From the sequence record ON286972.1: a stretch of DNA of 64,000 nt; one strand, 5' to 3'. The position numbers and the translations under genes are program-made. Numbering within the stretch: position 1 is the stretch's first letter; each line of letters opens with the position of its first letter. A model generated the notes under the pieces. That model saw only the letters and a list, made by a program, of their open reading frames with translations. It did not search any database and was not told where the DNA came from. Positions 1 through 64,000 of the stretch are shown piece by piece.

Positions 1-3000
1 CCATGAACCAGTGATATATCCATACAATTTAATCAATTCTTGAACTGCACCATAGGTTGGTTCATAGATATAATCACCGAAAATCGTCTGATCATCAAAA
101 ATAACAGCATGTTCATAAGAACTGATACTTAAACGAATAAGTGCTATGCGTTTATTTGATTCTTCAGTAGTTCTTACCGTGAATATGTTACCAATACGAG
201 ATGTTTCAATCTCAAATTGACGTATACCTTGGTTTGAATCATCTAATAATGACCAAACACCACCACTATTTTGTGCAATTGACTGAACTGAACCAAAATC
301 TGTACCAAATTTAGCATTAATTGCTGATGGGGTACAAGAAATGAATTCACCAGTACTCAATTGTTGTTGACTCCAGATTAAAAAGTCTTTTGCAATTGTA
401 TTCCAGTCCTGTTGGATACCAGATTCATCAACTTCTTCAAAAATCCAACCATGTTGCTTTAGATACTCACCATAACCACAAATAAATGTGTAAACTTCCT
501 GGAAGGTATTCATCAAAGTTCCGTAAGGAATGGATGCATCATTTTTCCACTCATTATAATGAACAACATTACGATTATCAACTTTCAAAGATACTTTATG
601 ACCGTTTTTAACAGGCAATTTATAATTGAATGTTGCAGAAACTAAATCATAACCATCAATTTGGTAAGCACTACCAGTCCAAGTAATTTTAATTGCACTC
701 ATTTGCTCATTTCTAATATTATTAGAACGAACTAAACCGATAGATTGGTTTTCTTGTGAAATTAGACCAGTTGCTTCTGATGTAAATGTTAATTGATCAG
801 CTTTAGTGAATCCACCTAGTTTATGACCCACATTAATATGAGAAGAACGAACAATTTCACCGTACTTAGTTGTAATATTTTTGTTTTGATACATCAAATA
901 ATCACTAACAATCATTTGATAACCAATAACGCGAGTACTATTCTCACCATGTACGATTGTATCACTATTAAAGTTCAAACGTAAACGAGTATCACCATAT
1001 AAAAACTGTGGTTCATTACCAGATACAGTTTTTAATGTATTATTTCGGGTATCCCAGAAATAGTTTGTGAACTGTGCAGGTTTAGCTTTGAATAACATCA
1101 ATAATTCATCATATGCAAACATTGCTGTGTTCATATAAGTGAATTCCATATCACCCATATCACCATAAGTCCACGGTTCAGCACGATGATTTAGACTACC
1201 ATATACAAGACCTAAAACTTCAGGAGCAATGTACTCAATGACGCAAATATCAACACCAGATGCTGTCTGCTTGCCTGTTTTAGTGATCTTAAAGGGTTGT
1301 GTACCAAAACGTTTGTACTTGTCATATTGACCTTTACGTGCACCAAACAAGATAGTACCCGTTGAGCTATCACCTTTCTCGTTACCAACGTCCCATAACC
1401 CACTAGGAACCATGTTACCTTGTTCGTTGATAACTAATGCCTCATAAACATAAACAACATCACCATCACGTTCGCCAACTTGAACTGCGGTAGGTTCATA
1501 TTCCTGGTTCCACCAAACTGGACGTTGGGAGAAACCAAACATTTCCCACGGATGGGTTGCTGGGCGATATGTACCAAATTGGTCAGTGTAGATTGCTCGC
1601 CATGAACCACGGGCTGCTATTTGTGTTTGTTGACCATTAACCATATAATGTGTTCCAGTATAGTTCCAAGTCATCCAGTTATTTGGATCATAATCATGTG
1701 AACTGTTACTGATACCATTGGTTGCGATGAAGTTAATATAACCACGTAGTAGTAAGTTCTTTTTCTCTTCGTCATTATACTCTGTATCTCTGAAATACGG
1801 AGTCGGGAAAAGATCAGAAGCATCTAGCTTAGGTTGGTAATCTTCATCTTTGAAAATAACATCAATACTATTGAAAATTCTATTTTCTAACTCATATATA
1901 ACGTCATCCATTTTATCAACACCGTTTATTACACGGTATGCTTTAGTGATTGCACCTGTATGACTGATGTTATAACAGCTTTGCTTACTACCAGCATTCA
2001 AAAATGTTGCTTTTTCTGGAACGTGTGCTTTCAAAATACCCAAAAACTGTGGAGTTGGTGGTACAAACGCACGAATGAAGCCAGAAGTACTTGCTACGTT
2101 ATCATAATAGAATGGGAAAGTATTATCATGACCCATATTAATAATTGTTAGAATTTCATCAACAATATTAGAAGCATTATTAGCTAAGAAGTTTGCTGGG
2201 TTCTCATTGTACAAACGGATCATTTGTGTATTGAACTTGTTTACGAAACGGAAATATTCGGATTGCATAAACAATACAGATTCAAATAGGTCAATATCTT
2301 CATTTGCAGAATGTGCCATTAACGGTAGCATTGATGCTTCGTTTTGAATAATCTTAGTACCAACGGAGTTATCCACTAAACCTTTAGACAAACGATCTTC
2401 GTAGTCGTTGAAATCATCAACGGAACCACTGGTGATATTCTTTTGAATGATATCTTTAAAATGTAATGTAAAATTACTTTGGTTGATATAAAGAATATTA
2501 TCGTTGTATGGGTTATTTTGTAAATTGATTGGGATTTCATATGCACCCAACTCTTTATTTGGTACTTCAGTACTGCTGTATGTTCTAATTTGAATCACTG
2601 ATTCATCTTTAAGAGCTACATCTTCACCTAAAGTGATGCTTTGAACCTTGTTATTATATACATGACGTGTATAATCGGTTACATCAACTCCATCAACTTG
2701 AATTTCAATGATTTCGGTACTCTTACCATCAATAATTTTCTGGGCTAATTCAAATGTGCGATTGAAACGTTCACTTTGAATACCTTCACCACTAATTACA
2801 TGCCAATCCATATAGGTTTGACGTTCTTCTTTGTAATATTGATAGGTACGATCCACTTCAGTAACATATGCATACATACCTTCTAATGGATTTTTAAAGT
2901 TTTCCATTTCGAATACAGTATTGAATACACGATACATATCAGTGTGTTCTATTTGTGGCGTTTGTTTAACGAATTGCTTTGAATCTTCCTTAGAACGAAC

Positions 3001-4347
3001 CCAATCGGTCTTAAGGTGTAGTTCATTATCTTTACCAACTACATTATAGTAGTACAATCCAGAAATTTCAGTTTCAACACCCAAATGATCATATGTATAA
3101 CGAACACTTTGTAGGAAGTTTTCGTACATATAGTAATTATAATTACCTAGTTCGATATTATAACCATATACTTTATCAGTGCCGTAATTATAGTTGATTT
3201 TAAAACCAAATAGGGATGAACCAACAAAATTACTTGATGGATAAATTGTAGAATCATTTAATTTAAAACCATCACGGTCATATAATTGGAATTGTGGGAA
3301 TACGTTTACACCAGATTTTGTTTGTGCTCTAATCCAGTTAACACCATTCCAGTACATGGATGTATTTTTATATACATTACCATCACGCACCAAAATAACA
3401 TCACCATTATGTGGCTCACCACTTGGGCGGTCGTCAGTTTCTTCATCTGGGTCCAATGCTAGACCATATGTGCGAGAACCATCTTGCATTTTCTTAATAA
3501 AAACTTTATAAATGCGGTTGTTTTCACCAACGTTACCTATACTAGTGAAAAGAATACGCATACCATCTTGTGGAATAATCCCGTCAATACGAATACCATC
3601 ATTTACGTCTTTTTGGACGATATCTTCTGGTTTAATTGTATCAGAGAAAAGATCCACAACACCACGGAAATGTGTCCCGTAGTTAATTAATTCGATATTT
3701 TTATTGTACTCGATGATTGGTGCTTGTGCACGAATAAAACGAGTATCTTGTGTCATGTCAGCAGTTAGTACTGTTCCATCTTCTAGTGTTTGACCAATAG
3801 TATACCAAAAGTTCTGTAGGGACCATGTGTTTCCGTTATCAGCACCACGTTCCATAACAATAAAGTCAGGAGTTGTGATACCATAACTATTTTTACTATC
3901 CCACAAATAGGAACTATAGTTGGTCATTTTGTTTGGGTTAATTGGCGGTGTCCAAGAATAGAACTTACCAGAAAATAGACGGCTCTCGTTTGAAGTTAAC
4001 GTGCCGTAGTGTTCCATGTAGCCAACCAAATCATCATAAAATTGAAGCGAACGAATGCTTGTGTCATCATTACGAGACACATATGCTGTTGATAATTGAT
4101 ATAGCTGACGTTCAACGGTTGCTTCGTCAAGGAAAATCTTAGCAGATGCAGCAGGAGAACCCATATCACCAATATATCCATCAACGATTTCATTATCCGC
4201 TGGATTGAACCATTGTTGAATTACATCATCACTAACCTTTTGAATGTCTTCTAAGCCTTGCATCCATTCAGGTAATCTTTTAATGAAAAGCTTCTGTTGT
4301 ACTGCTTCTGCCGTTTTAGTTGGTAGAAACTTAAAATTATTAGTCAT
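1..4347 (-). CDS. Very large virion structural protein (N-terminal 1449 codons; runs off the left edge; absent from the ORF track)
   Basis: ATG at 4347 with GGAG SD and upstream CATAAATA. Reads MTNNFKFLPTKTAEAVQQKLFIKRLPEW... and is open in every segment translated by hand (e.g. DGIRIDGIIPQDGMRILFTS, EDRLSKGLVDNSVGTKIIQN, IDGYDLVSATFNYKLPVKNG). Lies next to the baseplate wedge gene. Confidence 0.85.
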   Translation of the reverse strand, partial: MTNNFKFLPTKTAEAVQQKLFIKRLPEWMQGLEDIQKVSDDVIQQWFNPADNEIVDGYIGDMGSPAASAKIFLDEATVERQLYQLSTAYVSRNDDTSIRSLQFYDDLVGYMEHYGTLTSNESRLFSGKFYSWTPPINPNKMTNYSSYLWDSKNSYGITTPDFIVMERGADNGNTWSLQNFWYTIGQTLEDGTVLTADMTQDTRFIRAQAPIIEYNKNIELINYGTHFRGVVDLFSDTIKPEDIVQKDVNDGIRIDGIIPQDGMRILFTSIGNVGENNRIYKVFIKKMQDGSRTYGLALDPDEETDDRPSGEPHNGDVILVRDGNVYKNTSMYWNGVNWIRAQTKSGVNVFPQFQLYDRDGFKLNDSTIYPSSNFVGSSLFGFKINYNYGTDKVYGYNIELGNYNYYMYENFLQSVRYTYDHLGVETEISGLYYYNVVGKDNELHLKTDWVRSKEDSKQFVKQTPQIEHTDMYRVFNTVFEMENFKNPLEGMYAYVTEVDRTYQYYKEERQTYMDWHVISGEGIQSERFNRTFELAQKIIDGKSTEIIEIQVDGVDVTDYTRHVYNNKVQSITLGEDVALKDESVIQIRTYSSTEVPNKELGAYEIPINLQNNPYNDNILYINQSNFTLHFKDIIQKNITSGSVDDFNDYEDRLSKGLVDNSVGTKIIQNEASMLPLMAHSANEDIDLFESVLFMQSEYFRFVNKFNTQMIRLYNENPANFLANNASNIVDEILTIINMGHDNTFPFYYDNVASTSGFIRAFVPPTPQFLGILKAHVPEKATFLNAGSKQSCYNISHTGAITKAYRVINGVDKMDDVIYELENRIFNSIDVIFKDEDYQPKLDASDLFPTPYFRDTEYNDEEKKNLLLRGYINFIATNGISNSSHDYDPNNWMTWNYTGTHYMVNGQQTQIAARGSWRAIYTDQFGTYRPATHPWEMFGFSQRPVWWNQEYEPTAVQVGERDGDVVYVYEALVINEQGNMVPSGLWDVGNEKGDSSTGTILFGARKGQYDKYKRFGTQPFKITKTGKQTASGVDICVIEYIAPEVLGLVYGSLNHRAEPWTYGDMGDMEFTYMNTAMFAYDELLMLFKAKPAQFTNYFWDTRNNTLKTVSGNEPQFLYGDTRLRLNFNSDTIVHGENSTRVIGYQMIVSDYLMYQNKNITTKYGEIVRSSHINVGHKLGGFTKADQLTFTSEATGLISQENQSIGLVRSNNIRNEQMSAIKITWTGSAYQIDGYDLVSATFNYKLPVKNGHKVSLKVDNRNVVHYNEWKNDASIPYGTLMNTFQEVYTFICGYGEYLKQHGWIFEEVDESGIQQDWNTIAKDFLIWSQQQLSTGEFISCTPSAINAKFGTDFGSVQSIAQNSGGVWSLLDDSNQGIRQFEIETSRIGNIFTVRTTEESNKRIALIRLSISSYEHAVIFDDQTIFGDYIYEPTYGAVQELIKLYGYITGSW

Positions 4348-4383
4348 GTATAGGACTCCATAAATTCGTTCATTCATTTGATT

Positions 4384-4391
4384 TATTTATG
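4384..4391 (-). promoter_or_regulatory. T4-like late promoter (CATAAATA)
   Basis: NATAAATA just upstream of the giant structural gene. Confidence 0.55.
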
Positions 4392-4395
4392 CTAT

Positions 4396-4419
4396 AAAAA
4401 AGGCGACCCGAAGGCCGCC
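4396..4419 (-). terminator. Intrinsic terminator after baseplate wedge gene
   Basis: GGCGGCC-TTCG-GGTCGCC then TTTTTT on the minus strand. Confidence 0.9.
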
Positions 4420-4428
4420 ACGATTTTA

Positions 4429-7400
4429 TTAAAAACCAATATTAATATTACTTTTAGCTAGAGAGTTAACGATTTGTACGTTATCAACGGTAGCAGTACT
4501 AATGAATATTTGGTCAGGTCTAGAAGGTATCTCAAACAATGAACCAAACTTAGAATTAGGGTTTTGAGCTACAATTACAACAGTACTAATGTGTCTACCA
4601 AGTTGGGTATGAAGGTACGTACACAAATCAGTATAATAGAAACTTTCACCAAAATCCCAGTTCTCAACTGCAAAGTACTGGTTAGTTAATGAAACAATAT
4701 TTTGACGAATTTCATCATCACTCATTGTACTATTAGGTAATTTCACTACTTTGAAATCAGCTTTATAATCCGGTGCTGCACTATTACCAAATAAAGGCAA
4801 ATATTCAGCACTGTGCCATATCAAACTATCACTAATTACAGTTTTCTTCTCAACATCCTTGAAGATATCTTGTAATTCAACCGATGTTGGTGGTTTAGGC
4901 ATATCACCTTTAGCACCATTCTTCAACCAAATATCAACTTCTGTCTTATATGAGTTTGTTAAAACATACATATCAATTAAGTTGGTTCTGCTTGGGTCGA
5001 TTCGATTATCATCTGGTGCATAATGCTTCCAGTGGAAGTTAATAGACGTTCTAGCATTAGTTTTTATAGTAAGTTCAGATGTAATATCCTTATAACCATA
5101 ATAATTAAGCTTTTTATTAGCGTCAACACTTGTACCCATGTTTTTAATACAACGATAGAAAGCAGTTTCTGGAGTAGCCGCACTTGGGTCTGTAACTTCA
5201 GTCATGTTCTGAATTAGAACACCCAAACGGTCATTGTTATTACCAACTGTTTGTTCGATGAAGTAATATTGCCCTTCGTATTGGAATGCAATAATAAAAC
5301 CAGTACCTTTACTATATAGTTCACTTAGTGTAGTTGAGCGAATTTCATTATTACGAATGAATTCTTGTCTCTTGTACGCATTAGTTTCCGCTAATGCCTG
5401 ATCCATTGTGTAATTCCATGTTGAATCCATGATAGTGAATGATGAATTTGGTAATGTCAATGAAGAAATAGTAAAATCTTCATTTTGTTGAAATACCAAT
5501 ATACCACCATATTTTCTAGAATCTTCACCTGTCCAATCAGGAACAATAGATTGGAATTGGTTAGGATTTAATGGAATACCATTACTATCCATACTTTCTG
5601 ATGTAATTACAACTCTTGAACCATCCAAATAACCATTTTCTTGTTTTATTGTATCCAGAATCTGGAAATCAATGTTATTGGTTAGGCCCACGTTACTAGT
5701 ACTGGTAGAGTTTGATGAAAGAATCTCAATTTTATCACTTTGCACTGAACCAGTACTAATATCAGTGATTTTCTTAGAGCTTACAAAGTAAAAACGAACT
5801 TTTTCTCCACCAACAAATACATACTCAACACCATTGGAATCAAATTCCCATGTTTCAGCAGTGTATTGGATGTTAACCATCACCTGTACTAACGAACCAT
5901 TGTATGTTATAGTATCACTAGTGGTTGTCATTTCCAAAGGAACCCATGTAGTGGATACAATATCATAAATTAGAATAAAGTTAGTTTTCTTATCTAACAT
6001 TGCAGCAATATTTTGTACTTCAACTGTGTTGAAACGAGTTCTATATGGGCTAATGTACTCCTGAATCTGCATAGAGGAAGAAATTGGTGTACTTAGAACA
6101 TAAAAACCGTTAGGTAACACGCTAACAATACTAGCCCATACGATATTATTTGAACTACTACCGAATTTAATTAATGTACCAACTTTATAATCACCATAAA
6201 TTGTACCAGTTGCCCCAATAATACGACCATAAGTATTAGTTGCATAGCTTGAACTATATGATGGAACCCAGTTTTGTTGTAATTCAACACGTACTGTATT
6301 CTGCGGATATGCTTGATACTTCTGAATAACAGCATTTTCACCAATTAATGGTTGTATATCATCGATAACAATACTAGAATTAGATTTAGTACTTGGTAAA
6401 TTAACAGATTTATTGTATTTGGTGACATTTTTGTACATTGCACCATCATCACTAAACACGTCAGTGTTTTGATACTTACCAGTTGGGTCATTTATGTCAA
6501 TAAATCGTGATTGTCCACTGTAAATTCGGTTAATCGCTTTAGATTTCAGTACTGCATTACCTTGACTCAACGGAGCAATGTTATAATCTTCACCATTCAC
6601 AAAACGGTTTTGAGTATAATACATTTGTGGTGCACGAGCTTTAATTTGCTCAAGGGTTTCTGCACTTTGTGCACGGTCTGATTCAAATTGTAAACTAAAT
6701 TTAATATCTAATGTACTATTCTCATAGTTAGATTGTGATTTAGTTCTGTAAATGTACTTAACACTTTTGTTTTGAATGTCAGCAGTTTTGATGTTGTATG
6801 TTTCGCCATTACTAACACGATACCAAACGCGATATGTACCACGTGGAACAACACCACTACGTGAATCAGGGAACTTAATACTGATTTGGTCACGATCACG
6901 AGTAGTTACCGCATAAATTGTTTTAAGTTGGCGTGTTACAGTGTTATATGCGATACTTTCCATCGATGGAACCTTAGTCCATTTAGTACGAACTATACCA
7001 TCTTCAGTGATTTCCTGTACCCATACGTCAGTTTCGTTAATATTGTCTACGTTTATATCCTGAATACGGTTTTCTTGTCTTACATCGTATTGGAAATCTT
7101 GATATTGTAATGTTCCTTGAATAAAATAAACAAAGAATCCAGTATTAGGTGAACTAAAACCATTACCATCATTCTGATACACAATATATTTCTGTTCTTG
7201 TGGCTCAGGGTGTCTTTCATCAACACCAATAACGTTAATATCTGGGTTTACGACTTCAAATGTCATCGATTCACCATTTACTGTTGCGGTGAATGGTAAA
7301 TTAGGTGCAGACATAGGTAAAGTGTTCATTCTATACAAATGACGAGACACACCATTAATATCTAAACGTTTTACTGGATTACCAAACTGGTTCGTACTGA

Positions 7401-7893
7401 CAAATGCACTATTCATCACCAGAATAAAGTTTTCATACCAGTTAGAGTCCATTGGGTCATTCCAACGGATAATTTTATCTTTAAGAGATTCGTTATAGCT
7501 GTTGCGAACGTCTTGGTTAGTTTTAATTTCAGTTAGTTTTGCTGTTGCTCGCCCTGGATATGCACGACGAGGTGAATATGAGATCATTTTAGCTAATTTA
7601 AGTACAGATGCACGACGACTAGCAGTATCTAGGAAGTTTTCACGCGTGTTTAAATCCATACGAAATGCTAAGTTTTGTCCAAGCATCGCAATGGTATCTA
7701 AAATGAAGATAAACTGGTCATTCTCAATCCAGTCATTGAATGAATCAGGATATGTTTGACGCAAATAATCAATCATACTTTGACGTATAGTATCGAAGTC
7801 ATAAGCCGTCAGATTTATTTTATAGAAACTTTCATATACCTGGGTCCAGTCTTCCCCCGCGTATAAATTAGATTGTCTTTTTTGTTGTGACAT
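4429..7893 (-). CDS. Baseplate wedge protein (T4 gp6-like, extended)
   Basis: 1154 aa. N-terminal DFDTIRQSMIDYL...ENFLDTASRRASVLKLAKMISYSPRR and RFVNGEDY motifs are typical of gp6/baseplate-J-like wedge proteins. Adjacent to the gp25-like gene. Confidence 0.8.
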   Translation of the reverse strand: MSQQKRQSNLYAGEDWTQVYESFYKINLTAYDFDTIRQSMIDYLRQTYPDSFNDWIENDQFIFILDTIAMLGQNLAFRMDLNTRENFLDTASRRASVLKLAKMISYSPRRAYPGRATAKLTEIKTNQDVRNSYNESLKDKIIRWNDPMDSNWYENFILVMNSAFVSTNQFGNPVKRLDINGVSRHLYRMNTLPMSAPNLPFTATVNGESMTFEVVNPDINVIGVDERHPEPQEQKYIVYQNDGNGFSSPNTGFFVYFIQGTLQYQDFQYDVRQENRIQDINVDNINETDVWVQEITEDGIVRTKWTKVPSMESIAYNTVTRQLKTIYAVTTRDRDQISIKFPDSRSGVVPRGTYRVWYRVSNGETYNIKTADIQNKSVKYIYRTKSQSNYENSTLDIKFSLQFESDRAQSAETLEQIKARAPQMYYTQNRFVNGEDYNIAPLSQGNAVLKSKAINRIYSGQSRFIDINDPTGKYQNTDVFSDDGAMYKNVTKYNKSVNLPSTKSNSSIVIDDIQPLIGENAVIQKYQAYPQNTVRVELQQNWVPSYSSSYATNTYGRIIGATGTIYGDYKVGTLIKFGSSSNNIVWASIVSVLPNGFYVLSTPISSSMQIQEYISPYRTRFNTVEVQNIAAMLDKKTNFILIYDIVSTTWVPLEMTTTSDTITYNGSLVQVMVNIQYTAETWEFDSNGVEYVFVGGEKVRFYFVSSKKITDISTGSVQSDKIEILSSNSTSTSNVGLTNNIDFQILDTIKQENGYLDGSRVVITSESMDSNGIPLNPNQFQSIVPDWTGEDSRKYGGILVFQQNEDFTISSLTLPNSSFTIMDSTWNYTMDQALAETNAYKRQEFIRNNEIRSTTLSELYSKGTGFIIAFQYEGQYYFIEQTVGNNNDRLGVLIQNMTEVTDPSAATPETAFYRCIKNMGTSVDANKKLNYYGYKDITSELTIKTNARTSINFHWKHYAPDDNRIDPSRTNLIDMYVLTNSYKTEVDIWLKNGAKGDMPKPPTSVELQDIFKDVEKKTVISDSLIWHSAEYLPLFGNSAAPDYKADFKVVKLPNSTMSDDEIRQNIVSLTNQYFAVENWDFGESFYYTDLCTYLHTQLGRHISTVVIVAQNPNSKFGSLFEIPSRPDQIFISTATVDNVQIVNSLAKSNINIGF

Positions 7894-7950
7894 TTATTAA
7901 TCCTTTAAGCCAATAAAGTACTGGGTCAGTACTGAAATTTTATATAGAAA

Positions 7951-7958
7951 TATTTATC
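7951..7958 (-). promoter_or_regulatory. Late promoter (GATAAATA)
   Basis: Between the gp25 terminator and the wedge gene. Confidence 0.55.
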
Positions 7959-7960
7959 CA

Positions 7961-7986
7961 AAAGAAAAGCACTCCGAAGAGTGCTT
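7961..7986 (-). terminator. Intrinsic terminator after gp25-like gene
   Basis: AAGCACTC-TTCG-GAGTGCTT then TTCTTT. Confidence 0.9.
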
Positions 7987-7992
7987 AGTAAA

Positions 7993-8388
7993 TTATAATT
8001 TAGATGTTGTGAATGTCGCCATTCTATTATTACTTCTGGCATCAAACACTATAGTTAGTTGTTCTAATTTATCAAGCATTACATACTCTAAAATTATATC
8101 CAAACGATAACCATATTCAACATTACTAACTGTTAGATTTTTTAAATTCAAACGTGGGTCTAATGAAATAATTCTACGAGCGTCAGCTTCTAAAAGATTT
8201 TTTGTATTATAACCATCAAGTTCAAAAATCAAATCCCAAGCAATGAAACCATAATCAGCATCAAATGCTCTTTCACCTTTCTTTGTATTGAAGTGGTTCA
8301 TCAAATCCTGTCTCACCAACTCAGCATCATACAGAGTTTGTGTTTTACCCACAACAGGAGTAGAGAAACCTTTAAAAACTATTGCCAT
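7993..8388 (-). CDS. gp25: Baseplate wedge subunit, gp25/GPW-like
   Basis: 131 aa with LVRQDLMNHFNTKKGER...YG...DPR motifs; baseplate context. Confidence 0.85.
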   Translation of the reverse strand: MAIVFKGFSTPVVGKTQTLYDAELVRQDLMNHFNTKKGERAFDADYGFIAWDLIFELDGYNTKNLLEADARRIISLDPRLNLKNLTVSNVEYGYRLDIILEYVMLDKLEQLTIVFDARSNNRMATFTTSKL

Positions 8389-8401
8389 AGACTTTCCTCA
8401 T

Positions 8402-8890
8402 TTATACGGATTCAACAATCCTTGCCATTTTTTCAGCACGAGAAGTTGTTTGACGATACCAAGCGGAATCACGCATTTCTTTGCCAGCGGTTTTATAATC
8501 ACCACGACCCAATGCTGCCATTGCTTTCTTAAAGTTCAATACACGAGATTTACCCATTTGGAATACCATCATCCAAAGTACACGTTGTACTTGAATAGGT
8601 GCAGTCATTCCGAATTGATCGTAAATCTCTTTTGCTTCTCTGTATGCATTTAGGGAATCTTTTTGAAGTAATGCTTCAGCTTCAGCTTCCGTTAGCCCTG
8701 CACTGAAATTTTCACCTTTTAGTACTAAGTGACCATATCCAATGGTATCTAGTCCTAGGCTATCTTTATAAACTCTGAATTTACCATTCTTGAAATAACC
8801 TAATTTAGTTTGGAAAGCAATAGTACCTTCAAACTCTTTAATTTCTTTCAAATACTGTGCATCATCAGGTTTAATTTCCCATTTACTCAT
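8402..8890 (-). CDS. T4-type lysozyme (GH24), stand-alone paralog of the gp5 lysozyme domain
   Basis: EG...YKDSLGLDTIGYGHL catalytic E/D/T motif; MVFQMG and SAWYRQT.SRA C-terminal motifs. Confidence 0.9.
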   Translation of the reverse strand: MSKWEIKPDDAQYLKEIKEFEGTIAFQTKLGYFKNGKFRVYKDSLGLDTIGYGHLVLKGENFSAGLTEAEAEALLQKDSLNAYREAKEIYDQFGMTAPIQVQRVLWMMVFQMGKSRVLNFKKAMAALGRGDYKTAGKEMRDSAWYRQTTSRAEKMARIVESV

Positions 8891-8924
8891 ATACTTCTCC
8901 TATAATATTTATTGGATAAAATAT

Positions 8925-11588
8925 TTATTGACATGCCTCAATTCTACGAGCCATTAACTCTGCACGACGAGTTGTTTGACGATACCAAGCTGAACTACGT
9001 ATATGAGCAGCAGCACCACGATAATCACCTTTAGCTAAACATCCAAGCATACCCTTGAATTTTTGAACTTTGTATTTGCCCATTTGGAATACCATTTGAC
9101 ATAGTACTTGTTGAGCAATAACAGGTGTTTTTAAATCCCATGCCGCATATATTGATTTGGCATCATTAATTGCTTGCGTACTGTCTCGTACTAATATTGC
9201 TTCAGCTTCTGCTTCAGTTATACCACCAGAAAAATCTTCACCTCCGACAATAAGGTGTCCATATCCAATTGTAGGGAATCCACGGCTATCAATATAACGC
9301 CAGAATTTTCCATTTCTGAAATATCCAAGTGCTGTTTGATATTGGATAGTACCTTCGTGTTCTTTAAGTTCGGATATAAATTGGGAATCACCCGGAGCAA
9401 CTTTCCATCCAACGGCAGTTTTATCAACATTACCTACATTATAATTTTGTTCAACTTTTGGAGCGGTTCCTGCATTTCGAGGCTTACGTTCTCTACGACG
9501 AGGAACATGACGAGAACCACGTTGTGAATAACCAGTTCCAATAGTTCGTATGCGAGTTGATATTACCAATTCATCACTATCAGCAGATGGTCTGACCACA
9601 TCTTTAGGGTTATTTTGTGTTGATGGTTGACCCCCAATTAATGTTTTATTCGCAGCGGCAGAACCCTGACCAGTTACAGTTGTGTAGAATAATCCAGGAT
9701 CAACTGAACCACTAAAACCATAGATATTAGATGAGCGAACTCTTATTTCAAATCGTAATATACCATTAGCAGTTCCTATCACTTGTCCTTTTTCAACAAC
9801 ATCTTTATTGAATAGGTCAGAAGTTAAACCATAGAAAACAGATTTATAACCAGATTTATGCTCAACAATAAGAGCATCACCACTGATACCAACAATCCCA
9901 CCATCTGGTGCAACCACACTTCCACGGGCTTGAATTTCCCATCCACTACTATCACGCTTGGTTCCATTCTCGGTCGTTACACCCTTACCCCAATAACCAT
10001 TCTGGCGAATAGTACCGCTACATGGCATAAGCATATGCAAACCTTCAAACGTCTGCGAATAACCAGTCATTCCTGGTTCAGCCGCCATTAAATCTTGTGT
10101 TTGAACTTCACTTGTCTCTGGGGCATAATTTACAAATTGAATTGCTTCTGTTTCTTGTTGCTCTGCAAGTGTAGGTTGAACATCATTTGCTGGTTGTGGC
10201 TCAACTGGAGATGTTGTACTACCTTGACCACCACCACTTATACCAGGATCAACCCTATCACCGTGGTTTTCTGCATCTTTCCAGTTAGCAATCATATGAA
10301 TGTGGTCATTAAGACCCACTGATGGAGTTTTGAAGTCAGGAGCCATGAATGCAGCACTACCACTATTACCTGCACTATCAACTGTTAGGTTTTGACCACC
10401 ACCACTAATGTTAACGGATGAACCACCAATAACGTTTGCAGAGGATGAACCTTTAATAGATGCAGTTGACCCAGCCGTAATATCAGTACTGCTACCACTT
10501 TGAAGACGTAATGAAGCACCAGTAACCAAACGAAGATCAGCACCAGAATTAATTACAACCTGACCATTGACCTTAGCATCCAAATTACCTACCAATTCCA
10601 GTTTGGTATTTCCACCAACACGAGTATTGAAGTCTTGCCCACTTTCAATATTATAAGAACGACCTGCAACCATGTTAATATCTTGACCTGCACGAATGTT
10701 TATGTTTTTATCACAGTGCATTTCAATATCACCATCGCCAGTGAATTTAATACGAGCCGTGCCATCACGGTTAATTAATAAAACATTACCAGTAGCTTCA
10801 GAAATAAGAAGTTGTGCACCACTACGCGTTTTAATAACAATACCTTCATTCTTACGGGAACCAACACGAGTGTCATTAACTGGGTTGTTAAATTGTGTGT
10901 CTTGGTATCCATCAGGGTCTTGATCCCATGTTGGCTTGGTCAATTCTTCTTCTGTATATCCATCATCAAGAATAAAACTATTACCACGAGGTGTACTCAT
11001 ACCATATACAGTACTGGTTGTTTGACGAGTACTGCTGCGGTTTGCAACACCTGCTTCATCATCGTATAATAAGTTTTGTTTTTTCAATCCTTCAACAGCA
11101 GGAACGTTAATATATTTGTCTTGCATGTCAGTTGTGATTGTGTTACGATCATAATCAGTTACTGGTAATGGCATATCAGTACCATTGTAATTGGTATCCG
11201 CAGTTGCCATTCCAGGAACCATTGTATTCATACGTTGGTCATAAACACATCCAATCCAGTAAGCTTGGAATGTACGTGCTTGTGCAAAAATAACAACAAC
11301 AGTACATCCCACATCTGGTGGAACGGCCCAAAAACCATAACCCTTTGGATATTGTCCATAACTATCTGCACTCGGTATTCCTGGAGTTTTGCCAGCAAAC
11401 GGAGCCATATAAGAAGCTTCAATCCATGAATCTTTAGAGTTTTTATCACTTTGTGAACCTTGTATCCATACTTTTAGCTTACCAGATTTCGTAGGATCAC
11501 GGTTATCCATAACGGTTGCTAATTGTGGATAAGATGGGTCAAAACGACCCAACTGTTCCTTTGCATACTTTTTACTTGTATCTGCCAT
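8925..11588 (-). CDS. gp5: Baseplate hub/tail spike lysozyme (gp5/VgrG-like): OB fold, beta-helix, HxH, M23-like domain, C-terminal lysozyme
   Basis: DPTKSGKLKVWI and GYGFWAVPPDVG OB-fold motifs; TPRGNSFILDD; V/G/S/T-rich beta-helix repeats; DHIH; C-terminal EG...DSRGFPTIGYGH. Confidence 0.85.
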   Translation of the reverse strand: MADTSKKYAKEQLGRFDPSYPQLATVMDNRDPTKSGKLKVWIQGSQSDKNSKDSWIEASYMAPFAGKTPGIPSADSYGQYPKGYGFWAVPPDVGCTVVVIFAQARTFQAYWIGCVYDQRMNTMVPGMATADTNYNGTDMPLPVTDYDRNTITTDMQDKYINVPAVEGLKKQNLLYDDEAGVANRSSTRQTTSTVYGMSTPRGNSFILDDGYTEEELTKPTWDQDPDGYQDTQFNNPVNDTRVGSRKNEGIVIKTRSGAQLLISEATGNVLLINRDGTARIKFTGDGDIEMHCDKNINIRAGQDINMVAGRSYNIESGQDFNTRVGGNTKLELVGNLDAKVNGQVVINSGADLRLVTGASLRLQSGSSTDITAGSTASIKGSSSANVIGGSSVNISGGGQNLTVDSAGNSGSAAFMAPDFKTPSVGLNDHIHMIANWKDAENHGDRVDPGISGGGQGSTTSPVEPQPANDVQPTLAEQQETEAIQFVNYAPETSEVQTQDLMAAEPGMTGYSQTFEGLHMLMPCSGTIRQNGYWGKGVTTENGTKRDSSGWEIQARGSVVAPDGGIVGISGDALIVEHKSGYKSVFYGLTSDLFNKDVVEKGQVIGTANGILRFEIRVRSSNIYGFSGSVDPGLFYTTVTGQGSAAANKTLIGGQPSTQNNPKDVVRPSADSDELVISTRIRTIGTGYSQRGSRHVPRRRERKPRNAGTAPKVEQNYNVGNVDKTAVGWKVAPGDSQFISELKEHEGTIQYQTALGYFRNGKFWRYIDSRGFPTIGYGHLIVGGEDFSGGITEAEAEAILVRDSTQAINDAKSIYAAWDLKTPVIAQQVLCQMVFQMGKYKVQKFKGMLGCLAKGDYRGAAAHIRSSAWYRQTTRRAELMARRIEACQ

Positions 11589-13738
11589 TACTCACCACCT
11601 GGGTTTATTATACTATCTTTACGTTTAAGTGCACGAGCGACAATAGCACCTTGAATTTGTTGCGTGAAAGTACCGTTTGTACCAAAATCATGAATTATTT
11701 TGTTTACGCGATAGATTGTTTCGTTGAATGTGGTTGGCGTGGTTATGTCCAAAATACCAGTATTATCATTAATTGAAACTACTGGTTGTAATTTCAATAA
11801 CAAATATGCTTCAGTTGAAATATAATTTGCATATTTGAAATCCTCTGGATTTATATATAATGCTTCACCATTTACCAACATATCCAAATATTGAAGATAT
11901 GCATGATCACCCCATCCCAACCAATATGGGTCACCAATAACACGCATATCCAACTTACACATAAATGGACGGTTATAATAGTTGTCGCGTATTTTACGTC
12001 TGTCCATTTCATATGTACTGCTATTATCGTTATCAGATGCTGATAAGGTTGTATGGTTATTTGTTGCTTCAGTTGGTATAGTGAATATTTCACCTCTACG
12101 GTCGCCAATACCATCAGCACCCATATCATTTTCTTCATATACACTACGATAATCTTCAATGTATTCTGGAAGGACATGAACTTTATAATTCATATAAGCA
12201 TCTTGTTCTGCTTGATTACCCACACCCATTGCATTTTTTAATTGCTCATCTATTTCATTAAGTAAAGCTGTTTGGGCTTGTGTTATAATTTCACCTTTAC
12301 TTCGTGCTTTTCTTATATCACTAGTTTTATTCCAAGCATCCAACGGGTTACTATATTGAACCCCTTGTATGGTCAATTCTTGTGATGCATGTGTACCACT
12401 TCTGTTACCTTGGTCTTGTATTGGGCCTGGGTTACGTGTAGTAGCTACATAAAATTGTTGGTCGAAATTCATATCCAAATCTAATATTTCATTATTCAAT
12501 CCACTGAATTGATAATTGTATATTTTCATTCTTAACTTTTCTTCATTATCTCTAGGGTCAAGATAACGTTCAGAGTTTTCTAGGAATGTCTCGAAGTTAA
12601 AGTTTTCTGGCTGTAAATCGGATTCATGAACAACATCACCAATACGAAAACGAACAATATTAAAAATAACTTTATATACTGATGTGTTACGTAAATTATC
12701 AAAACCAACATATTGTTTAAGTGGGATTATATTAACAAATTGACGAACGCTAGTACTATCCCCTTCACGAACAGTACATGCATCAATAACATCATCAATT
12801 ATTCTTGATATTGGTGTACTTGGATTCCATGAAAAGTTTTTAGAACCCTGTGAACCATTTTTTGTTGAAGTTACTTCAGTCATTTGTTTAGAATCATAGT
12901 TTATGAACATATCAGCAAGTTCAGGTGCAACTTTAAATTCAAAAAATTTACCTTCTGCCAGTTCTGGAAATTTCATACACAAATAACCATACTGTTGTTC
13001 TGACATTTCATTTAACTTATCTTCCAAATCATAACAAAATGCTCCAAATTGTGCAGCAGTACATGAGAATGTTTCTTTTAATGTCCATTCTACGTTATCA
13101 ACCAATGCAGCACGATTGTGTACTAAGTTAATGGTATATAACATTGTACTACCAGTTGTACTGGCACTTGCTTTAACGTTGTTAATCTTCACTGACCAAC
13201 GTTTTGTAGTGTTTGGTATGACTTGAGGAACACCATCTTCATTATAACCAATGAACTTTAGTTCAAGGATTAATGGTAAATCCATAAATTTATGATAACG
13301 AAGTTTATTACTTAATGATATCAACTCATCATAAAAACTCATACTATTGTTTTCTGACATACTTATTGAAGCAGTATTAAATGTATAGTTTGTTGTCATA
13401 CCAGGAGTTGAGGGACCAGCTTGCGTCATCTGAACATTTGTGATATTATACTTACCAGTAACACCACTTTCAGTGATTACATAACGTTGAACTTCAGCAT
13501 CTGGATTTGACCAGAACATTTTAAAGTCATCTTTATCTAAGGCAAACAAAGTAAAGTGCCATGTTGCTGAATTGTATTTTAATAAAACATTTTCATTGTC
13601 AATAATAAAATCAGAAATCTTTTTATCGTCATAAATTCTATCAGTATGTGTGCTTTGGATTGGTTTTGATTGTACATTACTTACTTTAGCACCATATTTG
13701 TTACTCTGACTAGGGTCTAGTCCAATTTTAGTATCCAT
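11588..13738 (-). CDS. Baseplate hub/tail protein (gp27-like, putative)
   Basis: 716 aa; stop overlaps the gp5 start; LDMRVIGDPYWL and GTFTQ motifs resemble hub proteins. Confidence 0.55.
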   Translation of the reverse strand: MDTKIGLDPSQSNKYGAKVSNVQSKPIQSTHTDRIYDDKKISDFIIDNENVLLKYNSATWHFTLFALDKDDFKMFWSNPDAEVQRYVITESGVTGKYNITNVQMTQAGPSTPGMTTNYTFNTASISMSENNSMSFYDELISLSNKLRYHKFMDLPLILELKFIGYNEDGVPQVIPNTTKRWSVKINNVKASASTTGSTMLYTINLVHNRAALVDNVEWTLKETFSCTAAQFGAFCYDLEDKLNEMSEQQYGYLCMKFPELAEGKFFEFKVAPELADMFINYDSKQMTEVTSTKNGSQGSKNFSWNPSTPISRIIDDVIDACTVREGDSTSVRQFVNIIPLKQYVGFDNLRNTSVYKVIFNIVRFRIGDVVHESDLQPENFNFETFLENSERYLDPRDNEEKLRMKIYNYQFSGLNNEILDLDMNFDQQFYVATTRNPGPIQDQGNRSGTHASQELTIQGVQYSNPLDAWNKTSDIRKARSKGEIITQAQTALLNEIDEQLKNAMGVGNQAEQDAYMNYKVHVLPEYIEDYRSVYEENDMGADGIGDRRGEIFTIPTEATNNHTTLSASDNDNSSTYEMDRRKIRDNYYNRPFMCKLDMRVIGDPYWLGWGDHAYLQYLDMLVNGEALYINPEDFKYANYISTEAYLLLKLQPVVSINDNTGILDITTPTTFNETIYRVNKIIHDFGTNGTFTQQIQGAIVARALKRKDSIINPGGE

Positions 13739-13749
13739 GTGTTACTCCA

Positions 13750-14064
13750 TTAACCTACACTGCGTGTACCATTCAGGTATGCTTGAATGCGTTGACTTGA
13801 AGGTATTCTAATAGTTATACCAGTTTGAAAGTTGTAAATAGGGTCTTCACCCAATAAATCAGGGTTAAGTAATGCAAATACGTAATACAAACGCTCATTG
13901 CCATACATTTCATACGCTAAACGCCACGGTTGGTGGTTGTACTTTGCAGGTATTTCATAAAAATCATCAGTATCTGCTGGAATTATGTCACGAGGTAATG
14001 TATAATCCAGATACCATGTTTGTTTAACTTTTGCATAAGGTGAATATTGACTATAGTTTGACAT
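13750..14064 (-). CDS. LysM-like/gp53-like baseplate protein
   Basis: 104 aa; YNHQPWRLAYEMYGNERLYYVFALLNP...GITIRIP is the tail-X/LysM pattern. Confidence 0.75.
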   Translation of the reverse strand: MSNYSQYSPYAKVKQTWYLDYTLPRDIIPADTDDFYEIPAKYNHQPWRLAYEMYGNERLYYVFALLNPDLLGEDPIYNFQTGITIRIPSSQRIQAYLNGTRSVG

Positions 14065-14795
14065 TAAATGAATCCTCCATTGCGAAGCATATCACCACGC
14101 TTAAATGCGTTAAGATTAAACTTCTTAGTCATAAATTCTGATGTTGGTTGCTCTTCTAATTGAATAGTTACAGATATCTTTTGTGGAACCCACACTTCAT
14201 CTTGTGGATTCATGTACCCAGAACTTCTTAATTGTTCAAAAAATTGTCTACTATCCATATCGGACAAATTAAAAGTACTGTTACTACTATCCAATGGTAC
14301 TTGAATATAAGAAACATCATTTGGATAGGTAAAATTATATGATTTCATTACTACAGGAATATCATTATATGTATAACGACCATACCCACTTAGTAATAGG
14401 ATTGGTGGTGGTGCACCAGGAACAGCTAAATCGGGGTTATTAGCTGATGCAGCTTTTCTACCAAAATCCATCAATGATACAGAGCGAATAAAATGCATAC
14501 ATGCTAAAGTGTATAGAGCTTCAGCAGCAGTATTTGCATAAAATTCACCTTGTATCGTGAAAATAGTATTACTTGTATTTTTATAGTTGTTATAGTTACT
14601 ATTTGAATGCACAGGAGACTGTGTTTCATACTGAATACTTCTTTGTTCAGTGATTGTTGGCGTTACGGTCCATACCAAACCATTGGTTGGACGCAAAAAC
14701 GATAGTAGTGTTGGGTTGGCTCCGTCACCAAAATCCCCATACACATAGTTAGCACCAGCGGCTTTAGGTCTTAGTCGGATTCGACGATCAATCAT
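14064..14795 (-). CDS. Baseplate tail-tube initiator-like protein (gp48/gp54-like, putative)
   Basis: Start reassigned to ATG 14795 (GGAG SD). APPPILLLSGYG...NDIPVVMKSYNFTYP is typical of tube-like baseplate proteins. Confidence 0.55.
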   Translation of the reverse strand: MIDRRIRLRPKAAGANYVYGDFGDGANPTLLSFLRPTNGLVWTVTPTITEQRSIQYETQSPVHSNSNYNNYKNTSNTIFTIQGEFYANTAAEALYTLACMHFIRSVSLMDFGRKAASANNPDLAVPGAPPPILLLSGYGRYTYNDIPVVMKSYNFTYPNDVSYIQVPLDSSNSTFNLSDMDSRQFFEQLRSSGYMNPQDEVWVPQKISVTIQLEEQPTSEFMTKKFNLNAFKRGDMLRNGGFI

Positions 14796-14828
14796 TTGTG
14801 TTACTCCATTACAAGGAAACATTTGAAG

Positions 14829-14836
14829 TATTTATA
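14829..14836 (-). promoter_or_regulatory. T4 late promoter consensus TATAAATA driving the baseplate operon
   Basis: Perfect match 34 nt upstream of ATG 14795. Confidence 0.75.
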
Positions 14837-14838
14837 GG

Positions 14839-14867
14839 TGGGACAAAGCTGATTTTAGTGCTATAAT
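14839..14867 (+). promoter_or_regulatory. Phage-class promoter TGGGACA-N16-TATAAT (with TG extended -10)
   Basis: Upstream of gp55/47/46; same motif and spacing at 7 other sites. Confidence 0.75.
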
Positions 14868-14919
14868 ATTAGCGATGGCACACGGATTGTGCCTATTGGT
14901 CATTACATGGAGAGTTACA

Positions 14920-15759
14920 ATGATAAACAAGCCGAAGCGTAAGAAGTATCTGAATAACGCAGACTTATTACGTGAAATACATAAAAGTAAGATATCATAC
15001 TGCTGGCTTTTGGATAAAAGTTATGGTATGTATGATTATATTGTGTTTCATGAGTCTGAAATCACAGAAGAATTACTTGAAAAGGCAAAAGCAGCACGAA
15101 TCAAACGTTTGAATAATGAAATGCTTGATAGTGTTCGCGAAAAAGAGAATATGAGTGCTAAGAAAGCAAAGGAATATGCTGATGAGCACGGTCTATTCGT
15201 AAATGATGTACCACTGGATGAAGTGGTGATTAGAGTTATCACTGATGAGCACATTCCACCAGATACACGAGTGAATTTTGAACCATTTAAACATTATATC
15301 GTTGATAATGAAGGTATTCTGTATGAAGTTGTTCGTTCACATTGGAAAGGCGACTTGGAAGATGGCGATTTCTGCTTAACACATGGTAAAATCACAAATG
15401 AACTCGGTAAAATGTTCATTAAACTAGCCGAAGAGATCTCTCACAAATCTAACTACAGAAATTATACGTATTTGGATGAAATGATGGGTGATGCTAGAAT
15501 ACAATTAGTTAAAAATGCACTTCTCTTTAAAGAGAGTATCTTGTATAAGAAAGATAAACCCGCTGTCCAACTAAATCCTTTCTCATACTATACGTCATTC
15601 GTTAACAATAGCTTCCGTTCTATTTTGAACAGTGAGAAGAATGTACGTAACATTCGCGACGACCTTCTTGAGATGCATGGTTTTACACCATCACATACAA
15701 GACAGATTGAAATCGAAATGAATATGATTGAAAGGAAAAATGACGATGGCACTATTTGA
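14920..15759 (+). CDS. gp55: Late transcription sigma factor (gp55-like)
   Basis: KYLNNADLL; ITNELGKMFIKLAE..S.K.NYRNYTYLDEM; NPFSYYT. Start reassigned to ATG 14920 (GGAG SD). Confidence 0.85.
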   Translation: MINKPKRKKYLNNADLLREIHKSKISYCWLLDKSYGMYDYIVFHESEITEELLEKAKAARIKRLNNEMLDSVREKENMSAKKAKEYADEHGLFVNDVPLDEVVIRVITDEHIPPDTRVNFEPFKHYIVDNEGILYEVVRSHWKGDLEDGDFCLTHGKITNELGKMFIKLAEEISHKSNYRNYTYLDEMMGDARIQLVKNALLFKESILYKKDKPAVQLNPFSYYTSFVNNSFRSILNSEKNVRNIRDDLLEMHGFTPSHTRQIEIEMNMIERKNDDGTI

Positions 15760-16777
15760 TAAAGCAATTACATTCACTGATATTCATTTAGGATTAAAGA
15801 ATAACAGTAAGCAGCACAACGAAGATTGTTTGAACTTCATTAAATTTATGATTGATGAAGCCAAAAAGAAAGGTATTAAAGTATGTGTGTTTATGGGAGA
15901 TTACTTCCATAACCGCAGCAACATTAATATTCAAACATTAAACTATGGTTTACAAATTCTCCAATTACTAAATGACAACTTTGATAAAGTTTACTTCTTA
16001 GTTGGGAACCATGACATGTATCATAAAAACAAACGCGATATTACAAGTATTAATATGGCACAAGTTTATGAAAACATCGAGTTCATTAATGAAATTACTA
16101 CAATCGACGATTGTACTTTCATTCCATTTATGATTGAAGATGAATACAAAATGCTACCTAAATTACAAAGCAAATATGTATTTGGTCATCTTGAATTACC
16201 TGGATATTTGCTTAACAAAATGGTAGAAATGCCAGATCATGGCAAAGAGACTGAAGGTTCTTTTGGTGGTTGTGAGTATGTTTTTAGTGGGCATTTCCAT
16301 AAACGACAATCAAAACTCACATCCAAAGGAACTCGTGTCATTTATACTGGTAACTGTTTCCCTCATAACTTCTCAGACACATGGGATGATGCTAGAGGTG
16401 TTATGATTCTTGAACACGGTTCAGAACCAACATTCAAATCATGGGATGCTGCACCGAAATACAGAACATTTACTTTGTCAGAGCTACTAACTGATCCAAG
16501 TTATTACTTACAAGATAACTCTATCTCGAAAGTTCAGGTTGATATTCCAATCACAACTGATGAGATTAGTTTTATTCGTGATACTTTTACTAAACTTTAT
16601 AATATTCGTGAGTTTAACGTTGTTACAAGTAAACAAAGTATCAAAGAACTTTTGGAAGAAGGTGAACACTTTGAAAGTACTGAATCAGTTGATGAGATAG
16701 TTTTACAACAAATCATGGAAATTGATTCTCCAATGTTCGACAAGAATCTACTAATACAAATCTATAGATCATTATAA
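15728..16777 (+). CDS. gp47: Recombination endonuclease, Mre11/SbcD-like (likely start 15740 or 15746)
   Basis: Metallophosphoesterase motifs DIH, GDYF, GNHD, GHL, GHFH. Confidence 0.93.
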   Translation: MKGKMTMALFDKAITFTDIHLGLKNNSKQHNEDCLNFIKFMIDEAKKKGIKVCVFMGDYFHNRSNINIQTLNYGLQILQLLNDNFDKVYFLVGNHDMYHKNKRDITSINMAQVYENIEFINEITTIDDCTFIPFMIEDEYKMLPKLQSKYVFGHLELPGYLLNKMVEMPDHGKETEGSFGGCEYVFSGHFHKRQSKLTSKGTRVIYTGNCFPHNFSDTWDDARGVMILEHGSEPTFKSWDAAPKYRTFTLSELLTDPSYYLQDNSISKVQVDIPITTDEISFIRDTFTKLYNIREFNVVTSKQSIKELLEEGEHFESTESVDEIVLQQIMEIDSPMFDKNLLIQIYRSL

Positions 16778-16786
16778 GGGACACGG

Positions 16787-18934
16787 ATGTTAAACATTAC
16801 ACGTATAACAATGAGGAATTTCTTTTCCTTTGGTAATGCACCACAAGTTATTGATTTAAATGGTGCTGACATATCTTTAGTACTCGGTCAAAACAATGAT
16901 GCTGTCATTGAAGGTGGTGATAGTTCTGGTCGTCGTAACGGTGTAGGTAAAAGTGCAATTATTCAAGGTCTTGTTTTTGGACTATTTGGAAAAAGTATTG
17001 GTAACGATATTAAAATTCCAAACTTAGTTAATAAAACAAATGCTAAAAATTGTGAAGTTACCGTTGAGTTCGAGAAAGACGGTATACAATACCTTGTTGA
17101 GCGTGGGCGTAGTCCCACATATTTCAATTTCATCACTCTAGGTCAGGACAATAAAGTTCTCGATGAATCAAGAGGTGAAAAGAAAGATACACAAGAAGAT
17201 CTAAATGAAATTCTCGGAATCTCTCAATTACTTTTTGAGCACATTGTAGTACTGAATGCTAACGTTGAACCTTTCCTTGCTCTTTCTTCACAGAAACAAC
17301 GTGATATGATTGAAGAGCTATTAGGTATTACCCAATTAACAGAGAAAGCTGAACTGTTAAAGGATATGAACAAAGAGTCAAAACGTTTAGCTGACCAAGA
17401 GAAGTTTAAAATTGAAACAGTTGCAGCAAGTAATGAACGCATTCAACGCAGCATTGAAACCTTACAGGAACAGGCTAATAAGTTTGAAATTGATAAGGCT
17501 AATAGAGTGCAAAAACTAAAAAGTGAATTGGAAGTATACAGTACTTTTGTATTTTCTGATTTATATGCTGCTGCTGAAGAGAAAGAAGAAGCACTTCTAC
17601 ACATCTCTAAACGTTTACAACTCGAACGTAGAGTTCAAGAACTTGCAGTGAAATATGATCAGTACGATAGAGAACTAGCCACTAATAAAAATATTATTCA
17701 GCATAGTATCGATAAATTAAAAACTATTGATATTGAATCTGAATTAAAAAACCATGAAGAAATGGAACTGTGGAAACAACTAGAATCTATCTTAAAAGAT
17801 AATCAGTTGCAAAAGAATTTCAAAACACAGAAACTAAATTCACTAAATCTTTCGTTGAATGCTCATATTAAATCTCTTACAGCAGAAGAAGAGAAATTAA
17901 AATCAGTTGAGGATAGTAAATGTCCACTTTGTTTATCAGAGTTGGAGCATAATGAGCATGGTAATGGTATAAAAGATAAGATTAATGATACTATTCGTCT
18001 AATCAGAGAAAATATAAGTAAGGTTGAGTTGGAAATTGCAACACTATCAGATGAAATCAATGCAATTGAGATATTTGATATGCCCCCTAAACCTGTAACT
18101 TTCTATAATACCCTTACCGAAGCCCAAATGCATGACCATAAGCTACAAGAACTTATTAAAAAGAGTGAGGAAGAACAAATTAACATCTACCGTGATGAAC
18201 TAATGTCTTCTTATGAGGCTCTTGATGCATTAGAAGTAAAGGAAGTTCCAGATGCGTTGAATAAATCAGAAGTTAAAGAGTTAGAAATGACTTTTAACTC
18301 ACTTACTCAACAACTTGAACACGAATTGAACACAACTAATACGTTTATTAGTCAGATTAATACTTTAACAACCGATTCGTTGGTTCCTATTGATTATACT
18401 GACTTCAATAACCTTGAAAAATTGGCTAATCACCAAGATTTCTTAGTTAAACTATTGCTCAATAAGGATAGTTATGTTCGTAAACGTATCATTGAACAAA
18501 ATATCTCATATTTGAACTCCAGATTGCAGTATTATATTGATATGTGTGGTTCAGAACACAATGTGGTCTTCTTGAATGACCTTAGTGTTGAGATTGAGAA
18601 GAGTGGGCAGTACTTTGACTATAAACAATTGAGTCGTGGAGAACGAACACGTGTTAATATTGCATTATCATGTGCTTTCCGCGATACTTATGAATCATTA
18701 TATCAAAGTATTAATATTCTTATCATAGATGAGATGATAGATCAGGGTCTTGATTCAAGTGGTGTTCTAAGAGTATGGTCAATCTTCCAGGATATGGCTG
18801 CTGTACGTGGTAAAAACGTATATGCAATATCTCACAGAGAAGAATTACTATCTAAAACAGAAAAAATCCTTAAAGTGGTTAAAGAAGACGGTTTCAGTAC
18901 TGTTGAATATGCTACTCTTGATGATATTTTCTAA
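16787..18934 (+). CDS. gp46: Recombination ATPase, Rad50/SbcC-like
   Basis: Walker A NGVGKS, coiled coils, zinc hook CPLC, signature LSRGE, Walker B ILIIDE, ISH. Confidence 0.95.
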   Translation: MLNITRITMRNFFSFGNAPQVIDLNGADISLVLGQNNDAVIEGGDSSGRRNGVGKSAIIQGLVFGLFGKSIGNDIKIPNLVNKTNAKNCEVTVEFEKDGIQYLVERGRSPTYFNFITLGQDNKVLDESRGEKKDTQEDLNEILGISQLLFEHIVVLNANVEPFLALSSQKQRDMIEELLGITQLTEKAELLKDMNKESKRLADQEKFKIETVAASNERIQRSIETLQEQANKFEIDKANRVQKLKSELEVYSTFVFSDLYAAAEEKEEALLHISKRLQLERRVQELAVKYDQYDRELATNKNIIQHSIDKLKTIDIESELKNHEEMELWKQLESILKDNQLQKNFKTQKLNSLNLSLNAHIKSLTAEEEKLKSVEDSKCPLCLSELEHNEHGNGIKDKINDTIRLIRENISKVELEIATLSDEINAIEIFDMPPKPVTFYNTLTEAQMHDHKLQELIKKSEEEQINIYRDELMSSYEALDALEVKEVPDALNKSEVKELEMTFNSLTQQLEHELNTTNTFISQINTLTTDSLVPIDYTDFNNLEKLANHQDFLVKLLLNKDSYVRKRIIEQNISYLNSRLQYYIDMCGSEHNVVFLNDLSVEIEKSGQYFDYKQLSRGERTRVNIALSCAFRDTYESLYQSINILIIDEMIDQGLDSSGVLRVWSIFQDMAAVRGKNVYAISHREELLSKTEKILKVVKEDGFSTVEYATLDDIF

Positions 18935-18944
18935 TATAATGAAT

Positions 18945-18970
18945 AAAGGGAGCCTTAGCTCCCTTTTTTT
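18945..18970. terminator. Bidirectional intrinsic terminator between convergent gp46 and endonuclease VII
   Basis: AAAGGGAGC-CTTA-GCTCCCTTT plus T run. Confidence 0.85.
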
Positions 18971-19446
18971 ATATCTAACATGTTTAATTTGCCGTCCTTA
19001 ATAAGCTTCCTAGCCTGTTTTACACGAGCAGTAGTGTTGCTACCAGGGACAACTCCTAACCCTTCCAGAATCGCGTTTTGCTGCGTTGCTGGGAGCCTTT
19101 TAAACTTATTAACATCCACAGTTAATGCCGTGTGATGAATCACTTGCTCTTCTGGTGGAATATTATTGTTCTTTTCAAGATAATCTGCCAGATTTCTTAG
19201 TACTTCATGAAGAGGTTTATCAGTTAAATGACGCAAGTATCGATTGAAAGAGTTCTGCACCTTACCTTCCCATGCGTTAACCTCATTTTGTAGAACTTCT
19301 CTACAATGCTGGTTTTCGAAGTGATAGTGGTCGAGTACTGGTTTCTTAATCGGTTCCTTGATTATAGGATCAATACCTTTTTGCTTTTTTAATAATTCAT
19401 TTCTGTACGTAGCAGCTTCCTTACTATCTTTAAGTCTTCGTTTCAT
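18955..19446 (-). CDS. gp49: Recombination endonuclease VII-like (Holliday junction resolvase)
   Basis: LDHYH...VNAWEGK matches T4 Endo VII LDHDH...CNAAEGQ; LRNLADYL helix. Confidence 0.75.
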   Translation of the reverse strand: MKRRLKDSKEAATYRNELLKKQKGIDPIIKEPIKKPVLDHYHFENQHCREVLQNEVNAWEGKVQNSFNRYLRHLTDKPLHEVLRNLADYLEKNNNIPPEEQVIHHTALTVDVNKFKRLPATQQNAILEGLGVVPGSNTTARVKQARKLIKDGKLNMLDIKKGS

Positions 19447-19478
19447 AATGTGCCTTAGATCTAAGTTAGTTTATGAAA

Positions 19479-19486
19479 TATTTATG
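19479..19486 (-). promoter_or_regulatory. Late promoter (CATAAATA) for endonuclease VII
   Basis: Lies inside a TTTATGAAATA x2 direct repeat, 33 nt upstream of the start. Confidence 0.5.
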
Positions 19487-19542
19487 AAATACATTCCTAA
19501 GAAATTTTTAAGTACTTTTTTTATAAAAAAGATTAGATATTT

Positions 19543-19571
19543 TGAGACACTTTTAAATTGCGTGCTATAAT
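19543..19571 (+). promoter_or_regulatory. Phage-class promoter TGAGACA-N16-TATAAT pointing into the non-coding island
   Basis: Motif and spacing identical to the other members; GTGC extended -10. Confidence 0.75.
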
Positions 19572-19577
19572 GTTTCA

Positions 19578-20063
19578 TGTAGTACTGACAATCCTGTTGA
19601 ATGCAGAAATGCATATAAATTAGAACCTAATCCACTCGAAAATGTAGAGGGTAGATGAGCAGTTCAACAGTGCGATGAGCAAAAGAAACCCGTTAGATGT
19701 GGGCATATTATGAACCCCTCACGGCGACACGGCTCAATAAAGAACTCCGATAAGCATACAGAGAGTTCCTCGATAGTTCCTCGATAGATGTATAAGGATC
19801 GCACCTTACCAGATTTGCTAAGGGAGTTTGATGATTCATTTCATTAAACAGCCTGAAGTTTGATTGTATAGACTTTCAGGTGAGTGTCAGGATGTTTAAG
19901 ACTGACGACCGTTGCACATGACTGCGATAGAGAGAAACAGAGCAACCCGCTTTCGTTCTTAATATTTTTACAATATAATTACGTTTAAATTTTAAGAAAT
20001 TCGCAATACAATAATACCGATGCCATCAGCGTCAAGAAACAGAGACTTAATTGTCTCTTTTTT
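19578..20063 (+). ncRNA. Candidate structured non-coding RNA (~480 nt)
   Basis: Promoter upstream, terminator downstream, no ORF of 60 aa or more, several nested stems (see findings). Family not recognised. Confidence 0.45.
20041..20063 (+). terminator. Intrinsic terminator
   Basis: AGAGAC-TTAATT-GTCTCT then TTTTT. Confidence 0.75.
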
Positions 20064-20160
20064 ATTATCTTCATTCCCCTGCGGGGGGATGAAATATCCT
20101 CAACAAATCCCGTCAAGTATTAAATCATTTAAAGTTCTTTATAATTATATTAAAATGAAT

Positions 20161-20220
20161 ATGAGTTAACGTAGTTAACGAATATTCTTCAGCTAACGAA
20201 TGAAATGAGTTAGATGAGTT
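20161..20220. repeat. Short repeat/palindrome cluster in an AT-rich tract
   Basis: ATGAGTT x3 (20161, 20205, 20214), GTTAACG x2, TAACGAA x2, GAATATTC palindrome. Confidence 0.6.
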
Positions 20221-20300
20221 CAATATAAATCAAATGAATTCCTTCAAGAATAAATCTTTTAAGATCATAATTTCTTTCATCTACTTTGTAAGTAAAAATC

Positions 20301-20341
20301 CAAAAAACAAAAACAAAAAAAAACCAGCAACAATGTGCTGG
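20301..20341 (-). terminator. Intrinsic terminator after the gp26/gp51-like unit
   Basis: CCAGCA-CATTGT-TGCTGG followed by a long T run on the minus strand. Confidence 0.85.
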
Positions 20342-20354
20342 CTTCTTATGAGTA

Positions 20355-20570
20355 TTAGTGCTTCTCGTTCATCTTCTTTACTTTCTTATTGTATGCCTTA
20401 ATAAGCATATCTCTGTCATTTACTGGCATATTAAGTAGAGTTGCATAATCGACATTATCTACATAAACAGCAGCATCCATAAGGGCATTTTTAATATCTG
20501 ATTTATTCAACTCCATATCATCCAGAAGTTCTTTTATTTCTTCTGGGTTTGAGAAGAGAAGCTGAGATCG
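20355..20570 (-). CDS. gp51-like baseplate hub assembly chaperone segment in the -1 frame of the gp26-like gene (not in the ORF track)
   Basis: Frame is open 20585-20355: ...FFRSQLLFSNPEEIKELLDDMELNKSDIKNALMDAAVYVDNVDYATLLNMPVNDRDMLIKAYNKKVKKMNEKH*. First ATG is only at 20516. TTTTTTC slippery site at 20576-20570. Confidence 0.7.
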   Translation of the reverse strand, partial: RSQLLFSNPEEIKELLDDMELNKSDIKNALMDAAVYVDNVDYATLLNMPVNDRDMLIKAYNKKVKKMNEKH

Positions 20571-21421
20571 AAAAAATGAGTAGGGTCATACTTTAATCCA
20601 GTAAGTTCCCATTGATGCTGACATTCAATACATTCAACTTCCATTGTATGCGATACACCAATCTCTAGTACTTCATCCATTTTCTCTCTGATTTGCTTGA
20701 TCACTTCTTTTGATTGAGTACCTAACCATTCACTTATGAATTTCTTATCTGATACTTCATCACCATCAGGAGTAATTACTTTATCAATAACTCCAGCAAT
20801 CATATCAAAGTTTAGTTGTGCCATGTTTTCAAATACTTCAGAAAACATTTTAATTTTATCATCTTCTGAAATATCAATAGTACTCTCAAGATACTTAGTT
20901 TTTTGTTGTTCAGCTAACATACGTTGAGAAAACTCTGAATATTCTTTCCAAGTAAGTGGTCTGAACTGAAGAGACAAACCATTATTAAGATCAATACTAG
21001 GAATTTCAGTAAAAGATTCTGCCGTTTCCAATAGATAAGAAAGATCACGTTCAAAACGGCCTTCTTTGGAACATGATGGACATACGACATTGACATCATA
21101 ACTGGTTTCTTTGGATGCTAACTTGATAGCAATAAGAATTTGCTCAACATCATTGACAAAAAGCTCATCTGCGTTTAGAATGTTTGGTACACAGTTTTCG
21201 ATAACAGATGACACTGCACTACCATTGAGTAACATATCAGGTGTATTGAGCATCATTTCGTCACGAGCACTACGAGCACAGACACCACATTTAATGCCTT
21301 TGCTCCCCAATACACCATCTTTGTACTGGAAAATGTTGTTAGTGACGAGTTTAGTACTAATTTCTTCGATTTTTGTGTATTTTGCTAACGGGTTCATTGA
21401 CATAATACTTTCTCCATGCAA
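20534..21421 (-). CDS. Baseplate hub assembly protein (gp26-like)
   Basis: ARDEMMLNTPDMLLNGSAV...IENC.P; D.EQILIAIKLAS; CPSC and CIEC; LQFRPLT; ends YDPTHFF. Confidence 0.75.
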   Translation of the reverse strand: MHGESIMSMNPLAKYTKIEEISTKLVTNNIFQYKDGVLGSKGIKCGVCARSARDEMMLNTPDMLLNGSAVSSVIENCVPNILNADELFVNDVEQILIAIKLASKETSYDVNVVCPSCSKEGRFERDLSYLLETAESFTEIPSIDLNNGLSLQFRPLTWKEYSEFSQRMLAEQQKTKYLESTIDISEDDKIKMFSEVFENMAQLNFDMIAGVIDKVITPDGDEVSDKKFISEWLGTQSKEVIKQIREKMDEVLEIGVSHTMEVECIECQHQWELTGLKYDPTHFFDLSFSSQTQKK

Positions 21422-21433
21422 TAATTATGAAAG

Positions 21434-21441
21434 TATTTATG
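21434..21441 (-). promoter_or_regulatory. Late promoter (CATAAATA) for the gp26-like gene
   Basis: Immediately upstream of the ORF. Confidence 0.55.
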
Positions 21442-21480
21442 TATGTTCAAAACTTCAAAATCACCCAAGAGGAATATTTT

Positions 21481-21969
21481 ATGATAAAGACAACAATCAA
21501 ACGTTTGTTCCAAGCCTTTGGTATCTTTATGGTTGTTATGTTAGTAATCGGTATGATTGTTCCGAAAAGCGAAACATCCACAACTAAAGAATCAGAGTAC
21601 AAAGAGCAGTTAACTAAACGTGAATTACCAACACAAATTGTTAGCTACAAAGGTAAACTGTATAACGAAGATCCTAACGAGGAACATTTAAAATGGACAT
21701 TCATCCAATTCACTGTTAACGGTGATGAAGTACTGATGGGTCAGACATATGAATCATGGAGTTATATTGGAAGTACTGCATCTGGATATGATGTTTATTA
21801 CAACATTAACGACTTCACTTATACTGTCGGCGGTGTTCAAAAGACAGTAAAACTTGAAGGTACATTGTATGTTAATAGAGAAACAAACTCTATCATATTC
21901 AGTAATAAAAATGTTAGTGACGGTTCACCAAAACGAACCTATAGTGCAGTACTGGAACCACGATACTAA
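21481..21969 (+). CDS. Hypothetical membrane-anchored/exported protein
   Basis: Start reassigned to ATG 21481 (GAGGA SD); basic N-terminus then hydrophobic FGIFMVVMLVIGMIV. Confidence 0.75.
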   Translation: MIKTTIKRLFQAFGIFMVVMLVIGMIVPKSETSTTKESEYKEQLTKRELPTQIVSYKGKLYNEDPNEEHLKWTFIQFTVNGDEVLMGQTYESWSYIGSTASGYDVYYNINDFTYTVGGVQKTVKLEGTLYVNRETNSIIFSNKNVSDGSPKRTYSAVLEPRY

Positions 21970-21986
21970 AATAATTAAATAAAATC

Positions 21987-22024
21987 AAAGCCCATATGGT
22001 TAATATCCATGTGGGCTTTTTTTA
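21987..22024 (+). terminator. Intrinsic terminator
   Basis: AAAGCCCATATGG-TTAATAT-CCATGTGGGCTTT plus T run. Confidence 0.9.
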
Positions 22025-22036
22025 TACATTGCATTT

Positions 22037-22044
22037 CATAAATA
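22037..22044 (+). promoter_or_regulatory. Late promoter (CATAAATA)
   Basis: Upstream of the tape-measure-like/portal operon. Confidence 0.6.
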
Positions 22045-22076
22045 TTCCTATATAAACTTAATGTAGGAATTATTAT

Positions 22077-24248
22077 ATGGCTGTAAACAACAGTGATTAC
22101 TTACTACAACAGATAGTGAATAAATCTAATGATACCGTAGATGGTCTTTCAGCTATACGTGAATTGTTAGCAGAAAGTTTAAAGAATGATAAAAAGAAAA
22201 ATAATGGTGGTGGTAACCCATCACCTGGCGATTCATCTGGACCAAGTGGTGGTGGACGCGGTTCTCGTGGTAATTCATCCTCTATGGGTAAAATGTTCAG
22301 AGCAATGTCCAGCGAAATGACAAACGTTGGTAAAACAATGATGAGTACTTCAGCGAATGTCAGTACTGTCATTAACTCAATGGGTATGAGTGCATCATCC
22401 GTAGCTGGCTCTCTTTCTATGATCCCTGGTCCTGTAGGAATGGCAGCATCAGCATTTAAAATGGTTGCTGATGTAGGGATGGCAGTATATAACGTAATGA
22501 ACGCCCAGCTTGAAATGTACAACAGAGTCAACAGTGCGGGTGTTTCTCTTGCTGAAGGTTATGGCTCTTTGCTAAAAGGTTCAGGTTCAGCGTTAATGTC
22601 TATGGATCTATTCAGTGAAGTAATATCAACTCATAGTGATGTTATTGCACAATTGGATGGTTCGTATGGAGATGGCGTTAAGGAATTTGGTAAATTGTTA
22701 GGTGTAGTTCAAAATGCCCAAGATAAACTTGGCCTATATGGTATGTCACAAAAAACTTTATCAGATTTAGCAGCACGTAACATCAAAATTCAAAAACAAT
22801 TTGGTGGTGCAGAACTAGTAAGGAATATAAACCAAGCACAAAGTACCCAAGAGTTAATTAAAACTATGTCTACTTTTAGTAAGACAATGGGTATGTCAAT
22901 TGATGAATTACTTAAAAAGACACAATCACTTGATAAATCATTTGATGCAAGAATACTAAAAACTACACTAAACAACTGGGTGGGACTATCAGAAGAAACC
23001 GCAACATTAACCACTAAAGCACTTACCGAAGCGGCAGGTGGTATGGGGGATATGGGTACTGATTTCCTAAGATTGATTAGCCACAGAATATCAATTGGTG
23101 GTGTTCCTGATGATTTATTATCTCCAATGATTAGCGAATTCGCTGACCTTGGTGAGAACATGGTTAAGTCTGGTGTAACCGATGCAAAAGCTATACGTGA
23201 AGCACAATATCAGTGGGTGAAGAAAAACAGAAAACGCGTTGAAGCAGATATGGAAGATATGCAACGAAGTCAAAACTTCACCGCTGCCGCATTTGCTAAG
23301 CAAATGTTAGATATGGAAGCTGCAATTAATGCTGACAAAAATCGACCAGCAGATAAAATCGCAGAATTTACTGATAGATTGAACAGATGGGTCAGTACTG
23401 AATTTGTTGCTCCATTCAATAAAATGTATGCTGATGTTCAAAATAATGTTGTTGATTATTTGACAGCAATTGCAGATCGTACCGATAGTGCATGGGGATT
23501 TATTTGGGAATTGGCTAAAGATGGATTTGGGTTAGTTCCAATATTCAAGGATGCGGTTTCTTATGTTGACCGTATTGGTAACGAATTTGTATTATGGCTT
23601 GAGGGATTGGGTTCTGACATATTTGGGGACACATATACTCAAGTTTCAAAAGCATTCGATGACTTCATGAAGAATCTCATGGATTTACCTGGAAAGTTAT
23701 GGGATAAAGTAAAAGGATGGTTTGGTTCAGATGATAAATCTGAAAAACAAGAAGAACCTAAAAAGAAAATAGAAGAGAAAGCTACATCTTTCTGGGATTC
23801 TATTGGTAATTCAGTAGACGATTTCACAAAATTTGTAGAAGAAAAAACACTTGACTTCCAAAAATGGAAATCTTCTAAATTATATACACCACCTAGACCA
23901 TTTAACGTAGATAATGCATATCGAGTCTTGGGCTATGAACCACCTAAAAACGTCCAGACTACAGTAATGCCAAATACACCACCTATGATGGAATTAACTC
24001 GTAAACATTATGATAAATCCGCATGGAAACCTGGTGAAGCACCATTCCCACCAGAACCAGATCGTGATATAAAATCTCTGGTAACGCCTCAAAACGGAAC
24101 TATAAATAATGACATGAGTTCAGAAGAGATCAAAGAAATTTTTAAACGTCTAGCAGAAATGAGTGAACAATCACTCGCAGCAACAAATCAGACAAATAAT
24201 TACTTAAGAACAATTTCTGAAAATACACAAGGTGAACGCAATAGTTAA
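22077..24248 (+). CDS. Tape-measure-like/baseplate hub protein (putative)
   Basis: 723 aa; A/G/S/M-rich helical composition; divergent from gp26-like as T4 gp29 is; late promoter. Confidence 0.5.
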   Translation: MAVNNSDYLLQQIVNKSNDTVDGLSAIRELLAESLKNDKKKNNGGGNPSPGDSSGPSGGGRGSRGNSSSMGKMFRAMSSEMTNVGKTMMSTSANVSTVINSMGMSASSVAGSLSMIPGPVGMAASAFKMVADVGMAVYNVMNAQLEMYNRVNSAGVSLAEGYGSLLKGSGSALMSMDLFSEVISTHSDVIAQLDGSYGDGVKEFGKLLGVVQNAQDKLGLYGMSQKTLSDLAARNIKIQKQFGGAELVRNINQAQSTQELIKTMSTFSKTMGMSIDELLKKTQSLDKSFDARILKTTLNNWVGLSEETATLTTKALTEAAGGMGDMGTDFLRLISHRISIGGVPDDLLSPMISEFADLGENMVKSGVTDAKAIREAQYQWVKKNRKRVEADMEDMQRSQNFTAAAFAKQMLDMEAAINADKNRPADKIAEFTDRLNRWVSTEFVAPFNKMYADVQNNVVDYLTAIADRTDSAWGFIWELAKDGFGLVPIFKDAVSYVDRIGNEFVLWLEGLGSDIFGDTYTQVSKAFDDFMKNLMDLPGKLWDKVKGWFGSDDKSEKQEEPKKKIEEKATSFWDSIGNSVDDFTKFVEEKTLDFQKWKSSKLYTPPRPFNVDNAYRVLGYEPPKNVQTTVMPNTPPMMELTRKHYDKSAWKPGEAPFPPEPDRDIKSLVTPQNGTINNDMSSEEIKEIFKRLAEMSEQSLAATNQTNNYLRTISENTQGERNS

Positions 24249-24263
24249 AGGATTAATAATATA

Positions 24264-25991
24264 ATGAGTTGGAAACGTCACATGACTATGGGAAGATCAA
24301 AATTATCGATCGTACCCCAGCAATCCAATAGTAATAAATCCCCTGGGAGCAAAACTAATTTTGCTTCCTACCTTCCGGTGGTTTATAACGGATTGGCAAA
24401 CCGTACTGACCGTTACAGTCAATACGACCAGATGGATCAAGACCCAGAAATCAGAACGGCACTAAACATTATTGCTGACTTTTGTACACAGAGTACTGAA
24501 GATTTTGGTCTACCATATAAAATTAAATATAAAGATAATATTGGTGATACGGAAGTAACCACTATTGAAGACCGCTTAGATGCATGGACTGAACAGAATG
24601 ATTTCAAAACAAGAATGTATGAAATTGTTCGCGGACTACTTAAGTACGGTGACCAGTTCTTTATTCGTGACCCAGAAACATTCGACTGGTATTGGGTTAA
24701 CCCAAAAAATGTCGAACAGGTTTTTGTTAACGAAGCAACCGGAAAAACACCAGTAATATACTATATAAGAGATGTATCTCTTAACCTTAAAGATAAAGTT
24801 TTTAGTAACCTTCAAATTGGTTTTGATAAAGCTTCATATCCAGGGGCAATACCGAACACACTAGGTGGTGGTGGTCAAGTTGCCGCAGGTGGTGCATCTG
24901 GTTTTACCAACCAAGGTAATAGTTCCGATCCATTTAATACAAATGGTCGTATGGATATTATACCAGTTGGTGCAGAACACGTAATTCATCTGTCACTAAA
25001 TACAGGACAAGATGGAGTTTGGCCTTTCGGTACAAGTATACTAGAAGATGTCTTTAAAGTCTACAAACAAAAAGAACTTNNNNNNNNNNNNNNNNNNNNN
25101 NNNNNNNNACAACGTGCACCAGAACGCCGCGTATTCAAAATTGATGTTGGTGATATGCAAACTAACCAAGCAATGGCATATGTTGAACGCTTTAAAAATG
25201 AAATCCATCAAAGACGTATACCTTCTAATAAAGGTGGCAGTACTTCATTGATGGATGCAGCATACAACCCACTAAGTATATTGGAAGACTATTTCTTCCC
25301 ACAAACTTCCGAAGGTCGTGGTTCAGATGTTCAAACACTACCTGGTGGTGATAACTTAGGTCAGATTGATGACTTGAGATATTTTAATAATAAACTAATT
25401 CGTGGCTTACAAATCCCAGCATCTTACCTTCCACAAGGTCCAGATGACGGCGGCGTATCACTATTTGGTGATGGTGCAACTCAAGCAATGGCAAGTGAAT
25501 TACGTTTTAATAACCAATGTATGCGTTATCAGCGTCTAGTTGCAAAAATTTTCGATGCCGAATTTAAGCGTTTTATGGTAAAAAATGGATATAACATTAG
25601 TACTTCTTCTTTTGAAGTTATTATGAATCCACCAATTAACTTGGCTTCTTATCGTAAAGCAGAATTGGATGCGAAACTCATTAATACATATATGCCACTT
25701 AATGAATTACCATATATGGCGAAACAAACTATCCTTGAAAAAATGGGCTTCTCCCAGAAAGATATTGTTAAAAATGAACAGCTATGGTTACAAGAGAATC
25801 CACAAGATTCTAATGCACCACAACAAGAAGATGTTGCTGGATTACAGTCAGTTGGTATCGACTCTCCTAATGACCCAGGTATGGACCTAGGATTAGATGC
25901 AGATGGTAATCTGGAAAGTGCTGACGCTGAATACCAAAATCAGCAAGGAAATGGCTCTTTTGACCCTAATAATTTAGGTGAATCTTTTTAA
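24264..25991 (+). CDS. gp20: Portal protein
   Basis: YDQMDQDPEIRTAL; QRAPERRVFKIDVG; LEDYFFP..EGRGSDVQTLPGGDNLGQIDDLRYF. Confidence 0.95.
   Translation: MSWKRHMTMGRSKLSIVPQQSNSNKSPGSKTNFASYLPVVYNGLANRTDRYSQYDQMDQDPEIRTALNIIADFCTQSTEDFGLPYKIKYKDNIGDTEVTTIEDRLDAWTEQNDFKTRMYEIVRGLLKYGDQFFIRDPETFDWYWVNPKNVEQVFVNEATGKTPVIYYIRDVSLNLKDKVFSNLQIGFDKASYPGAIPNTLGGGGQVAAGGASGFTNQGNSSDPFNTNGRMDIIPVGAEHVIHLSLNTGQDGVWPFGTSILEDVFKVYKQKELXXXXXXXXXXQRAPERRVFKIDVGDMQTNQAMAYVERFKNEIHQRRIPSNKGGSTSLMDAAYNPLSILEDYFFPQTSEGRGSDVQTLPGGDNLGQIDDLRYFNNKLIRGLQIPASYLPQGPDDGGVSLFGDGATQAMASELRFNNQCMRYQRLVAKIFDAEFKRFMVKNGYNISTSSFEVIMNPPINLASYRKAELDAKLINTYMPLNELPYMAKQTILEKMGFSQKDIVKNEQLWLQENPQDSNAPQQEDVAGLQSVGIDSPNDPGMDLGLDADGNLESADAEYQNQQGNGSFDPNNLGESF
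25080..25108. other. Assembly gap (29 N) inside the portal gene
   Basis: 29 N plus 1 nt equals 10 codons, the length expected between KEL and QRAPERR in T4-like portals. Confidence 0.95.
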
Positions 25992-26061
25992 TAATAAATA
26001 ACAATGTATATAAATGAAGGGAACGTAAAAAATTCCCTTCATATTAATGCAAGGAGATAGC

Positions 26062-26292
26062 ATGTTAAAGGATATCTTTGAATCGAATTCTGATTCTATG
26101 TACGACCCTGAAGATGATCAGACCGTATATAAAATTACGGATTCTAGAAAACCCAAACTCACATTGCAAGTACTTAACAATCTGCGTAAGTACAGAGAAT
26201 TTAAAGCAAATGAAGAACAGCGTAGAAATAATGTAGTCGCTGTTGTTTATGCTCCAGCACCAGCACCTGATGCTAATGCCGGAATGATGTAA
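26062..26292 (+). CDS. Small head-morphogenesis protein (hypothetical)
   Basis: Likely start ATG 26062 (GGAG SD); RKPKLTLQVLNNLRKYRE; lies between portal and core genes. Confidence 0.7.
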   Translation: MLKDIFESNSDSMYDPEDDQTVYKITDSRKPKLTLQVLNNLRKYREFKANEEQRRNNVVAVVYAPAPAPDANAGMM

Positions 26293-26310
26293 TACCTTAA
26301 AAATCGCTCT

Positions 26311-26363
26311 TTTTAAAGCTTTTAAAAATGACGAATTTTTTCAGTACTAAATAATATCATACT
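26311..26363 (+). repeat. 53-nt late-promoter module, copy A
   Basis: Near-identical to 29081-29133. Confidence 0.75.
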
Positions 26364-26396
26364 TTATAGGAATTAAATATATCTTTGGAGGATATA

Positions 26397-27239
26397 ATGG
26401 CTAATTTAAAACTACTACAAGAAGCAATCGAAGCTTTTGCTAACGGCGAGCAAGATGTAGCTGATAAAAAAATGCGTAAGTACTTTGTTGAACAAGCACA
26501 AGAAATTAACAAAGAACTAGAAGAAAGCATGGACGACGAAGAATGCTGCGATGAAGACGACAAAGAAGAGAAACTAGAAGAAGACTTCGACGTTTCCCCA
26601 GATGCTGGTCTTAATAGTCAAATCGAATATTCTCTTGGTGAAGAAGACAAGAGTGCTGAAGATGATATCGAATTCCAAGCTGGTGAAGAAGATTCTGAAG
26701 GTGAAGTTGGTGCAGAAGGTGAAGAAGTCCCTTCCGAAGACCAATGGGCGTCCATTCAAGATGCTTTCCGTGGCCTACAACAAATGTTTGATGAAATCTC
26801 CGGCGAAGGTGAAGTTGACCTAGACGCTGAAGAACCAGTAGGTGGCGAAGAAGAAGTTGATCTAGAAGTTGGTTCCGAAGACGGCGGTGATGATTTCGCT
26901 GATGTTCAATTCGGTGATGAAAAAGTTGGTGAGTCTTTCAAACTAAAAGCAGTTGCTGATGTTGATAAGAAAGAAAAAGCTGGTGCAAATACTAAATCCC
27001 CAGTTGCTTCCCAAGCTAAATCTCCAGTACAAGGCGTAGCTCCAGTAAAAATCGCTAAAAACTCAACTCCAGTAGTTGATGACAAATTTGATGGCGTAGA
27101 TACTGAATCTCACACCGTACCAGAAGATATGAATAATGTTATGGATAGCGGCAAAGGCGTAATGAAAGACGTTAAGAAAGTAACCACTGGTTCTTCTAAG
27201 TCTCGTTCCCCACTACCAAAATCACAACCAAAATTCTAA
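26397..27239 (+). CDS. Acidic prohead core/scaffold protein
   Basis: Start ATG 26397 (GGAGG SD); very E/D-rich N-half, K-rich C-half; multiple LxE sites; position matches T4 gp67/68. Confidence 0.7.
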   Translation: MANLKLLQEAIEAFANGEQDVADKKMRKYFVEQAQEINKELEESMDDEECCDEDDKEEKLEEDFDVSPDAGLNSQIEYSLGEEDKSAEDDIEFQAGEEDSEGEVGAEGEEVPSEDQWASIQDAFRGLQQMFDEISGEGEVDLDAEEPVGGEEEVDLEVGSEDGGDDFADVQFGDEKVGESFKLKAVADVDKKEKAGANTKSPVASQAKSPVQGVAPVKIAKNSTPVVDDKFDGVDTESHTVPEDMNNVMDSGKGVMKDVKKVTTGSSKSRSPLPKSQPKF

Positions 27240-27269
27240 TAATAAATAAAACAAAGAAAGGAGATCATT

Positions 27270-27890
27270 ATGAGTATGATTCGTGAATGGTCTTCATTCA
27301 ATGATTCACAAATTGTTATGGAACATCGTGATAATGGGCTGGGAGGTCGCGATTGCTATCTTCGTGGTATCGCAATTCAAGCTGACCAGCGTAATTTGAA
27401 CGAAAGAATTTACCCTTTAGCCGAAATTGCTAAAGCTGTTAATAATATGGCTCAACGTTTGGCTAAAGGCGAAAGCATTCTAGTAGAATGTGACCACCCT
27501 GAAACTTTGACTATTAACCTTGACCGTGTAGCAGCAATGATTACTAAAGTCTGGATGGAAGGTTCTAATGGGATGGCAGAAATCAAATTACTTGATACTG
27601 CACATGGTCAAAATATTCGTAAAATGCTCGAAGCAGGTGTAAAACTTGGTGTAAGTTCTCGTGGTTCCGGTAACGTTGATTATAATGGAATAGTTTCTGA
27701 TTTCGAAATTATCACAATTGATATTGTTGCTCAACCTAGTGCTCCCGAAGCGTACCCAACAGCGGTATTTGAGTCTTTGATGAGTAAGTACGGCTCACCT
27801 TGCAATGGACCTAAAAAAATCACAGAATCTAAATCAGTAAATAAACTAGATTCTGAAATTTATGATTTTTTCAAGAAATTAAAAGGTTAA
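27270..27890 (+). CDS. gp21: Prohead protease
   Basis: NLNERIYP, ECDHP, LGVSSRGSG, DIVAQPSAPEAY. Confidence 0.93.
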   Translation: MSMIREWSSFNDSQIVMEHRDNGLGGRDCYLRGIAIQADQRNLNERIYPLAEIAKAVNNMAQRLAKGESILVECDHPETLTINLDRVAAMITKVWMEGSNGMAEIKLLDTAHGQNIRKMLEAGVKLGVSSRGSGNVDYNGIVSDFEIITIDIVAQPSAPEAYPTAVFESLMSKYGSPCNGPKKITESKSVNKLDSEIYDFFKKLKG

Positions 27891-27901
27891 CATTTTAAAA
27901 T

Positions 27902-27909
27902 TATAAATA
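27902..27909 (+). promoter_or_regulatory. T4 late promoter consensus TATAAATA
   Basis: Perfect match upstream of the scaffold gene. Confidence 0.75.
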
Positions 27910-27958
27910 TTTGTATATTTGAAGTACAGATATTTCAGTACTTAAAGGAGAGAACAGA

Positions 27959-29077
27959 ATGTCTAAATTAGAAAAGCTTCTAAAAGAATCATCTCTTTCT
28001 GATGAAGCAAAACAGCTAATTCAGGAAGCATGGAATGAAGAAAAGAACACACTAGCCGCTGAAATGCGTGAAGAAATGAAAGGCCGTTATAAACAAGACC
28101 TAGCTGAACTAACAGAAGGTCTTAACACTATGGTTACTCAAGTTATCGCTGAAGAAATGGGTGCAGTATATGACGAGAAAAAACGTCTCGTTGAAGACCG
28201 CGTTACCCTCCGTAAAACTCTTGGTAACTTCTCTGAATTCGCTAATTCAGTACTAGCTGAAGAAGTTAAACAAATGCGTAACGAACGTAAACTAGTTCAA
28301 GAAAGCCTCGGTAAATTCGTTAATTTCTCTAACGGTATCCTAGCTGAAGAACTAAAAGAATTCCACAGCGAAAAACGTCAACTAGTAGAAGCTCGTGTAA
28401 AACTACTTGCTGAAGGTTCTCGTCAAATTGCAGAAGCACGTAATAACTTTATCAAACGTACCTCTGAAAGTGCTGCTAAATATATTGCAGAAACCACTCA
28501 GAAAAATCTTTACGCTTTGAAACAAGATCTTGCTGAAGCTAAACAAAATATGTTCGGTCGTAAAATCTTTGAAGCATTTGCTCAAGAATTTAATACCAAA
28601 CAATTTAATGAGAATTCACTACTTCGTTCTTTGACTGAATCAATCAAATCTAAAGAAGATGAGATTGCTCAAGTTAAACAAGAACTAAATGAATCTGTTA
28701 ACGCAGTTAAAGAAGTTCAATCAAAACTACGTATCATGGAAGATACACAGGCACGCAATGCGATTATGTCTGAATTGGTTAAGCCTTTGACTAGTCAACA
28801 AAAACAAATTATGGAATCCCTTCTAGCTGCTTCTCCAACAGAAAAGCTTAAAGAAGATTTCAGCAAGTACCATAAGTCTGTACTTAACGGTACTAAAGTA
28901 AATGAATCTGCTACCACTCGTCAAGCAGTTCAACCTTCAGCGAAGAAAACAACCCTAGCAGAAGGTAAAGTAATCACTGGCAACCGTCAGGCTATTGTTG
29001 AAAGCGAAGAAATGACCGCTGACGATATGGCATTCCTAAAAGAACTCGACGTTCTTTCTGGTATCAATAAAAAATAA
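27959..29077 (+). CDS. gp22: Prohead scaffold (core) protein
   Basis: Coiled-coil E/K-rich protein between gp21 and gp23; KIFEAF motif. Confidence 0.85.
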   Translation: MSKLEKLLKESSLSDEAKQLIQEAWNEEKNTLAAEMREEMKGRYKQDLAELTEGLNTMVTQVIAEEMGAVYDEKKRLVEDRVTLRKTLGNFSEFANSVLAEEVKQMRNERKLVQESLGKFVNFSNGILAEELKEFHSEKRQLVEARVKLLAEGSRQIAEARNNFIKRTSESAAKYIAETTQKNLYALKQDLAEAKQNMFGRKIFEAFAQEFNTKQFNENSLLRSLTESIKSKEDEIAQVKQELNESVNAVKEVQSKLRIMEDTQARNAIMSELVKPLTSQQKQIMESLLAASPTEKLKEDFSKYHKSVLNGTKVNESATTRQAVQPSAKKTTLAEGKVITGNRQAIVESEEMTADDMAFLKELDVLSGINKK

Positions 29078-29080
29078 ACA

Positions 29081-29133
29081 TTTTAAAGCATTTTAATAAT
29101 CAATTTTTTCAGTACCATAAATAATAACATACT
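29081..29133 (+). repeat. 53-nt late-promoter module, copy B (contains CATAAATA 29116-29123)
   Basis: Near-identical to 26311-26363; flanked by the inverted repeat TTTTTCAGTA/TACTGAAAAA. Confidence 0.75.
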
Positions 29134-29169
29134 GAAAAACGAATATAACATCTTTAAGGAGATAATATA

Positions 29170-30345
29170 ATGTCACAACTACTAAATGAATCCAAATGGG
29201 TAGCAGTTAAAGAGAAACTAGTTGAAGGTCTTCAAGGTACTCGTAAATCCGTAATGGAAACCGTTCTTGATAACCATCGTAAAGTTATGCTACAAGAATC
29301 TGCAACCGCTGGTGCAACTTCTGCTGGTAACATCGCTACTCTAAACAAAGTGATTCTACCAATTATGCGTCGTGTAATGCCAACCGTTATCGCTAACGAA
29401 ATCATCGGTGTTCAACCAATGACTGGCCCAGTTGGTCAAATCCACACTCTACGTGTTCAATACGCTGACAACGCACCAGGTGTTGTAGCTGGCGAAGAAA
29501 TGCTATCTCCATTCAAGATTGCTAAATCTTACACTGGTGAGCTAAACTCTGACAACAGCAACCCACAAGCTGCTCCTACTAGCCAACTAGAAGGTACTAT
29601 GGGTCGTCGCGTTAACATCCGTATCCTACGTGAAACTGTTGAAGCGAAATCTCGTCGTCTATCTGCACGTTGGACTGTTGAATCTGCACAAGATGCACAA
29701 TCTCAACATGGTATCGACGTTGAAGCTGAACTAATGGCTGCTATCGCACAAGAAGTTACCGTTGAAATCGACCAAGAACTACTAAGCCGTCTACGTGCTC
29801 TACCAGGTGCTGCTGCTGTAACTTATGACCAATCTAAAGTAACTGGCGTTGCTACTTTCGTTGGTGATGAGCACGCTGCTCTAGCTACCCTAATCAACCG
29901 TCAAGCGAACGAAGTTGCTCGTCGTACCAAACGTGGTGCTGCGAACTGGGCTGTTGTTTCCCCAACCGCTCTAACTATTCTACAATCTGCAACTACTTCT
30001 AGCTTTGCACGTACTACTGAAGGTACTTTTGAAGCACCAACTAACGTTAAATTCGTTGGTACTCTAAACAGCACCATGCGTATCTTTGTTGATACCTACG
30101 CAAGTGACGTAGAAGATATTCTAATTGGTTATAAAGGTAATGCAGAAACTGATGCTGGTGTATTCTATTGCCCATACATCCCACTAATGGCATCTGGTAC
30201 TGTTATGGACCCTAACACTGGAGAACTCGTTACAACTTTCTTAACCAGATACGGGTATGTTCAGTTGACCGATAGCACCAGTTCACTAGGTAACGCTGCG
30301 GACTACTACAGCAAAATCGCTATCAAAAACGTTACTTTCATGTAA
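29170..30345 (+). CDS. gp23: Major capsid protein
   Basis: RRVMP..IA.EIIGVQPMTGPVGQIHTLR; VEAKSRRLSARWTVESAQD; YCPYIPL; TRYG; strong codon bias. Confidence 0.97.
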   Translation: MSQLLNESKWVAVKEKLVEGLQGTRKSVMETVLDNHRKVMLQESATAGATSAGNIATLNKVILPIMRRVMPTVIANEIIGVQPMTGPVGQIHTLRVQYADNAPGVVAGEEMLSPFKIAKSYTGELNSDNSNPQAAPTSQLEGTMGRRVNIRILRETVEAKSRRLSARWTVESAQDAQSQHGIDVEAELMAAIAQEVTVEIDQELLSRLRALPGAAAVTYDQSKVTGVATFVGDEHAALATLINRQANEVARRTKRGAANWAVVSPTALTILQSATTSSFARTTEGTFEAPTNVKFVGTLNSTMRIFVDTYASDVEDILIGYKGNAETDAGVFYCPYIPLMASGTVMDPNTGELVTTFLTRYGYVQLTDSTSSLGNAADYYSKIAIKNVTFM

Positions 30346-30367
30346 TAATAAAGAATTTAAATATACT

Positions 30368-30398
30368 AGGGACTCTTCGGAGTCCCTTTTCTTTTTTT
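30368..30398 (+). terminator. Intrinsic terminator after gp23
   Basis: AGGGACTC-TTCG-GAGTCCCT then TTTCTTTTTTT. Confidence 0.95.
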
Positions 30399-30410
30399 CA
30401 GAAAAAAAGC

Positions 30411-30439
30411 TTGACAAGTAGATTTTAATTATATATAAT
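30411..30439 (+). promoter_or_regulatory. Perfect sigma70 promoter TTGACA-N17-TATAAT
   Basis: Exact consensus upstream of the endonuclease gene. Confidence 0.9.
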
Positions 30440-30474
30440 TACCACATACCAAAAATCACAAAGAGACAAATAAA

Positions 30475-31581
30475 ATGCCAAAAGTAAGTATCGACAAAGA
30501 AAAATTCATTGAAGAGATGAACAACAAGTATGGAGCATATGGTGAATTTGATTTCAGCACTTTAGTATTCAAAGCCAGTAAGACAACAGTTAAATGTAAT
30601 AAATGCGGAAAAGAAAATACTAAACCTGCACTACGTCACATTTCATGTACATGTTCTTCATGTTATTCAAACATGTCACAGCGTTCGAACAACGAAAAAT
30701 TTATCAGCACGGTAGAAACTAAATTTGGAAAAGATAAATTCAAATTTGATAAACTAAATTACATTAACGCTATAACAAAAGTAACAATACTCTGTACAGA
30801 CGAAGAACATAACGATTACTTTGAAATTACACCAAACAAATTTCTTACTGGTAAGGGATGTCCTATATGTAATAAAAATGAAGCATACAGTACTGAAGAA
30901 TTCGTAGAAAAAGTAAAAGAAAATTATGGTGATTCATTAGATTTAACTAACACAGTATATGTAAATCAAAAAACTAAAGTAACTGTGTATTGTAAAGCGG
31001 GTAACCATGAATGGACAGTTGATCCGAAAACTTTACTTGTTGGTAAGACTGGTTGTGGTACATGCTCCGGTAAAGGTGGTCGCAGTACTGAACGTTTCAT
31101 TGAACTGGTATCACCTATCCATAACCATAAGTATGATTATAGTTTGGTTGAATATACTATAAGCGAGAATTATGTTGATATTGTATGTCCAACTCATGGT
31201 GTTTTCTCCCAACAACCAAAAGCACATATGGCTGGTAAAGGATGCCCATCATGTGGTGAATATGGATATCAGCCATCAAAACCTGGATATTTCTATGTTC
31301 AAAAACTAACTAATAAAGATAAGACAGTGTACAAGTATGGAATCACTGGCGATATGAAACGCCGTGTAAATGAGCAAAGTCGTCATTCTGATTTTGAACA
31401 CACTGTACTGGTAGAACGTTACTTTGAAGATGGTCATAAACCCTTAGTACTGGAAAAGTTTTTGAAACAATACATTGATAGTGGTGTAGTAACTACTGAA
31501 GAGTTGCCATCAGGATTCACAGAAACTTTTGATGCTAAGTATCTTGAAACAGTACTGGAGATTGTAAATACATTTGAATAA
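30475..31581 (+). CDS. Putative free-standing homing endonuclease: 4 Cys-rich repeats (DUF723-like) plus C-terminal GIY-YIG-like domain
   Basis: Repeated F...Y..Y....KVT..C...H....P...L.G.GC..C units; C-terminal YFYVQK...VYKYGIT. Confidence 0.7.
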   Translation: MPKVSIDKEKFIEEMNNKYGAYGEFDFSTLVFKASKTTVKCNKCGKENTKPALRHISCTCSSCYSNMSQRSNNEKFISTVETKFGKDKFKFDKLNYINAITKVTILCTDEEHNDYFEITPNKFLTGKGCPICNKNEAYSTEEFVEKVKENYGDSLDLTNTVYVNQKTKVTVYCKAGNHEWTVDPKTLLVGKTGCGTCSGKGGRSTERFIELVSPIHNHKYDYSLVEYTISENYVDIVCPTHGVFSQQPKAHMAGKGCPSCGEYGYQPSKPGYFYVQKLTNKDKTVYKYGITGDMKRRVNEQSRHSDFEHTVLVERYFEDGHKPLVLEKFLKQYIDSGVVTTEELPSGFTETFDAKYLETVLEIVNTFE

Positions 31582-31605
31582 ACACTAAGCAGGGAAGCTT
31601 TCACT

Positions 31606-31956
31606 ATGTTAACTGTATACATTTTTAAAAAAGAAGAGTACTTAAAGAGTCAGTACTCAAAAATTGAGATCAATGTTCCTTATGGAACGTTGGTGGGTTA
31701 TGATGAGGCTACGGAGACGTTGTATTACAATGATGATCGTCTGGATTACAGTACTGATCATTTTATAGAAGATATATTGAGTACTGAATCAGAAGACATG
31801 TTGTATGAAGAATATATTGACAAATACAAAGAACGCATGTCGAAGTTACATGCTGATGCTCCAGTACTGAACACTCCTAAAACCCCATCCGAGTTTGATC
31901 CTCAAAATCCATTTCAACGCCTGATAGATGCGGGTGTAAACTTCAGAATTAGTTAA
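31606..31956 (+). CDS. Hypothetical protein
   Basis: 116-aa ORF, acidic, fits the gap. Confidence 0.65.
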   Translation: MLTVYIFKKEEYLKSQYSKIEINVPYGTLVGYDEATETLYYNDDRLDYSTDHFIEDILSTESEDMLYEEYIDKYKERMSKLHADAPVLNTPKTPSEFDPQNPFQRLIDAGVNFRIS

Positions 31957-31986
31957 TAATAAATATCTCCATACTAGGAGATATCT

Positions 31987-32295
31987 ATGTCACAAATATG
32001 TTATGTAATCACTAATAGTGCATGGCCTGAATATGTAAAGATAGGCTTCACTACAAAATCAGAGATGAAAGAGCGTTTAGGTGTTTATCAGACAGCTTCA
32101 CCATTCAGGGATTTTGAGGTATACCATCAGGTTATGTTTGACGATGCACGAACAGCAGAAAAGGAAGTGCATAAGAGATTAAAGCAAATGAATGCAACAA
32201 GGCAACCTAACTCTGAATGGTTCAAGATGCCTAAAAAGTTAGCTGCAAATATTATTGATTCCGTATTGGATGATATGGAAAATGATTTACTATAG
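31987..32295 (+). CDS. T5orf172/GIY-YIG-family protein
   Basis: CYVITN...YVKIGFT...RL...QT.SP.RDF...E..VH......R....EWF. Confidence 0.85.
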   Translation: MSQICYVITNSAWPEYVKIGFTTKSEMKERLGVYQTASPFRDFEVYHQVMFDDARTAEKEVHKRLKQMNATRQPNSEWFKMPKKLAANIIDSVLDDMENDLL

Positions 32296-32296
32296 A

Positions 32297-32304
32297 TATA
32301 AATA
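32297..32304 (+). promoter_or_regulatory. T4 late promoter consensus TATAAATA
   Basis: Perfect match upstream of the tail fibre gene. Confidence 0.75.
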
Positions 32305-32335
32305 TGATATATATTAAACAAAAAAGGATTTTTAC

Positions 32336-33946
32336 ATGAGCATAAGTTTTAATCATCCACAGAATACTGTAACCAGTACTGCGGAAAATGGTTCATTGAA
32401 TCTAATAGTACTAGGTGGTACACCAACTAATCCTCGACCAATTAGAATGAATTCTTCATCGGTAATACTACCTGTTCAGGATTTACCTATTGGTGAAGCA
32501 GGGGCGATAGTATTTGACAAAAACACTCTTACTTTGAAGTATCATGATGGTACGAACTGGATTGAAATGTTAAGTGCTGCCGATGTAGTTGCACCAATTG
32601 AACAACAGATTCAGGATATCAATTCTATACTTGGAACTAAGGTTGATAGAGTAACCTATTCAATGTCATCAATTCCAACTGCTTCTATTAGCGGAACTAC
32701 ATTGAATATTATATTCCCAACACCTTCATCAATTCAAGGAGCTAATGGTTTGTACACGAGTGCTAAACCTGGATGTATTATGCATTATAGCTTGACATCT
32801 GGACAAACCGTTGCTAGTATACGTGAACAAATGTCGGGTAGTACTGGTGGACAGAGTGGTCGTGACGGCTCCCAAGCTAAACCGTGGAAAACATCCGATG
32901 GTTGGTGTTTTGCTGATGGTATGTGGTGGCAGTGGCAAGGTGCTAATGGTACAATAACCAAACAAGTACCAAACTTGAACCGTGATGGATATTTAAGAAG
33001 TATCACCACTAGTGGTATAACCAAAACTGACGCAATTATTGCAGGTGGTGGTTCATTAACACCGAGTACTTTCACTATTCCAGACCACATTCATGGGACT
33101 GGTAAAATGTTAGGTACTAACGGTAGTGATGCGGATGATGCTGTTTTCATTAGTGGTAGAGCATGGAATGATGGCAGAGGCTATCGTGGTCCTGCAATCT
33201 TTGGTGATAAGAATGCCCGTATGGAGTTTAGTGTAGATGGTAATAATGCAGCAACTGCATTATCAACTTCACAACCAATTTATGATGATGCGAATGCCCG
33301 CACAATAACCCATAACCATACAGTAACAGGTATTGACGTACCACACTTTAACACTGCAATTTTGTATAACATTTCCGAACCATCAGTTGCGATGAGCGAA
33401 AATACTGCAAATGATCGTTTTGTTCGTAAAACTGGTGATACAATGTCTGGTGAATTATACATTGCTAACCGTGCTGGTATTCGTGGTGGTGGTGATTTGT
33501 ACTTATTCTTCCAGAACGCTAGTGGTGGTGAACGTGCAGCAGTATACTTCCAAGGTAATGAACTAAGACTTCGTGCTGGTGGTGGTGCTGTAACAGTTAA
33601 CAGTGGTGGTTCTTTGTATATTCCAGGTTCATTAACAGTTAACGCAGCATCAGCAACTGTCGGAACGAAACATATAGTACGTTCTGTTAACGGCTCAACT
33701 GCTGGTTCTGATGGTAATGTAAATATATCTGTCGGATCAGTACAAGATGTACGTTTTTTCAATCAAGATTATTATTGGCCGGGTGGTAATGAGTTATCAT
33801 GGCACTTTGTGTGTCCATCAGGTGCAGTACTAAGTGGTATAAATGTACAAGATGTTGGTAAAAACTCTGCTGATAACATTGGTGGTGTGAATTATAAATT
33901 TATACAAATTTTGGTTGATGGTAGCTGGAGAAATATAAACGGATAA
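32336..33946 (+). CDS. Tail fibre protein
   Basis: G/S/T-rich; collar-like GWCFADG...VPNL; FVRKTGDTMSG; VRSVNG...DGNV; C-terminal VQDVR...CPSGAVLSGINVQD...YKFIQILVDGSWRNING of the enterobacterial phage fibre-tip type. Confidence 0.85.
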   Translation: MSISFNHPQNTVTSTAENGSLNLIVLGGTPTNPRPIRMNSSSVILPVQDLPIGEAGAIVFDKNTLTLKYHDGTNWIEMLSAADVVAPIEQQIQDINSILGTKVDRVTYSMSSIPTASISGTTLNIIFPTPSSIQGANGLYTSAKPGCIMHYSLTSGQTVASIREQMSGSTGGQSGRDGSQAKPWKTSDGWCFADGMWWQWQGANGTITKQVPNLNRDGYLRSITTSGITKTDAIIAGGGSLTPSTFTIPDHIHGTGKMLGTNGSDADDAVFISGRAWNDGRGYRGPAIFGDKNARMEFSVDGNNAATALSTSQPIYDDANARTITHNHTVTGIDVPHFNTAILYNISEPSVAMSENTANDRFVRKTGDTMSGELYIANRAGIRGGGDLYLFFQNASGGERAAVYFQGNELRLRAGGGAVTVNSGGSLYIPGSLTVNAASATVGTKHIVRSVNGSTAGSDGNVNISVGSVQDVRFFNQDYYWPGGNELSWHFVCPSGAVLSGINVQDVGKNSADNIGGVNYKFIQILVDGSWRNING

Positions 33947-33949
33947 TTT

Positions 33950-34405
33950 ATGATAACTTTAAAAAATTTTAAATCATATGAAGGTAATGACCCTAAATTA
34001 AAAAAATTAAATGTTGCTTTTTTAATTTCAGAATGTGGAATGGATTGGTATGATTCTCAAAAATTATTTTCCGAAAATACAATGAAAATTGTGGTTGATA
34101 AAAATAATATAGTTTGCAATGCAACACGTGATATTACTATGATGTATCCAGTGGATGCTAGTGTATATGAAATTGAATATGATGGTGATGGACATGAACT
34201 AAGAGGAAAAATATATCATGAAGAAGATGGCACTTTTTCTGAAAGACCACCTCGTAAACCTACCCCACAACAAATATTCAATGATTTGAGTGAACGTAAA
34301 AAAGTACTGGACATGAAGAAAGAATTCGATATGTTGAGCACTGAAGAAGCTGCTGAGTACGAGAAGCTAATCTCTGATCTTAAAGAAGTACTAAATCTAC
34401 TATAA
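33950..34405 (+). CDS. Tail fibre assembly chaperone 1
   Basis: MITLKNFKSY...FLISECGMDWYDSQK...DASVYE pattern; directly follows the fibre gene. Confidence 0.75.
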   Translation: MITLKNFKSYEGNDPKLKKLNVAFLISECGMDWYDSQKLFSENTMKIVVDKNNIVCNATRDITMMYPVDASVYEIEYDGDGHELRGKIYHEEDGTFSERPPRKPTPQQIFNDLSERKKVLDMKKEFDMLSTEEAAEYEKLISDLKEVLNLL

Positions 34406-34410
34406 TACAT

Positions 34411-34451
34411 AAAATAGACATACTACTCATTTAGGTAGTGTGTCTATTTTT
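34411..34451 (+). terminator. Intrinsic terminator (16-bp stem)
   Basis: AAAATAGACATACTAC-TCATTTAG-GTAGTGTGTCTATTTT. Confidence 0.85.
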
Positions 34452-34605
34452 ATCCCTTTAAATTGGATGTATTTTTATTAAATTAAAATAAATATCAATG
34501 CTTATGTACAGAGTAGAAAACTATTAAGTACAGTGCTCTATTTTGTTTATAAGTTTTTTTATTTTATTTTTAATAATTTACAGTCAAAAGAGGGGTTTTA
34601 TATAC

Positions 34606-35103
34606 ATGTTAATTTATAGAGGTTGGGAACAGTATTATCCAGAATCTGAATATTCATTTTCATTTTATAGAGATGAAAATGGCAATGATTGGTATGAATT
34701 GCGTGATGAATTAATGAAATTGTCCAATGTTTGTGGTTTTCTTGTAGCTTATCGCGGGGATGGAGATCCAAATAATAATTACATCGCCAGTGCTAGTTCG
34801 GAAATTGATAGACTCTCTCCTGTAAATCATGATTTGTATATTGTAGATATAAGTATCATACCTGATGATTTCTTAGAGAATCCGTGGAATTATATGTTGT
34901 ATAATGATACAATAGTTCCAAATGCAATCATGCGACAACAAGAAATAGACATGGCAGTTCGTTGGGCTGATGAAGAAATCAAGATGCTAACGACCCCACG
35001 CTTACTTCAAGCTTATCTAGCAGAAGTTCGTGCATACCGTGCAGAACTGTTGGCAATAGATTTAAATGAAACCCCATTTATTGATTTACCATTCAGACCA
35101 TAA
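34606..35103 (+). CDS. Tail fibre assembly chaperone 2 (putative)
   Basis: Start reassigned to ATG 34606; FYRDENGNDWYE...RLSP...; C-terminal YLAEVRAYRAELLAID...P.RP as in Tfa-type chaperones; AATAAATA at 34487. Confidence 0.65.
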   Translation: MLIYRGWEQYYPESEYSFSFYRDENGNDWYELRDELMKLSNVCGFLVAYRGDGDPNNNYIASASSEIDRLSPVNHDLYIVDISIIPDDFLENPWNYMLYNDTIVPNAIMRQQEIDMAVRWADEEIKMLTTPRLLQAYLAEVRAYRAELLAIDLNETPFIDLPFRP

Positions 35104-35109
35104 AATTTT

Positions 35110-35138
35110 TGGGACACATTGAGAAGTACTGATATAAT
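35110..35138 (+). promoter_or_regulatory. Phage-class promoter TGGGACA-N16-TATAAT
   Basis: Upstream of the DsbA-like and DNA polymerase genes. Confidence 0.75.
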
Positions 35139-35140
35139 AG

Positions 35141-35182
35141 AGACATTCCACGAGGAACATTGTGGAGTGTCTATTTTTTTTT
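35141..35182 (+). terminator. Intrinsic terminator overlapping the predicted transcription start
   Basis: AGACATTCCAC-GAGGAACATT-GTGGAGTGTCT then ATTTTTTTTT. Confidence 0.75.
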
Positions 35183-35205
35183 CATTAACACATGGAGATA
35201 CAACA

Positions 35206-35508
35206 ATGGCTAAGTCTAAAAAAGAAGCAAAAGTAGAAATTCGTGACCTAAACGACGAACAACGTAAACGTCTAAGTGATGGTCTAAACAATGCAGTGGT
35301 ACAGCTAACCTTTATTGATGATACCAAAGCTTCCTATACTGATTTCATCAACTCTCTTTCTGATGAGCTAGGTATTGATGCATCCGATATCAAACAAGCT
35401 GCACAACGCATTTACAAAGGCGATTACTTTGATAAGCAAAACAAACTAGACAACATCGAAACTATCCTAAGCGTAACTAATAATCTACCACAAGCTGATG
35501 ATTATTAA
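35206..35508 (+). CDS. dsDNA-binding protein, T4 DsbA-like
   Basis: Start ATG 35206 (GGAG SD); SDELGIDASDIKQAAQRIYK.D resembles DsbA KDELGVDGKMFNRLLALYHKD. Confidence 0.6.
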   Translation: MAKSKKEAKVEIRDLNDEQRKRLSDGLNNAVVQLTFIDDTKASYTDFINSLSDELGIDASDIKQAAQRIYKGDYFDKQNKLDNIETILSVTNNLPQADDY

Positions 35509-35533
35509 TCAGTACTGAATACTTAAAAATTTA

Positions 35534-35562
35534 TGAGCCTCCAATGTTGGGGGCTTTTATTT
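35534..35562 (+). terminator. Intrinsic terminator
   Basis: AGCCTCCAA-TG-TTGGGGGCT then TTTATTTT. Confidence 0.65.
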
Positions 35563-35593
35563 TAACTTAATACAATGTAAAGGAATACAATAG

Positions 35594-38500
35594 ATGTATA
35601 TCGATGCTTATATGGAACGTAAACGTACTGGTGATATTCTTCATGTAGTTGAACGTAAAAACGGGAAGCGTATTCTCCGTGAACTGGAGCCAGTATTTGA
35701 GTATTATGTAGAATCACCATTAGGTACACACAAAACTGTATATGGTACAATGGCACAACATCTTGAGTTTTCTTCACAGGCTCAAATGAATAAAAGCGTA
35801 GAGCAACACAAAAGTGAAGGTCTACGAATTTTTGAAAGTGATTGTAACATTACGTTTAAAACGTTAGCGAAAGAGTACATGGGTAAGGGTTCTCCTGACC
35901 TTAACATTGCATTCTTCGATATCGAAACAGACTTCCATAAGAAGTTTGGGTATGCACCACCATCAGACCCGTTCAACCGTGTAACTGCAATTTCTTTGTA
36001 TCAATCATGGACTGGTAAGGATTATGTTTTAACACTTCCTCCAGTTGACATGGAAATTTACGAAGCACAAGACATTGTTCGACGTTTGAACGAAGAGACA
36101 AATGATCCTAACAGTACTGTCATCCTTTATACGGATGAAAAAGAAATGTTTATGGAATTCTTTAGTCTTATTGATGATTCTGATGTATTATCAGGGTGGA
36201 ATAGTGAGTTCTTTGATATTCCATACATGATTAACCGCACAAAGAAAATCTTCAATGAAGCAACCACTGCTCGTTGGTGCTTGTGGAATAAGAAGCCTAG
36301 TGCTCGTGAAGCAGATAACTTTGGTAAAACTGTAGTAACCTATGATTTAGTTGGTCGTGTTCACTTAGATTATCTTGCTCTTTATAAGAAACATGCTGGT
36401 CAAGTTGAACAATCATATAAACTAGATTACATTGCAGAGAAAGTAACTAAAGAGAATAAAGTATCTTATGAAGGTTCTTTGGATAAACTATATCGTGAAG
36501 ATTACATTACCTTCTTGCGTTATTCTAAGCAGGATAGTATTCTTCTGAAGAAAATTGATGCTGTATGTGACTTTATCAACCTGCACAACCGTCTTGCTCA
36601 TAAAGAGTGTGTACTAATTAGTACTACAATGGGTTCGGTAGCTCTGATTGATACTGCAATTATTAACCTTGCACATAGTCGTGGTGAAGTGGTATTCAAC
36701 AAAGCACCTAAAGATGATTTTGAAGTTGATTATGAAACAGAATCATATGAAGATGAAGATGATGAAGCAGATGAGAAAATTAGTGCTAAAGCTGCTGGTG
36801 CATGGGTACAAGATCCAGTACTAGGTTTGGTGAGTGATTTGGGATGTACTGACTTTAACTCACTGTATCCAACTGTACTTCGTACACTTGGTATGAGTAC
36901 TGAATGCATTCTTGGTCAACTTCGTCAGGATTACACTGATGCGTATCTTGCTGCTAAAATTCAAGAGCAAAAGGCCAAATCCAAATCGAAATCATTCGAA
37001 CCAGACTGGACTGCTGCATGGCATGGTTTGTTTGCTGCTGTTGAGTTTACAATGGTTCATGAGAAATCAGATCAAACGATCATTGTTGATTTGGAAGATG
37101 GAAGTTCTTTCCAGGCGACAGGTAAAGAGTTGTATGATATAATCTTTGCCGAGGACAGTACTATTGTTCTAAGTGCTAACGGAACACTATTTGACAAGTC
37201 TAAGTATGGTGTAATTCCAGACATTCTAACTCAATGGTATTCTGAACGTAAAGCACAACAAAAGATGGTAATTGATTACAAACACATGTATAGTGATGGT
37301 TGGGAATTTAATGGTCATGAGAAAGTTGAACCACTTCTATCCAACTATACTCCTGGTACAATGTTCCGCACCAACTTACATGAAAATGATCCTGTTTATC
37401 TATTGCGTATTGCAATTGGTAAAGGTCAATGGGAAGATGTAGCTAAACTAATTGTTGAAAATGGTTTAGAACTAAAAGACGGAAGAATTTTCTGTTCTAA
37501 AGAAGATAAAGCATATTTCAAACAACAAAGTGCATTCTGGAAACAGAACCAGCAGATTCGTAAGATTCTTCTAAACAGTCTATATGGTGCACTATTGAAC
37601 AAAGGTTCACGTTTCTTTGATAAGCGTTTGGGTCAGTCTGTTACCTTAACTGGTCGTTCTATGACTAAACACATGGCGAGTCGTATCAATGAAATTACAA
37701 CTGGTGTTTACAATCACCAGGGTGGTTCTGTAATTTATGGCGATACTGACTCCGTATACTTCAGTGTAACCCATTACTTGAAAGAACAAGGTATTCCGTA
37801 CAATCTATCTAAAGAAGAAATTGTTGATATGTACATTAAAATTGGTGATGAAGTTGGTGAGTCCTTCCCATCTTTTATGCATCAGATGTTCAACACTGGA
37901 ATTGAGAAAGGTAAGATTGTAGGTGCTGACCTTGAGATGGTAGGTTCTCGTGGATTGTTCCTGAAGAAGAAACGTTATGCAATTCTGAAGTACTGGGAAG
38001 ATGGATTCCGTAAAGATGTTGATGGTAAGCCTGGTGAAATCAAGGCAATGGGTCTTGAGATTAAACGTTCAGATACGCCAAAATACATCCAGAACTTCCT
38101 AGAAGAGACTCTAATCGCTCTACTGGTAGGGGAGTCAGAGGCTGAACTAAAACAGCGTGTACGTGACTTTAAAGCGGTATTTAAAGACATTCCTGTACAC
38201 GAAAAAGGTTCTCCGCGTACCGTTAAGAACTACACTAATCTGGAAGCTGAATATAACACTACTGGTAAGTGTAAAGTTGGACACGTATTGGCAGGTATTC
38301 AATGGAACCGTCTACGTGAAGTGTATGATGACAAATCAGTACCAGAAGTTACTGATGGTACAAAAGTTATCGTGTGTAATCTAAAAGATAACCCAATGGG
38401 AATTAAAGCTGTAGGATATCCAATTGACTGTGTAGAGTATCTACCGGAATGGTTCTTAGAATTACCGTTTGATAGTGAGAAAATGGAAGAGATAGTTTTA

Positions 38501-38599
38501 ACTAAGAAATTAGAAAACATCTTTGGTATTCTCGATATGGATATTGGTATTCATGAGAAAAGTACAGCAGCAGTTAACAATGGTTTCTTCTCTTGGTAA
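35594..38599 (+). CDS. gp43: Family B DNA polymerase
   Basis: Exo I FDIET, Exo II GWNSEFFDIPY, DFNSLYP, KILLNSLYG, YGDTDS, KKRYA. Confidence 0.97.
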   Translation: MYIDAYMERKRTGDILHVVERKNGKRILRELEPVFEYYVESPLGTHKTVYGTMAQHLEFSSQAQMNKSVEQHKSEGLRIFESDCNITFKTLAKEYMGKGSPDLNIAFFDIETDFHKKFGYAPPSDPFNRVTAISLYQSWTGKDYVLTLPPVDMEIYEAQDIVRRLNEETNDPNSTVILYTDEKEMFMEFFSLIDDSDVLSGWNSEFFDIPYMINRTKKIFNEATTARWCLWNKKPSAREADNFGKTVVTYDLVGRVHLDYLALYKKHAGQVEQSYKLDYIAEKVTKENKVSYEGSLDKLYREDYITFLRYSKQDSILLKKIDAVCDFINLHNRLAHKECVLISTTMGSVALIDTAIINLAHSRGEVVFNKAPKDDFEVDYETESYEDEDDEADEKISAKAAGAWVQDPVLGLVSDLGCTDFNSLYPTVLRTLGMSTECILGQLRQDYTDAYLAAKIQEQKAKSKSKSFEPDWTAAWHGLFAAVEFTMVHEKSDQTIIVDLEDGSSFQATGKELYDIIFAEDSTIVLSANGTLFDKSKYGVIPDILTQWYSERKAQQKMVIDYKHMYSDGWEFNGHEKVEPLLSNYTPGTMFRTNLHENDPVYLLRIAIGKGQWEDVAKLIVENGLELKDGRIFCSKEDKAYFKQQSAFWKQNQQIRKILLNSLYGALLNKGSRFFDKRLGQSVTLTGRSMTKHMASRINEITTGVYNHQGGSVIYGDTDSVYFSVTHYLKEQGIPYNLSKEEIVDMYIKIGDEVGESFPSFMHQMFNTGIEKGKIVGADLEMVGSRGLFLKKKRYAILKYWEDGFRKDVDGKPGEIKAMGLEIKRSDTPKYIQNFLEETLIALLVGESEAELKQRVRDFKAVFKDIPVHEKGSPRTVKNYTNLEAEYNTTGKCKVGHVLAGIQWNRLREVYDDKSVPEVTDGTKVIVCNLKDNPMGIKAVGYPIDCVEYLPEWFLELPFDSEKMEEIVLTKKLENIFGILDMDIGIHEKSTAAVNNGFFSW

Positions 38600-38609
38600 G
38601 GATAATATT

Positions 38610-38765
38610 ATGACTAAATTAGTAAATGATGAAGTAGAACTAAGCTACAATGAAGTATATGATGTATATTCAAACGCAGAACTTGAAATTACTGAAGATG
38701 ATTTGAATTCAGCATGGGAAGTATATGTGAAGTGGGCTGCTACTCAAGGGGATAAACATGAGTAA
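38610..38765 (+). CDS. Small hypothetical protein (51 aa)
   Basis: Start ATG 38610 (AAGGA SD); coupled to the next ORF. Confidence 0.6.
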   Translation: MTKLVNDEVELSYNEVYDVYSNAELEITEDDLNSAWEVYVKWAATQGDKHE

Positions 38766-39069
38766 TGTTTACAAACGTATTGGTGAAGTACTGGAAGATA
38801 GCACAATTATCAATTCAGTACTTGCGTATGACAATGATGAAGAAGAAGTACTAAAAGGTGCGGGTTTTACCCGTACTGGTTCGGTTGTTATTGATGGTGA
38901 TATTGTGGATGTATACTCACTAGCCAAAAAACGTAAGGTTGTCGTGATAGATGAGTCTTGGACACAACAAGATTTGGATAATTTACACAAAACAAAAACC
39001 ATCAACCGCATTGGTATGAGTTCAAACATCGATAAGCCATATCTAAAAAAATGGAATACAAAATTCTGA
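38758..39069 (+). CDS. Hypothetical protein
   Basis: 103-aa ORF; GGG SD; overlaps the previous stop. Confidence 0.7.
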   Translation: MSNVYKRIGEVLEDSTIINSVLAYDNDEEEVLKGAGFTRTGSVVIDGDIVDVYSLAKKRKVVVIDESWTQQDLDNLHKTKTINRIGMSSNIDKPYLKKWNTKF

Positions 39070-39078
39070 TAAAATAAT

Positions 39079-39107
39079 TGAGACAAGCACTGTTAACGAG
39101 ATATAAT
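39079..39107 (+). promoter_or_regulatory. Phage-class promoter TGAGACA-N16-TATAAT
   Basis: Upstream of the sliding clamp gene. Confidence 0.75.
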
Positions 39108-39162
39108 GGTGCTTGTCATAGACTTGACATTAACGAATAAAACAATAAACGGAGAATATATA

Positions 39163-39894
39163 ATGGATCTACGCAATGTACTACGTGACCTAGTTAACAC
39201 CACTAGCGGTATTGATTTTTCTTGTATCGCAATCAGCAGTGAAGACCGTGGTGAAGGTCAACGCGTTTACATGGAAGCATATACCGATGACCGCACTTTG
39301 GTTATGCGTGCATACACTAAAGAAGACGTTCCAGAAGTTCAAGGTCGTTTTGGTCTAGGTAACTTGGGTCTTCTACAAGGTCTAATGTCCCTAAAGACTT
39401 ACAGTACTGAAGGTACTACTATCACTTCTAATTTGAAAGATGGTGTTGTTAAAAGCCTAGCATTCAAATCTGAAGAAGCAAGCACTACCTTTATGGTACA
39501 AGCTGAAAAACTAATTCCACCACAACCACGTTTTACTGAACAACCATATGACGTACAGGTTACACCTAGTGCAGCTAAAGTTCAGGAACTAAAGAGTTTC
39601 TCTGGTGTGTTTAAATCTTTCAGTTCACTAGTTACCCCATACACTGAAGGTGACACCCTTTACTTCCACGTTGGTGAGAAGAACAAGAGTAACCACGTTG
39701 GTGCTCTAGCTTTCTCTAAAACTGAAGGTGAATTAGGTTTGGGCTTTGGTTATAACATTGACCGTGTTCTTCAAGCATTAGCTCGTGTATCTAATGCAGA
39801 GTCAGTAACACTTGGTTTGACCAAGACTGGTATGATGAACGTTACATTAGATACTGGTATCGCAGTATACAAAATCTATGTAACTGGTTGTTAA
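39163..39894 (+). CDS. DNA polymerase sliding clamp (gp45-like, putative)
   Basis: Start ATG 39163 (GGAG SD); 243 aa alternating beta/alpha pattern; FGLGNLGLL.G.L; ends DTGIAVYKIYV; near the polymerase. Confidence 0.65.
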   Translation: MDLRNVLRDLVNTTSGIDFSCIAISSEDRGEGQRVYMEAYTDDRTLVMRAYTKEDVPEVQGRFGLGNLGLLQGLMSLKTYSTEGTTITSNLKDGVVKSLAFKSEEASTTFMVQAEKLIPPQPRFTEQPYDVQVTPSAAKVQELKSFSGVFKSFSSLVTPYTEGDTLYFHVGEKNKSNHVGALAFSKTEGELGLGFGYNIDRVLQALARVSNAESVTLGLTKTGMMNVTLDTGIAVYKIYVTGC

Positions 39895-39903
39895 TAAAAG
39901 TAC

Positions 39904-39927
39904 AGGGGAACTGGAGTTCCCCTTTTG
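39904..39927 (+). terminator. Intrinsic terminator
   Basis: AGGGGAAC-TGGA-GTTCCCCT then TTT. Confidence 0.8.
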
Positions 39928-39953
39928 GTTTTAAAAGTAAAGGAAGATATAAA

Positions 39954-40160
39954 ATGCCACTATATACATATCGTTGTGAAAAAGAAGACTGTAAACATAG
40001 TATGGATAAAATTGTAAAAATCGCAAATCGTGAAGAACCACACGATTGTCCTATTTGTAATGGTGAAAAAACCATGAAATTGGAATTGTTCACTCCAGGT
40101 GATAAAGGGGCTAATCTTTATTTCCGTGGTAAATGGTTTGCAAACACTGGAGGTTACTAA
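39954..40160 (+). CDS. FmdB-family zinc-ribbon protein
   Basis: MPLYTYRCEKEDC...CPIC...FRGKWF. Confidence 0.85.
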   Translation: MPLYTYRCEKEDCKHSMDKIVKIANREEPHDCPICNGEKTMKLELFTPGDKGANLYFRGKWFANTGGY

Positions 40161-40161
40161 T

Positions 40162-40461
40162 ATGAAACTAAAAATGATTAACGATTATGTTCTTGTTCGT
40201 CAGATTGAAGCACAAAACAAAAGTACTGGTGGTATTATCCTCGGTAATGTAGAGCCTCCATGTGTTGGTATGGTTATTTCTGTTGGTGAAGGTAAAGTAC
40301 TACCTAATGGGCAAATTGCTGAGCATAATATTCGTGAAGGTGATATGGTCGTTTTTGGTCGTTCTTCTCTAAACACGCCACTAACAGAAGATCTTGGTGG
40401 TGGTGAAGATACATACTATGTAATGAAAATTGAAGAAATCTTTGGAAAGAAAAATGGCTAA
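40162..40461 (+). CDS. groES: GroES-like co-chaperonin
   Basis: DYVLVRQ...KSTGGIIL...G.VISVGEG......G....REGD.VVF...YYVMKIEEI. Confidence 0.9.
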   Translation: MKLKMINDYVLVRQIEAQNKSTGGIILGNVEPPCVGMVISVGEGKVLPNGQIAEHNIREGDMVVFGRSSLNTPLTEDLGGGEDTYYVMKIEEIFGKKNG

Positions 40462-41179
40462 GAAAAGGTTATTACCTTTCTGGATGGTCCCCGCTCATTG
40501 GGGACTTTCTGGTAAAGCGAAAGAGATTGCTAAAGCATACTATTACAATGACGATTATGAAGCAGATTTGAAAGTTGCAGAACTAACATATCTTACTGAA
40601 TATGAAGTTGATGTTGCACAATTGGACATTAAAAAGAAATATGGTGTTATTGATACACTAAAATATCTAATTGAACAGGCGGCTGTCGAATTAAAGTACT
40701 CTAAGATTACACGTGAAGAGTACGATTTAAAAGTACTTGACGCAAAGTTAAGTACTGATACTATTACTCAAAAAGAGTATGATATGGAAGTAATCGAGCT
40801 AATGCCTGAAGGTGATGATAAACGATTGAAAGCCATTGAGTATGCGTATAAGTATGATGAAATTACACAACAAGAGTATTCAAAGGAAATCTATACATTA
40901 CGTAAAGAGCCTTGGATTGATTTGGATGTAATTTTGAATCCTGATACAAACGAAGTAGAATTTGTATTTGATTACAATGAATACTTTTGGAAGAAATTAA
41001 AAGCCGAAGGTCACCCAGGAACGGATGAAGAAGAGATTATTGATAACTTTGTTCGTGATTTGGGTCGCAAATTAGCTACTGATGATTATAGTGATAACGA
41101 AGATGCAAAGCTAGTGAGTGCGAACGCAGGGTTAGAGAATCTACCTGGTTTACCTGAAGGTTTCAAATCATACAAATAA
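40454..41179 (+). CDS. Conserved hypothetical protein
   Basis: Start ATG 40454; PFWMVPAHWGL.G; repeated ITxxEY units; FDYNEYF. Confidence 0.8.
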   Translation: MAKKRLLPFWMVPAHWGLSGKAKEIAKAYYYNDDYEADLKVAELTYLTEYEVDVAQLDIKKKYGVIDTLKYLIEQAAVELKYSKITREEYDLKVLDAKLSTDTITQKEYDMEVIELMPEGDDKRLKAIEYAYKYDEITQQEYSKEIYTLRKEPWIDLDVILNPDTNEVEFVFDYNEYFWKKLKAEGHPGTDEEEIIDNFVRDLGRKLATDDYSDNEDAKLVSANAGLENLPGLPEGFKSYK

Positions 41180-41182
41180 AAA

Positions 41183-41210
41183 AAAAGGAGAACATATTGT
41201 TCTCCTTTTC
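41183..41210. terminator. Bidirectional terminator
   Basis: AAAGGAGAACA-TAT-TGTTCTCCTTT flanked by A and T runs between convergent genes. Confidence 0.85.
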
Positions 41211-41223
41211 TTGTATTAATTTA

Positions 41224-41916
41224 TTAAACCATTGCTGGGATAGATTTGAACATCTTGATACCGAAATCACCAGCAGCATCAGCAGCTTGGGATTTTAGGA
41301 AGACTTCAGTAACGCCATCTTTTGCAAGCATTGGGATACCAGTTAGATCGTCGATAAGTAGGCGACCTTCTTCGATTTCAGTACTTGGAACGCCTTGGAA
41401 AGATACTAGGTCTTTGTCAAATACGTTCGCACGCTCAACTAGGAAAGTAACAACAGAAGCACTTGCAATATCAACAGTACCAACACTTAGTACACCATCA
41501 ACTGCGTTAGTGAAACCTTCAACTGCTAGTGGAGCGGAAGCATCATTACCACCGATTTCAGAAGTACTTAGAACAACTGCACGTTGTTGAACAACATCAA
41601 CTAGACGTTTAACGTTAGTTTGAGCAGCGTAGGAAGCATTGTAATCAGCTTCAACAGTTGCAACTTCGAATGGAGTACCGTCGATACGGATGATACCTTT
41701 GTCATTTAGATATTCGGTAATAACTTCAGGAATATCAGTGTTTAGAAAACGTTGTAGACCAGCAAAAGAACCAACTGCACCAGTAACACGCACGTTAACG
41801 TCACCTAGTTTACTAACAGCGATAGAAGCTAGGGCGTTAGTACCACAGAAATAACCTAGAATTTTGTCAAAAGAATAACCGTTAATTCGTTCAAAAGAAG
41901 TATTAATATTAGACAT
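41224..41916 (-). CDS. Putative abundant virion structural protein (paralog 1)
   Basis: gp23-like codon bias; QQRAVVLSTS and TFLVERANVF shared with the neighbouring gene. Confidence 0.7.
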   Translation of the reverse strand: MSNINTSFERINGYSFDKILGYFCGTNALASIAVSKLGDVNVRVTGAVGSFAGLQRFLNTDIPEVITEYLNDKGIIRIDGTPFEVATVEADYNASYAAQTNVKRLVDVVQQRAVVLSTSEIGGNDASAPLAVEGFTNAVDGVLSVGTVDIASASVVTFLVERANVFDKDLVSFQGVPSTEIEEGRLLIDDLTGIPMLAKDGVTEVFLKSQAADAAGDFGIKMFKSIPAMV

Positions 41917-41931
41917 GTTAATCTCCTTATA

Positions 41932-42531
41932 TTATAGTTGAACTGGTAGAGCAGCACGAACTTTAATAGCTACAGCTTTAGCAGCTTCAGCATCACCAAC
42001 ACCATCAGTAGTAACATCTACGAAAGATTTAGTACGGAAGAATTTAGCTTGAGCGATTACTTTAGCTAGTTCAACAGTTGGATCAACTGGAACAGAGTAA
42101 GCAGCACCTGGACGAACATCTTGTTTAGCGAAAACGTCTTGACGTTCGCAGATGAAGGTTAGTGCAACAGAACCAGCACCGCCAGCAACATCAGCACCAG
42201 AAGTACCGAAAGCAACTACGTTACCGCCAACAGTTTTGAAATCCGCTGGGATTACTACGTCAGTGTCAAGAGCTAGTACAGAAGTAGTAACTAGAACAGC
42301 ACGTTGTTGTAGTAGTTGGGTTAGCATGAATTGGTTGTATTGTGCGTTAGTGATCGCAGTTTGTAGTGCTTCATCTTGTAGTTCAGAACCATCGGAAGTT
42401 ACTTTGGTAGTACCAACTTCAACATCTGCTGGTAGATCAACAACGATAGTTACAAAACCATTATCACCACCCCAGTACTCACGGGAGTTAGCAGACATAC
42501 CATAGTTACGGTTAAAAGAATTAAGACTCAT
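41932..42531 (-). CDS. Putative abundant virion structural protein (paralog 2)
   Basis: QQRAVLVTTS and TFICERQDVF; two upstream GATAAATA late promoters (42577, 42641). Confidence 0.7.
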   Translation of the reverse strand: MSLNSFNRNYGMSANSREYWGGDNGFVTIVVDLPADVEVGTTKVTSDGSELQDEALQTAITNAQYNQFMLTQLLQQRAVLVTTSVLALDTDVVIPADFKTVGGNVVAFGTSGADVAGGAGSVALTFICERQDVFAKQDVRPGAAYSVPVDPTVELAKVIAQAKFFRTKSFVDVTTDGVGDAEAAKAVAIKVRAALPVQL

Positions 42532-42655
42532 AAAAATCTCCTTGTCAATTTTGTGCAGGACTCTCCTGCTTAAGATTATTTATCAATTATTTAAAAGCAC
42601 CCACATAATAAGTGATTTTCTTTCCTTGATTATATGCTATTATTTATCAATTATG

Positions 42656-42684
42656 GGAAGAGACATTTATATGTGCTATAATTA
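42656..42684 (+). promoter_or_regulatory. Extended -10 promoter GTGCTATAAT (upstream box mis-spaced: AGAGACA-N13)
   Basis: TATAAT at 42679-42684 upstream of the RNase H gene. Confidence 0.55.
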
Positions 42685-42748
42685 TTAACGAAAAACACGA
42701 AAAATGGATTTTCATGGCATCCAGAATGGTAACATCCATCACCGATAA

Positions 42749-44234
<1,486 letters not shown>

Positions 44235-44240
44235 CTGGAG

Positions 44241-44262
44241 AGGGATGCCGTATGGTGTCCCT
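44241..44262 (+). terminator. Hairpin, probable terminator (weak U tract)
   Basis: AGGGATGCC-GTAT-GGTGTCCCT. Confidence 0.55.
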
Positions 44263-44266
44263 ATAG

Positions 44267-49159
<4,893 letters not shown>

Positions 49160-49180
49160 TTAGTATTAGATAAATGTACG

Positions 49181-49210
49181 TAGGGCAACGGAGTTTGCCC
49201 TATTTTATTT
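49181..49210 (+). terminator. Intrinsic terminator after ssb
   Basis: TAGGGCAA-CGGAGT-TTGCCCTA then TTTTATTT. Confidence 0.8.
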
Positions 49211-49232
49211 CATAAAATTCAAGGAGTGAATT

Positions 49233-50351
49233 ATGAAAATGACAAGTGGTTTTGCAAACATTCTAAAAAATAGTACTGGTAGTGTTAAAAAGAATACAGG
49301 TGTAAGTGTTGGTTTTCACGATCCAGACACATGGATTAGTACTGGTAACTACGCTCTGAACTACCGTATTAGTGGTTATTTTGACCGTGGTATTCCACTA
49401 GGTAAAGTAACTATGTTTGCTGGCGAATCTGGTTCTGGTAAATCATTTATCGTATCTGGTAACATCGCACGTGAAGCACAACAGCAAGGTATCTTCGTTG
49501 TCATGATTGACTCTGAAAACGCCCTTGATTCTGATTGGCTACATGCACTCGGAGTAGATACTTCCGAAGAAAAATTATTGAAAGTAAACATGGGTATGAT
49601 TGGCGACGTTGCTAAATTCACCTATGAGTTCATTGAAGGTTATCGTAAAGAATACGAAAATACCCCTAAAGAAGAACGTCAAAAAGTGTTGTTCATTATC
49701 GATTCTATTGGTATGCTTAACACTGAAGTTGCAAATGACCAAATGAAAGCTGGTAACCTAAAAGGTGATATGGGTCACAAACCTAAACAGCTTAAAGCAT
49801 ATATCACGAACTGTGTAAACAGTATCGGGGCATTGAACATTGGTATGGTTTGTGTTAACCATAGTTATGAATCACAGGACATGTTCAACCCTGATCCTAA
49901 AGTTTCCGGTGGTAGCGGATTGATTTATGCATCATCTATGGTAATTGCAATGGGTAAACTAAAACTTAAAGAAGATGAAGACGGTAATAAAACATCTGAT
50001 GTAAGTGGTATTCGTTCAAAATGTAAAGTAATGAAAACACGTTATAATAAACCGTTTGAAGATGTAGAAATCAAGATTCCTTGGGATAAAGGAATGGACC
50101 CACGTAGTGGTCTACTAGATATGTTCGAGAAATACGGCCTGATTGTTAAATCTGGTAACCGACTAATGTATGTAGACATTGACACTGGTGAACAAATCCT
50201 CAAGTATCGCAAAGACTGGATGCGTAATGAAGATTCATGTTTAGATTTGGTTATGCATCAATTTAAACGTCACCCACTGATTGAAGAAGTCAAGGAAGAA
50301 GAAAAAGGTGATGAATCTTTTGGTACTGACATTGAACTCGGTGAGGAATAA
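49233..50351 (+). CDS. uvsX: RecA-like recombinase
   Basis: ISTGNYALN; AGESGSGKS; DSENALD; IIDSIGML; VSGGSG; KTRYNKPF. Confidence 0.95.
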   Translation: MKMTSGFANILKNSTGSVKKNTGVSVGFHDPDTWISTGNYALNYRISGYFDRGIPLGKVTMFAGESGSGKSFIVSGNIAREAQQQGIFVVMIDSENALDSDWLHALGVDTSEEKLLKVNMGMIGDVAKFTYEFIEGYRKEYENTPKEERQKVLFIIDSIGMLNTEVANDQMKAGNLKGDMGHKPKQLKAYITNCVNSIGALNIGMVCVNHSYESQDMFNPDPKVSGGSGLIYASSMVIAMGKLKLKEDEDGNKTSDVSGIRSKCKVMKTRYNKPFEDVEIKIPWDKGMDPRSGLLDMFEKYGLIVKSGNRLMYVDIDTGEQILKYRKDWMRNEDSCLDLVMHQFKRHPLIEEVKEEEKGDESFGTDIELGEE

Positions 50352-50812
50352 TGAAACCTTGGCATTGGATCATTAAAGATGATAAAAGCAAACTTATTGA
50401 TATGATTACATTCTTCGATGCAGAAATCGAAGAAGCACGTAAGGAAGTCAAGAAGATTGGTATCATTGAAAAGATTGCTCAAGAAATCCCTGGCTGGCAT
50501 GAGACACGTCTTAGTCAGCTTCAAGAACTTGAAGCAGTACTAGAAATGTTAGAAATTGAAATGAAGCAGATACAAGCTGAAAAGTTCAAATACTATCTTG
50601 AGGCATACCGTAGAGCATTATCATCATCTGATTGTAAAAAGTATGTTGATGGTGATAAAGAGGTATGTGAATTATATGAACTAATTAATGAAGTATCATA
50701 TATTCGAAATCAATATAGTAGCATTGTTAAATCGTTGGAGATGAAAGCATTTCAACTTAACAATATAGTAAAACTAAGAACAGCAGGTATCGAAGATGCT
50801 CGTTTAGAATAA
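50351..50812 (+). CDS. uvsY: Recombination mediator protein
   Basis: KYVDGD.EV...I...LE.K.FQL.NIVKLR.AG.ED. Confidence 0.8.
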   Translation: MKPWHWIIKDDKSKLIDMITFFDAEIEEARKEVKKIGIIEKIAQEIPGWHETRLSQLQELEAVLEMLEIEMKQIQAEKFKYYLEAYRRALSSSDCKKYVDGDKEVCELYELINEVSYIRNQYSSIVKSLEMKAFQLNNIVKLRTAGIEDARLE

Positions 50813-50821
50813 ACTAATCAT

Positions 50822-50850
50822 AAGGACGCAATCATGCGTCCTTTTTATTT
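50822..50850 (+). terminator. Intrinsic terminator
   Basis: AAGGACGCA-ATCA-TGCGTCCTT then TTTATTT. Confidence 0.85.
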
Positions 50851-50861
50851 GAGAAAAAAAC

Positions 50862-51680
50862 ATGTCTAAAATAGATGATTTTCTAAAACAAGTTTCAGTA
50901 CTCGACACTGAAACCACTGGTGTTGAGAGTGATGATGATATTATTGAATTTAGTATTTCTTATCCTCAAAATGCACATGAAAATATTGACACAGTTGATA
51001 ACTATACATTGCGATATAAACCATTGAAAGACATTCCACCTGAAGCGTCGGCAGTGCATTTTATCAGTACTGAAGATGTTGCAAATTGTATTGGGTATAA
51101 AGATGATCTCGAAAATATTGATGCACTAATGGGGTGCAGAGAATATTATGTTGGTCACAATGTACAATTTGACCGTAGAATGATGGTTGATAATGAATAT
51201 AAATATCGTAACTCAATTTCACAGTATCTTCTTGATGAGGATAAATGGATTTGTACCCTTCGTTTTGCTAAGAAAATGTTTGCTGAAGATGTAGAATTCA
51301 AAAATCTAACACTAAGTTATTTGTGGTATAAATTTGGATGTTATCGTGATGTACATCGTCCTGTTAATGCTCATGCTGCAAAAGATGATGTATTCATGTG
51401 CTATCAGGTTCTAATTAAACTTATTGAAGTTGCTATTGAACGTGGTCATATTGATCCAGAACAGGATATTGGTGAACAAATTGTCACATTCTGCAATACA
51501 CCAATGCGTTATCAATTTATGCCATTTGGTAAGCATAAAGGCGAACCAATGAGTACTGTACCATTGAATTACATTGAATGGATGATTACTAATAGTGATA
51601 TCCTAGACACGAGTAATCCAAACTGTGATAAAGATTTAGTATATACATTTGAGTACGAGTATAGTAGTCGTACTAACTAA
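50862..51680 (+). CDS. DEDDh 3'-5' exonuclease (ExoX/DnaQ-like) with C-terminal MPFGKHKG domain
   Basis: VLDTETTG; GHNVQFD; AHAAKDDV; MPFGKHKG. Confidence 0.9.
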   Translation: MSKIDDFLKQVSVLDTETTGVESDDDIIEFSISYPQNAHENIDTVDNYTLRYKPLKDIPPEASAVHFISTEDVANCIGYKDDLENIDALMGCREYYVGHNVQFDRRMMVDNEYKYRNSISQYLLDEDKWICTLRFAKKMFAEDVEFKNLTLSYLWYKFGCYRDVHRPVNAHAAKDDVFMCYQVLIKLIEVAIERGHIDPEQDIGEQIVTFCNTPMRYQFMPFGKHKGEPMSTVPLNYIEWMITNSDILDTSNPNCDKDLVYTFEYEYSSRTN

Positions 51681-51694
51681 AAGGATATTCATGG

Positions 51695-53179
51695 ATGAAT
51701 ACTTGTAAGCTAACCTTATTGGATGAGGTTAATTGTAAATTTGAAGGACTTTCTCCTTCAATTCGTCAAAAGATGATTAGGGCAACTGAATATGTGTTGC
51801 CTTATGCTAAATTCACCCCAGCAGGTAGAATCGGGCGTTGGGATGGAAAAGTTCAATTTATGAATTTAGGTGGAAGCACTTACTTTCATATGCTTGACAA
51901 ACTTTTACCTATTCTTGAAGAAGCTAACATTGACATTGAACTTGAAGACCATAGACCAAATTATGGATTCAATTTTGAACCTATTGATGAAAATATCTTT
52001 AGTGATGTGGTTTTTGGTGCTGGACACCACATGGAAGGTAAGTCAATCAAGCTCAGGGAGCACCAGGTTAATGCAGTTAATGCTTGCCTTGCTAACCCAC
52101 ATGGTTTATTATTAGCTGCTACTGGTGCGGGTAAGACGCTAATCACAGCAGCATTATCCAAGAAGGTCCAAGAGTATGGACGTTCTGTTATTATTGTACC
52201 TAGTACTGATCTAGTTCAACAGACATATGATGATTATGTCATGTGTGGACTAGACACTGGTGTTTTTTATGGTGCACAAAAGGATTTTGGTCACCAACAC
52301 ACAATCACAACATGGCAATCATTCAACTCTTTATGGAAAAAGACGAAGAAGGGTGAAATTGAACTAACTGAACAAGACGTTCATGATTTCATCGATGGTG
52401 TTGTGTGTGTTATCGTTGATGAATGTCAAGGTGCTGGTGGTGATGCATTAGTGCAGGTTCTATCAAAGGTAATGAACAATGTCCCGTTGCGTTGGGGACT
52501 AACTGGTACAATACCAAAAGATCCAGTAGTTGCAGCAAAGATAAAATGTAATGTTGGTGATGTGATTTTCAAAATCACTGCAAAAGAATTACAGGATAAA
52601 CAAATTCTAAGTACCTGTAACGTAAACTGTATAAAGTTAAAAAGTAATTTAAAATTTGCATCATATGCAGAAGAATTAAAATACTTAGTAACTGACCGTG
52701 ACCGAATGGCATATGTGGCATCTTTGATAAGTGCACTGTCTGAATCTGGTAACACGTTGGTTCTTGTTGACCGTTTGGAAGCTGGTGAATTGTTATGTGA
52801 ATTTTTGGGAATCCCCAAAACTGAATTTGTTCGTGGTGAAACGAAGAAGAAAGACCGTGAATCATCATATGGTGAAATTCGCTGGGCTGATAACAAAATA
52901 CTCATTGCAACATATGGTGTAGCTAGTACTGGTATTAGTATTTCACGTTTATATAATGTAGTACTGATAGAGCCAGGTAAAAGCTTTGTGCGAACTATAC
53001 AGTCCATTGGACGTGGGTTGCGTAGAGCAGAAGATAAAGACCACGTAGAAATTTATGATATAAGTGGATCTAATAAGTACAGTGCAAAACACTTACGTGA
53101 AAGAATTGCATATTATAAAGAAGCACAATATCCACATAGTGTAATCGACGTGAAAGATTGGGAAAATACAGCGGGATAA
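51695..53179 (+). CDS. uvsW: SF2 DNA helicase
   Basis: LREHQ; ATGAGKT; VDEC; GLTGT; STGISI; QSIGRGLR. Confidence 0.93.
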   Translation: MNTCKLTLLDEVNCKFEGLSPSIRQKMIRATEYVLPYAKFTPAGRIGRWDGKVQFMNLGGSTYFHMLDKLLPILEEANIDIELEDHRPNYGFNFEPIDENIFSDVVFGAGHHMEGKSIKLREHQVNAVNACLANPHGLLLAATGAGKTLITAALSKKVQEYGRSVIIVPSTDLVQQTYDDYVMCGLDTGVFYGAQKDFGHQHTITTWQSFNSLWKKTKKGEIELTEQDVHDFIDGVVCVIVDECQGAGGDALVQVLSKVMNNVPLRWGLTGTIPKDPVVAAKIKCNVGDVIFKITAKELQDKQILSTCNVNCIKLKSNLKFASYAEELKYLVTDRDRMAYVASLISALSESGNTLVLVDRLEAGELLCEFLGIPKTEFVRGETKKKDRESSYGEIRWADNKILIATYGVASTGISISRLYNVVLIEPGKSFVRTIQSIGRGLRRAEDKDHVEIYDISGSNKYSAKHLRERIAYYKEAQYPHSVIDVKDWENTAG

Positions 53180-53200
53180 TCCCGCTGTTAATGATATAAT
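53168..53200 (+). promoter_or_regulatory. Phage-class promoter variant CGGGATA-N16-TATAAT whose upstream box lies inside a perfect 9-bp inverted repeat
   Basis: ACAGCGGGA-TAA-TCCCGCTGT (53168-53188); TATAAT 53195-53200. Confidence 0.65.
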
Positions 53201-53221
53201 GGACTGTATAATAAATCAAGG

Positions 53222-53659
53222 ATGTTAACAAATATGGAACTTAAATCGAGTATCGCATTTATCTGCGACCAAGAAACTTTAGACATTATGGATGTGTTAT
53301 TGAATGATGATAATATCATGGATGACATGGTATCTTCATTGGATTATATTCCTGAATTAGAAACAGATGACACAAATGTATGGCGTTGTAACACAGATGG
53401 TGATTCATGGGTTAATATCTATGAATTACAGCAACGCATTGATTCTAAATTTGAATCACTAAAATATGATATCATTTATGCAAGTACTGATTCTAAAACA
53501 TTCGTTGATATTGTTAGTCTAAGTGGAAACTTTGATTCATATCTTGATACTGATAGTGATAAGATTCAAGAACTTTGTGATACCTATGGATTAGAATTTT
53601 ATGGGTGCGATGAAGAAGAAGATTATTATGATGAAGAAGACGAAGATTCATTATACTAA
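53222..53659 (+). CDS. Acidic hypothetical protein
   Basis: 145 aa, D/E-rich tail. Confidence 0.7.
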   Translation: MLTNMELKSSIAFICDQETLDIMDVLLNDDNIMDDMVSSLDYIPELETDDTNVWRCNTDGDSWVNIYELQQRIDSKFESLKYDIIYASTDSKTFVDIVSLSGNFDSYLDTDSDKIQELCDTYGLEFYGCDEEEDYYDEEDEDSLY

Positions 53660-53668
53660 GGAGACAAT

Positions 53669-54166
53669 ATGAACGTATTAACCCCAGAAAATAATTCATT
53701 TGATATGGATTTGGTTACTGAACACATTCCAGAAGAAATGTATTGTGTGTTGGATTTGAGTGCAAATGGTGATTCAGATTTTTATTTCCGACATATTCTA
53801 AACACTGTATCTTTTAATAGTATCAGTGCAGATCTTCAAATTGGTGATAAGGTTATTCAAGTACCATTGGGATGGCAAATTATGCTAGGTGATGAAGAAT
53901 CAGGTATGGTTGAGATGTGTACTATTGAAAACATCTTAAACATGAAAGAGCCTAAAGCATTTGTATACAACCCGATTCGTTCGATGTATCCAAAATTCGA
54001 GCCAGTAAAAGTACTAAGAGTATTTGCACTTACAACTAAGTGGCAGATTCCTATGTTACCTAAAAAGAATTTACTATGTGTTCCATTGAGTAGTGGTGAT
54101 AATCCACCATGTGTTTACTTCGCCGATGAGAACGAAAAGATTCAAGACTTATACTTAGGAGTATAA
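53669..54166 (+). CDS. Conserved hypothetical protein
   Basis: GGAG SD; beta-rich; KWQIP.L, PPCVYF. Confidence 0.75.
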   Translation: MNVLTPENNSFDMDLVTEHIPEEMYCVLDLSANGDSDFYFRHILNTVSFNSISADLQIGDKVIQVPLGWQIMLGDEESGMVEMCTIENILNMKEPKAFVYNPIRSMYPKFEPVKVLRVFALTTKWQIPMLPKKNLLCVPLSSGDNPPCVYFADENEKIQDLYLGV

Positions 54167-54170
54167 AATA

Positions 54171-55013
54171 GTGTTAGATTTCAGTAATGTTAAAAGTAAA
54201 TCGTCTGATGAAGTTATTAAACAAGAAAGTCATTCATTTTCTATTAATGATTTTCTTAAACATATTGACAGGGCTGATTACAAATATTACTCTGAAATGA
54301 CCGAAGAAGAACGTAAAGATTTCACACCTTATACTGTTCTTCGTTGGGTAAGTTCGTTAGATGATTCTTTGCAAGTAACTTACCCAAGTAGTAAAGTTGA
54401 AAGCGTTTTTGGTAAATGGAAAGCTGGTGGCAAAGATGCACTTACTGAATTAATCAATGAATTAAATTCAAGTGGTGTAAATGTGTCATCAGTGACAAAG
54501 TACTGTCATGCTGATTATGATTGGAGAATCAAGTTTGCAGTACAGGGTCAGTCCGATGCAAATAAATTGATTGCAGCCATGAATGATTTTAGCATTTCAG
54601 GGTCAGAAGTGATTTCTTTGGTTGATAGCACAACAGTAAAATACCAATTGATTATGTTAAATGATATGGTCAATGATGGTTTCTGGGATATGAAAGAACA
54701 CCCTGAACTAGTTTATCAATTGATGTGTGCTGTTCAGGATATGGTTGGTGGTAAAGAATTACCACGTAGTTGGCTTAACTTTTCAAAGAGTTTAAAACAT
54801 GCAAACAATGCATTATTTGACTTGATTAAAAGTACACAACCAAGTTCAGTTGCCAATCAAATGAACGAGGATGAGTATAAAATCATCTTATTACAATACA
54901 CTAAGAAATCATTCGAAACTTTACTTGACAACATGGGTTATCAAGATAAAGATTCAAAAGCAATGATGAAACTATTCAAAGAAGAATGTAAGAAATATGG
55001 CAAAGATATCTAA
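54171..55013 (+). CDS. Hypothetical protein, possibly clamp-loader small subunit (gp62-like) with an insertion
   Basis: IDRADYKYYSEMTEEERKDFTPYTVLRW; HPEL...L. Confidence 0.45.
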   Translation: MLDFSNVKSKSSDEVIKQESHSFSINDFLKHIDRADYKYYSEMTEEERKDFTPYTVLRWVSSLDDSLQVTYPSSKVESVFGKWKAGGKDALTELINELNSSGVNVSSVTKYCHADYDWRIKFAVQGQSDANKLIAAMNDFSISGSEVISLVDSTTVKYQLIMLNDMVNDGFWDMKEHPELVYQLMCAVQDMVGGKELPRSWLNFSKSLKHANNALFDLIKSTQPSSVANQMNEDEYKIILLQYTKKSFETLLDNMGYQDKDSKAMMKLFKEECKKYGKDI

Positions 55014-55704
55014 ACCTGTATATCAATGTAAATTTTGTGATCGTGAATTTAAACGTGAAGACACAGTACATTCTCACAAATGTGAAAAGCGTGATAGATA
55101 TGAAAATCGAGACAGCCGCACCATGCGTGAGGCTTTTCGTTTATATATGCAATTCATGGAAACTAACAATTTCAAAATTAAAAAAGATGTAGAACCATAT
55201 ATTAGTTTTATCAAGTCAAGATACTTTAAAGATTTCTATGATTTTGCAGAATACTATTTGAATAATAGGGATATATTACATATAGATGATTTCACTTTAC
55301 ATCTTATGAGAACCAATGTTCCCATTATGCAATGGAGTACATATAAAGCTAAGGATGAATGGATACTTTCATGTATACGTAATGAGCACCCCAACGATGC
55401 TGTTGCCAGAAGCGTAAATGCTTTAGTTGAATGGGAACAAATGACAAATAATCCGTGGAACACATTCTTTAAGAATGTTAGTTCTGCACGTTTGATTTCT
55501 TGGATTGAAAGTGGTAAAATATCACCTTGGTTGATATGGACTGCCCCTGTGAGTTCATCCAATGAATTGTTCTCACGACTATCAGATTCTGAATTTGAAT
55601 ATATACTTAAATACATCGATCCTAGCTTTTTTGAAATTAAAAAGTTGAAATATAAGAAAGAGTTTGAGGATATAAGAAGTATGTTAACTCAGGTGGGTTT
55701 ATGA
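54997..55704 (+). CDS. Zinc-finger-containing hypothetical protein
   Basis: N-terminal YQCKFCDREFKREDTVHSHKC; I.SGKISPW. Confidence 0.75.
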   Translation: MAKISKPVYQCKFCDREFKREDTVHSHKCEKRDRYENRDSRTMREAFRLYMQFMETNNFKIKKDVEPYISFIKSRYFKDFYDFAEYYLNNRDILHIDDFTLHLMRTNVPIMQWSTYKAKDEWILSCIRNEHPNDAVARSVNALVEWEQMTNNPWNTFFKNVSSARLISWIESGKISPWLIWTAPVSSSNELFSRLSDSEFEYILKYIDPSFFEIKKLKYKKEFEDIRSMLTQVGL

Positions 55705-56030
55705 ATAATAAAAGTATATACAATAAAATACCAGAAGGGTACGTTCCTGTACCTAAATCGGACAAAAGTAAAGAATTACAATTACTTCGTCAAGGAAGCA
55801 TAACTGAAATAACATTGGGTGACAAAACGTTCCAAGTTCATGATCCAGTAAAAATAGAACAATTGATTAAGCTAGTCGAGAGGCATGAAGAACGTTTACA
55901 TTCTGTGTCTAATGAGTCAGCACAGTTGAAAAGAAAGATTCAGTACATGGAAAACGAAATACGAACCTTAAGAAATTCTATTAATAAATTACAGGATCAA
56001 ATAAAGAATGCAGGATTCAACCAATTCTAA
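55701..56030 (+). CDS. Coiled-coil hypothetical protein
   Basis: 109 aa; heptad-rich C-terminus. Confidence 0.7.
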   Translation: MNNKSIYNKIPEGYVPVPKSDKSKELQLLRQGSITEITLGDKTFQVHDPVKIEQLIKLVERHEERLHSVSNESAQLKRKIQYMENEIRTLRNSINKLQDQIKNAGFNQF

Positions 56031-56646
56031 TCATTACAGAAAAGCTAGAACAGATATTGATATTGATTTTAAAGATAGTAAATCTGTCATAGCTCAATTG
56101 CCATGTGTAAGAAGTACTGAAAAGATTACAGAAGATGGATTGATTGCACATAATAGTGGTGTACACTTTGATAATATTCCAATCGACCCAATAACTGGTT
56201 TGGCGAGTATACAATATAAAGAAGCCGAAAGATTGGGGTATCAGAAGGTTGATATCCTTTCACAATCGGCTTACATGTATGTTCGTGACAGAGAACATCT
56301 AAAGGAACTTATGAACAGAGAGCCTAATTGGGATCTGTTGTTAGAACCAGAAATTGTTGATCATTTATCACAAATTAAAAAGCATATAACTTTACTTAAT
56401 GTTTGGAAACCCCGTTCTATAGACGAGTTGGCTATGTTTATTGCTATGATTCGCCCAGGGAAACGAAATTGTCAAAGTATGAACTCTTGGTCTGAAGTAG
56501 AATCGGTTATTTGGGATTATAGTAGTATTGGGCTAGATAGTGAGGGCAAAAAATTGCGTTATTTTAAAAAACCACATGCTTATGCTTATAGCTTAATGAT
56601 TGTGGTACAATTAAACGCATTGGTTGAACATCTTACTTCTTCTTAA
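56008..56646 (+). CDS. Miniature DNA polymerase III alpha (DnaE)-like protein
   Basis: TDIDIDF, HNSGV, KVDIL, A.IRPG, FKKPHAYAY match DnaE PDIDIDF, HAGGV, KFDFL, ALYRPG, FNKSHAAAY. Confidence 0.75.
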   Translation: MQDSTNSNHYRKARTDIDIDFKDSKSVIAQLPCVRSTEKITEDGLIAHNSGVHFDNIPIDPITGLASIQYKEAERLGYQKVDILSQSAYMYVRDREHLKELMNREPNWDLLLEPEIVDHLSQIKKHITLLNVWKPRSIDELAMFIAMIRPGKRNCQSMNSWSEVESVIWDYSSIGLDSEGKKLRYFKKPHAYAYSLMIVVQLNALVEHLTSS

Positions 56647-56986
56647 GTGCCACATTACGTCTTTTAATACGTTTTTGTGGCAAATCACTTAACGAAATTA
56701 CCGGACCACAAACGAAATTCACCATAGGCGTATCGAAGCGTTGTGTGAAAGGTTCAAATTTCTCCATTTCTTCTTGAAAGAAAAGACACACTGGGATTGA
56801 CCTGTTACTTTGCCACCACCAATCGTGTGCTATTCCTAACAATTCATCTTGCATAGATTCATCCATAAGATCAAAACAATACAAAGTAGTATATTGCTTA
56901 CTTTTAATCTTGATGATACCAATGTAAGTTTTACCATTATATTGCAGTACTGTAATAAATGGTGGAATAGTATTATATTGATTCAT
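56633..56986 (-). CDS. Conserved hypothetical protein
   Basis: WWWQSNRSIP; GP..SL..L..KRIKRR; CATAAATA at 57024-57031. Confidence 0.75.
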   Translation of the reverse strand: MNQYNTIPPFITVLQYNGKTYIGIIKIKSKQYTTLYCFDLMDESMQDELLGIAHDWWWQSNRSIPVCLFFQEEMEKFEPFTQRFDTPMVNFVCGPVISLSDLPQKRIKRRNVALKKK

Positions 56987-57043
56987 ATGAGTTCCATAAA
57001 TATTAGTATAAATTTATACCTATTATTTATGGAAGGAATAATC

Positions 57044-58021
57044 ATGTCCCATCACGGTGTGTATATGTACCCTTATAATCAGGAAGTATCATTGGGCAAT
57101 TTTAATATGCCATTTAACAATGATAAGTTAACGATTTATCGTGGTGCTAACAATAACGTAACTTTCACAGTACACAATGCTGATGGAAAGTACACTCAAT
57201 TAAAAACTAATGAATATTTAACATTTATGATTTTCGATGCACGTAACAATACGATTTTGTTTGATACTGTATTGGAAAAGATTTTACCAAGTTGGTTAAA
57301 CGATAGTGGTCAGGCTAAACCTACTTTGGGTAATAGTAAAAAAGTATATTATGGTTGTATAATTCCTGCTGGTATTATACAAGATACTAGTCCTGGTTCC
57401 AAATACAGATGGAGTATTACTAAAGTAACTATGGACGGTTCGTTGATTGAACCAACACAGTACTTATATACTGGTTTAAATTATGAAGCATCATCTGAAC
57501 TAATTATCTCCGACAAAGCAGCACCTGTTTTCGTACCAAGCATTGAAGTTTCTGCTGATCAGAATCCATCTTGGAAATCTATCAAGTCTGCGTTCAGAGA
57601 ACCTATTAGTGATGGTTTTAAAGGTGAATTTGATGTTATGTGTACATCGCCTTTGAGAGCACAAATGCAATATGGTTTAGTTGATGGTTTAAGTACTATT
57701 GCAATTTACTGTAATGGTTTTATTGGTAGGATACAGTTACAAGGATGCTTGAGTAATGATGTACCAAGTGATAGTGATAACTATAAGTGGTTTATTATCA
57801 AGTTGGATGGAAAAGAGTACATCGAGAATGGCATAGATGAAAATGGCGTACCCGTTCCGTTGGAAGGTATACAGGCATTTAATTTTAAAGGTAATTACAT
57901 GTGGCTTCGTGTGGTTGTTAGTATTCGTCCAATCTCCAAACCAATCCCATATGATTATGCTGCAATCCGTAAAATCTATAACCCACTCTTAACTGTTCCT
58001 AAAATTTTGATTCGTCGATGA
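57044..58021 (+). CDS. Hypothetical late (virion?) protein
   Basis: Start reassigned to ATG 57044 (AAGGA SD); IYRGANNNVTF; F.GRIQLQGCL; GNYMWLRV. Confidence 0.7.
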   Translation: MSHHGVYMYPYNQEVSLGNFNMPFNNDKLTIYRGANNNVTFTVHNADGKYTQLKTNEYLTFMIFDARNNTILFDTVLEKILPSWLNDSGQAKPTLGNSKKVYYGCIIPAGIIQDTSPGSKYRWSITKVTMDGSLIEPTQYLYTGLNYEASSELIISDKAAPVFVPSIEVSADQNPSWKSIKSAFREPISDGFKGEFDVMCTSPLRAQMQYGLVDGLSTIAIYCNGFIGRIQLQGCLSNDVPSDSDNYKWFIIKLDGKEYIENGIDENGVPVPLEGIQAFNFKGNYMWLRVVVSIRPISKPIPYDYAAIRKIYNPLLTVPKILIRR

Positions 58022-58047
58022 GACATACTCACAAGCTGTGATATAAT
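58019..58047 (+). promoter_or_regulatory. Phage-class promoter TGAGACA-N16-TATAAT
   Basis: Upstream of primase and helicase. Confidence 0.75.
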
Positions 58048-58074
58048 CATCGAAGACAAGAAAAGGAATTACAT

Positions 58075-59124
58075 ATGAACTCAGTACAAGACATTATGGC
58101 ACAAATCATGAATGACCCTGTACCTGGTATTGGTATATGGGCACACCACAACTGTCCTATGTGTGTGTTTCGTGGACATTCAAGACCTGATGTAAAGGGT
58201 CGTGGTAATCATATGTTTAATTCTGATGGTTCAGTATCTTATAACTGTTTTAACTGTAGTTTAAAGACAGGTTGGCAACCTGGAAAATATATGAGCAAAG
58301 ATATGGAGTCTTTGCTCATTTCTTTTGGTGCACAACAAAAAGATATAGAATTATTAAAATTTTACATAAAAGAAATGGTAGAGAGTGGTGATTACGCTGA
58401 ACAAGAGTCTACCACATCGAAGTTATATCAAAGGGTAACAGCACGCGATTTACCACCTAATTCAAAGACATTTTTTGAATGGGCTTCAGATGATAATGCA
58501 CCCAATGAATTTTTTAGTGTACTGAATGCAGTAAATGACCGAAATCCATATCTATTGGATTTGGAATTATATTGGAGTCCATCTAAAGAACATAAAATGT
58601 ATGATAGATTTATTATACCTTACTATATGAATGGTAAAATAATTGGGTATACTGCAAGACATAAATTAAAAGACCCAGGAAGTACGTATCGTTTTATTAA
58701 TCAGGTAAGTACTAATATTTTGTACAATTATGATTTGTTGAATGATGAACGTATAAAAACTTTATTGGTATGTGAAGGACCAATGGATGCCGCATTGATG
58801 GGTGGTGTATCAGCAAATAACTTTAAGTTATCTACACCACAGATTGAAATACTTAAACAGGCACAGAGTAAAGGTAAAAAAGTAGTAATTGTACCAGACA
58901 GGGATAAAGATGGATTAGTGACAATTGACCAAGCATTAGAGCATGGTTTTAGTGTTGCCTTTCCAAACTTTGGAGCCGTAAAAGAAGGTAGTGGTATTCG
59001 TCACATAAAAGATTTTGACGAAGCCTGTGCCAAATATGGTCGTTTATTTTGTCTACAACTAATACATGAAAGTATAGTTGACGAACCTTTCTATATCAAA
59101 GCACAAACCGATAAATGGATGTAA
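58075..59124 (+). CDS. gp61: DNA primase
   Basis: Zn-binding CPMC...CFNC; TOPRIM VCEGPMDA and PDRDKDG; KDFDEA. Confidence 0.9.
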   Translation: MNSVQDIMAQIMNDPVPGIGIWAHHNCPMCVFRGHSRPDVKGRGNHMFNSDGSVSYNCFNCSLKTGWQPGKYMSKDMESLLISFGAQQKDIELLKFYIKEMVESGDYAEQESTTSKLYQRVTARDLPPNSKTFFEWASDDNAPNEFFSVLNAVNDRNPYLLDLELYWSPSKEHKMYDRFIIPYYMNGKIIGYTARHKLKDPGSTYRFINQVSTNILYNYDLLNDERIKTLLVCEGPMDAALMGGVSANNFKLSTPQIEILKQAQSKGKKVVIVPDRDKDGLVTIDQALEHGFSVAFPNFGAVKEGSGIRHIKDFDEACAKYGRLFCLQLIHESIVDEPFYIKAQTDKWM

Positions 59125-59142
59125 AAGAAATAAGGGAATATA

Positions 59143-60669
59143 ATGATTCAAAGCACAGTGGACGTCAAACAATATGGGATTAATGCCCAACAATATCTAT
59201 TATCACAAATTTTCAGTAACCCAGATTTATATGTACGCTGTAAAAATATTCTTAAACCTGAATATTTCGATAGCACTTTTCATGAAAGTATTAAATTCGT
59301 TCATGATTACAGTGCAAAATATAGTGCATCACCAACTTTAAAAGATATTGAAGTTAAGGGTGGTTTTGCATACGATAGTACTGAAGTAAGTGAGCTACAC
59401 AAGCAATCAGTACTTGATACATGCAGTGAGTTCTGTCGACACAAAGCACTAGCTTTGGCTGTTGAGAAAGGTATGGAGTTAGTACATCAGAAAAAATATG
59501 GTGGAATCGAAGAACTAATTCGTGAAGCTATGCTTGTTTCTGTACAAAACGAACTAGGTCTGGATATCTTTGAAAATCCAGAAGATACAATTCGCTCACT
59601 AAGTACGATGCAAGGTTCATTCAAGAGTGGTTGGGAAACACTGGACTTTAAACTGTTTGGTGGTTTCGGTCGCCGTGAACTTGAAATCTTCGCCGCAGCA
59701 TCAGGTGGTGGTAAATCAGTTGTTCTACAAAACTTAGCTGTAAACTTTGCTAAAGCTGGACTGAACGGTGCTTACATTTCACTAGAACTTGCTGAAGAGT
59801 TGGTTGCAGTCCGTATCTATGGTATGATGACTGAATCCAAATTGAGTAATGTTAAACATGAAGCTGACCGAATCGGTTTACGAGTACAAATGGAAGGTAA
59901 AAATAGTGGTGTTATGCGTATCAAGCGTCTACCTGAATCTGTGACAACAACAGATGATATTGAAAGTTACCTTCGTGAATTACAAATCAAATTGGAAATT
60001 AAACTTGACTATGTTTGTGTGGACTACTTAGATCTATTAACATCTAATCGCCTAGGCCCAAATGATAAATCTAATACATTTACCAAAGATAAGTTTGTTT
60101 CTGAAGAATTGCGTGCTCTAGCAACTAAAATGGATTTAACTGTATTCACTGCATCCCAGTTTAACCGTAGTGGTATGGGTGAAGATAAGAAAAGTCAAAG
60201 TCAGATTGCTGGTGGTATTTCAAAGATCTATACCGCAGATAACGTAATTTACATTGAAGCACGTAAAGAAACTGGTGAGATGTGGTTTGACTTCCAGAAA
60301 ACACGTAACAGTAGTGCAGTAGGTTCTCGTTTGCGTATGTCTTATGACATTGATTCATTACGTGTGTTGGACCATGCAACAACCATTCAGCAATTCGAAA
60401 CCGATGGTTCTGGGTTCAAGCATAGCGGTCTAACAAAGGTCGGTGGTGGTAACATGGCACTCCCCCCAACCACTATGCAAACATTGCGTCATACGCTTTC
60501 TGGTGCACAAAAACCAGTACAAACACAAAGTACTGTTGAAGCTGATGACGTAACACTAAATACAGAAAATGCTACACTTTCTAGCACTACAGAGGAAACC
60601 CAACAACCTGTTAATATTGGCACTAATCGTGCGAATATGATGAAACAATGGTTGAATCAAAGGAAATAA
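59143..60669 (+). CDS. gp41: Replicative DnaB-like helicase
   Basis: AAASGGGKS; YISLEL; VDYLDL; TASQFNR; K.RN. Confidence 0.93.
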   Translation: MIQSTVDVKQYGINAQQYLLSQIFSNPDLYVRCKNILKPEYFDSTFHESIKFVHDYSAKYSASPTLKDIEVKGGFAYDSTEVSELHKQSVLDTCSEFCRHKALALAVEKGMELVHQKKYGGIEELIREAMLVSVQNELGLDIFENPEDTIRSLSTMQGSFKSGWETLDFKLFGGFGRRELEIFAAASGGGKSVVLQNLAVNFAKAGLNGAYISLELAEELVAVRIYGMMTESKLSNVKHEADRIGLRVQMEGKNSGVMRIKRLPESVTTTDDIESYLRELQIKLEIKLDYVCVDYLDLLTSNRLGPNDKSNTFTKDKFVSEELRALATKMDLTVFTASQFNRSGMGEDKKSQSQIAGGISKIYTADNVIYIEARKETGEMWFDFQKTRNSSAVGSRLRMSYDIDSLRVLDHATTIQQFETDGSGFKHSGLTKVGGGNMALPPTTMQTLRHTLSGAQKPVQTQSTVEADDVTLNTENATLSSTTEETQQPVNIGTNRANMMKQWLNQRK

Positions 60670-60672
60670 CGA

Positions 60673-60945
60673 ATGGCTAATGAATCCAGTAAAAAGAATC
60701 TACTTGATAGTATAGTAAATTATACTCCAGAGAAGGATACATTGCAGAGTTTTGGTAATAGGGCCGACCATGCCATAAATTCTGTAATTCATTTATTGGA
60801 GAGTATAGATAATGAGTTTAATAGTATTGATGCTGAAGATTTAAAGAAACGATTATTTTTGAGTATCAAGAACCGAGATTACAAAAAGTTTCAGAAGGGG
60901 TTGGAAAATATAGCACTGGATGAAAAACGTAATAAAGGTAATTGA
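60673..60945 (+). CDS. Hypothetical protein
   Basis: 90 aa; AIN...LLE..D.....DAEDLKKRL..SIKNRD..KF. Confidence 0.75.
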   Translation: MANESSKKNLLDSIVNYTPEKDTLQSFGNRADHAINSVIHLLESIDNEFNSIDAEDLKKRLFLSIKNRDYKKFQKGLENIALDEKRNKGN

Positions 60946-60946
60946 T

Positions 60947-61105
60947 ATGAAAAAGAAATTAAAAGAAAATGCTTCAGCAGGTGCTACCTCGGCAGGGGCA
61001 GTTGCATCAATCAGTACTGGATTAAATTATCCATTACTCAAACGTATTCCTCCAACCAATTTCTTTGGGTATAAAGAATATAAAATTAAAAAGGATAAGG
61101 AATGA
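60947..61105 (+). CDS. 52-aa peptide resembling the major capsid maturation junction
   Basis: LKENASAGATSAGAVA vs gp23 LQESATAGATSAGNIA. Confidence 0.65.
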   Translation: MKKKLKENASAGATSAGAVASISTGLNYPLLKRIPPTNFFGYKEYKIKKDKE

Positions 61106-61494
61106 AACCATATACGTTCTACACTATTAATACCGTTGTAGATATAGGTGATGGTAGTACTCCAACTATAATCGATTCAAAATTCACAGGTGCTATGAAT
61201 TTGTCCCGATTACTTGAAGCAATCATGGTGCATGATTATCCAATGATGGTAAGTGTTGTTAGAGATGAAGTTGATTTGACTAAAGGAAACAATTCTGAAT
61301 TTTACAGCTTACCATCGTTATGGGGAAAATGTATTGTTAGTACTTTCAAATTTGCATTACCAGTTGATGTTAATTTGAGATTAAATGGAATACCATTAGT
61401 ACTACCTACAGTGGTTAATAATAACCGCATTACAAAATTTATCACAACGAATTGTACTCGTAATATTAGCATCAGTAAACAGACCTTTTCTTAA
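61102..61494 (+). CDS. Hypothetical protein
   Basis: 130-aa ORF coupled to the previous one. Confidence 0.7.
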   Translation: MKPYTFYTINTVVDIGDGSTPTIIDSKFTGAMNLSRLLEAIMVHDYPMMVSVVRDEVDLTKGNNSEFYSLPSLWGKCIVSTFKFALPVDVNLRLNGIPLVLPTVVNNNRITKFITTNCTRNISISKQTFS

Positions 61495-61498
61495 TTGT

Positions 61499-61506
61499 GA
61501 TAAATA
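61499..61506 (+). promoter_or_regulatory. Late promoter (GATAAATA)
   Basis: Upstream of the late cluster 61548-64000. Confidence 0.55.
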
Positions 61507-61547
61507 TCATAAAGCAAGACTAAGGTCTTTTTTATTTTGGAGAATAT

Positions 61548-62504
61548 ATGGACATGCAACAAACCGCAAGCGAACTACAGAAGTTTGCTGATGCTCATGG
61601 AATGAACATCGATGTGGCAATTATTATTGATAATATGGATGCAGGTGATTTCGTTGCTCTTAATGGTGCAATGGATAATTCAGACAACCGTACAATTATG
61701 CAATTGCTACAAAAATATAAAGCACATATGAGTGAGAGTTATAATTATTTTAGCCCAACCAATTTTATGAAACACATCAATGAATCATCTGAATTGTGTT
61801 CTAAAGTTGACTCAATGAGTGCGAAAGAATTAACCGAACATTATCGTTCAATGAACACCTACTGTGATGTATCCAGTCTTAGTATTCAAGAACTTAAAGC
61901 TTTGGTTTTTGAAGATATCACTTCACAGCTAAAATCAAATCAAGCCGTGAATATGAACAATAATACGCAACAAATGAATCCACAAACACAAGCAAAACTT
62001 AAACAAGCGGAATTACAAAAGAACGCTAATAATATGCAAGTTACTGTTCCTGGGTCACAATCTGGAACTGATGCTGTTGAGCCAGTCGTTGGTGTTGATA
62101 TTGGTGCAACCCCAGACCAATCTTTGGTTATTACAAAAAATGGTAATAAACCAAATGAATTAAATGTATTTTCACTTGATGATGTAACTCCGGTTGATAT
62201 GCAAAATCAAAAAGTTACTGAAGATCAAGAAACCCGTGTTTCTGATGAAAAAGACCCCAATGAAATCAATGATGAATTGATGGCTCCCCCTGATAATGCA
62301 GGTCTTTCAACCGATGAACCAAGTGACTCACCATTGACCAATCATCAGCCTGGTATGGGTGAGATGATTCATGCAATCAATGATATTGAGAAAGAAGAAG
62401 ACCTTTCTGGTGAAGAAAGTCAAATGGGTAATAGTGCTCAATCGGATAATGATGATATTATTAACCAAATTATTGATGCTTGTTCGAGAATGAGAGGACT
62501 ATAA
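61548..62504 (+). CDS. Acidic hypothetical protein (candidate internal head protein)
   Basis: GGAG SD; N/Q/D/E-rich; INES and VFED motifs. Confidence 0.75.
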   Translation: MDMQQTASELQKFADAHGMNIDVAIIIDNMDAGDFVALNGAMDNSDNRTIMQLLQKYKAHMSESYNYFSPTNFMKHINESSELCSKVDSMSAKELTEHYRSMNTYCDVSSLSIQELKALVFEDITSQLKSNQAVNMNNNTQQMNPQTQAKLKQAELQKNANNMQVTVPGSQSGTDAVEPVVGVDIGATPDQSLVITKNGNKPNELNVFSLDDVTPVDMQNQKVTEDQETRVSDEKDPNEINDELMAPPDNAGLSTDEPSDSPLTNHQPGMGEMIHAINDIEKEEDLSGEESQMGNSAQSDNDDIINQIIDACSRMRGL

Positions 62505-62722
62505 TGCGTACTGTTCCGAATTTACACGGACACAATACTATGGTTTCCAACGAAGAATATAAGTTATTACAAAAAATAAAGGCACGCGGTACTGTGCCTG
62601 TTAAAAATGTCAATGAATACTATGAAGAATTGGCTGAAAAACTTGTATCTCGTGGTGTTCTAAATAAGGAACAGAACGATGATGGTGATGAAGTATATGT
62701 GTCAATAAGGAGTAAGAAATGA
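62504..62722 (+). CDS. Small hypothetical protein (winged-helix-like)
   Basis: TAATG coupling; SNEEY.LL; LAEKLVSRGVL. Confidence 0.7.
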   Translation: MRTVPNLHGHNTMVSNEEYKLLQKIKARGTVPVKNVNEYYEELAEKLVSRGVLNKEQNDDGDEVYVSIRSKK

Positions 62723-63408
62723 ATTACGAATATGACCAAAAATCGGTTGACATGATGACTAACTTACTAAGTGGTTTGAATGATATCGAGTCTGGTAATG
62801 TGTCTGCATCATCTGGTGCACATTATAATACTGGTGGTGATATTGGGGCAATGACTGATATTTTGACCTCATTAAATGAGGCTGGTATGAATTACGGTGA
62901 ACCAGTACAACAGGTACACCAAGAACATCCTCATGTAACAACATATAATAGCCCTTACAATGAACACATTATGGGGCATCCAGCGTCCACACCACAATAC
63001 GCACCTAGTGCCAGTACTAAACCAAAAACTAACTGGAGTTTAGTAGAAGAGAAAGTTCCAGGAACTAAAAATACAAAAACCTATAGTATCAAAAGTAATC
63101 ATAGCTCACAAATACTAATGAATAATATCATGATGTACGAAGCTGCACTTACTTTAGTTAACTTATTAAATGAAGGTCGAGTATTGACTGATGCTAAAAT
63201 TTTAGGTATCATTAGCTCTGGGATGCAATTCACTCATGTGATGAACGAAGCACTTAATGCTGCAAAGAAGAGACAACAAGTATTGAATGAGTCTAAGTAC
63301 GATGAAGCTAAAGATCTAGACGTACTAATTGCTGAAAAGAAAGCAGAAGCATTTAAACTTAAAGAACGTGTTATGAACTTCCTCAAGAGTGAAGGTTATA
63401 TCAAGTAA
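62719..63408 (+). CDS. Hypothetical protein (candidate head protein)
   Basis: 229 aa; LNEA, LNEG, LNES motifs; YEAAL..V.LLNEG. Confidence 0.75.
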   Translation: MNYEYDQKSVDMMTNLLSGLNDIESGNVSASSGAHYNTGGDIGAMTDILTSLNEAGMNYGEPVQQVHQEHPHVTTYNSPYNEHIMGHPASTPQYAPSASTKPKTNWSLVEEKVPGTKNTKTYSIKSNHSSQILMNNIMMYEAALTLVNLLNEGRVLTDAKILGIISSGMQFTHVMNEALNAAKKRQQVLNESKYDEAKDLDVLIAEKKAEAFKLKERVMNFLKSEGYIK

Positions 63409-63441
63409 ATAAATTTAGGATATTTTTATAAGGAAATACAA

Positions 63442-64000
63442 ATGTCAAATTACAAAAAACTAATGGAGTCTTCTTCTAAGGCTGAAGCAATGACTTTTAT
63501 TAAACTCAACGAATCCAATATCGAAAAAGCAGAAATTGTTTTGGCAGTTAAAGGTGAAATCGTTGATAAGCTACAACGTCAATCTGAAGTTATCAACAAC
63601 ATGGGCGTTGACGTACTAGGTCCACTACTTGACCGTATCAAAGCTGAGCAAGGTCTAGATGCAGCAGAAAACTTTAAAAACAGCGTTAGTGGTTTACTAC
63701 AACAAGCAGTAACAACACTAATGGATGTTAAGGACAAGATCAGTACTGAAACTCTAAAGCTAACTGGTGATATCACTGATGCACCAGACGTATCCGATTT
63801 GGGTGCTGATGAGTTTGATGTTGATGTAACTTCTGAACCATCTTTTGATATGGGTGCAGATGCAGATTTCGAAGAAGACCTAATTTCAGAACCAATCCCA
63901 ACCGAACGTGAAATGAAAGAATCTGTACAATTCACAAAAATTGGTGTTGAGATGGAAAGTGTTCGTGGCACTATTGGTACTAAGTACTTCTCAAATAAAG
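63442..64000 (+). CDS. Highly expressed hypothetical (head) protein, truncated by the right edge; absent from the ORF track
   Basis: ATG 63442 with AAGGA SD; MSNYKKLMESSSK...LNESNIEKAEIVLA...; open to the end; gp23-like codon bias. Confidence 0.8.
   Translation, partial: MSNYKKLMESSSKAEAMTFIKLNESNIEKAEIVLAVKGEIVDKLQRQSEVINNMGVDVLGPLLDRIKAEQGLDAAENFKNSVSGLLQQAVTTLMDVKDKISTETLKLTGDITDAPDVSDLGADEFDVDVTSEPSFDMGADADFEEDLISEPIPTEREMKESVQFTKIGVEMESVRGTIGTKYFSNK

Follow-up and report, generated by a model that had tools for sequence, protein, structure and literature searches.

Large, intricately folded bacterial and phage RNAs are rare, and each known class (RNase P, group I/II introns, OLE, GOLLD, ROOL) has turned out to be catalytic or architecturally surprising. 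The GOLLD and ROOL RNAs of phages, prophages and plasmids (PMC12286853) are large (0.5–0.8 kb), ornate non-coding RNAs of mobile elements in Firmicutes, rumen and lake organisms, with their own expression signals, no partner protein and no known function. Origin transcripts such as ColE1 RNA II (about 550 nt), whose fold decides whether an RNA–DNA hybrid forms, and those of T4 oriF/oriG are promoter-driven RNAs. Jumbo phage PA5oct, which depends on host polymerase, has four ncRNAs defined by RNA-seq (PMC7318152), and the HK022 put RNA is a cis-acting antiterminator. The analyses presented here identify one of four copies, in the jumbo phage Escherichia phage A4, of a previously uncatalogued predicted RNA gene of roughly 0.5 kb with its own promoter and an intricate, evolutionarily conserved fold, which also occurs as a single copy in small integrated islands of enterobacterial chromosomes; its function is not known, and its transcription is inferred.

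The window (the whole 64,000-nt stretch analysed) is part of the A4 record (ON286972.1, 355,528 bp, genus Asteriusvirus), window position being record position minus 186,000. The element lies within a 908-nt unannotated gap (19447–20354) between the start of the endonuclease VII gene (− strand, 18955–19446) and the end of a small − strand gene that precedes the baseplate hub gene. The observation that prompted this work, a promoter-to-terminator unit without ORFs, with a GC-richer core and several stems, was confirmed on re-examination. In particular, a sigma-70-type promoter (TTGAGA/GAGACA, a 16–18 nt spacer and TG-extended TATAAT) at 19542–19571 scores 11 of 12; no ORF of 60 aa or more lies inside 19572–20063, the longest being 46–49 aa; GC is 38–49% across 19600–19950 against 21–33% in the flanks; and a terminator-like hairpin AGAGAC/GTCTCT followed by a T-run is present at 20041–20063. 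The 11-nt tandem duplication AGTTCCTCGAT x2 is likewise real (19764–19785) but private to this copy, since the other A4 copies lack it and contigs of relatives skip exactly 11 nt at 19764. The features of the element, all on the + strand, are as follows.

19542..19571 (+): promoter, with a −35-like TTGAGACA and a TG-extended −10 (TG at 19563–64, TATAAT at 19566–71); the start site is predicted near 19578, which is inferred.
19594..19670 (+): pseudoknot PK1, in which CUGUUGAAU 19594–19602 pairs with GUUCAACAG 19662–19670, the loop of hairpin P3; it encloses P1a (19602–19613) and P2.
19627..19654 (+): hairpin P2 (19627–29/19652–54, 19632–33/19650–51 and 19635–37/19647–49), with a nearly invariant 9-nt loop GAAAAUGUA.
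19659..19673 (+): hairpin P3 (GCA/UGC), whose loop is the 3' strand of PK1.
19676..19736 (+): P4 (UGAGC 19676–80 / GCUCA 19732–36), enclosing P5 (CCGU 19690–93 / ACGG 19721–24) and a variable inner hairpin.
19727..19791 (+): pseudoknot PK2, ACA 19727–29 with UGU 19789–91.
19742..19785 (+): hairpin P7, GAACU 19742–46 with AGUUC at 19764–68 or 19775–79, containing the copy-specific duplication 19764–19774 / 19775–19785.
19826..19848 (+): hairpin P9 (19826–29 / 19845–48); many other copies carry a large insert here.
19850..19881 (+): hairpin P10 (19850–62 / 19869–81), with loop AUUGUA.
19863..20012 (+): pseudoknot PK3, the P10 loop AUUGUAU 19863–69 with AUACAAU 20006–12.
19885..19907 (+): hairpin P11 (GUCAG 19886–90 / CUGAC 19902–06).
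19911..20005 (+): 3' domain, with helix C (UGCGA 19923–27 / UCGCA 20001–05), helix B (GAGAG 19930–34 / CUUUC 19950–54), helix D (19957–59 / 19995–97) and pseudoknot PK-A (GUUGC 19911–15 with GCAAC 19942–46 in the loop of B).
20019..20036 (+): weak hairpin E (20019–23 / 20029–33) and the first conserved box CAGCGUCAAG.
20041..20063 (+): terminator-like hairpin plus U-run, an insert and not part of the universal core.
20070..20116 (+): tail, with hairpin UUCCCC 20074–79 / GGGGGG 20083–88 and the second box CAAAUCCCGUCAAG.
20141..20260 (+): downstream module of unclear status, with a TATAAT-like site at 20141–46, a long hairpin 20157–70 / 20174–87 and short direct repeats AGTTAACGAAT / AGCTAACGAAT.

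Lack of covariation among homologues had been named in advance as one outcome that would tell against a functional RNA, and covariation is strong: in 48–121 copies at least 15 helices covary, including four loop-to-strand pseudoknots. We aligned 48 copies from 12 phages and then the domains separately. In the 3' domain (19903–20040) 97.6% of cells are paired, helices C and B, the base of helix D and PK-A being 99–100% paired, with 172 double-sided cells against 42 in shuffles, whereas hairpin E is 87.9% paired with no double-sided change; the box CAGCGUCAAG is nearly invariant. In the 5' domain (19588–19745) the figure is 89.7%, with 169 double-sided cells against 54. In both domains 0 of 500 shuffles reach the observed value, and when partners are slid pairing collapses to 27–51% (36–51% in the 3' domain). 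P2, P3, P4 and P5 are 92–100% paired: P2 has 8 pairs, 7 of them with double-sided changes (92.5% paired); P3 is 100% paired with UA, CG and AU types, 363 of 363 cells being Watson–Crick; and P4 and P5 are 99.6% and 100% paired, with 4 of 5 P4 pairs showing double-sided changes, in agreement with the strand-specific pair counts given below.

On 121 unique copies the best-supported contact of all is PK3, in which all seven pairs are 99–102 of 102 canonical, each with two or three frequent pair types. PK2 is 118–121 of 121 canonical, and compensatory sets ACA/UGU, AUG/CAU, AUA/UAU and ACG/CGU were seen by eye. P7 has 5 pairs, all covarying, with the highest count of extra pair types; P9 has 4 pairs, all covarying; P10 also covaries; and in P11 the two pairs that align cleanly are 121/121 canonical with four pair types, compensatory variants being visible among the A4 copies. 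Column by column PK1 appeared only 60% paired because of a shift in alignment register; compared sequence by sequence, however, a copy's 5' strand matches its own loop over a mean run of 7.2 nt against 4.6 nt for other copies' loops, and 35 of 48 copies reach 7 bp or more with many different sequences, such as CUGAAAGG/CCUUUCAG, UCAGUGG/CCACUGA and UCAUAAG/CUUAUGA.

Of the stems originally proposed, most are real. CTGTTGAA/TTCAACAG is supported, but as the pseudoknot PK1 since its 3' strand is the loop of another hairpin, and GAACTC/GAGTTC, CCTGAAGT/ACTTTCAGG and GTCAG/CTGAC are supported. At the place of TGCA-GAAA-TGCA other copies have hairpins of different sequence (seen by eye). CCTTA...TAAGG is only weakly supported (62–86% canonical with the first TAAGG), pairing with the second UAAGG is rejected, and the alternative long-range pairing CTGACA 19585 / TGTCAG 19885 is not supported.

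Across all helices G·U pairs outnumber A·C 568:47, the signature of folding on the + strand, the one that the promoter would transcribe. Folding energy alone does not pick a strand, the + strand folding 2.9 sd better than shuffles (MFE z-score −2.9) and the − strand 2.6 sd better. A small translated ORF had been named beforehand as evidence that would tell against an RNA; we find no ORF of 25 aa or more positionally conserved in more than 39 of 121 copies. A degenerate or unusual coding region, or a cluster of small ORFs, thus seems only a remote possibility: several annotators placed short hypothetical CDS over the homologous region in other phages, but these differ in frame and strand between records, indels of 11, 18 and 5 nt separate the paralogues, and substitutions in helices are compensatory.

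The promoter belongs to the element. TGnTATAAT is at least 95% conserved in the 48 aligned copies, and a perfect 9-of-9 match occurs in 88 of 121 unique copies, preceded at −35 by TGrrAC(A/G); island copies have the same arrangement. The motif resembles the ‘divergent RpoD-like’ class (−35 TGAAACG) described for phages CBB and GAP32 (PMC5259590), although which sigma factor or activator uses it is not known. At the 3' side, conservation does not end at 20063, as had been supposed, but runs at least to 20116 and more weakly to about 20260. The terminator thus lies inside the conserved element rather than at its end: it is present in A4 copies B and C (the A4 copies being termed A–D) and absent from A and D, and 58 of 114 copies have a long segment here, 44 of those with a T-run. 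On either side lie universally conserved pieces, upstream the box CAGCGUCAAG and downstream the hairpin of six pairs and a second CGUCAR box, CAAAUCCCGUCAAG, ending at 20116. The tail hairpin varies only between C-G and U-G, which is tolerated only on the + strand, so that it too is selected as + strand RNA; either termination is partial or this hairpin is a structural arm. Further downstream conservation is partial; the alignment beyond 20120 is too poor for a meaningful column-wise analysis. Whether the TATAAT-like site, the 14-bp-arm hairpin and the two-copy direct repeats belong to the same RNA is not something that we can say. Island copies have long hairpins of different sequence at the matching place.

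The unit is not a singleton. A BLAST search of the A4 record finds four copies, all on the + strand, at 65.1, 125.7, 205.4 (the copy studied) and 321.0 kb, 71–80% identical to one another and each in an unannotated gap of 650–900 nt. The family is present in 70–72 phage records, all RaK2-like jumbo phages of Escherichia, Salmonella, Klebsiella, Erwinia, Yersinia, Serratia, Pectobacterium, Cronobacter and Xanthomonas hosts, with 4–5 copies in 11 other RaK2-like phages (RaK2: 2). An exact pattern returned no hit in IMG/VR, being too strict, whereas a degenerate pattern from the most conserved block finds the element in IMG/VR and metagenome contigs, nearly all of about 345–378 kb or fragments of such genomes. 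Depositors left the region blank or covered it with short, mutually inconsistent hypothetical CDS, so that more than 70 deposited jumbo-phage genomes leave an RNA gene family unannotated or hidden under spurious short CDS.

Multiple copies could also indicate a selfish or site-type DNA element, for example an ORF-less intron-like or MITE-like mobile repeat, a homing-endonuclease target, or a DNA site for packaging or protein binding. In line with this, HNH endonuclease genes lie 1–3 genes upstream of A4 copies A and B, the copies within A4/121Q and within XaC1 cluster together in the tree, and the module has been exchanged between phages and islands. However, we consider this very unlikely, since no group I or II intron, or other Rfam, signal is found even at E up to 10, the copies lie in intergenic gaps and not within genes, orthologous positions are kept across genera, and the strand-specific G·U signature and conserved promoter point to an RNA product rather than a duplex DNA site.

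The same degenerate pattern hits nine bacterial assemblies. A covariance model of the 3' domain (R1) scores them at 85–90 bits and a profile of the whole element aligns them end to end (nhmmer E 1e-85 to 1e-101), on large contigs or complete chromosomes of Serratia fonticola, Serratia sp., Citrobacter amalonaticus, Enterobacter chinensis, Silvania hatchlandensis, Buttiauxella and further Enterobacteriaceae; in addition, 2 of 5,426 complete E. coli genomes have a copy. Island-bearing strains include Citrobacter amalonaticus P55, Serratia fonticola GTA-SR07 and E. coli LR-29-1. Pattern hits in Chthoniobacteraceae and Halovivax are not confirmed by the model and are chance matches, and a ‘Clostridium’ MAG contig, nearly identical to the enterobacterial island copies, is probably misbinned. 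The usual context is a small integrated element in the order integrase (a large serine recombinase of two kinds, or a tyrosine integrase), the RNA in the same direction, a convergent cI-like repressor, a cro-like gene, a 286-aa unknown, a 138-aa protein that resembles the LprI/DUF1311 family by features only, and an invertase. The block from the RNA to the invertase is kept at 80–98% protein identity while the integrase and insertion site change, and the island copies have their own extended −10 promoter and often a terminator. The S. fonticola element instead carries two ParB-like genes between the recombinase and the RNA, with no cI/cro genes found, and in E. coli LR-29-1 the RNA sits in an island of about 10 kb beside ffs, without cI/cro genes, that also carries a PADLOC candidate defence system, PDC-M45. 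A tblastn search of all island ORFs against A4 found only one DUF4326 protein (197 aa, E 7e-16). In a tree of the RNA, island copies fall at three separate places among the phage copies, which points to repeated exchange of an autonomous module.

The copies are spaced more evenly than expected by chance, 43–116 kb between neighbouring copies in seven of the eight genomes (a 33.8-kb gap in XaC1), with P(min gap) of 0.002–0.08 per genome, which a trans-acting gene does not predict. Considering this, it is possible, although doubtful, that the element is a cis-acting replication origin, and this is the main rival to the reading that we favour: the transcript would form a persistent RNA–DNA hybrid downstream and prime leading-strand synthesis by the phage's T4-type replisome, several origins serving a 355-kb genome and the islands carrying one. 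In agreement, all copies lie on one strand, an invariant G6 run follows the body, and downstream lies an AT-rich region with a long hairpin and two-copy direct repeats; further, T4-type origins need only a promoter and an unwinding element, with no initiator protein, which fits the lack of a shared protein. Yet the genomes are related, so the spacing is effectively one observation, and loss of direct repeats that lie close together could also produce it; hybrids and origin activity were not measured, there being no R-loop or marker-frequency data. GC skew follows transcription direction with no inflection at copies A, B or D, a weak test in a phage that replicates largely by recombination; no match was found in 72,556 plasmids (PLSDB); and the near-invariant loops and four pseudoknots go far beyond what known primer RNAs need.

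A second cis-acting role, as a transcription module that modifies the polymerase making it (processive antitermination) or as a leader or attenuator, repeated along a genome that host polymerase transcribes in long + strand arrays, is in our view unlikely. The order is promoter, structured RNA and, in half of the copies, a terminator; three of the four A4 copies sit inside + strand gene arrays; in the islands cro and the following genes have the same orientation as the RNA; and the even spacing would also fit. Against this, the copy studied and its syntenic copies in 121Q, UE-S1, EJP2 and 7t3 point into two − strand late genes, the downstream genes differ among copies, so that there is no constant position upstream of a conserved gene on the same strand, the next gene in the islands is a convergent cI, and known put and EAR elements are 70–120 nt. 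The window copy being antisense to both neighbouring genes fits a stand-alone gene rather than a leader.

We suggest, as a reading only somewhat more likely than not, that 19542 to about 20116 is a self-contained gene for a highly structured RNA of about 0.47–0.54 kb that acts in trans. In this view host sigma-70 RNA polymerase would start at the TG-extended −10 promoter, and the + strand transcript would fold into a compact body of at least 15 helices tied together by four pseudoknots, each formed by a hairpin loop pairing with a distant single strand, with many unpaired nucleotides nearly invariant. Part of the transcripts would end at the optional intrinsic terminator (20041–63) and the rest would carry the tail hairpin; the RNA would then act as an RNA particle, most probably on a component of the enterobacterial host (binding, sequestering or processing), considering that it is carried by unrelated mobile elements, all within Enterobacterales-type hosts, with no protein partner shared between them. 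The four to five copies in jumbo phages would supply dosage early in infection, whereas the single island copy would be expressed from the chromosome. The evidence shows a gene-like module of promoter, folded RNA and optional terminator, kept by selection on an elaborate tertiary fold. Whereas conservation, fold, folding strand, absence of coding, copy number and distribution rest directly on our data, transcription, the transcript ends, action in trans and the target are inferences. A discrete transcript had been set out as a requirement for this kind of gene; contigs assembled from four metatranscriptome or transcriptome runs cover the element, but they come from relatives and also cover flanking genes, one running upstream of the promoter, while four isolate RNA-seq runs, whose reads were not aligned, hold only a 0.14 share of words of the island copy, so these data speak neither for nor against a discrete species. 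Conservation downstream of the terminator is also not explained by a simple promoter-to-terminator gene. The original interpretation, a functional, structured non-coding RNA with its own promoter that matches no standard class, is supported, though it could not take in the paralogues, the spread of the family across RaK2-like phages and islands, or the position of the terminator, and our data do not choose among the regulatory, scaffold and primer roles that it listed.

A more far-reaching possibility, which we hold only tentatively, is that the RNA is a stand-alone, RNA-only module of phage–host conflict or of genome propagation that moves between lytic jumbo phages and chromosomal islands. 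It may be a decoy or inhibitor (or ribozyme) aimed at a host factor, deployed in bulk by jumbo phages and kept by islands that also carry candidate defence genes, or it may be an RNA-defined replication origin of T4-type jumbo phages that small islands copy in order to ride on an infecting jumbo phage; either would be a mechanism without a described precedent. The family links jumbo-phage biology to chromosomal mobile elements and may reveal how these phages start replication or subdue the host, and with a tractable host (E. coli), cultured phages (A4, 121Q, PBECO4, phAPEC6 and others) and an alignment that already holds 121 distinct sequences it is directly open to experiment.

Finally, we compared the element with described RNAs. 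The Rfam scan that had been proposed as a check, with 4,227 Rfam 15 models including GOLLD, ROOL, OLE, HEARO, RNase P, tmRNA, 6S, group I/II introns, self-cleaving ribozymes and riboswitches, gave 0 hits at gathering threshold in the 64-kb window; in 19300–20500 nothing relevant appeared at E up to 10, all hits being far below gathering score, and no family overlapped the element in 13 homologous loci or in the Citrobacter copy at E up to 5. ARAGORN found no tRNA or tmRNA gene in the window. We found no paper describing the family, and a catalogue of more than 8,000 phage structured-RNA candidates holds only motifs of 29–151 nt, so that at most fragments could be listed there. What is new lies in the fold, the copy number and spacing, and the sharing between jumbo phages and chromosomal islands.

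With GOLLD and ROOL the element shares its large size, intricate fold, carriage by mobile elements, own expression signals, lack of a partner protein and lack of a known function; there is no sequence or structure match, the hosts differ (Enterobacterales phages against Firmicutes, rumen and lake organisms), and it occurs at four to five evenly spaced copies per genome. The resemblance is a general one, and whether the element forms a homo-oligomeric RNA-only cage or assembly is not known. With ColE1 RNA II and the T4 oriF/oriG transcripts it shares a similar length, a promoter, a fold that matters, a G-run near the 3' part and several dispersed sites per T4-type genome, but it has far more conserved tertiary structure, no antisense regulator was found, no plasmid in PLSDB carries it and no origin activity has been shown. 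The PA5oct transcripts are analogues at best: that distantly related jumbo phage has four ORF-free, + strand transcripts of 236–619 nt, two of them at 1.2–5% of phage reads depending on the time point, but no homology was detected, R1 giving a best E of 1.55 with none of the hits at the ncRNA coordinates, and the sequences look unrelated. Like HK022 put, the element is a structured RNA just downstream of a promoter and upstream of a terminator in a phage; put, however, is about 70 nt with two stem-loops, whereas here the RNA is about 500 nt and the copy studied points into antisense genes.

The copies of the RNA, which in the A4 record lie at 65.1, 125.7, 205.4 and 321.0 kb, are spaced more evenly than random in every genome examined. 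Gaps between neighbouring copies are 43-116 kb in seven of the eight genomes, with a 33.8-kb gap in Xanthomonas phage XaC1, and P(min gap) is 0.002-0.08 per genome, although the genomes are not independent. In trees of the RNA, the paralogues of the Eneladusvirus, Mimasvirus and Kaldavass phages form orthologous groups by position, whereas in A4/121Q and in XaC1 the copies of one lineage cluster together, which suggests gene conversion or recent re-duplication. In addition, HNH endonuclease genes (A4 record 63881-64189 and 124258-124869, loci L011 and L010, respectively) lie one to three genes upstream of RNA copies A and B of A4; these may be homing endonucleases drawn to a conserved repeat, or this may be coincidence.

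Downstream of the conserved tail, every context has a long hairpin of different sequence, as seen at window 20141-20260, at 4144-4222 of locus L143 and at 20609-20663 of locus L245 (the E. coli LR-29-1 chromosome). In the window its arms are 20157-70 / 20174-87, and the A4 copies also have two-copy direct repeats of AG(T/C)TAACGAAT type. This could be a second RNA domain, a processing site or an origin-like feature. Within the RNA itself, the alignments (A3 and A2) show that a sub-module of the form UACAAUAUAGAUCCGUCC, flanked by A/U-rich strands, recurs at two different places, inside P9 and inside helix D. This sub-module is present in some copies (for example L010, which is A4 copy B, and L016/L033, which are pEa50 copies) and absent from others, as if it were a portable structural insert. 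Further, the XaC1 copies (L047, L054, L059 and L067) and the island copies L139, L142 and L145 carry an insertion of about 45 nt (...CCCGUUUAGUAGUGG...) in the first hairpin, P1a; the other phages lack this insertion.

Elsewhere in the window, three further features were observed, two of them repeats, for which the assignments are only probable, and one a hairpin:

8424-8601 and 8950-9127: two blocks of 53-54 nt repeated 526 nt apart at 74-81% identity, probably a tandem duplication of a gene or domain.
18945-18966: a bidirectional terminator-like hairpin between the convergent gp46-like gene and the endonuclease VII gene.
48961-49124: a coding-type repeat rich in CCAG/ACTCCAG units (periods 9, 30 and 39 nt), probably a Pro/Ala/Thr-rich linker in a structural protein.

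Finally, considering the chromosomal contexts of the RNA, two copies of rof (Rho-binding antiterminator), with identical scores, lie next to the island end in the Serratia fonticola chromosome (locus L147, 4775-5490), and this looks like a target-gene duplication made by integration beside tilS. In the E. coli LR-29-1 chromosome (L245, 15997-26341), an island of about 10 kb lies beside ffs and has an IS3-disrupted tyrosine integrase, the RNA, and a PADLOC candidate defence system, PDC-M45 (dual-OB protein, DUF488, with DUF4326 next to them).

Follow-up and report, generated by a model that had tools for sequence, protein, structure and literature searches.

A slippery U UUU UUC heptamer near the end of the single baseplate-hub assembly gene of Escherichia phage A4, a RaK2-like jumbo myovirus, very probably allows some ribosomes to slip back one base and add a 71-residue gp51-type tail to the product. 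One gene would then make the short and long proteins that phage T4 makes from two genes, gp26 and gp51. No fusion protein has been observed and our inference is comparative, but the same signal, which is not annotated in any record we inspected, is conserved in many jumbo phages and marine cyanophages. The analysis was made on a 64,000-nucleotide window of the A4 record (ON286972.1). A sequence-only reading of this window had proposed that the heptamer fuses the gp26-like gene to a hidden gp51-like frame, and the positions and frames it described were confirmed in the sequence.

Coordinates of the features in the 64,000-nucleotide window of phage A4
Feature	Position	Strand	Description
gp26-like baseplate-hub assembly gene (annotated as A4_2)	20534..21403	-	0-frame product of 289 aa (short form); two CxxC pairs and the invariant C-terminal FF
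-1-frame TGA	20586..20588	-	Closes the -1 frame four codons upstream of the heptamer, so the -1 frame cannot be entered from further upstream
Slippery heptamer T TTT TTC (X XXY YYZ)	20570..20576	-	0-frame phase CAT TTT TTC (20578-20570), then eleven sense codons and TAA; proposed site of the -1 tandem slip of two tRNA-Phe
-1-frame extension	20358..20570	-	71 codons (RSQLLFSNPEEI...NEKH), Gp51_C-type helical domain; base 20570 is read twice; stop at 20357-20355; long transframe product is residues 1-278 of the gene plus these 71, 349 aa
Annotated 53-aa ORF (A4_1)	20355..20516	-	Part of the extension downstream of the first ATG (codon 18 after the slip), not the whole conserved domain
Predicted RNA structure	20507..20565	-	Starts 4 nt after the heptamer; outer stem 20565-20558 with 20514-20507; inner 7-bp hairpin CCAGAAG (20546-20540) with CTTCTGG (20528-20522); candidate frameshift stimulator that partly sequesters ATG 20516
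Intrinsic terminator	20318..20347	-	12 pairs; ends the gp26/extension transcription unit
ORF between the gp26-like and tape-measure-like genes	21427-21969		
Tape-measure-like gene	22077-24248	opposite to the gp26-like gene	723 aa

After its TGA the -1 frame reads FF-RSQLLFSNPEEIKELLDD-MELN...H, with no ATG, GTG or TTG before ATG 20516. The predicted long form would contain the tryptic peptide YDPTHFFR at the junction and SQLLFSNPEEIK upstream of this ATG. The terminator stem that follows is also conserved in 121Q and UE-S1. A single heptamer is not in itself more than chance, as TTTTTTC occurs 18 times in the window against 30 expected. What exceeds chance is its conservation. The heptamer is invariant in 32 distinct jumbo-type junctions, of which 28 read T TTT TTC and 4 read T TTT TTT, and in 53 of 53 distinct cyanophage-type junctions, always in the same phase of the upstream frame. 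Interestingly, the residue before the FF varies between H, R, N, S, Y, T, A, V and D, yet its codon always ends in T, giving ten different codons, and the first Phe codon is always TTT. A null model based on codon usage gave a summed log10 p of -16. Eight consecutive invariant columns, TTTTTTCG, sit between columns of 1-2 bits entropy.

In contrast to the heptamer, the position of the 0-frame stop wanders, lying 1, 2, 3, 4, 6, 10 or 11 codons downstream, whereas the -1 frame reads a conserved FFR.RLL... for 59-82 codons. In A4 this conservation extends 18 codons upstream of the ATG at which the annotated ORF begins. No ATG, GTG or TTG occurs within the first 8 codons in 21 of 32 jumbo-type and 19 of 53 cyanophage-type junctions, and in PA5oct there is none at all. 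We also observed no -1-frame start upstream of the heptamer in 30 of 32 and 53 of 53 junctions respectively.

The gp26-like product matches the phrog_150 'baseplate hub' profile with an E value of 3.9e-34 over profile positions 2-239 of 282, and both T4 gp26 and gp51 hit the same profile. The extension matched phrog_18291, but PHROGs did not link it directly to phrog_150 or phrog_634. Using hhalign, however, the virtual fusion aligned with the T4 gp51 family across the junction (E 2e-7, 215 columns; reversed control E 0.1) and the extension alone gave E 6.5e-4. The cyanophage extensions provided a bridge at E 7.5e-10 and 8.9e-5. The cyanophage fusion against gp51 gave E 1.6e-15, and the jumbo fusion against the cyanophage fusion gave E 2.1e-15 over 280 columns. 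An Atlas search placed the extension with named clusters that carry the Gp51_C domain (PF28602), with a score of 0.93 and 185 of 256 shared features. The gp51-like assignment made from the sequence alone was therefore correct, and cyanophage records annotate the equivalent -1 ORF as gp51.

We next searched for relatives of the extension. A word-indexed protein search with the 73-aa extension returned only 2 hits and no Pfam label, but an exhaustive profile search found 542 relatives. Nineteen of the best 150 are single ORFs of 319-351 aa with the match at the extreme C terminus, which is the length predicted for the fusion. In the 11 whose sequences were read, the junction D-x4-F-R has the same length as D-P-S-x-F-F|R, and the one looked up lies directly after a short paralog. 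The jumbo genomes searched have one phrog_150 gene, while T4 has two and S-PM2 has one gene plus the -1 piece.

The RNA downstream of the slip site also appears to be more structured than the gene body. The minimum-energy fold of the 70 nt downstream in A4 has an energy of -18.3 kcal/mol (z -2.68, 3 of 200 shuffles as good). It contains the CCAGAAG/CTTCTGG pairing suggested in the sequence-only reading, but the other pairing suggested there, CTTCT/AGAAG, is not used. Over the 60 nt after the heptamer the cyanophage set gave a mean z of -1.94 against +0.1 to -0.7 for gene-body windows (p 6e-13), and the jumbo set gave -1.06 against -0.2 to -0.5 (p 0.015). Strong hairpins occur in most cyanophage-type lineages, mostly with a spacer of 4-10 nt, and a long-range stem in the Atu_ph07-like clade shows covariation. 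No single structure is conserved, however. RNAalifold on gapless alignments returned no consensus in either set, hairpin sequences and register differ between subclades, several RaK2-like lineages have z near 0, and Rfam found nothing near the site.

Taken together, the best explanation is that the gp26-like gene of A4 is decoded in two ways. Most ribosomes would read the 0 frame to its TAA and make the short form, while a fraction pause with tRNA-Phe on UUU in the P site and tRNA-Phe on UUC in the A site. Both tRNAs would then slip back one base onto UUU UUU and translation would continue in the -1 frame to give the long form, with the downstream RNA structure possibly setting the frequency. 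Heptamers of the H_HH.U_UU.Y type are among the most efficient in E. coli, and U_UU.U_UU.C is used by IS elements (PMC4066793). That slipping happens on the ribosome, its efficiency, and a role for both forms in hub assembly are inferred.

We considered whether these could instead be two ordinary genes, with the downstream ORF translated only from its own start codon by coupling or re-initiation after the gp26 stop, and the heptamer reflecting no more than a conserved xFF motif in AT-rich genomes. All public records inspected annotate the locus this way or not at all. Many lineages do have a start codon close to the junction, with a TAATG overlap in 121Q, XbC2 and Serratia BF and an ATG three codons after the heptamer in S-PM2, and a weak GGA lies upstream of ATG 20516 in A4. 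A short paralog that has no extension also carries AAT TTT TTC although its -1 frame stops at once, so part of the persistence of the heptamer may come from the xFF motif and AT-rich codon use. Nevertheless we consider this explanation unlikely, as it does not account for protein-level conservation of 8-47 codons upstream of the first possible start in 40 of 85 junctions, the absence of any start in PA5oct, the invariant T before the FF, the in-frame fusions of the same length, or the fact that -1-frame conservation begins exactly at the heptamer with an invariant CGN Arg codon. ATG 20516 furthermore lies inside a predicted helix of the domain and partly inside an RNA stem. A free Gp51_C peptide made by translational coupling remains plausible in the lineages with a nearby start, and in A4 a free 53-aa product cannot be excluded as an additional product.

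It is also possible, though again unlikely, that the fusion is made by transcriptional slippage, with RNA polymerase adding one U so that a fraction of mRNAs carry the gene and the extension in one frame. The site is a homopolymeric run of six T, seven in four lineages and nine in RsoM2USA, and homopolymer runs are known slippage sites (PMC5009743), with depletion of UUUUUUU noted previously (PMC4066793). However, six U is rather short for efficient slippage by bacterial RNA polymerase, and the run is held at six followed by C in 81 of 85 junctions rather than lengthened. The phase is the canonical X XXY YYZ, and enrichment of RNA structure a few nucleotides downstream, although not seen in every lineage, is the hallmark of ribosomal frameshift stimulators. 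A sequencing error or recent disruption of the locus is effectively refuted. Although A4 has lost both the TAA stop and the overlapping ATG relative to 121Q, three independent public DNA assemblies are identical over 20334-20617 with no indel in the T run. The same stop position and lack of an early ATG occur in the Munch, Serratia BF, Yersinia, XaC1 and uncultured lineages, and the arrangement is conserved across virus families.

The proposed mechanism resembles that of the lambda gpG/gpGT and P2 E/E+E' tail assembly chaperones, where an X XXY YYZ site near the 3' end of a tail-morphogenesis gene, with the 0-frame stop close by, yields a short product and a C-terminally extended one, the likely purpose being a fixed ratio of assembly factors that are not virion components (PMC5009743). 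The CBB and phAPEC6 virion proteomes that we read list no baseplate-hub/gp26-family protein under those names. The sequence-only reading had linked T4 gp26/gp51 to the G/GT paradigm, but this link is one of expression logic only. No homology to the gpG-type chaperones was found (the family here is PF12322/Gp51_C), the heptamer is U UUU UUC rather than G GGA AAG, and the gene is transcribed divergently from the tape-measure-like gene, with one ORF between them, rather than lying directly upstream of it on the same strand. An AlphaFold model of a natural in-frame long-form homolog (P0117, pLDDT 89) gave no PDB match at E <= 0.001 in Foldseek and VIA-align searches, the best VIA-align Z being 6.0 on a small helical bundle, although a missing match does not prove a different fold. 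In the bacterial dnaX tau/gamma and IS3-family transposase frameshifts, -1 tandem slippage occurs on a heptamer with a downstream RNA structure, for which the evidence in A4 and its relatives is mixed. No upstream Shine-Dalgarno-like stimulator is evident in A4, however, and in dnaX the frameshift product is the shorter protein.

The two predicted products correspond to the hub assembly chaperones of T4, gp26 (short, PF12322 only) and gp51 (long, PF12322 plus Gp51_C), of which gp51 is essential and absent from the particle (PMC3004832). The short form matches the gp26/gp51 core including the C-terminal FF, T4 gp26 ending KEFFELL, and the long form matches gp51 end to end. T4 encodes the two forms as diverged paralogous genes on opposite strands, whereas in A4 both would share an identical 278-residue core and frameshifting would supply them in a fixed ratio. 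In the cyanophage 'gp26' plus 57-aa 'gp51' gene pair (e.g. S-PM2 p207/p208; phrog_634) the junction is identical, reading TCT TTT TTC GCA TAA with the annotated gp51 in the -1 frame, and all 53 distinct relatives keep it. There the extension is shorter (59-66 aa) and the 0-frame stop is always one codon after the heptamer. About half have ATG three codons after the slip, which is why the ORF has been annotated as an independent gene.

The mechanism is canonical, but we found no previous report of a frameshift in gp26, gp51 or baseplate-hub genes, and the 2016 recoding review (PMC5009743) does not mention baseplate genes in the part examined. A more speculative and tentative possibility is that recoding at U UUU UUC is the ancestral and most widespread way in which T4-superfamily phages, including the jumbo RaK2-, PA5oct- and Atu_ph07-like phages and the marine cyanomyoviruses, make their hub-assembly pair. 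The 'tiny gp51' core gene of cyanophages would then really be the C-terminal domain of a gp26-51 transframe protein, and the separate T4 genes 26 and 51 a derived duplication in which one copy fixed the fusion. The short:long ratio would be a required parameter of hub, and possibly tape-measure, assembly, making gp26/gp51 the long-missing functional counterpart of G/GT in T4-like tails.

The finding would correct the annotation of the several hundred related loci and records found in these searches, in which the extension is either missed (RaK2, PA5oct, RsoM2USA), truncated to an internal ATG (A4, K64-1, Atu_ph07) or called an independent 'gp51' (cyanophages), and it would add a deeply conserved, non-G/GT frameshift to the catalogue of phage recoding. 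gp26 and gp51 are two of the least understood essential T4 tail genes, and this would give them a concrete, testable relation, that of the same core with or without a Gp51_C domain and both forms needed. One requirement, a short and a long form of an assembly factor, appears to be met in three ways, through recoding, tandem duplication and dispersed paralogs.

Escherichia phage A4 (ON286972, Asteriusvirus, 355 kb) is a RaK2-like jumbo myovirus, and on the minus strand of the window the gp26-like gene A4_2 is followed by the annotated ORF A4_1 and an intrinsic terminator. Upstream and divergent lie an unassigned 180-aa ORF and a 723-aa tape-measure-like structural protein. The sequence-only reading had proposed that a slippery heptamer would fuse the gp26-like gene to a hidden gp51-like frame, and every element it described is present in the sequence. 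The heptamer sits in X XXY YYZ phase, and the -1 frame is closed just upstream and contains no ATG, GTG or TTG before the ATG of A4_1. The heptamer alone is not remarkable, as 18 copies occur in the window against 30 expected. Three independent public assemblies show the same sequence without indels, so it is not an error. Interestingly, the gp26-like core has two CxxC pairs that are invariant among RaK2-like phages, probably forming a zinc ribbon, and T4 gp26 and gp51 keep equivalents. Several distant homologs (uvig32, 35, 39 and 42-45 in our set) and S-PM2 lack the second pair while keeping the FF end. The homolog in Yersinia phage fHe-Yen9-03 is annotated as a 'Lead, cadmium, zinc and mercury transporting ATPase', a clear automatic misannotation that was presumably triggered by these motifs. 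The terminator stem is also called on the plus strand and may therefore act in both directions; its sequence, CCAGCA...TGCTGG, is conserved in 121Q and UE-S1 although the flanks differ. Between the terminator and the endonuclease VII gene lies a stretch of roughly 900 nt with no convincing ORF, in which we found no Rfam hit and only two AT-rich palindromes. A gap of similar size (about 790-840 nt) is present in 121Q, UE-S1, CBB, GAP32 and Serratia BF, and UE-S1 annotates a repeat_region in it.

Coordinates of features in the A4 window and in related loci (L numbers are our labels for fetched sequences)
Sequence	Coordinates	Strand	Feature
A4 window	21403-20534	minus	gp26-like gene A4_2, 289 aa; phrog_150 'baseplate hub', E 3.9e-34; CxxC pairs C108/C111 and C258/C261
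A4 window	20588-20586	minus	TGA closing the -1 frame
A4 window	20576-20570	minus	heptamer T TTT TTC, read as CAT TTT TTC
A4 window	20516-20355	minus	annotated 53-aa ORF A4_1, starting at ATG 20516; phrog_18291
A4 window	20357-20355	minus	stop of the -1 frame, after 73 codons (FF + 71)
A4 window	20347-20318	minus	12-pair intrinsic terminator
A4 window	20324-20341	plus	terminator stem as called on this strand
A4 window	19447-20354		stretch with no convincing ORF
Synechococcus phage S-PM2, NC_006820 (L058), and L059-L138	150471-151363 (L058:672-1564)		gp26 with annotated 57-aa 'gp51 baseplate hub assembly catalyst' in the -1 frame directly behind it
Uncultured phage contig (L054)	411-2389		short (294 aa) and long in-frame (351 aa) PF12322 paralogs in tandem
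Ralstonia phage RsoM2USA (L049)	1947-2222		slip site as a run of nine T, with unannotated 82-codon extension
Yersinia phage fHe-Yen9-03 (L009)	471-1346		gp26 homolog g246c

To test whether the site is conserved we fetched the junction from 13 isolated relatives and 33 IMG/VR contigs, and then from six more distant jumbo phages. The isolated relatives were 121Q, UE-S1, RaK2, K64-1, Munch, CBB, GAP32, Serratia BF, Yersinia fHe-Yen9-03, Xanthomonas XaC1 and XbC2, and a Vibrio phage, and the more distant ones were PA5oct, Xoo-sp13, RsoM2USA, SCTP-2, RAS14 and Atu_ph07. Some of the core proteins are only 23-31% identical to that of A4. All 32 distinct junctions carry T TTT TTC (28) or T TTT TTT (4) in the same phase. 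The residue before FF is H, R, N, S, Y, T, A, V or D, yet its codon always ends in T and the first Phe codon is always TTT. Against the codon usage of each gene this gives a summed log10 p of -16, although the lineages are not all independent. In an ungapped nucleotide alignment eight columns (TTTTTTCG) are invariant between columns of 1-2 bits entropy. The 0 frame ends 1, 2, 3, 4, 6, 10 or 11 codons later, depending on lineage, while the -1 frame reads a conserved FFR.RLL..EE(I/V)... for 70-82 codons. The Arg codon straddling the end of the heptamer varies synonymously (CGA, CGG, CGT, CGC), while the overlapping 0-frame residue is D, E, G, V or A.

We also observed that the first ATG, GTG or TTG of the -1 frame falls anywhere from codon 1 to codon 47, and that 21 of the 32 junctions have none in the first eight codons. 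PA5oct has none in the whole extension, and only 2 of 32 have any start between the upstream -1 stop and the heptamer. The GenBank annotations reflect this, as the ORF is missing in RaK2, PA5oct and RsoM2USA and begins at different internal codons elsewhere. The conserved N-terminal part of the extension therefore cannot be reached by initiation in most lineages, A4 included.

T4 gp26 (208 aa) and gp51 (249 aa) both match phrog_150, gp26 over profile positions 14-235 and gp51 over 13-280. Homologs of gp51 carry PF12322 plus PF28602, which the Atlas names Gp51_C. We aligned 35 virtual fusions, in which the 0 frame was read through FF and then continued in the -1 frame, and this alignment matches a gp51 family alignment at E 2e-7 over 215 columns, compared with E 0.1 for a reversed control. 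The match crosses the junction, with FFR-LL-NPEEI aligned onto iFK-LL-nPDEv and sYe..mNMs..ER onto ydl.sImnMiPiER. The extension alone hits the gp51 C terminus at E 6.5e-4, and a feature search of the Atlas placed the A4 extension next to clusters labelled 'baseplate hub assembly catalyst / Gp51_C' (score 0.93, 185 of 256 features shared). The resemblance to gp51 noted in the sequence-only reading is therefore real.

A profile of 19 extensions searched against 1.84 billion representative proteins found 542 relatives. Most are short ORFs of 44-102 aa with ragged N termini, but nineteen of the top 150 are single proteins of 319-351 aa with the match at the extreme C terminus. In the 11 whose sequences were read, the junction reads D-x-x-x-x-F-R-x-x-(I/L)-(L/I), the same spacing as D-P-S-x-F-F|R in the proposed frameshift product. 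One of them (P0117) lies directly downstream of a 294-aa short paralog with the same Pfam domain. Whole-record searches find one family gene in A4, RaK2, PA5oct and Atu_ph07, and two in T4. The short and long forms are thus supplied by dispersed paralogs (T4), by tandem paralogs (the uncultured phage contig L054) or, as we propose here, by one recoded gene. Interestingly, the short paralog on L054 still has AAT TTT TTC near its end, although its -1 frame stops after one codon, and this may be a relic of a recoded ancestor. AlphaFold2 on the in-frame homolog gave a confident model (pLDDT 89, pTM 0.82) in which the extension is predicted to be a helical domain, residues 271-346. No solved structure resembles it convincingly.

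A similar arrangement was found in the cyanophages. In S-PM2 the phrog_150 profile matches two adjacent pieces in frames 0 and -1. Here gp26 ends QSFFA with TCT TTT TTC GCA TAA, and the annotated 57-aa 'gp51' is the -1 frame beginning three codons after the heptamer. Among IMG/VR relatives of S-PM2 gp26, 53 of 53 distinct junctions have TTTTTTC, the preceding codon is always NNT (TCT, AGT, AAT, GAT, GCT), the 0-frame stop is exactly one codon later, and 19 have no start codon in the first eight codons. These extensions match the gp51 C terminus at E 7.5e-10. The cyanophage virtual fusion matches gp51 at E 1.6e-15, and matches the jumbo virtual fusion at E 2.1e-15 over 280 columns.

In A4 the 70 nt after the heptamer are predicted to fold at -18.3 kcal/mol (z -2.68), with an outer stem starting 4 nt downstream. 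The inner hairpin is the CCAGAAG/CTTCTGG pairing that the sequence-only reading had suggested as a possible stimulator, and the structure partly covers ATG 20516. In the jumbo set the first 60 nt downstream have a mean z of -1.06, against -0.2 to -0.5 for five gene-body windows (p 0.015), and in the cyanophage set the values are -1.94 against +0.1 to -0.7 (p 6e-13), although these p values ignore relatedness. No single structure is shared by all, and several RaK2-like lineages show none. Nearly every cyanophage lineage has a 7-17-bp hairpin, most starting 4-10 nt after the heptamer, and the sequences differ between subclades, so the encoded peptides change together with the pairing. In the Atu_ph07-like clade a long-range stem (GGCUUUUG with CAAAAGCC and variants) starts at +7. 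It pairs in 79.5% of cells, a value reached by 0 of 500 shuffles, and has two pairs with compensatory changes. In RsoM2USA the slip site is followed 14 nt later by a perfect 11-bp hairpin, and the extension has no start codon until codon 47.

Both slip-site codons are read by tRNA-Phe (anticodon GAA), which can generally re-pair with UUU after a -1 shift. In E. coli the H_HH.U_UU.Y heptamers are among the most efficient, and U_UU.U_UU.C is used by IS elements (PMC4066793). We therefore consider it likely that ribosomal -1 frameshifting produces a 349-aa gp26-51 protein alongside the 289-aa form. It is possible that the fusion arises instead through transcriptional slippage in the U run, but we regard this as unlikely in view of the short run, its maintenance at six U and the downstream structures. 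The nine-T run of RsoM2USA could also give such slippage or length heterogeneity. Purely independent initiation appears similarly unlikely, as it cannot explain conservation upstream of any start, the NNT rule or the in-frame homologs. A free small peptide may nevertheless be made in addition where a start codon is close, as in 121Q and S-PM2, and perhaps in A4 from ATG 20516. An artefact is very improbable.

In T4 both gp26 and gp51 are listed as hub assembly chaperones, and gp51 is essential, of unknown mechanism and absent from the particle (PMC3004832). Neither ORF was found in the virion proteome of CBB, judging by the protein names listed there. By homology we infer that the A4 products should act in hub assembly. 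The sequence-only reading had linked gp26 and gp51 to the lambda G/GT paradigm, but the parallel is in expression logic only, as the family differs, no fold similarity was found (which does not prove a different fold), and the gene is not directly upstream of the tape-measure gene on its strand. None of the public records inspected annotates a slippage join at this site, and outside subscription-only literature we found no report of a frameshift in gp26, gp51 or baseplate-hub genes, nor does the 2016 recoding review mention baseplate genes in the portion consulted. The mechanism itself is canonical, and what appears to be new is its proposed use in this gene family. Its breadth covers jumbo phages of many hosts and the marine cyanomyoviruses and, together with the light it throws on T4 genes 26 and 51, this makes it of clear interest.
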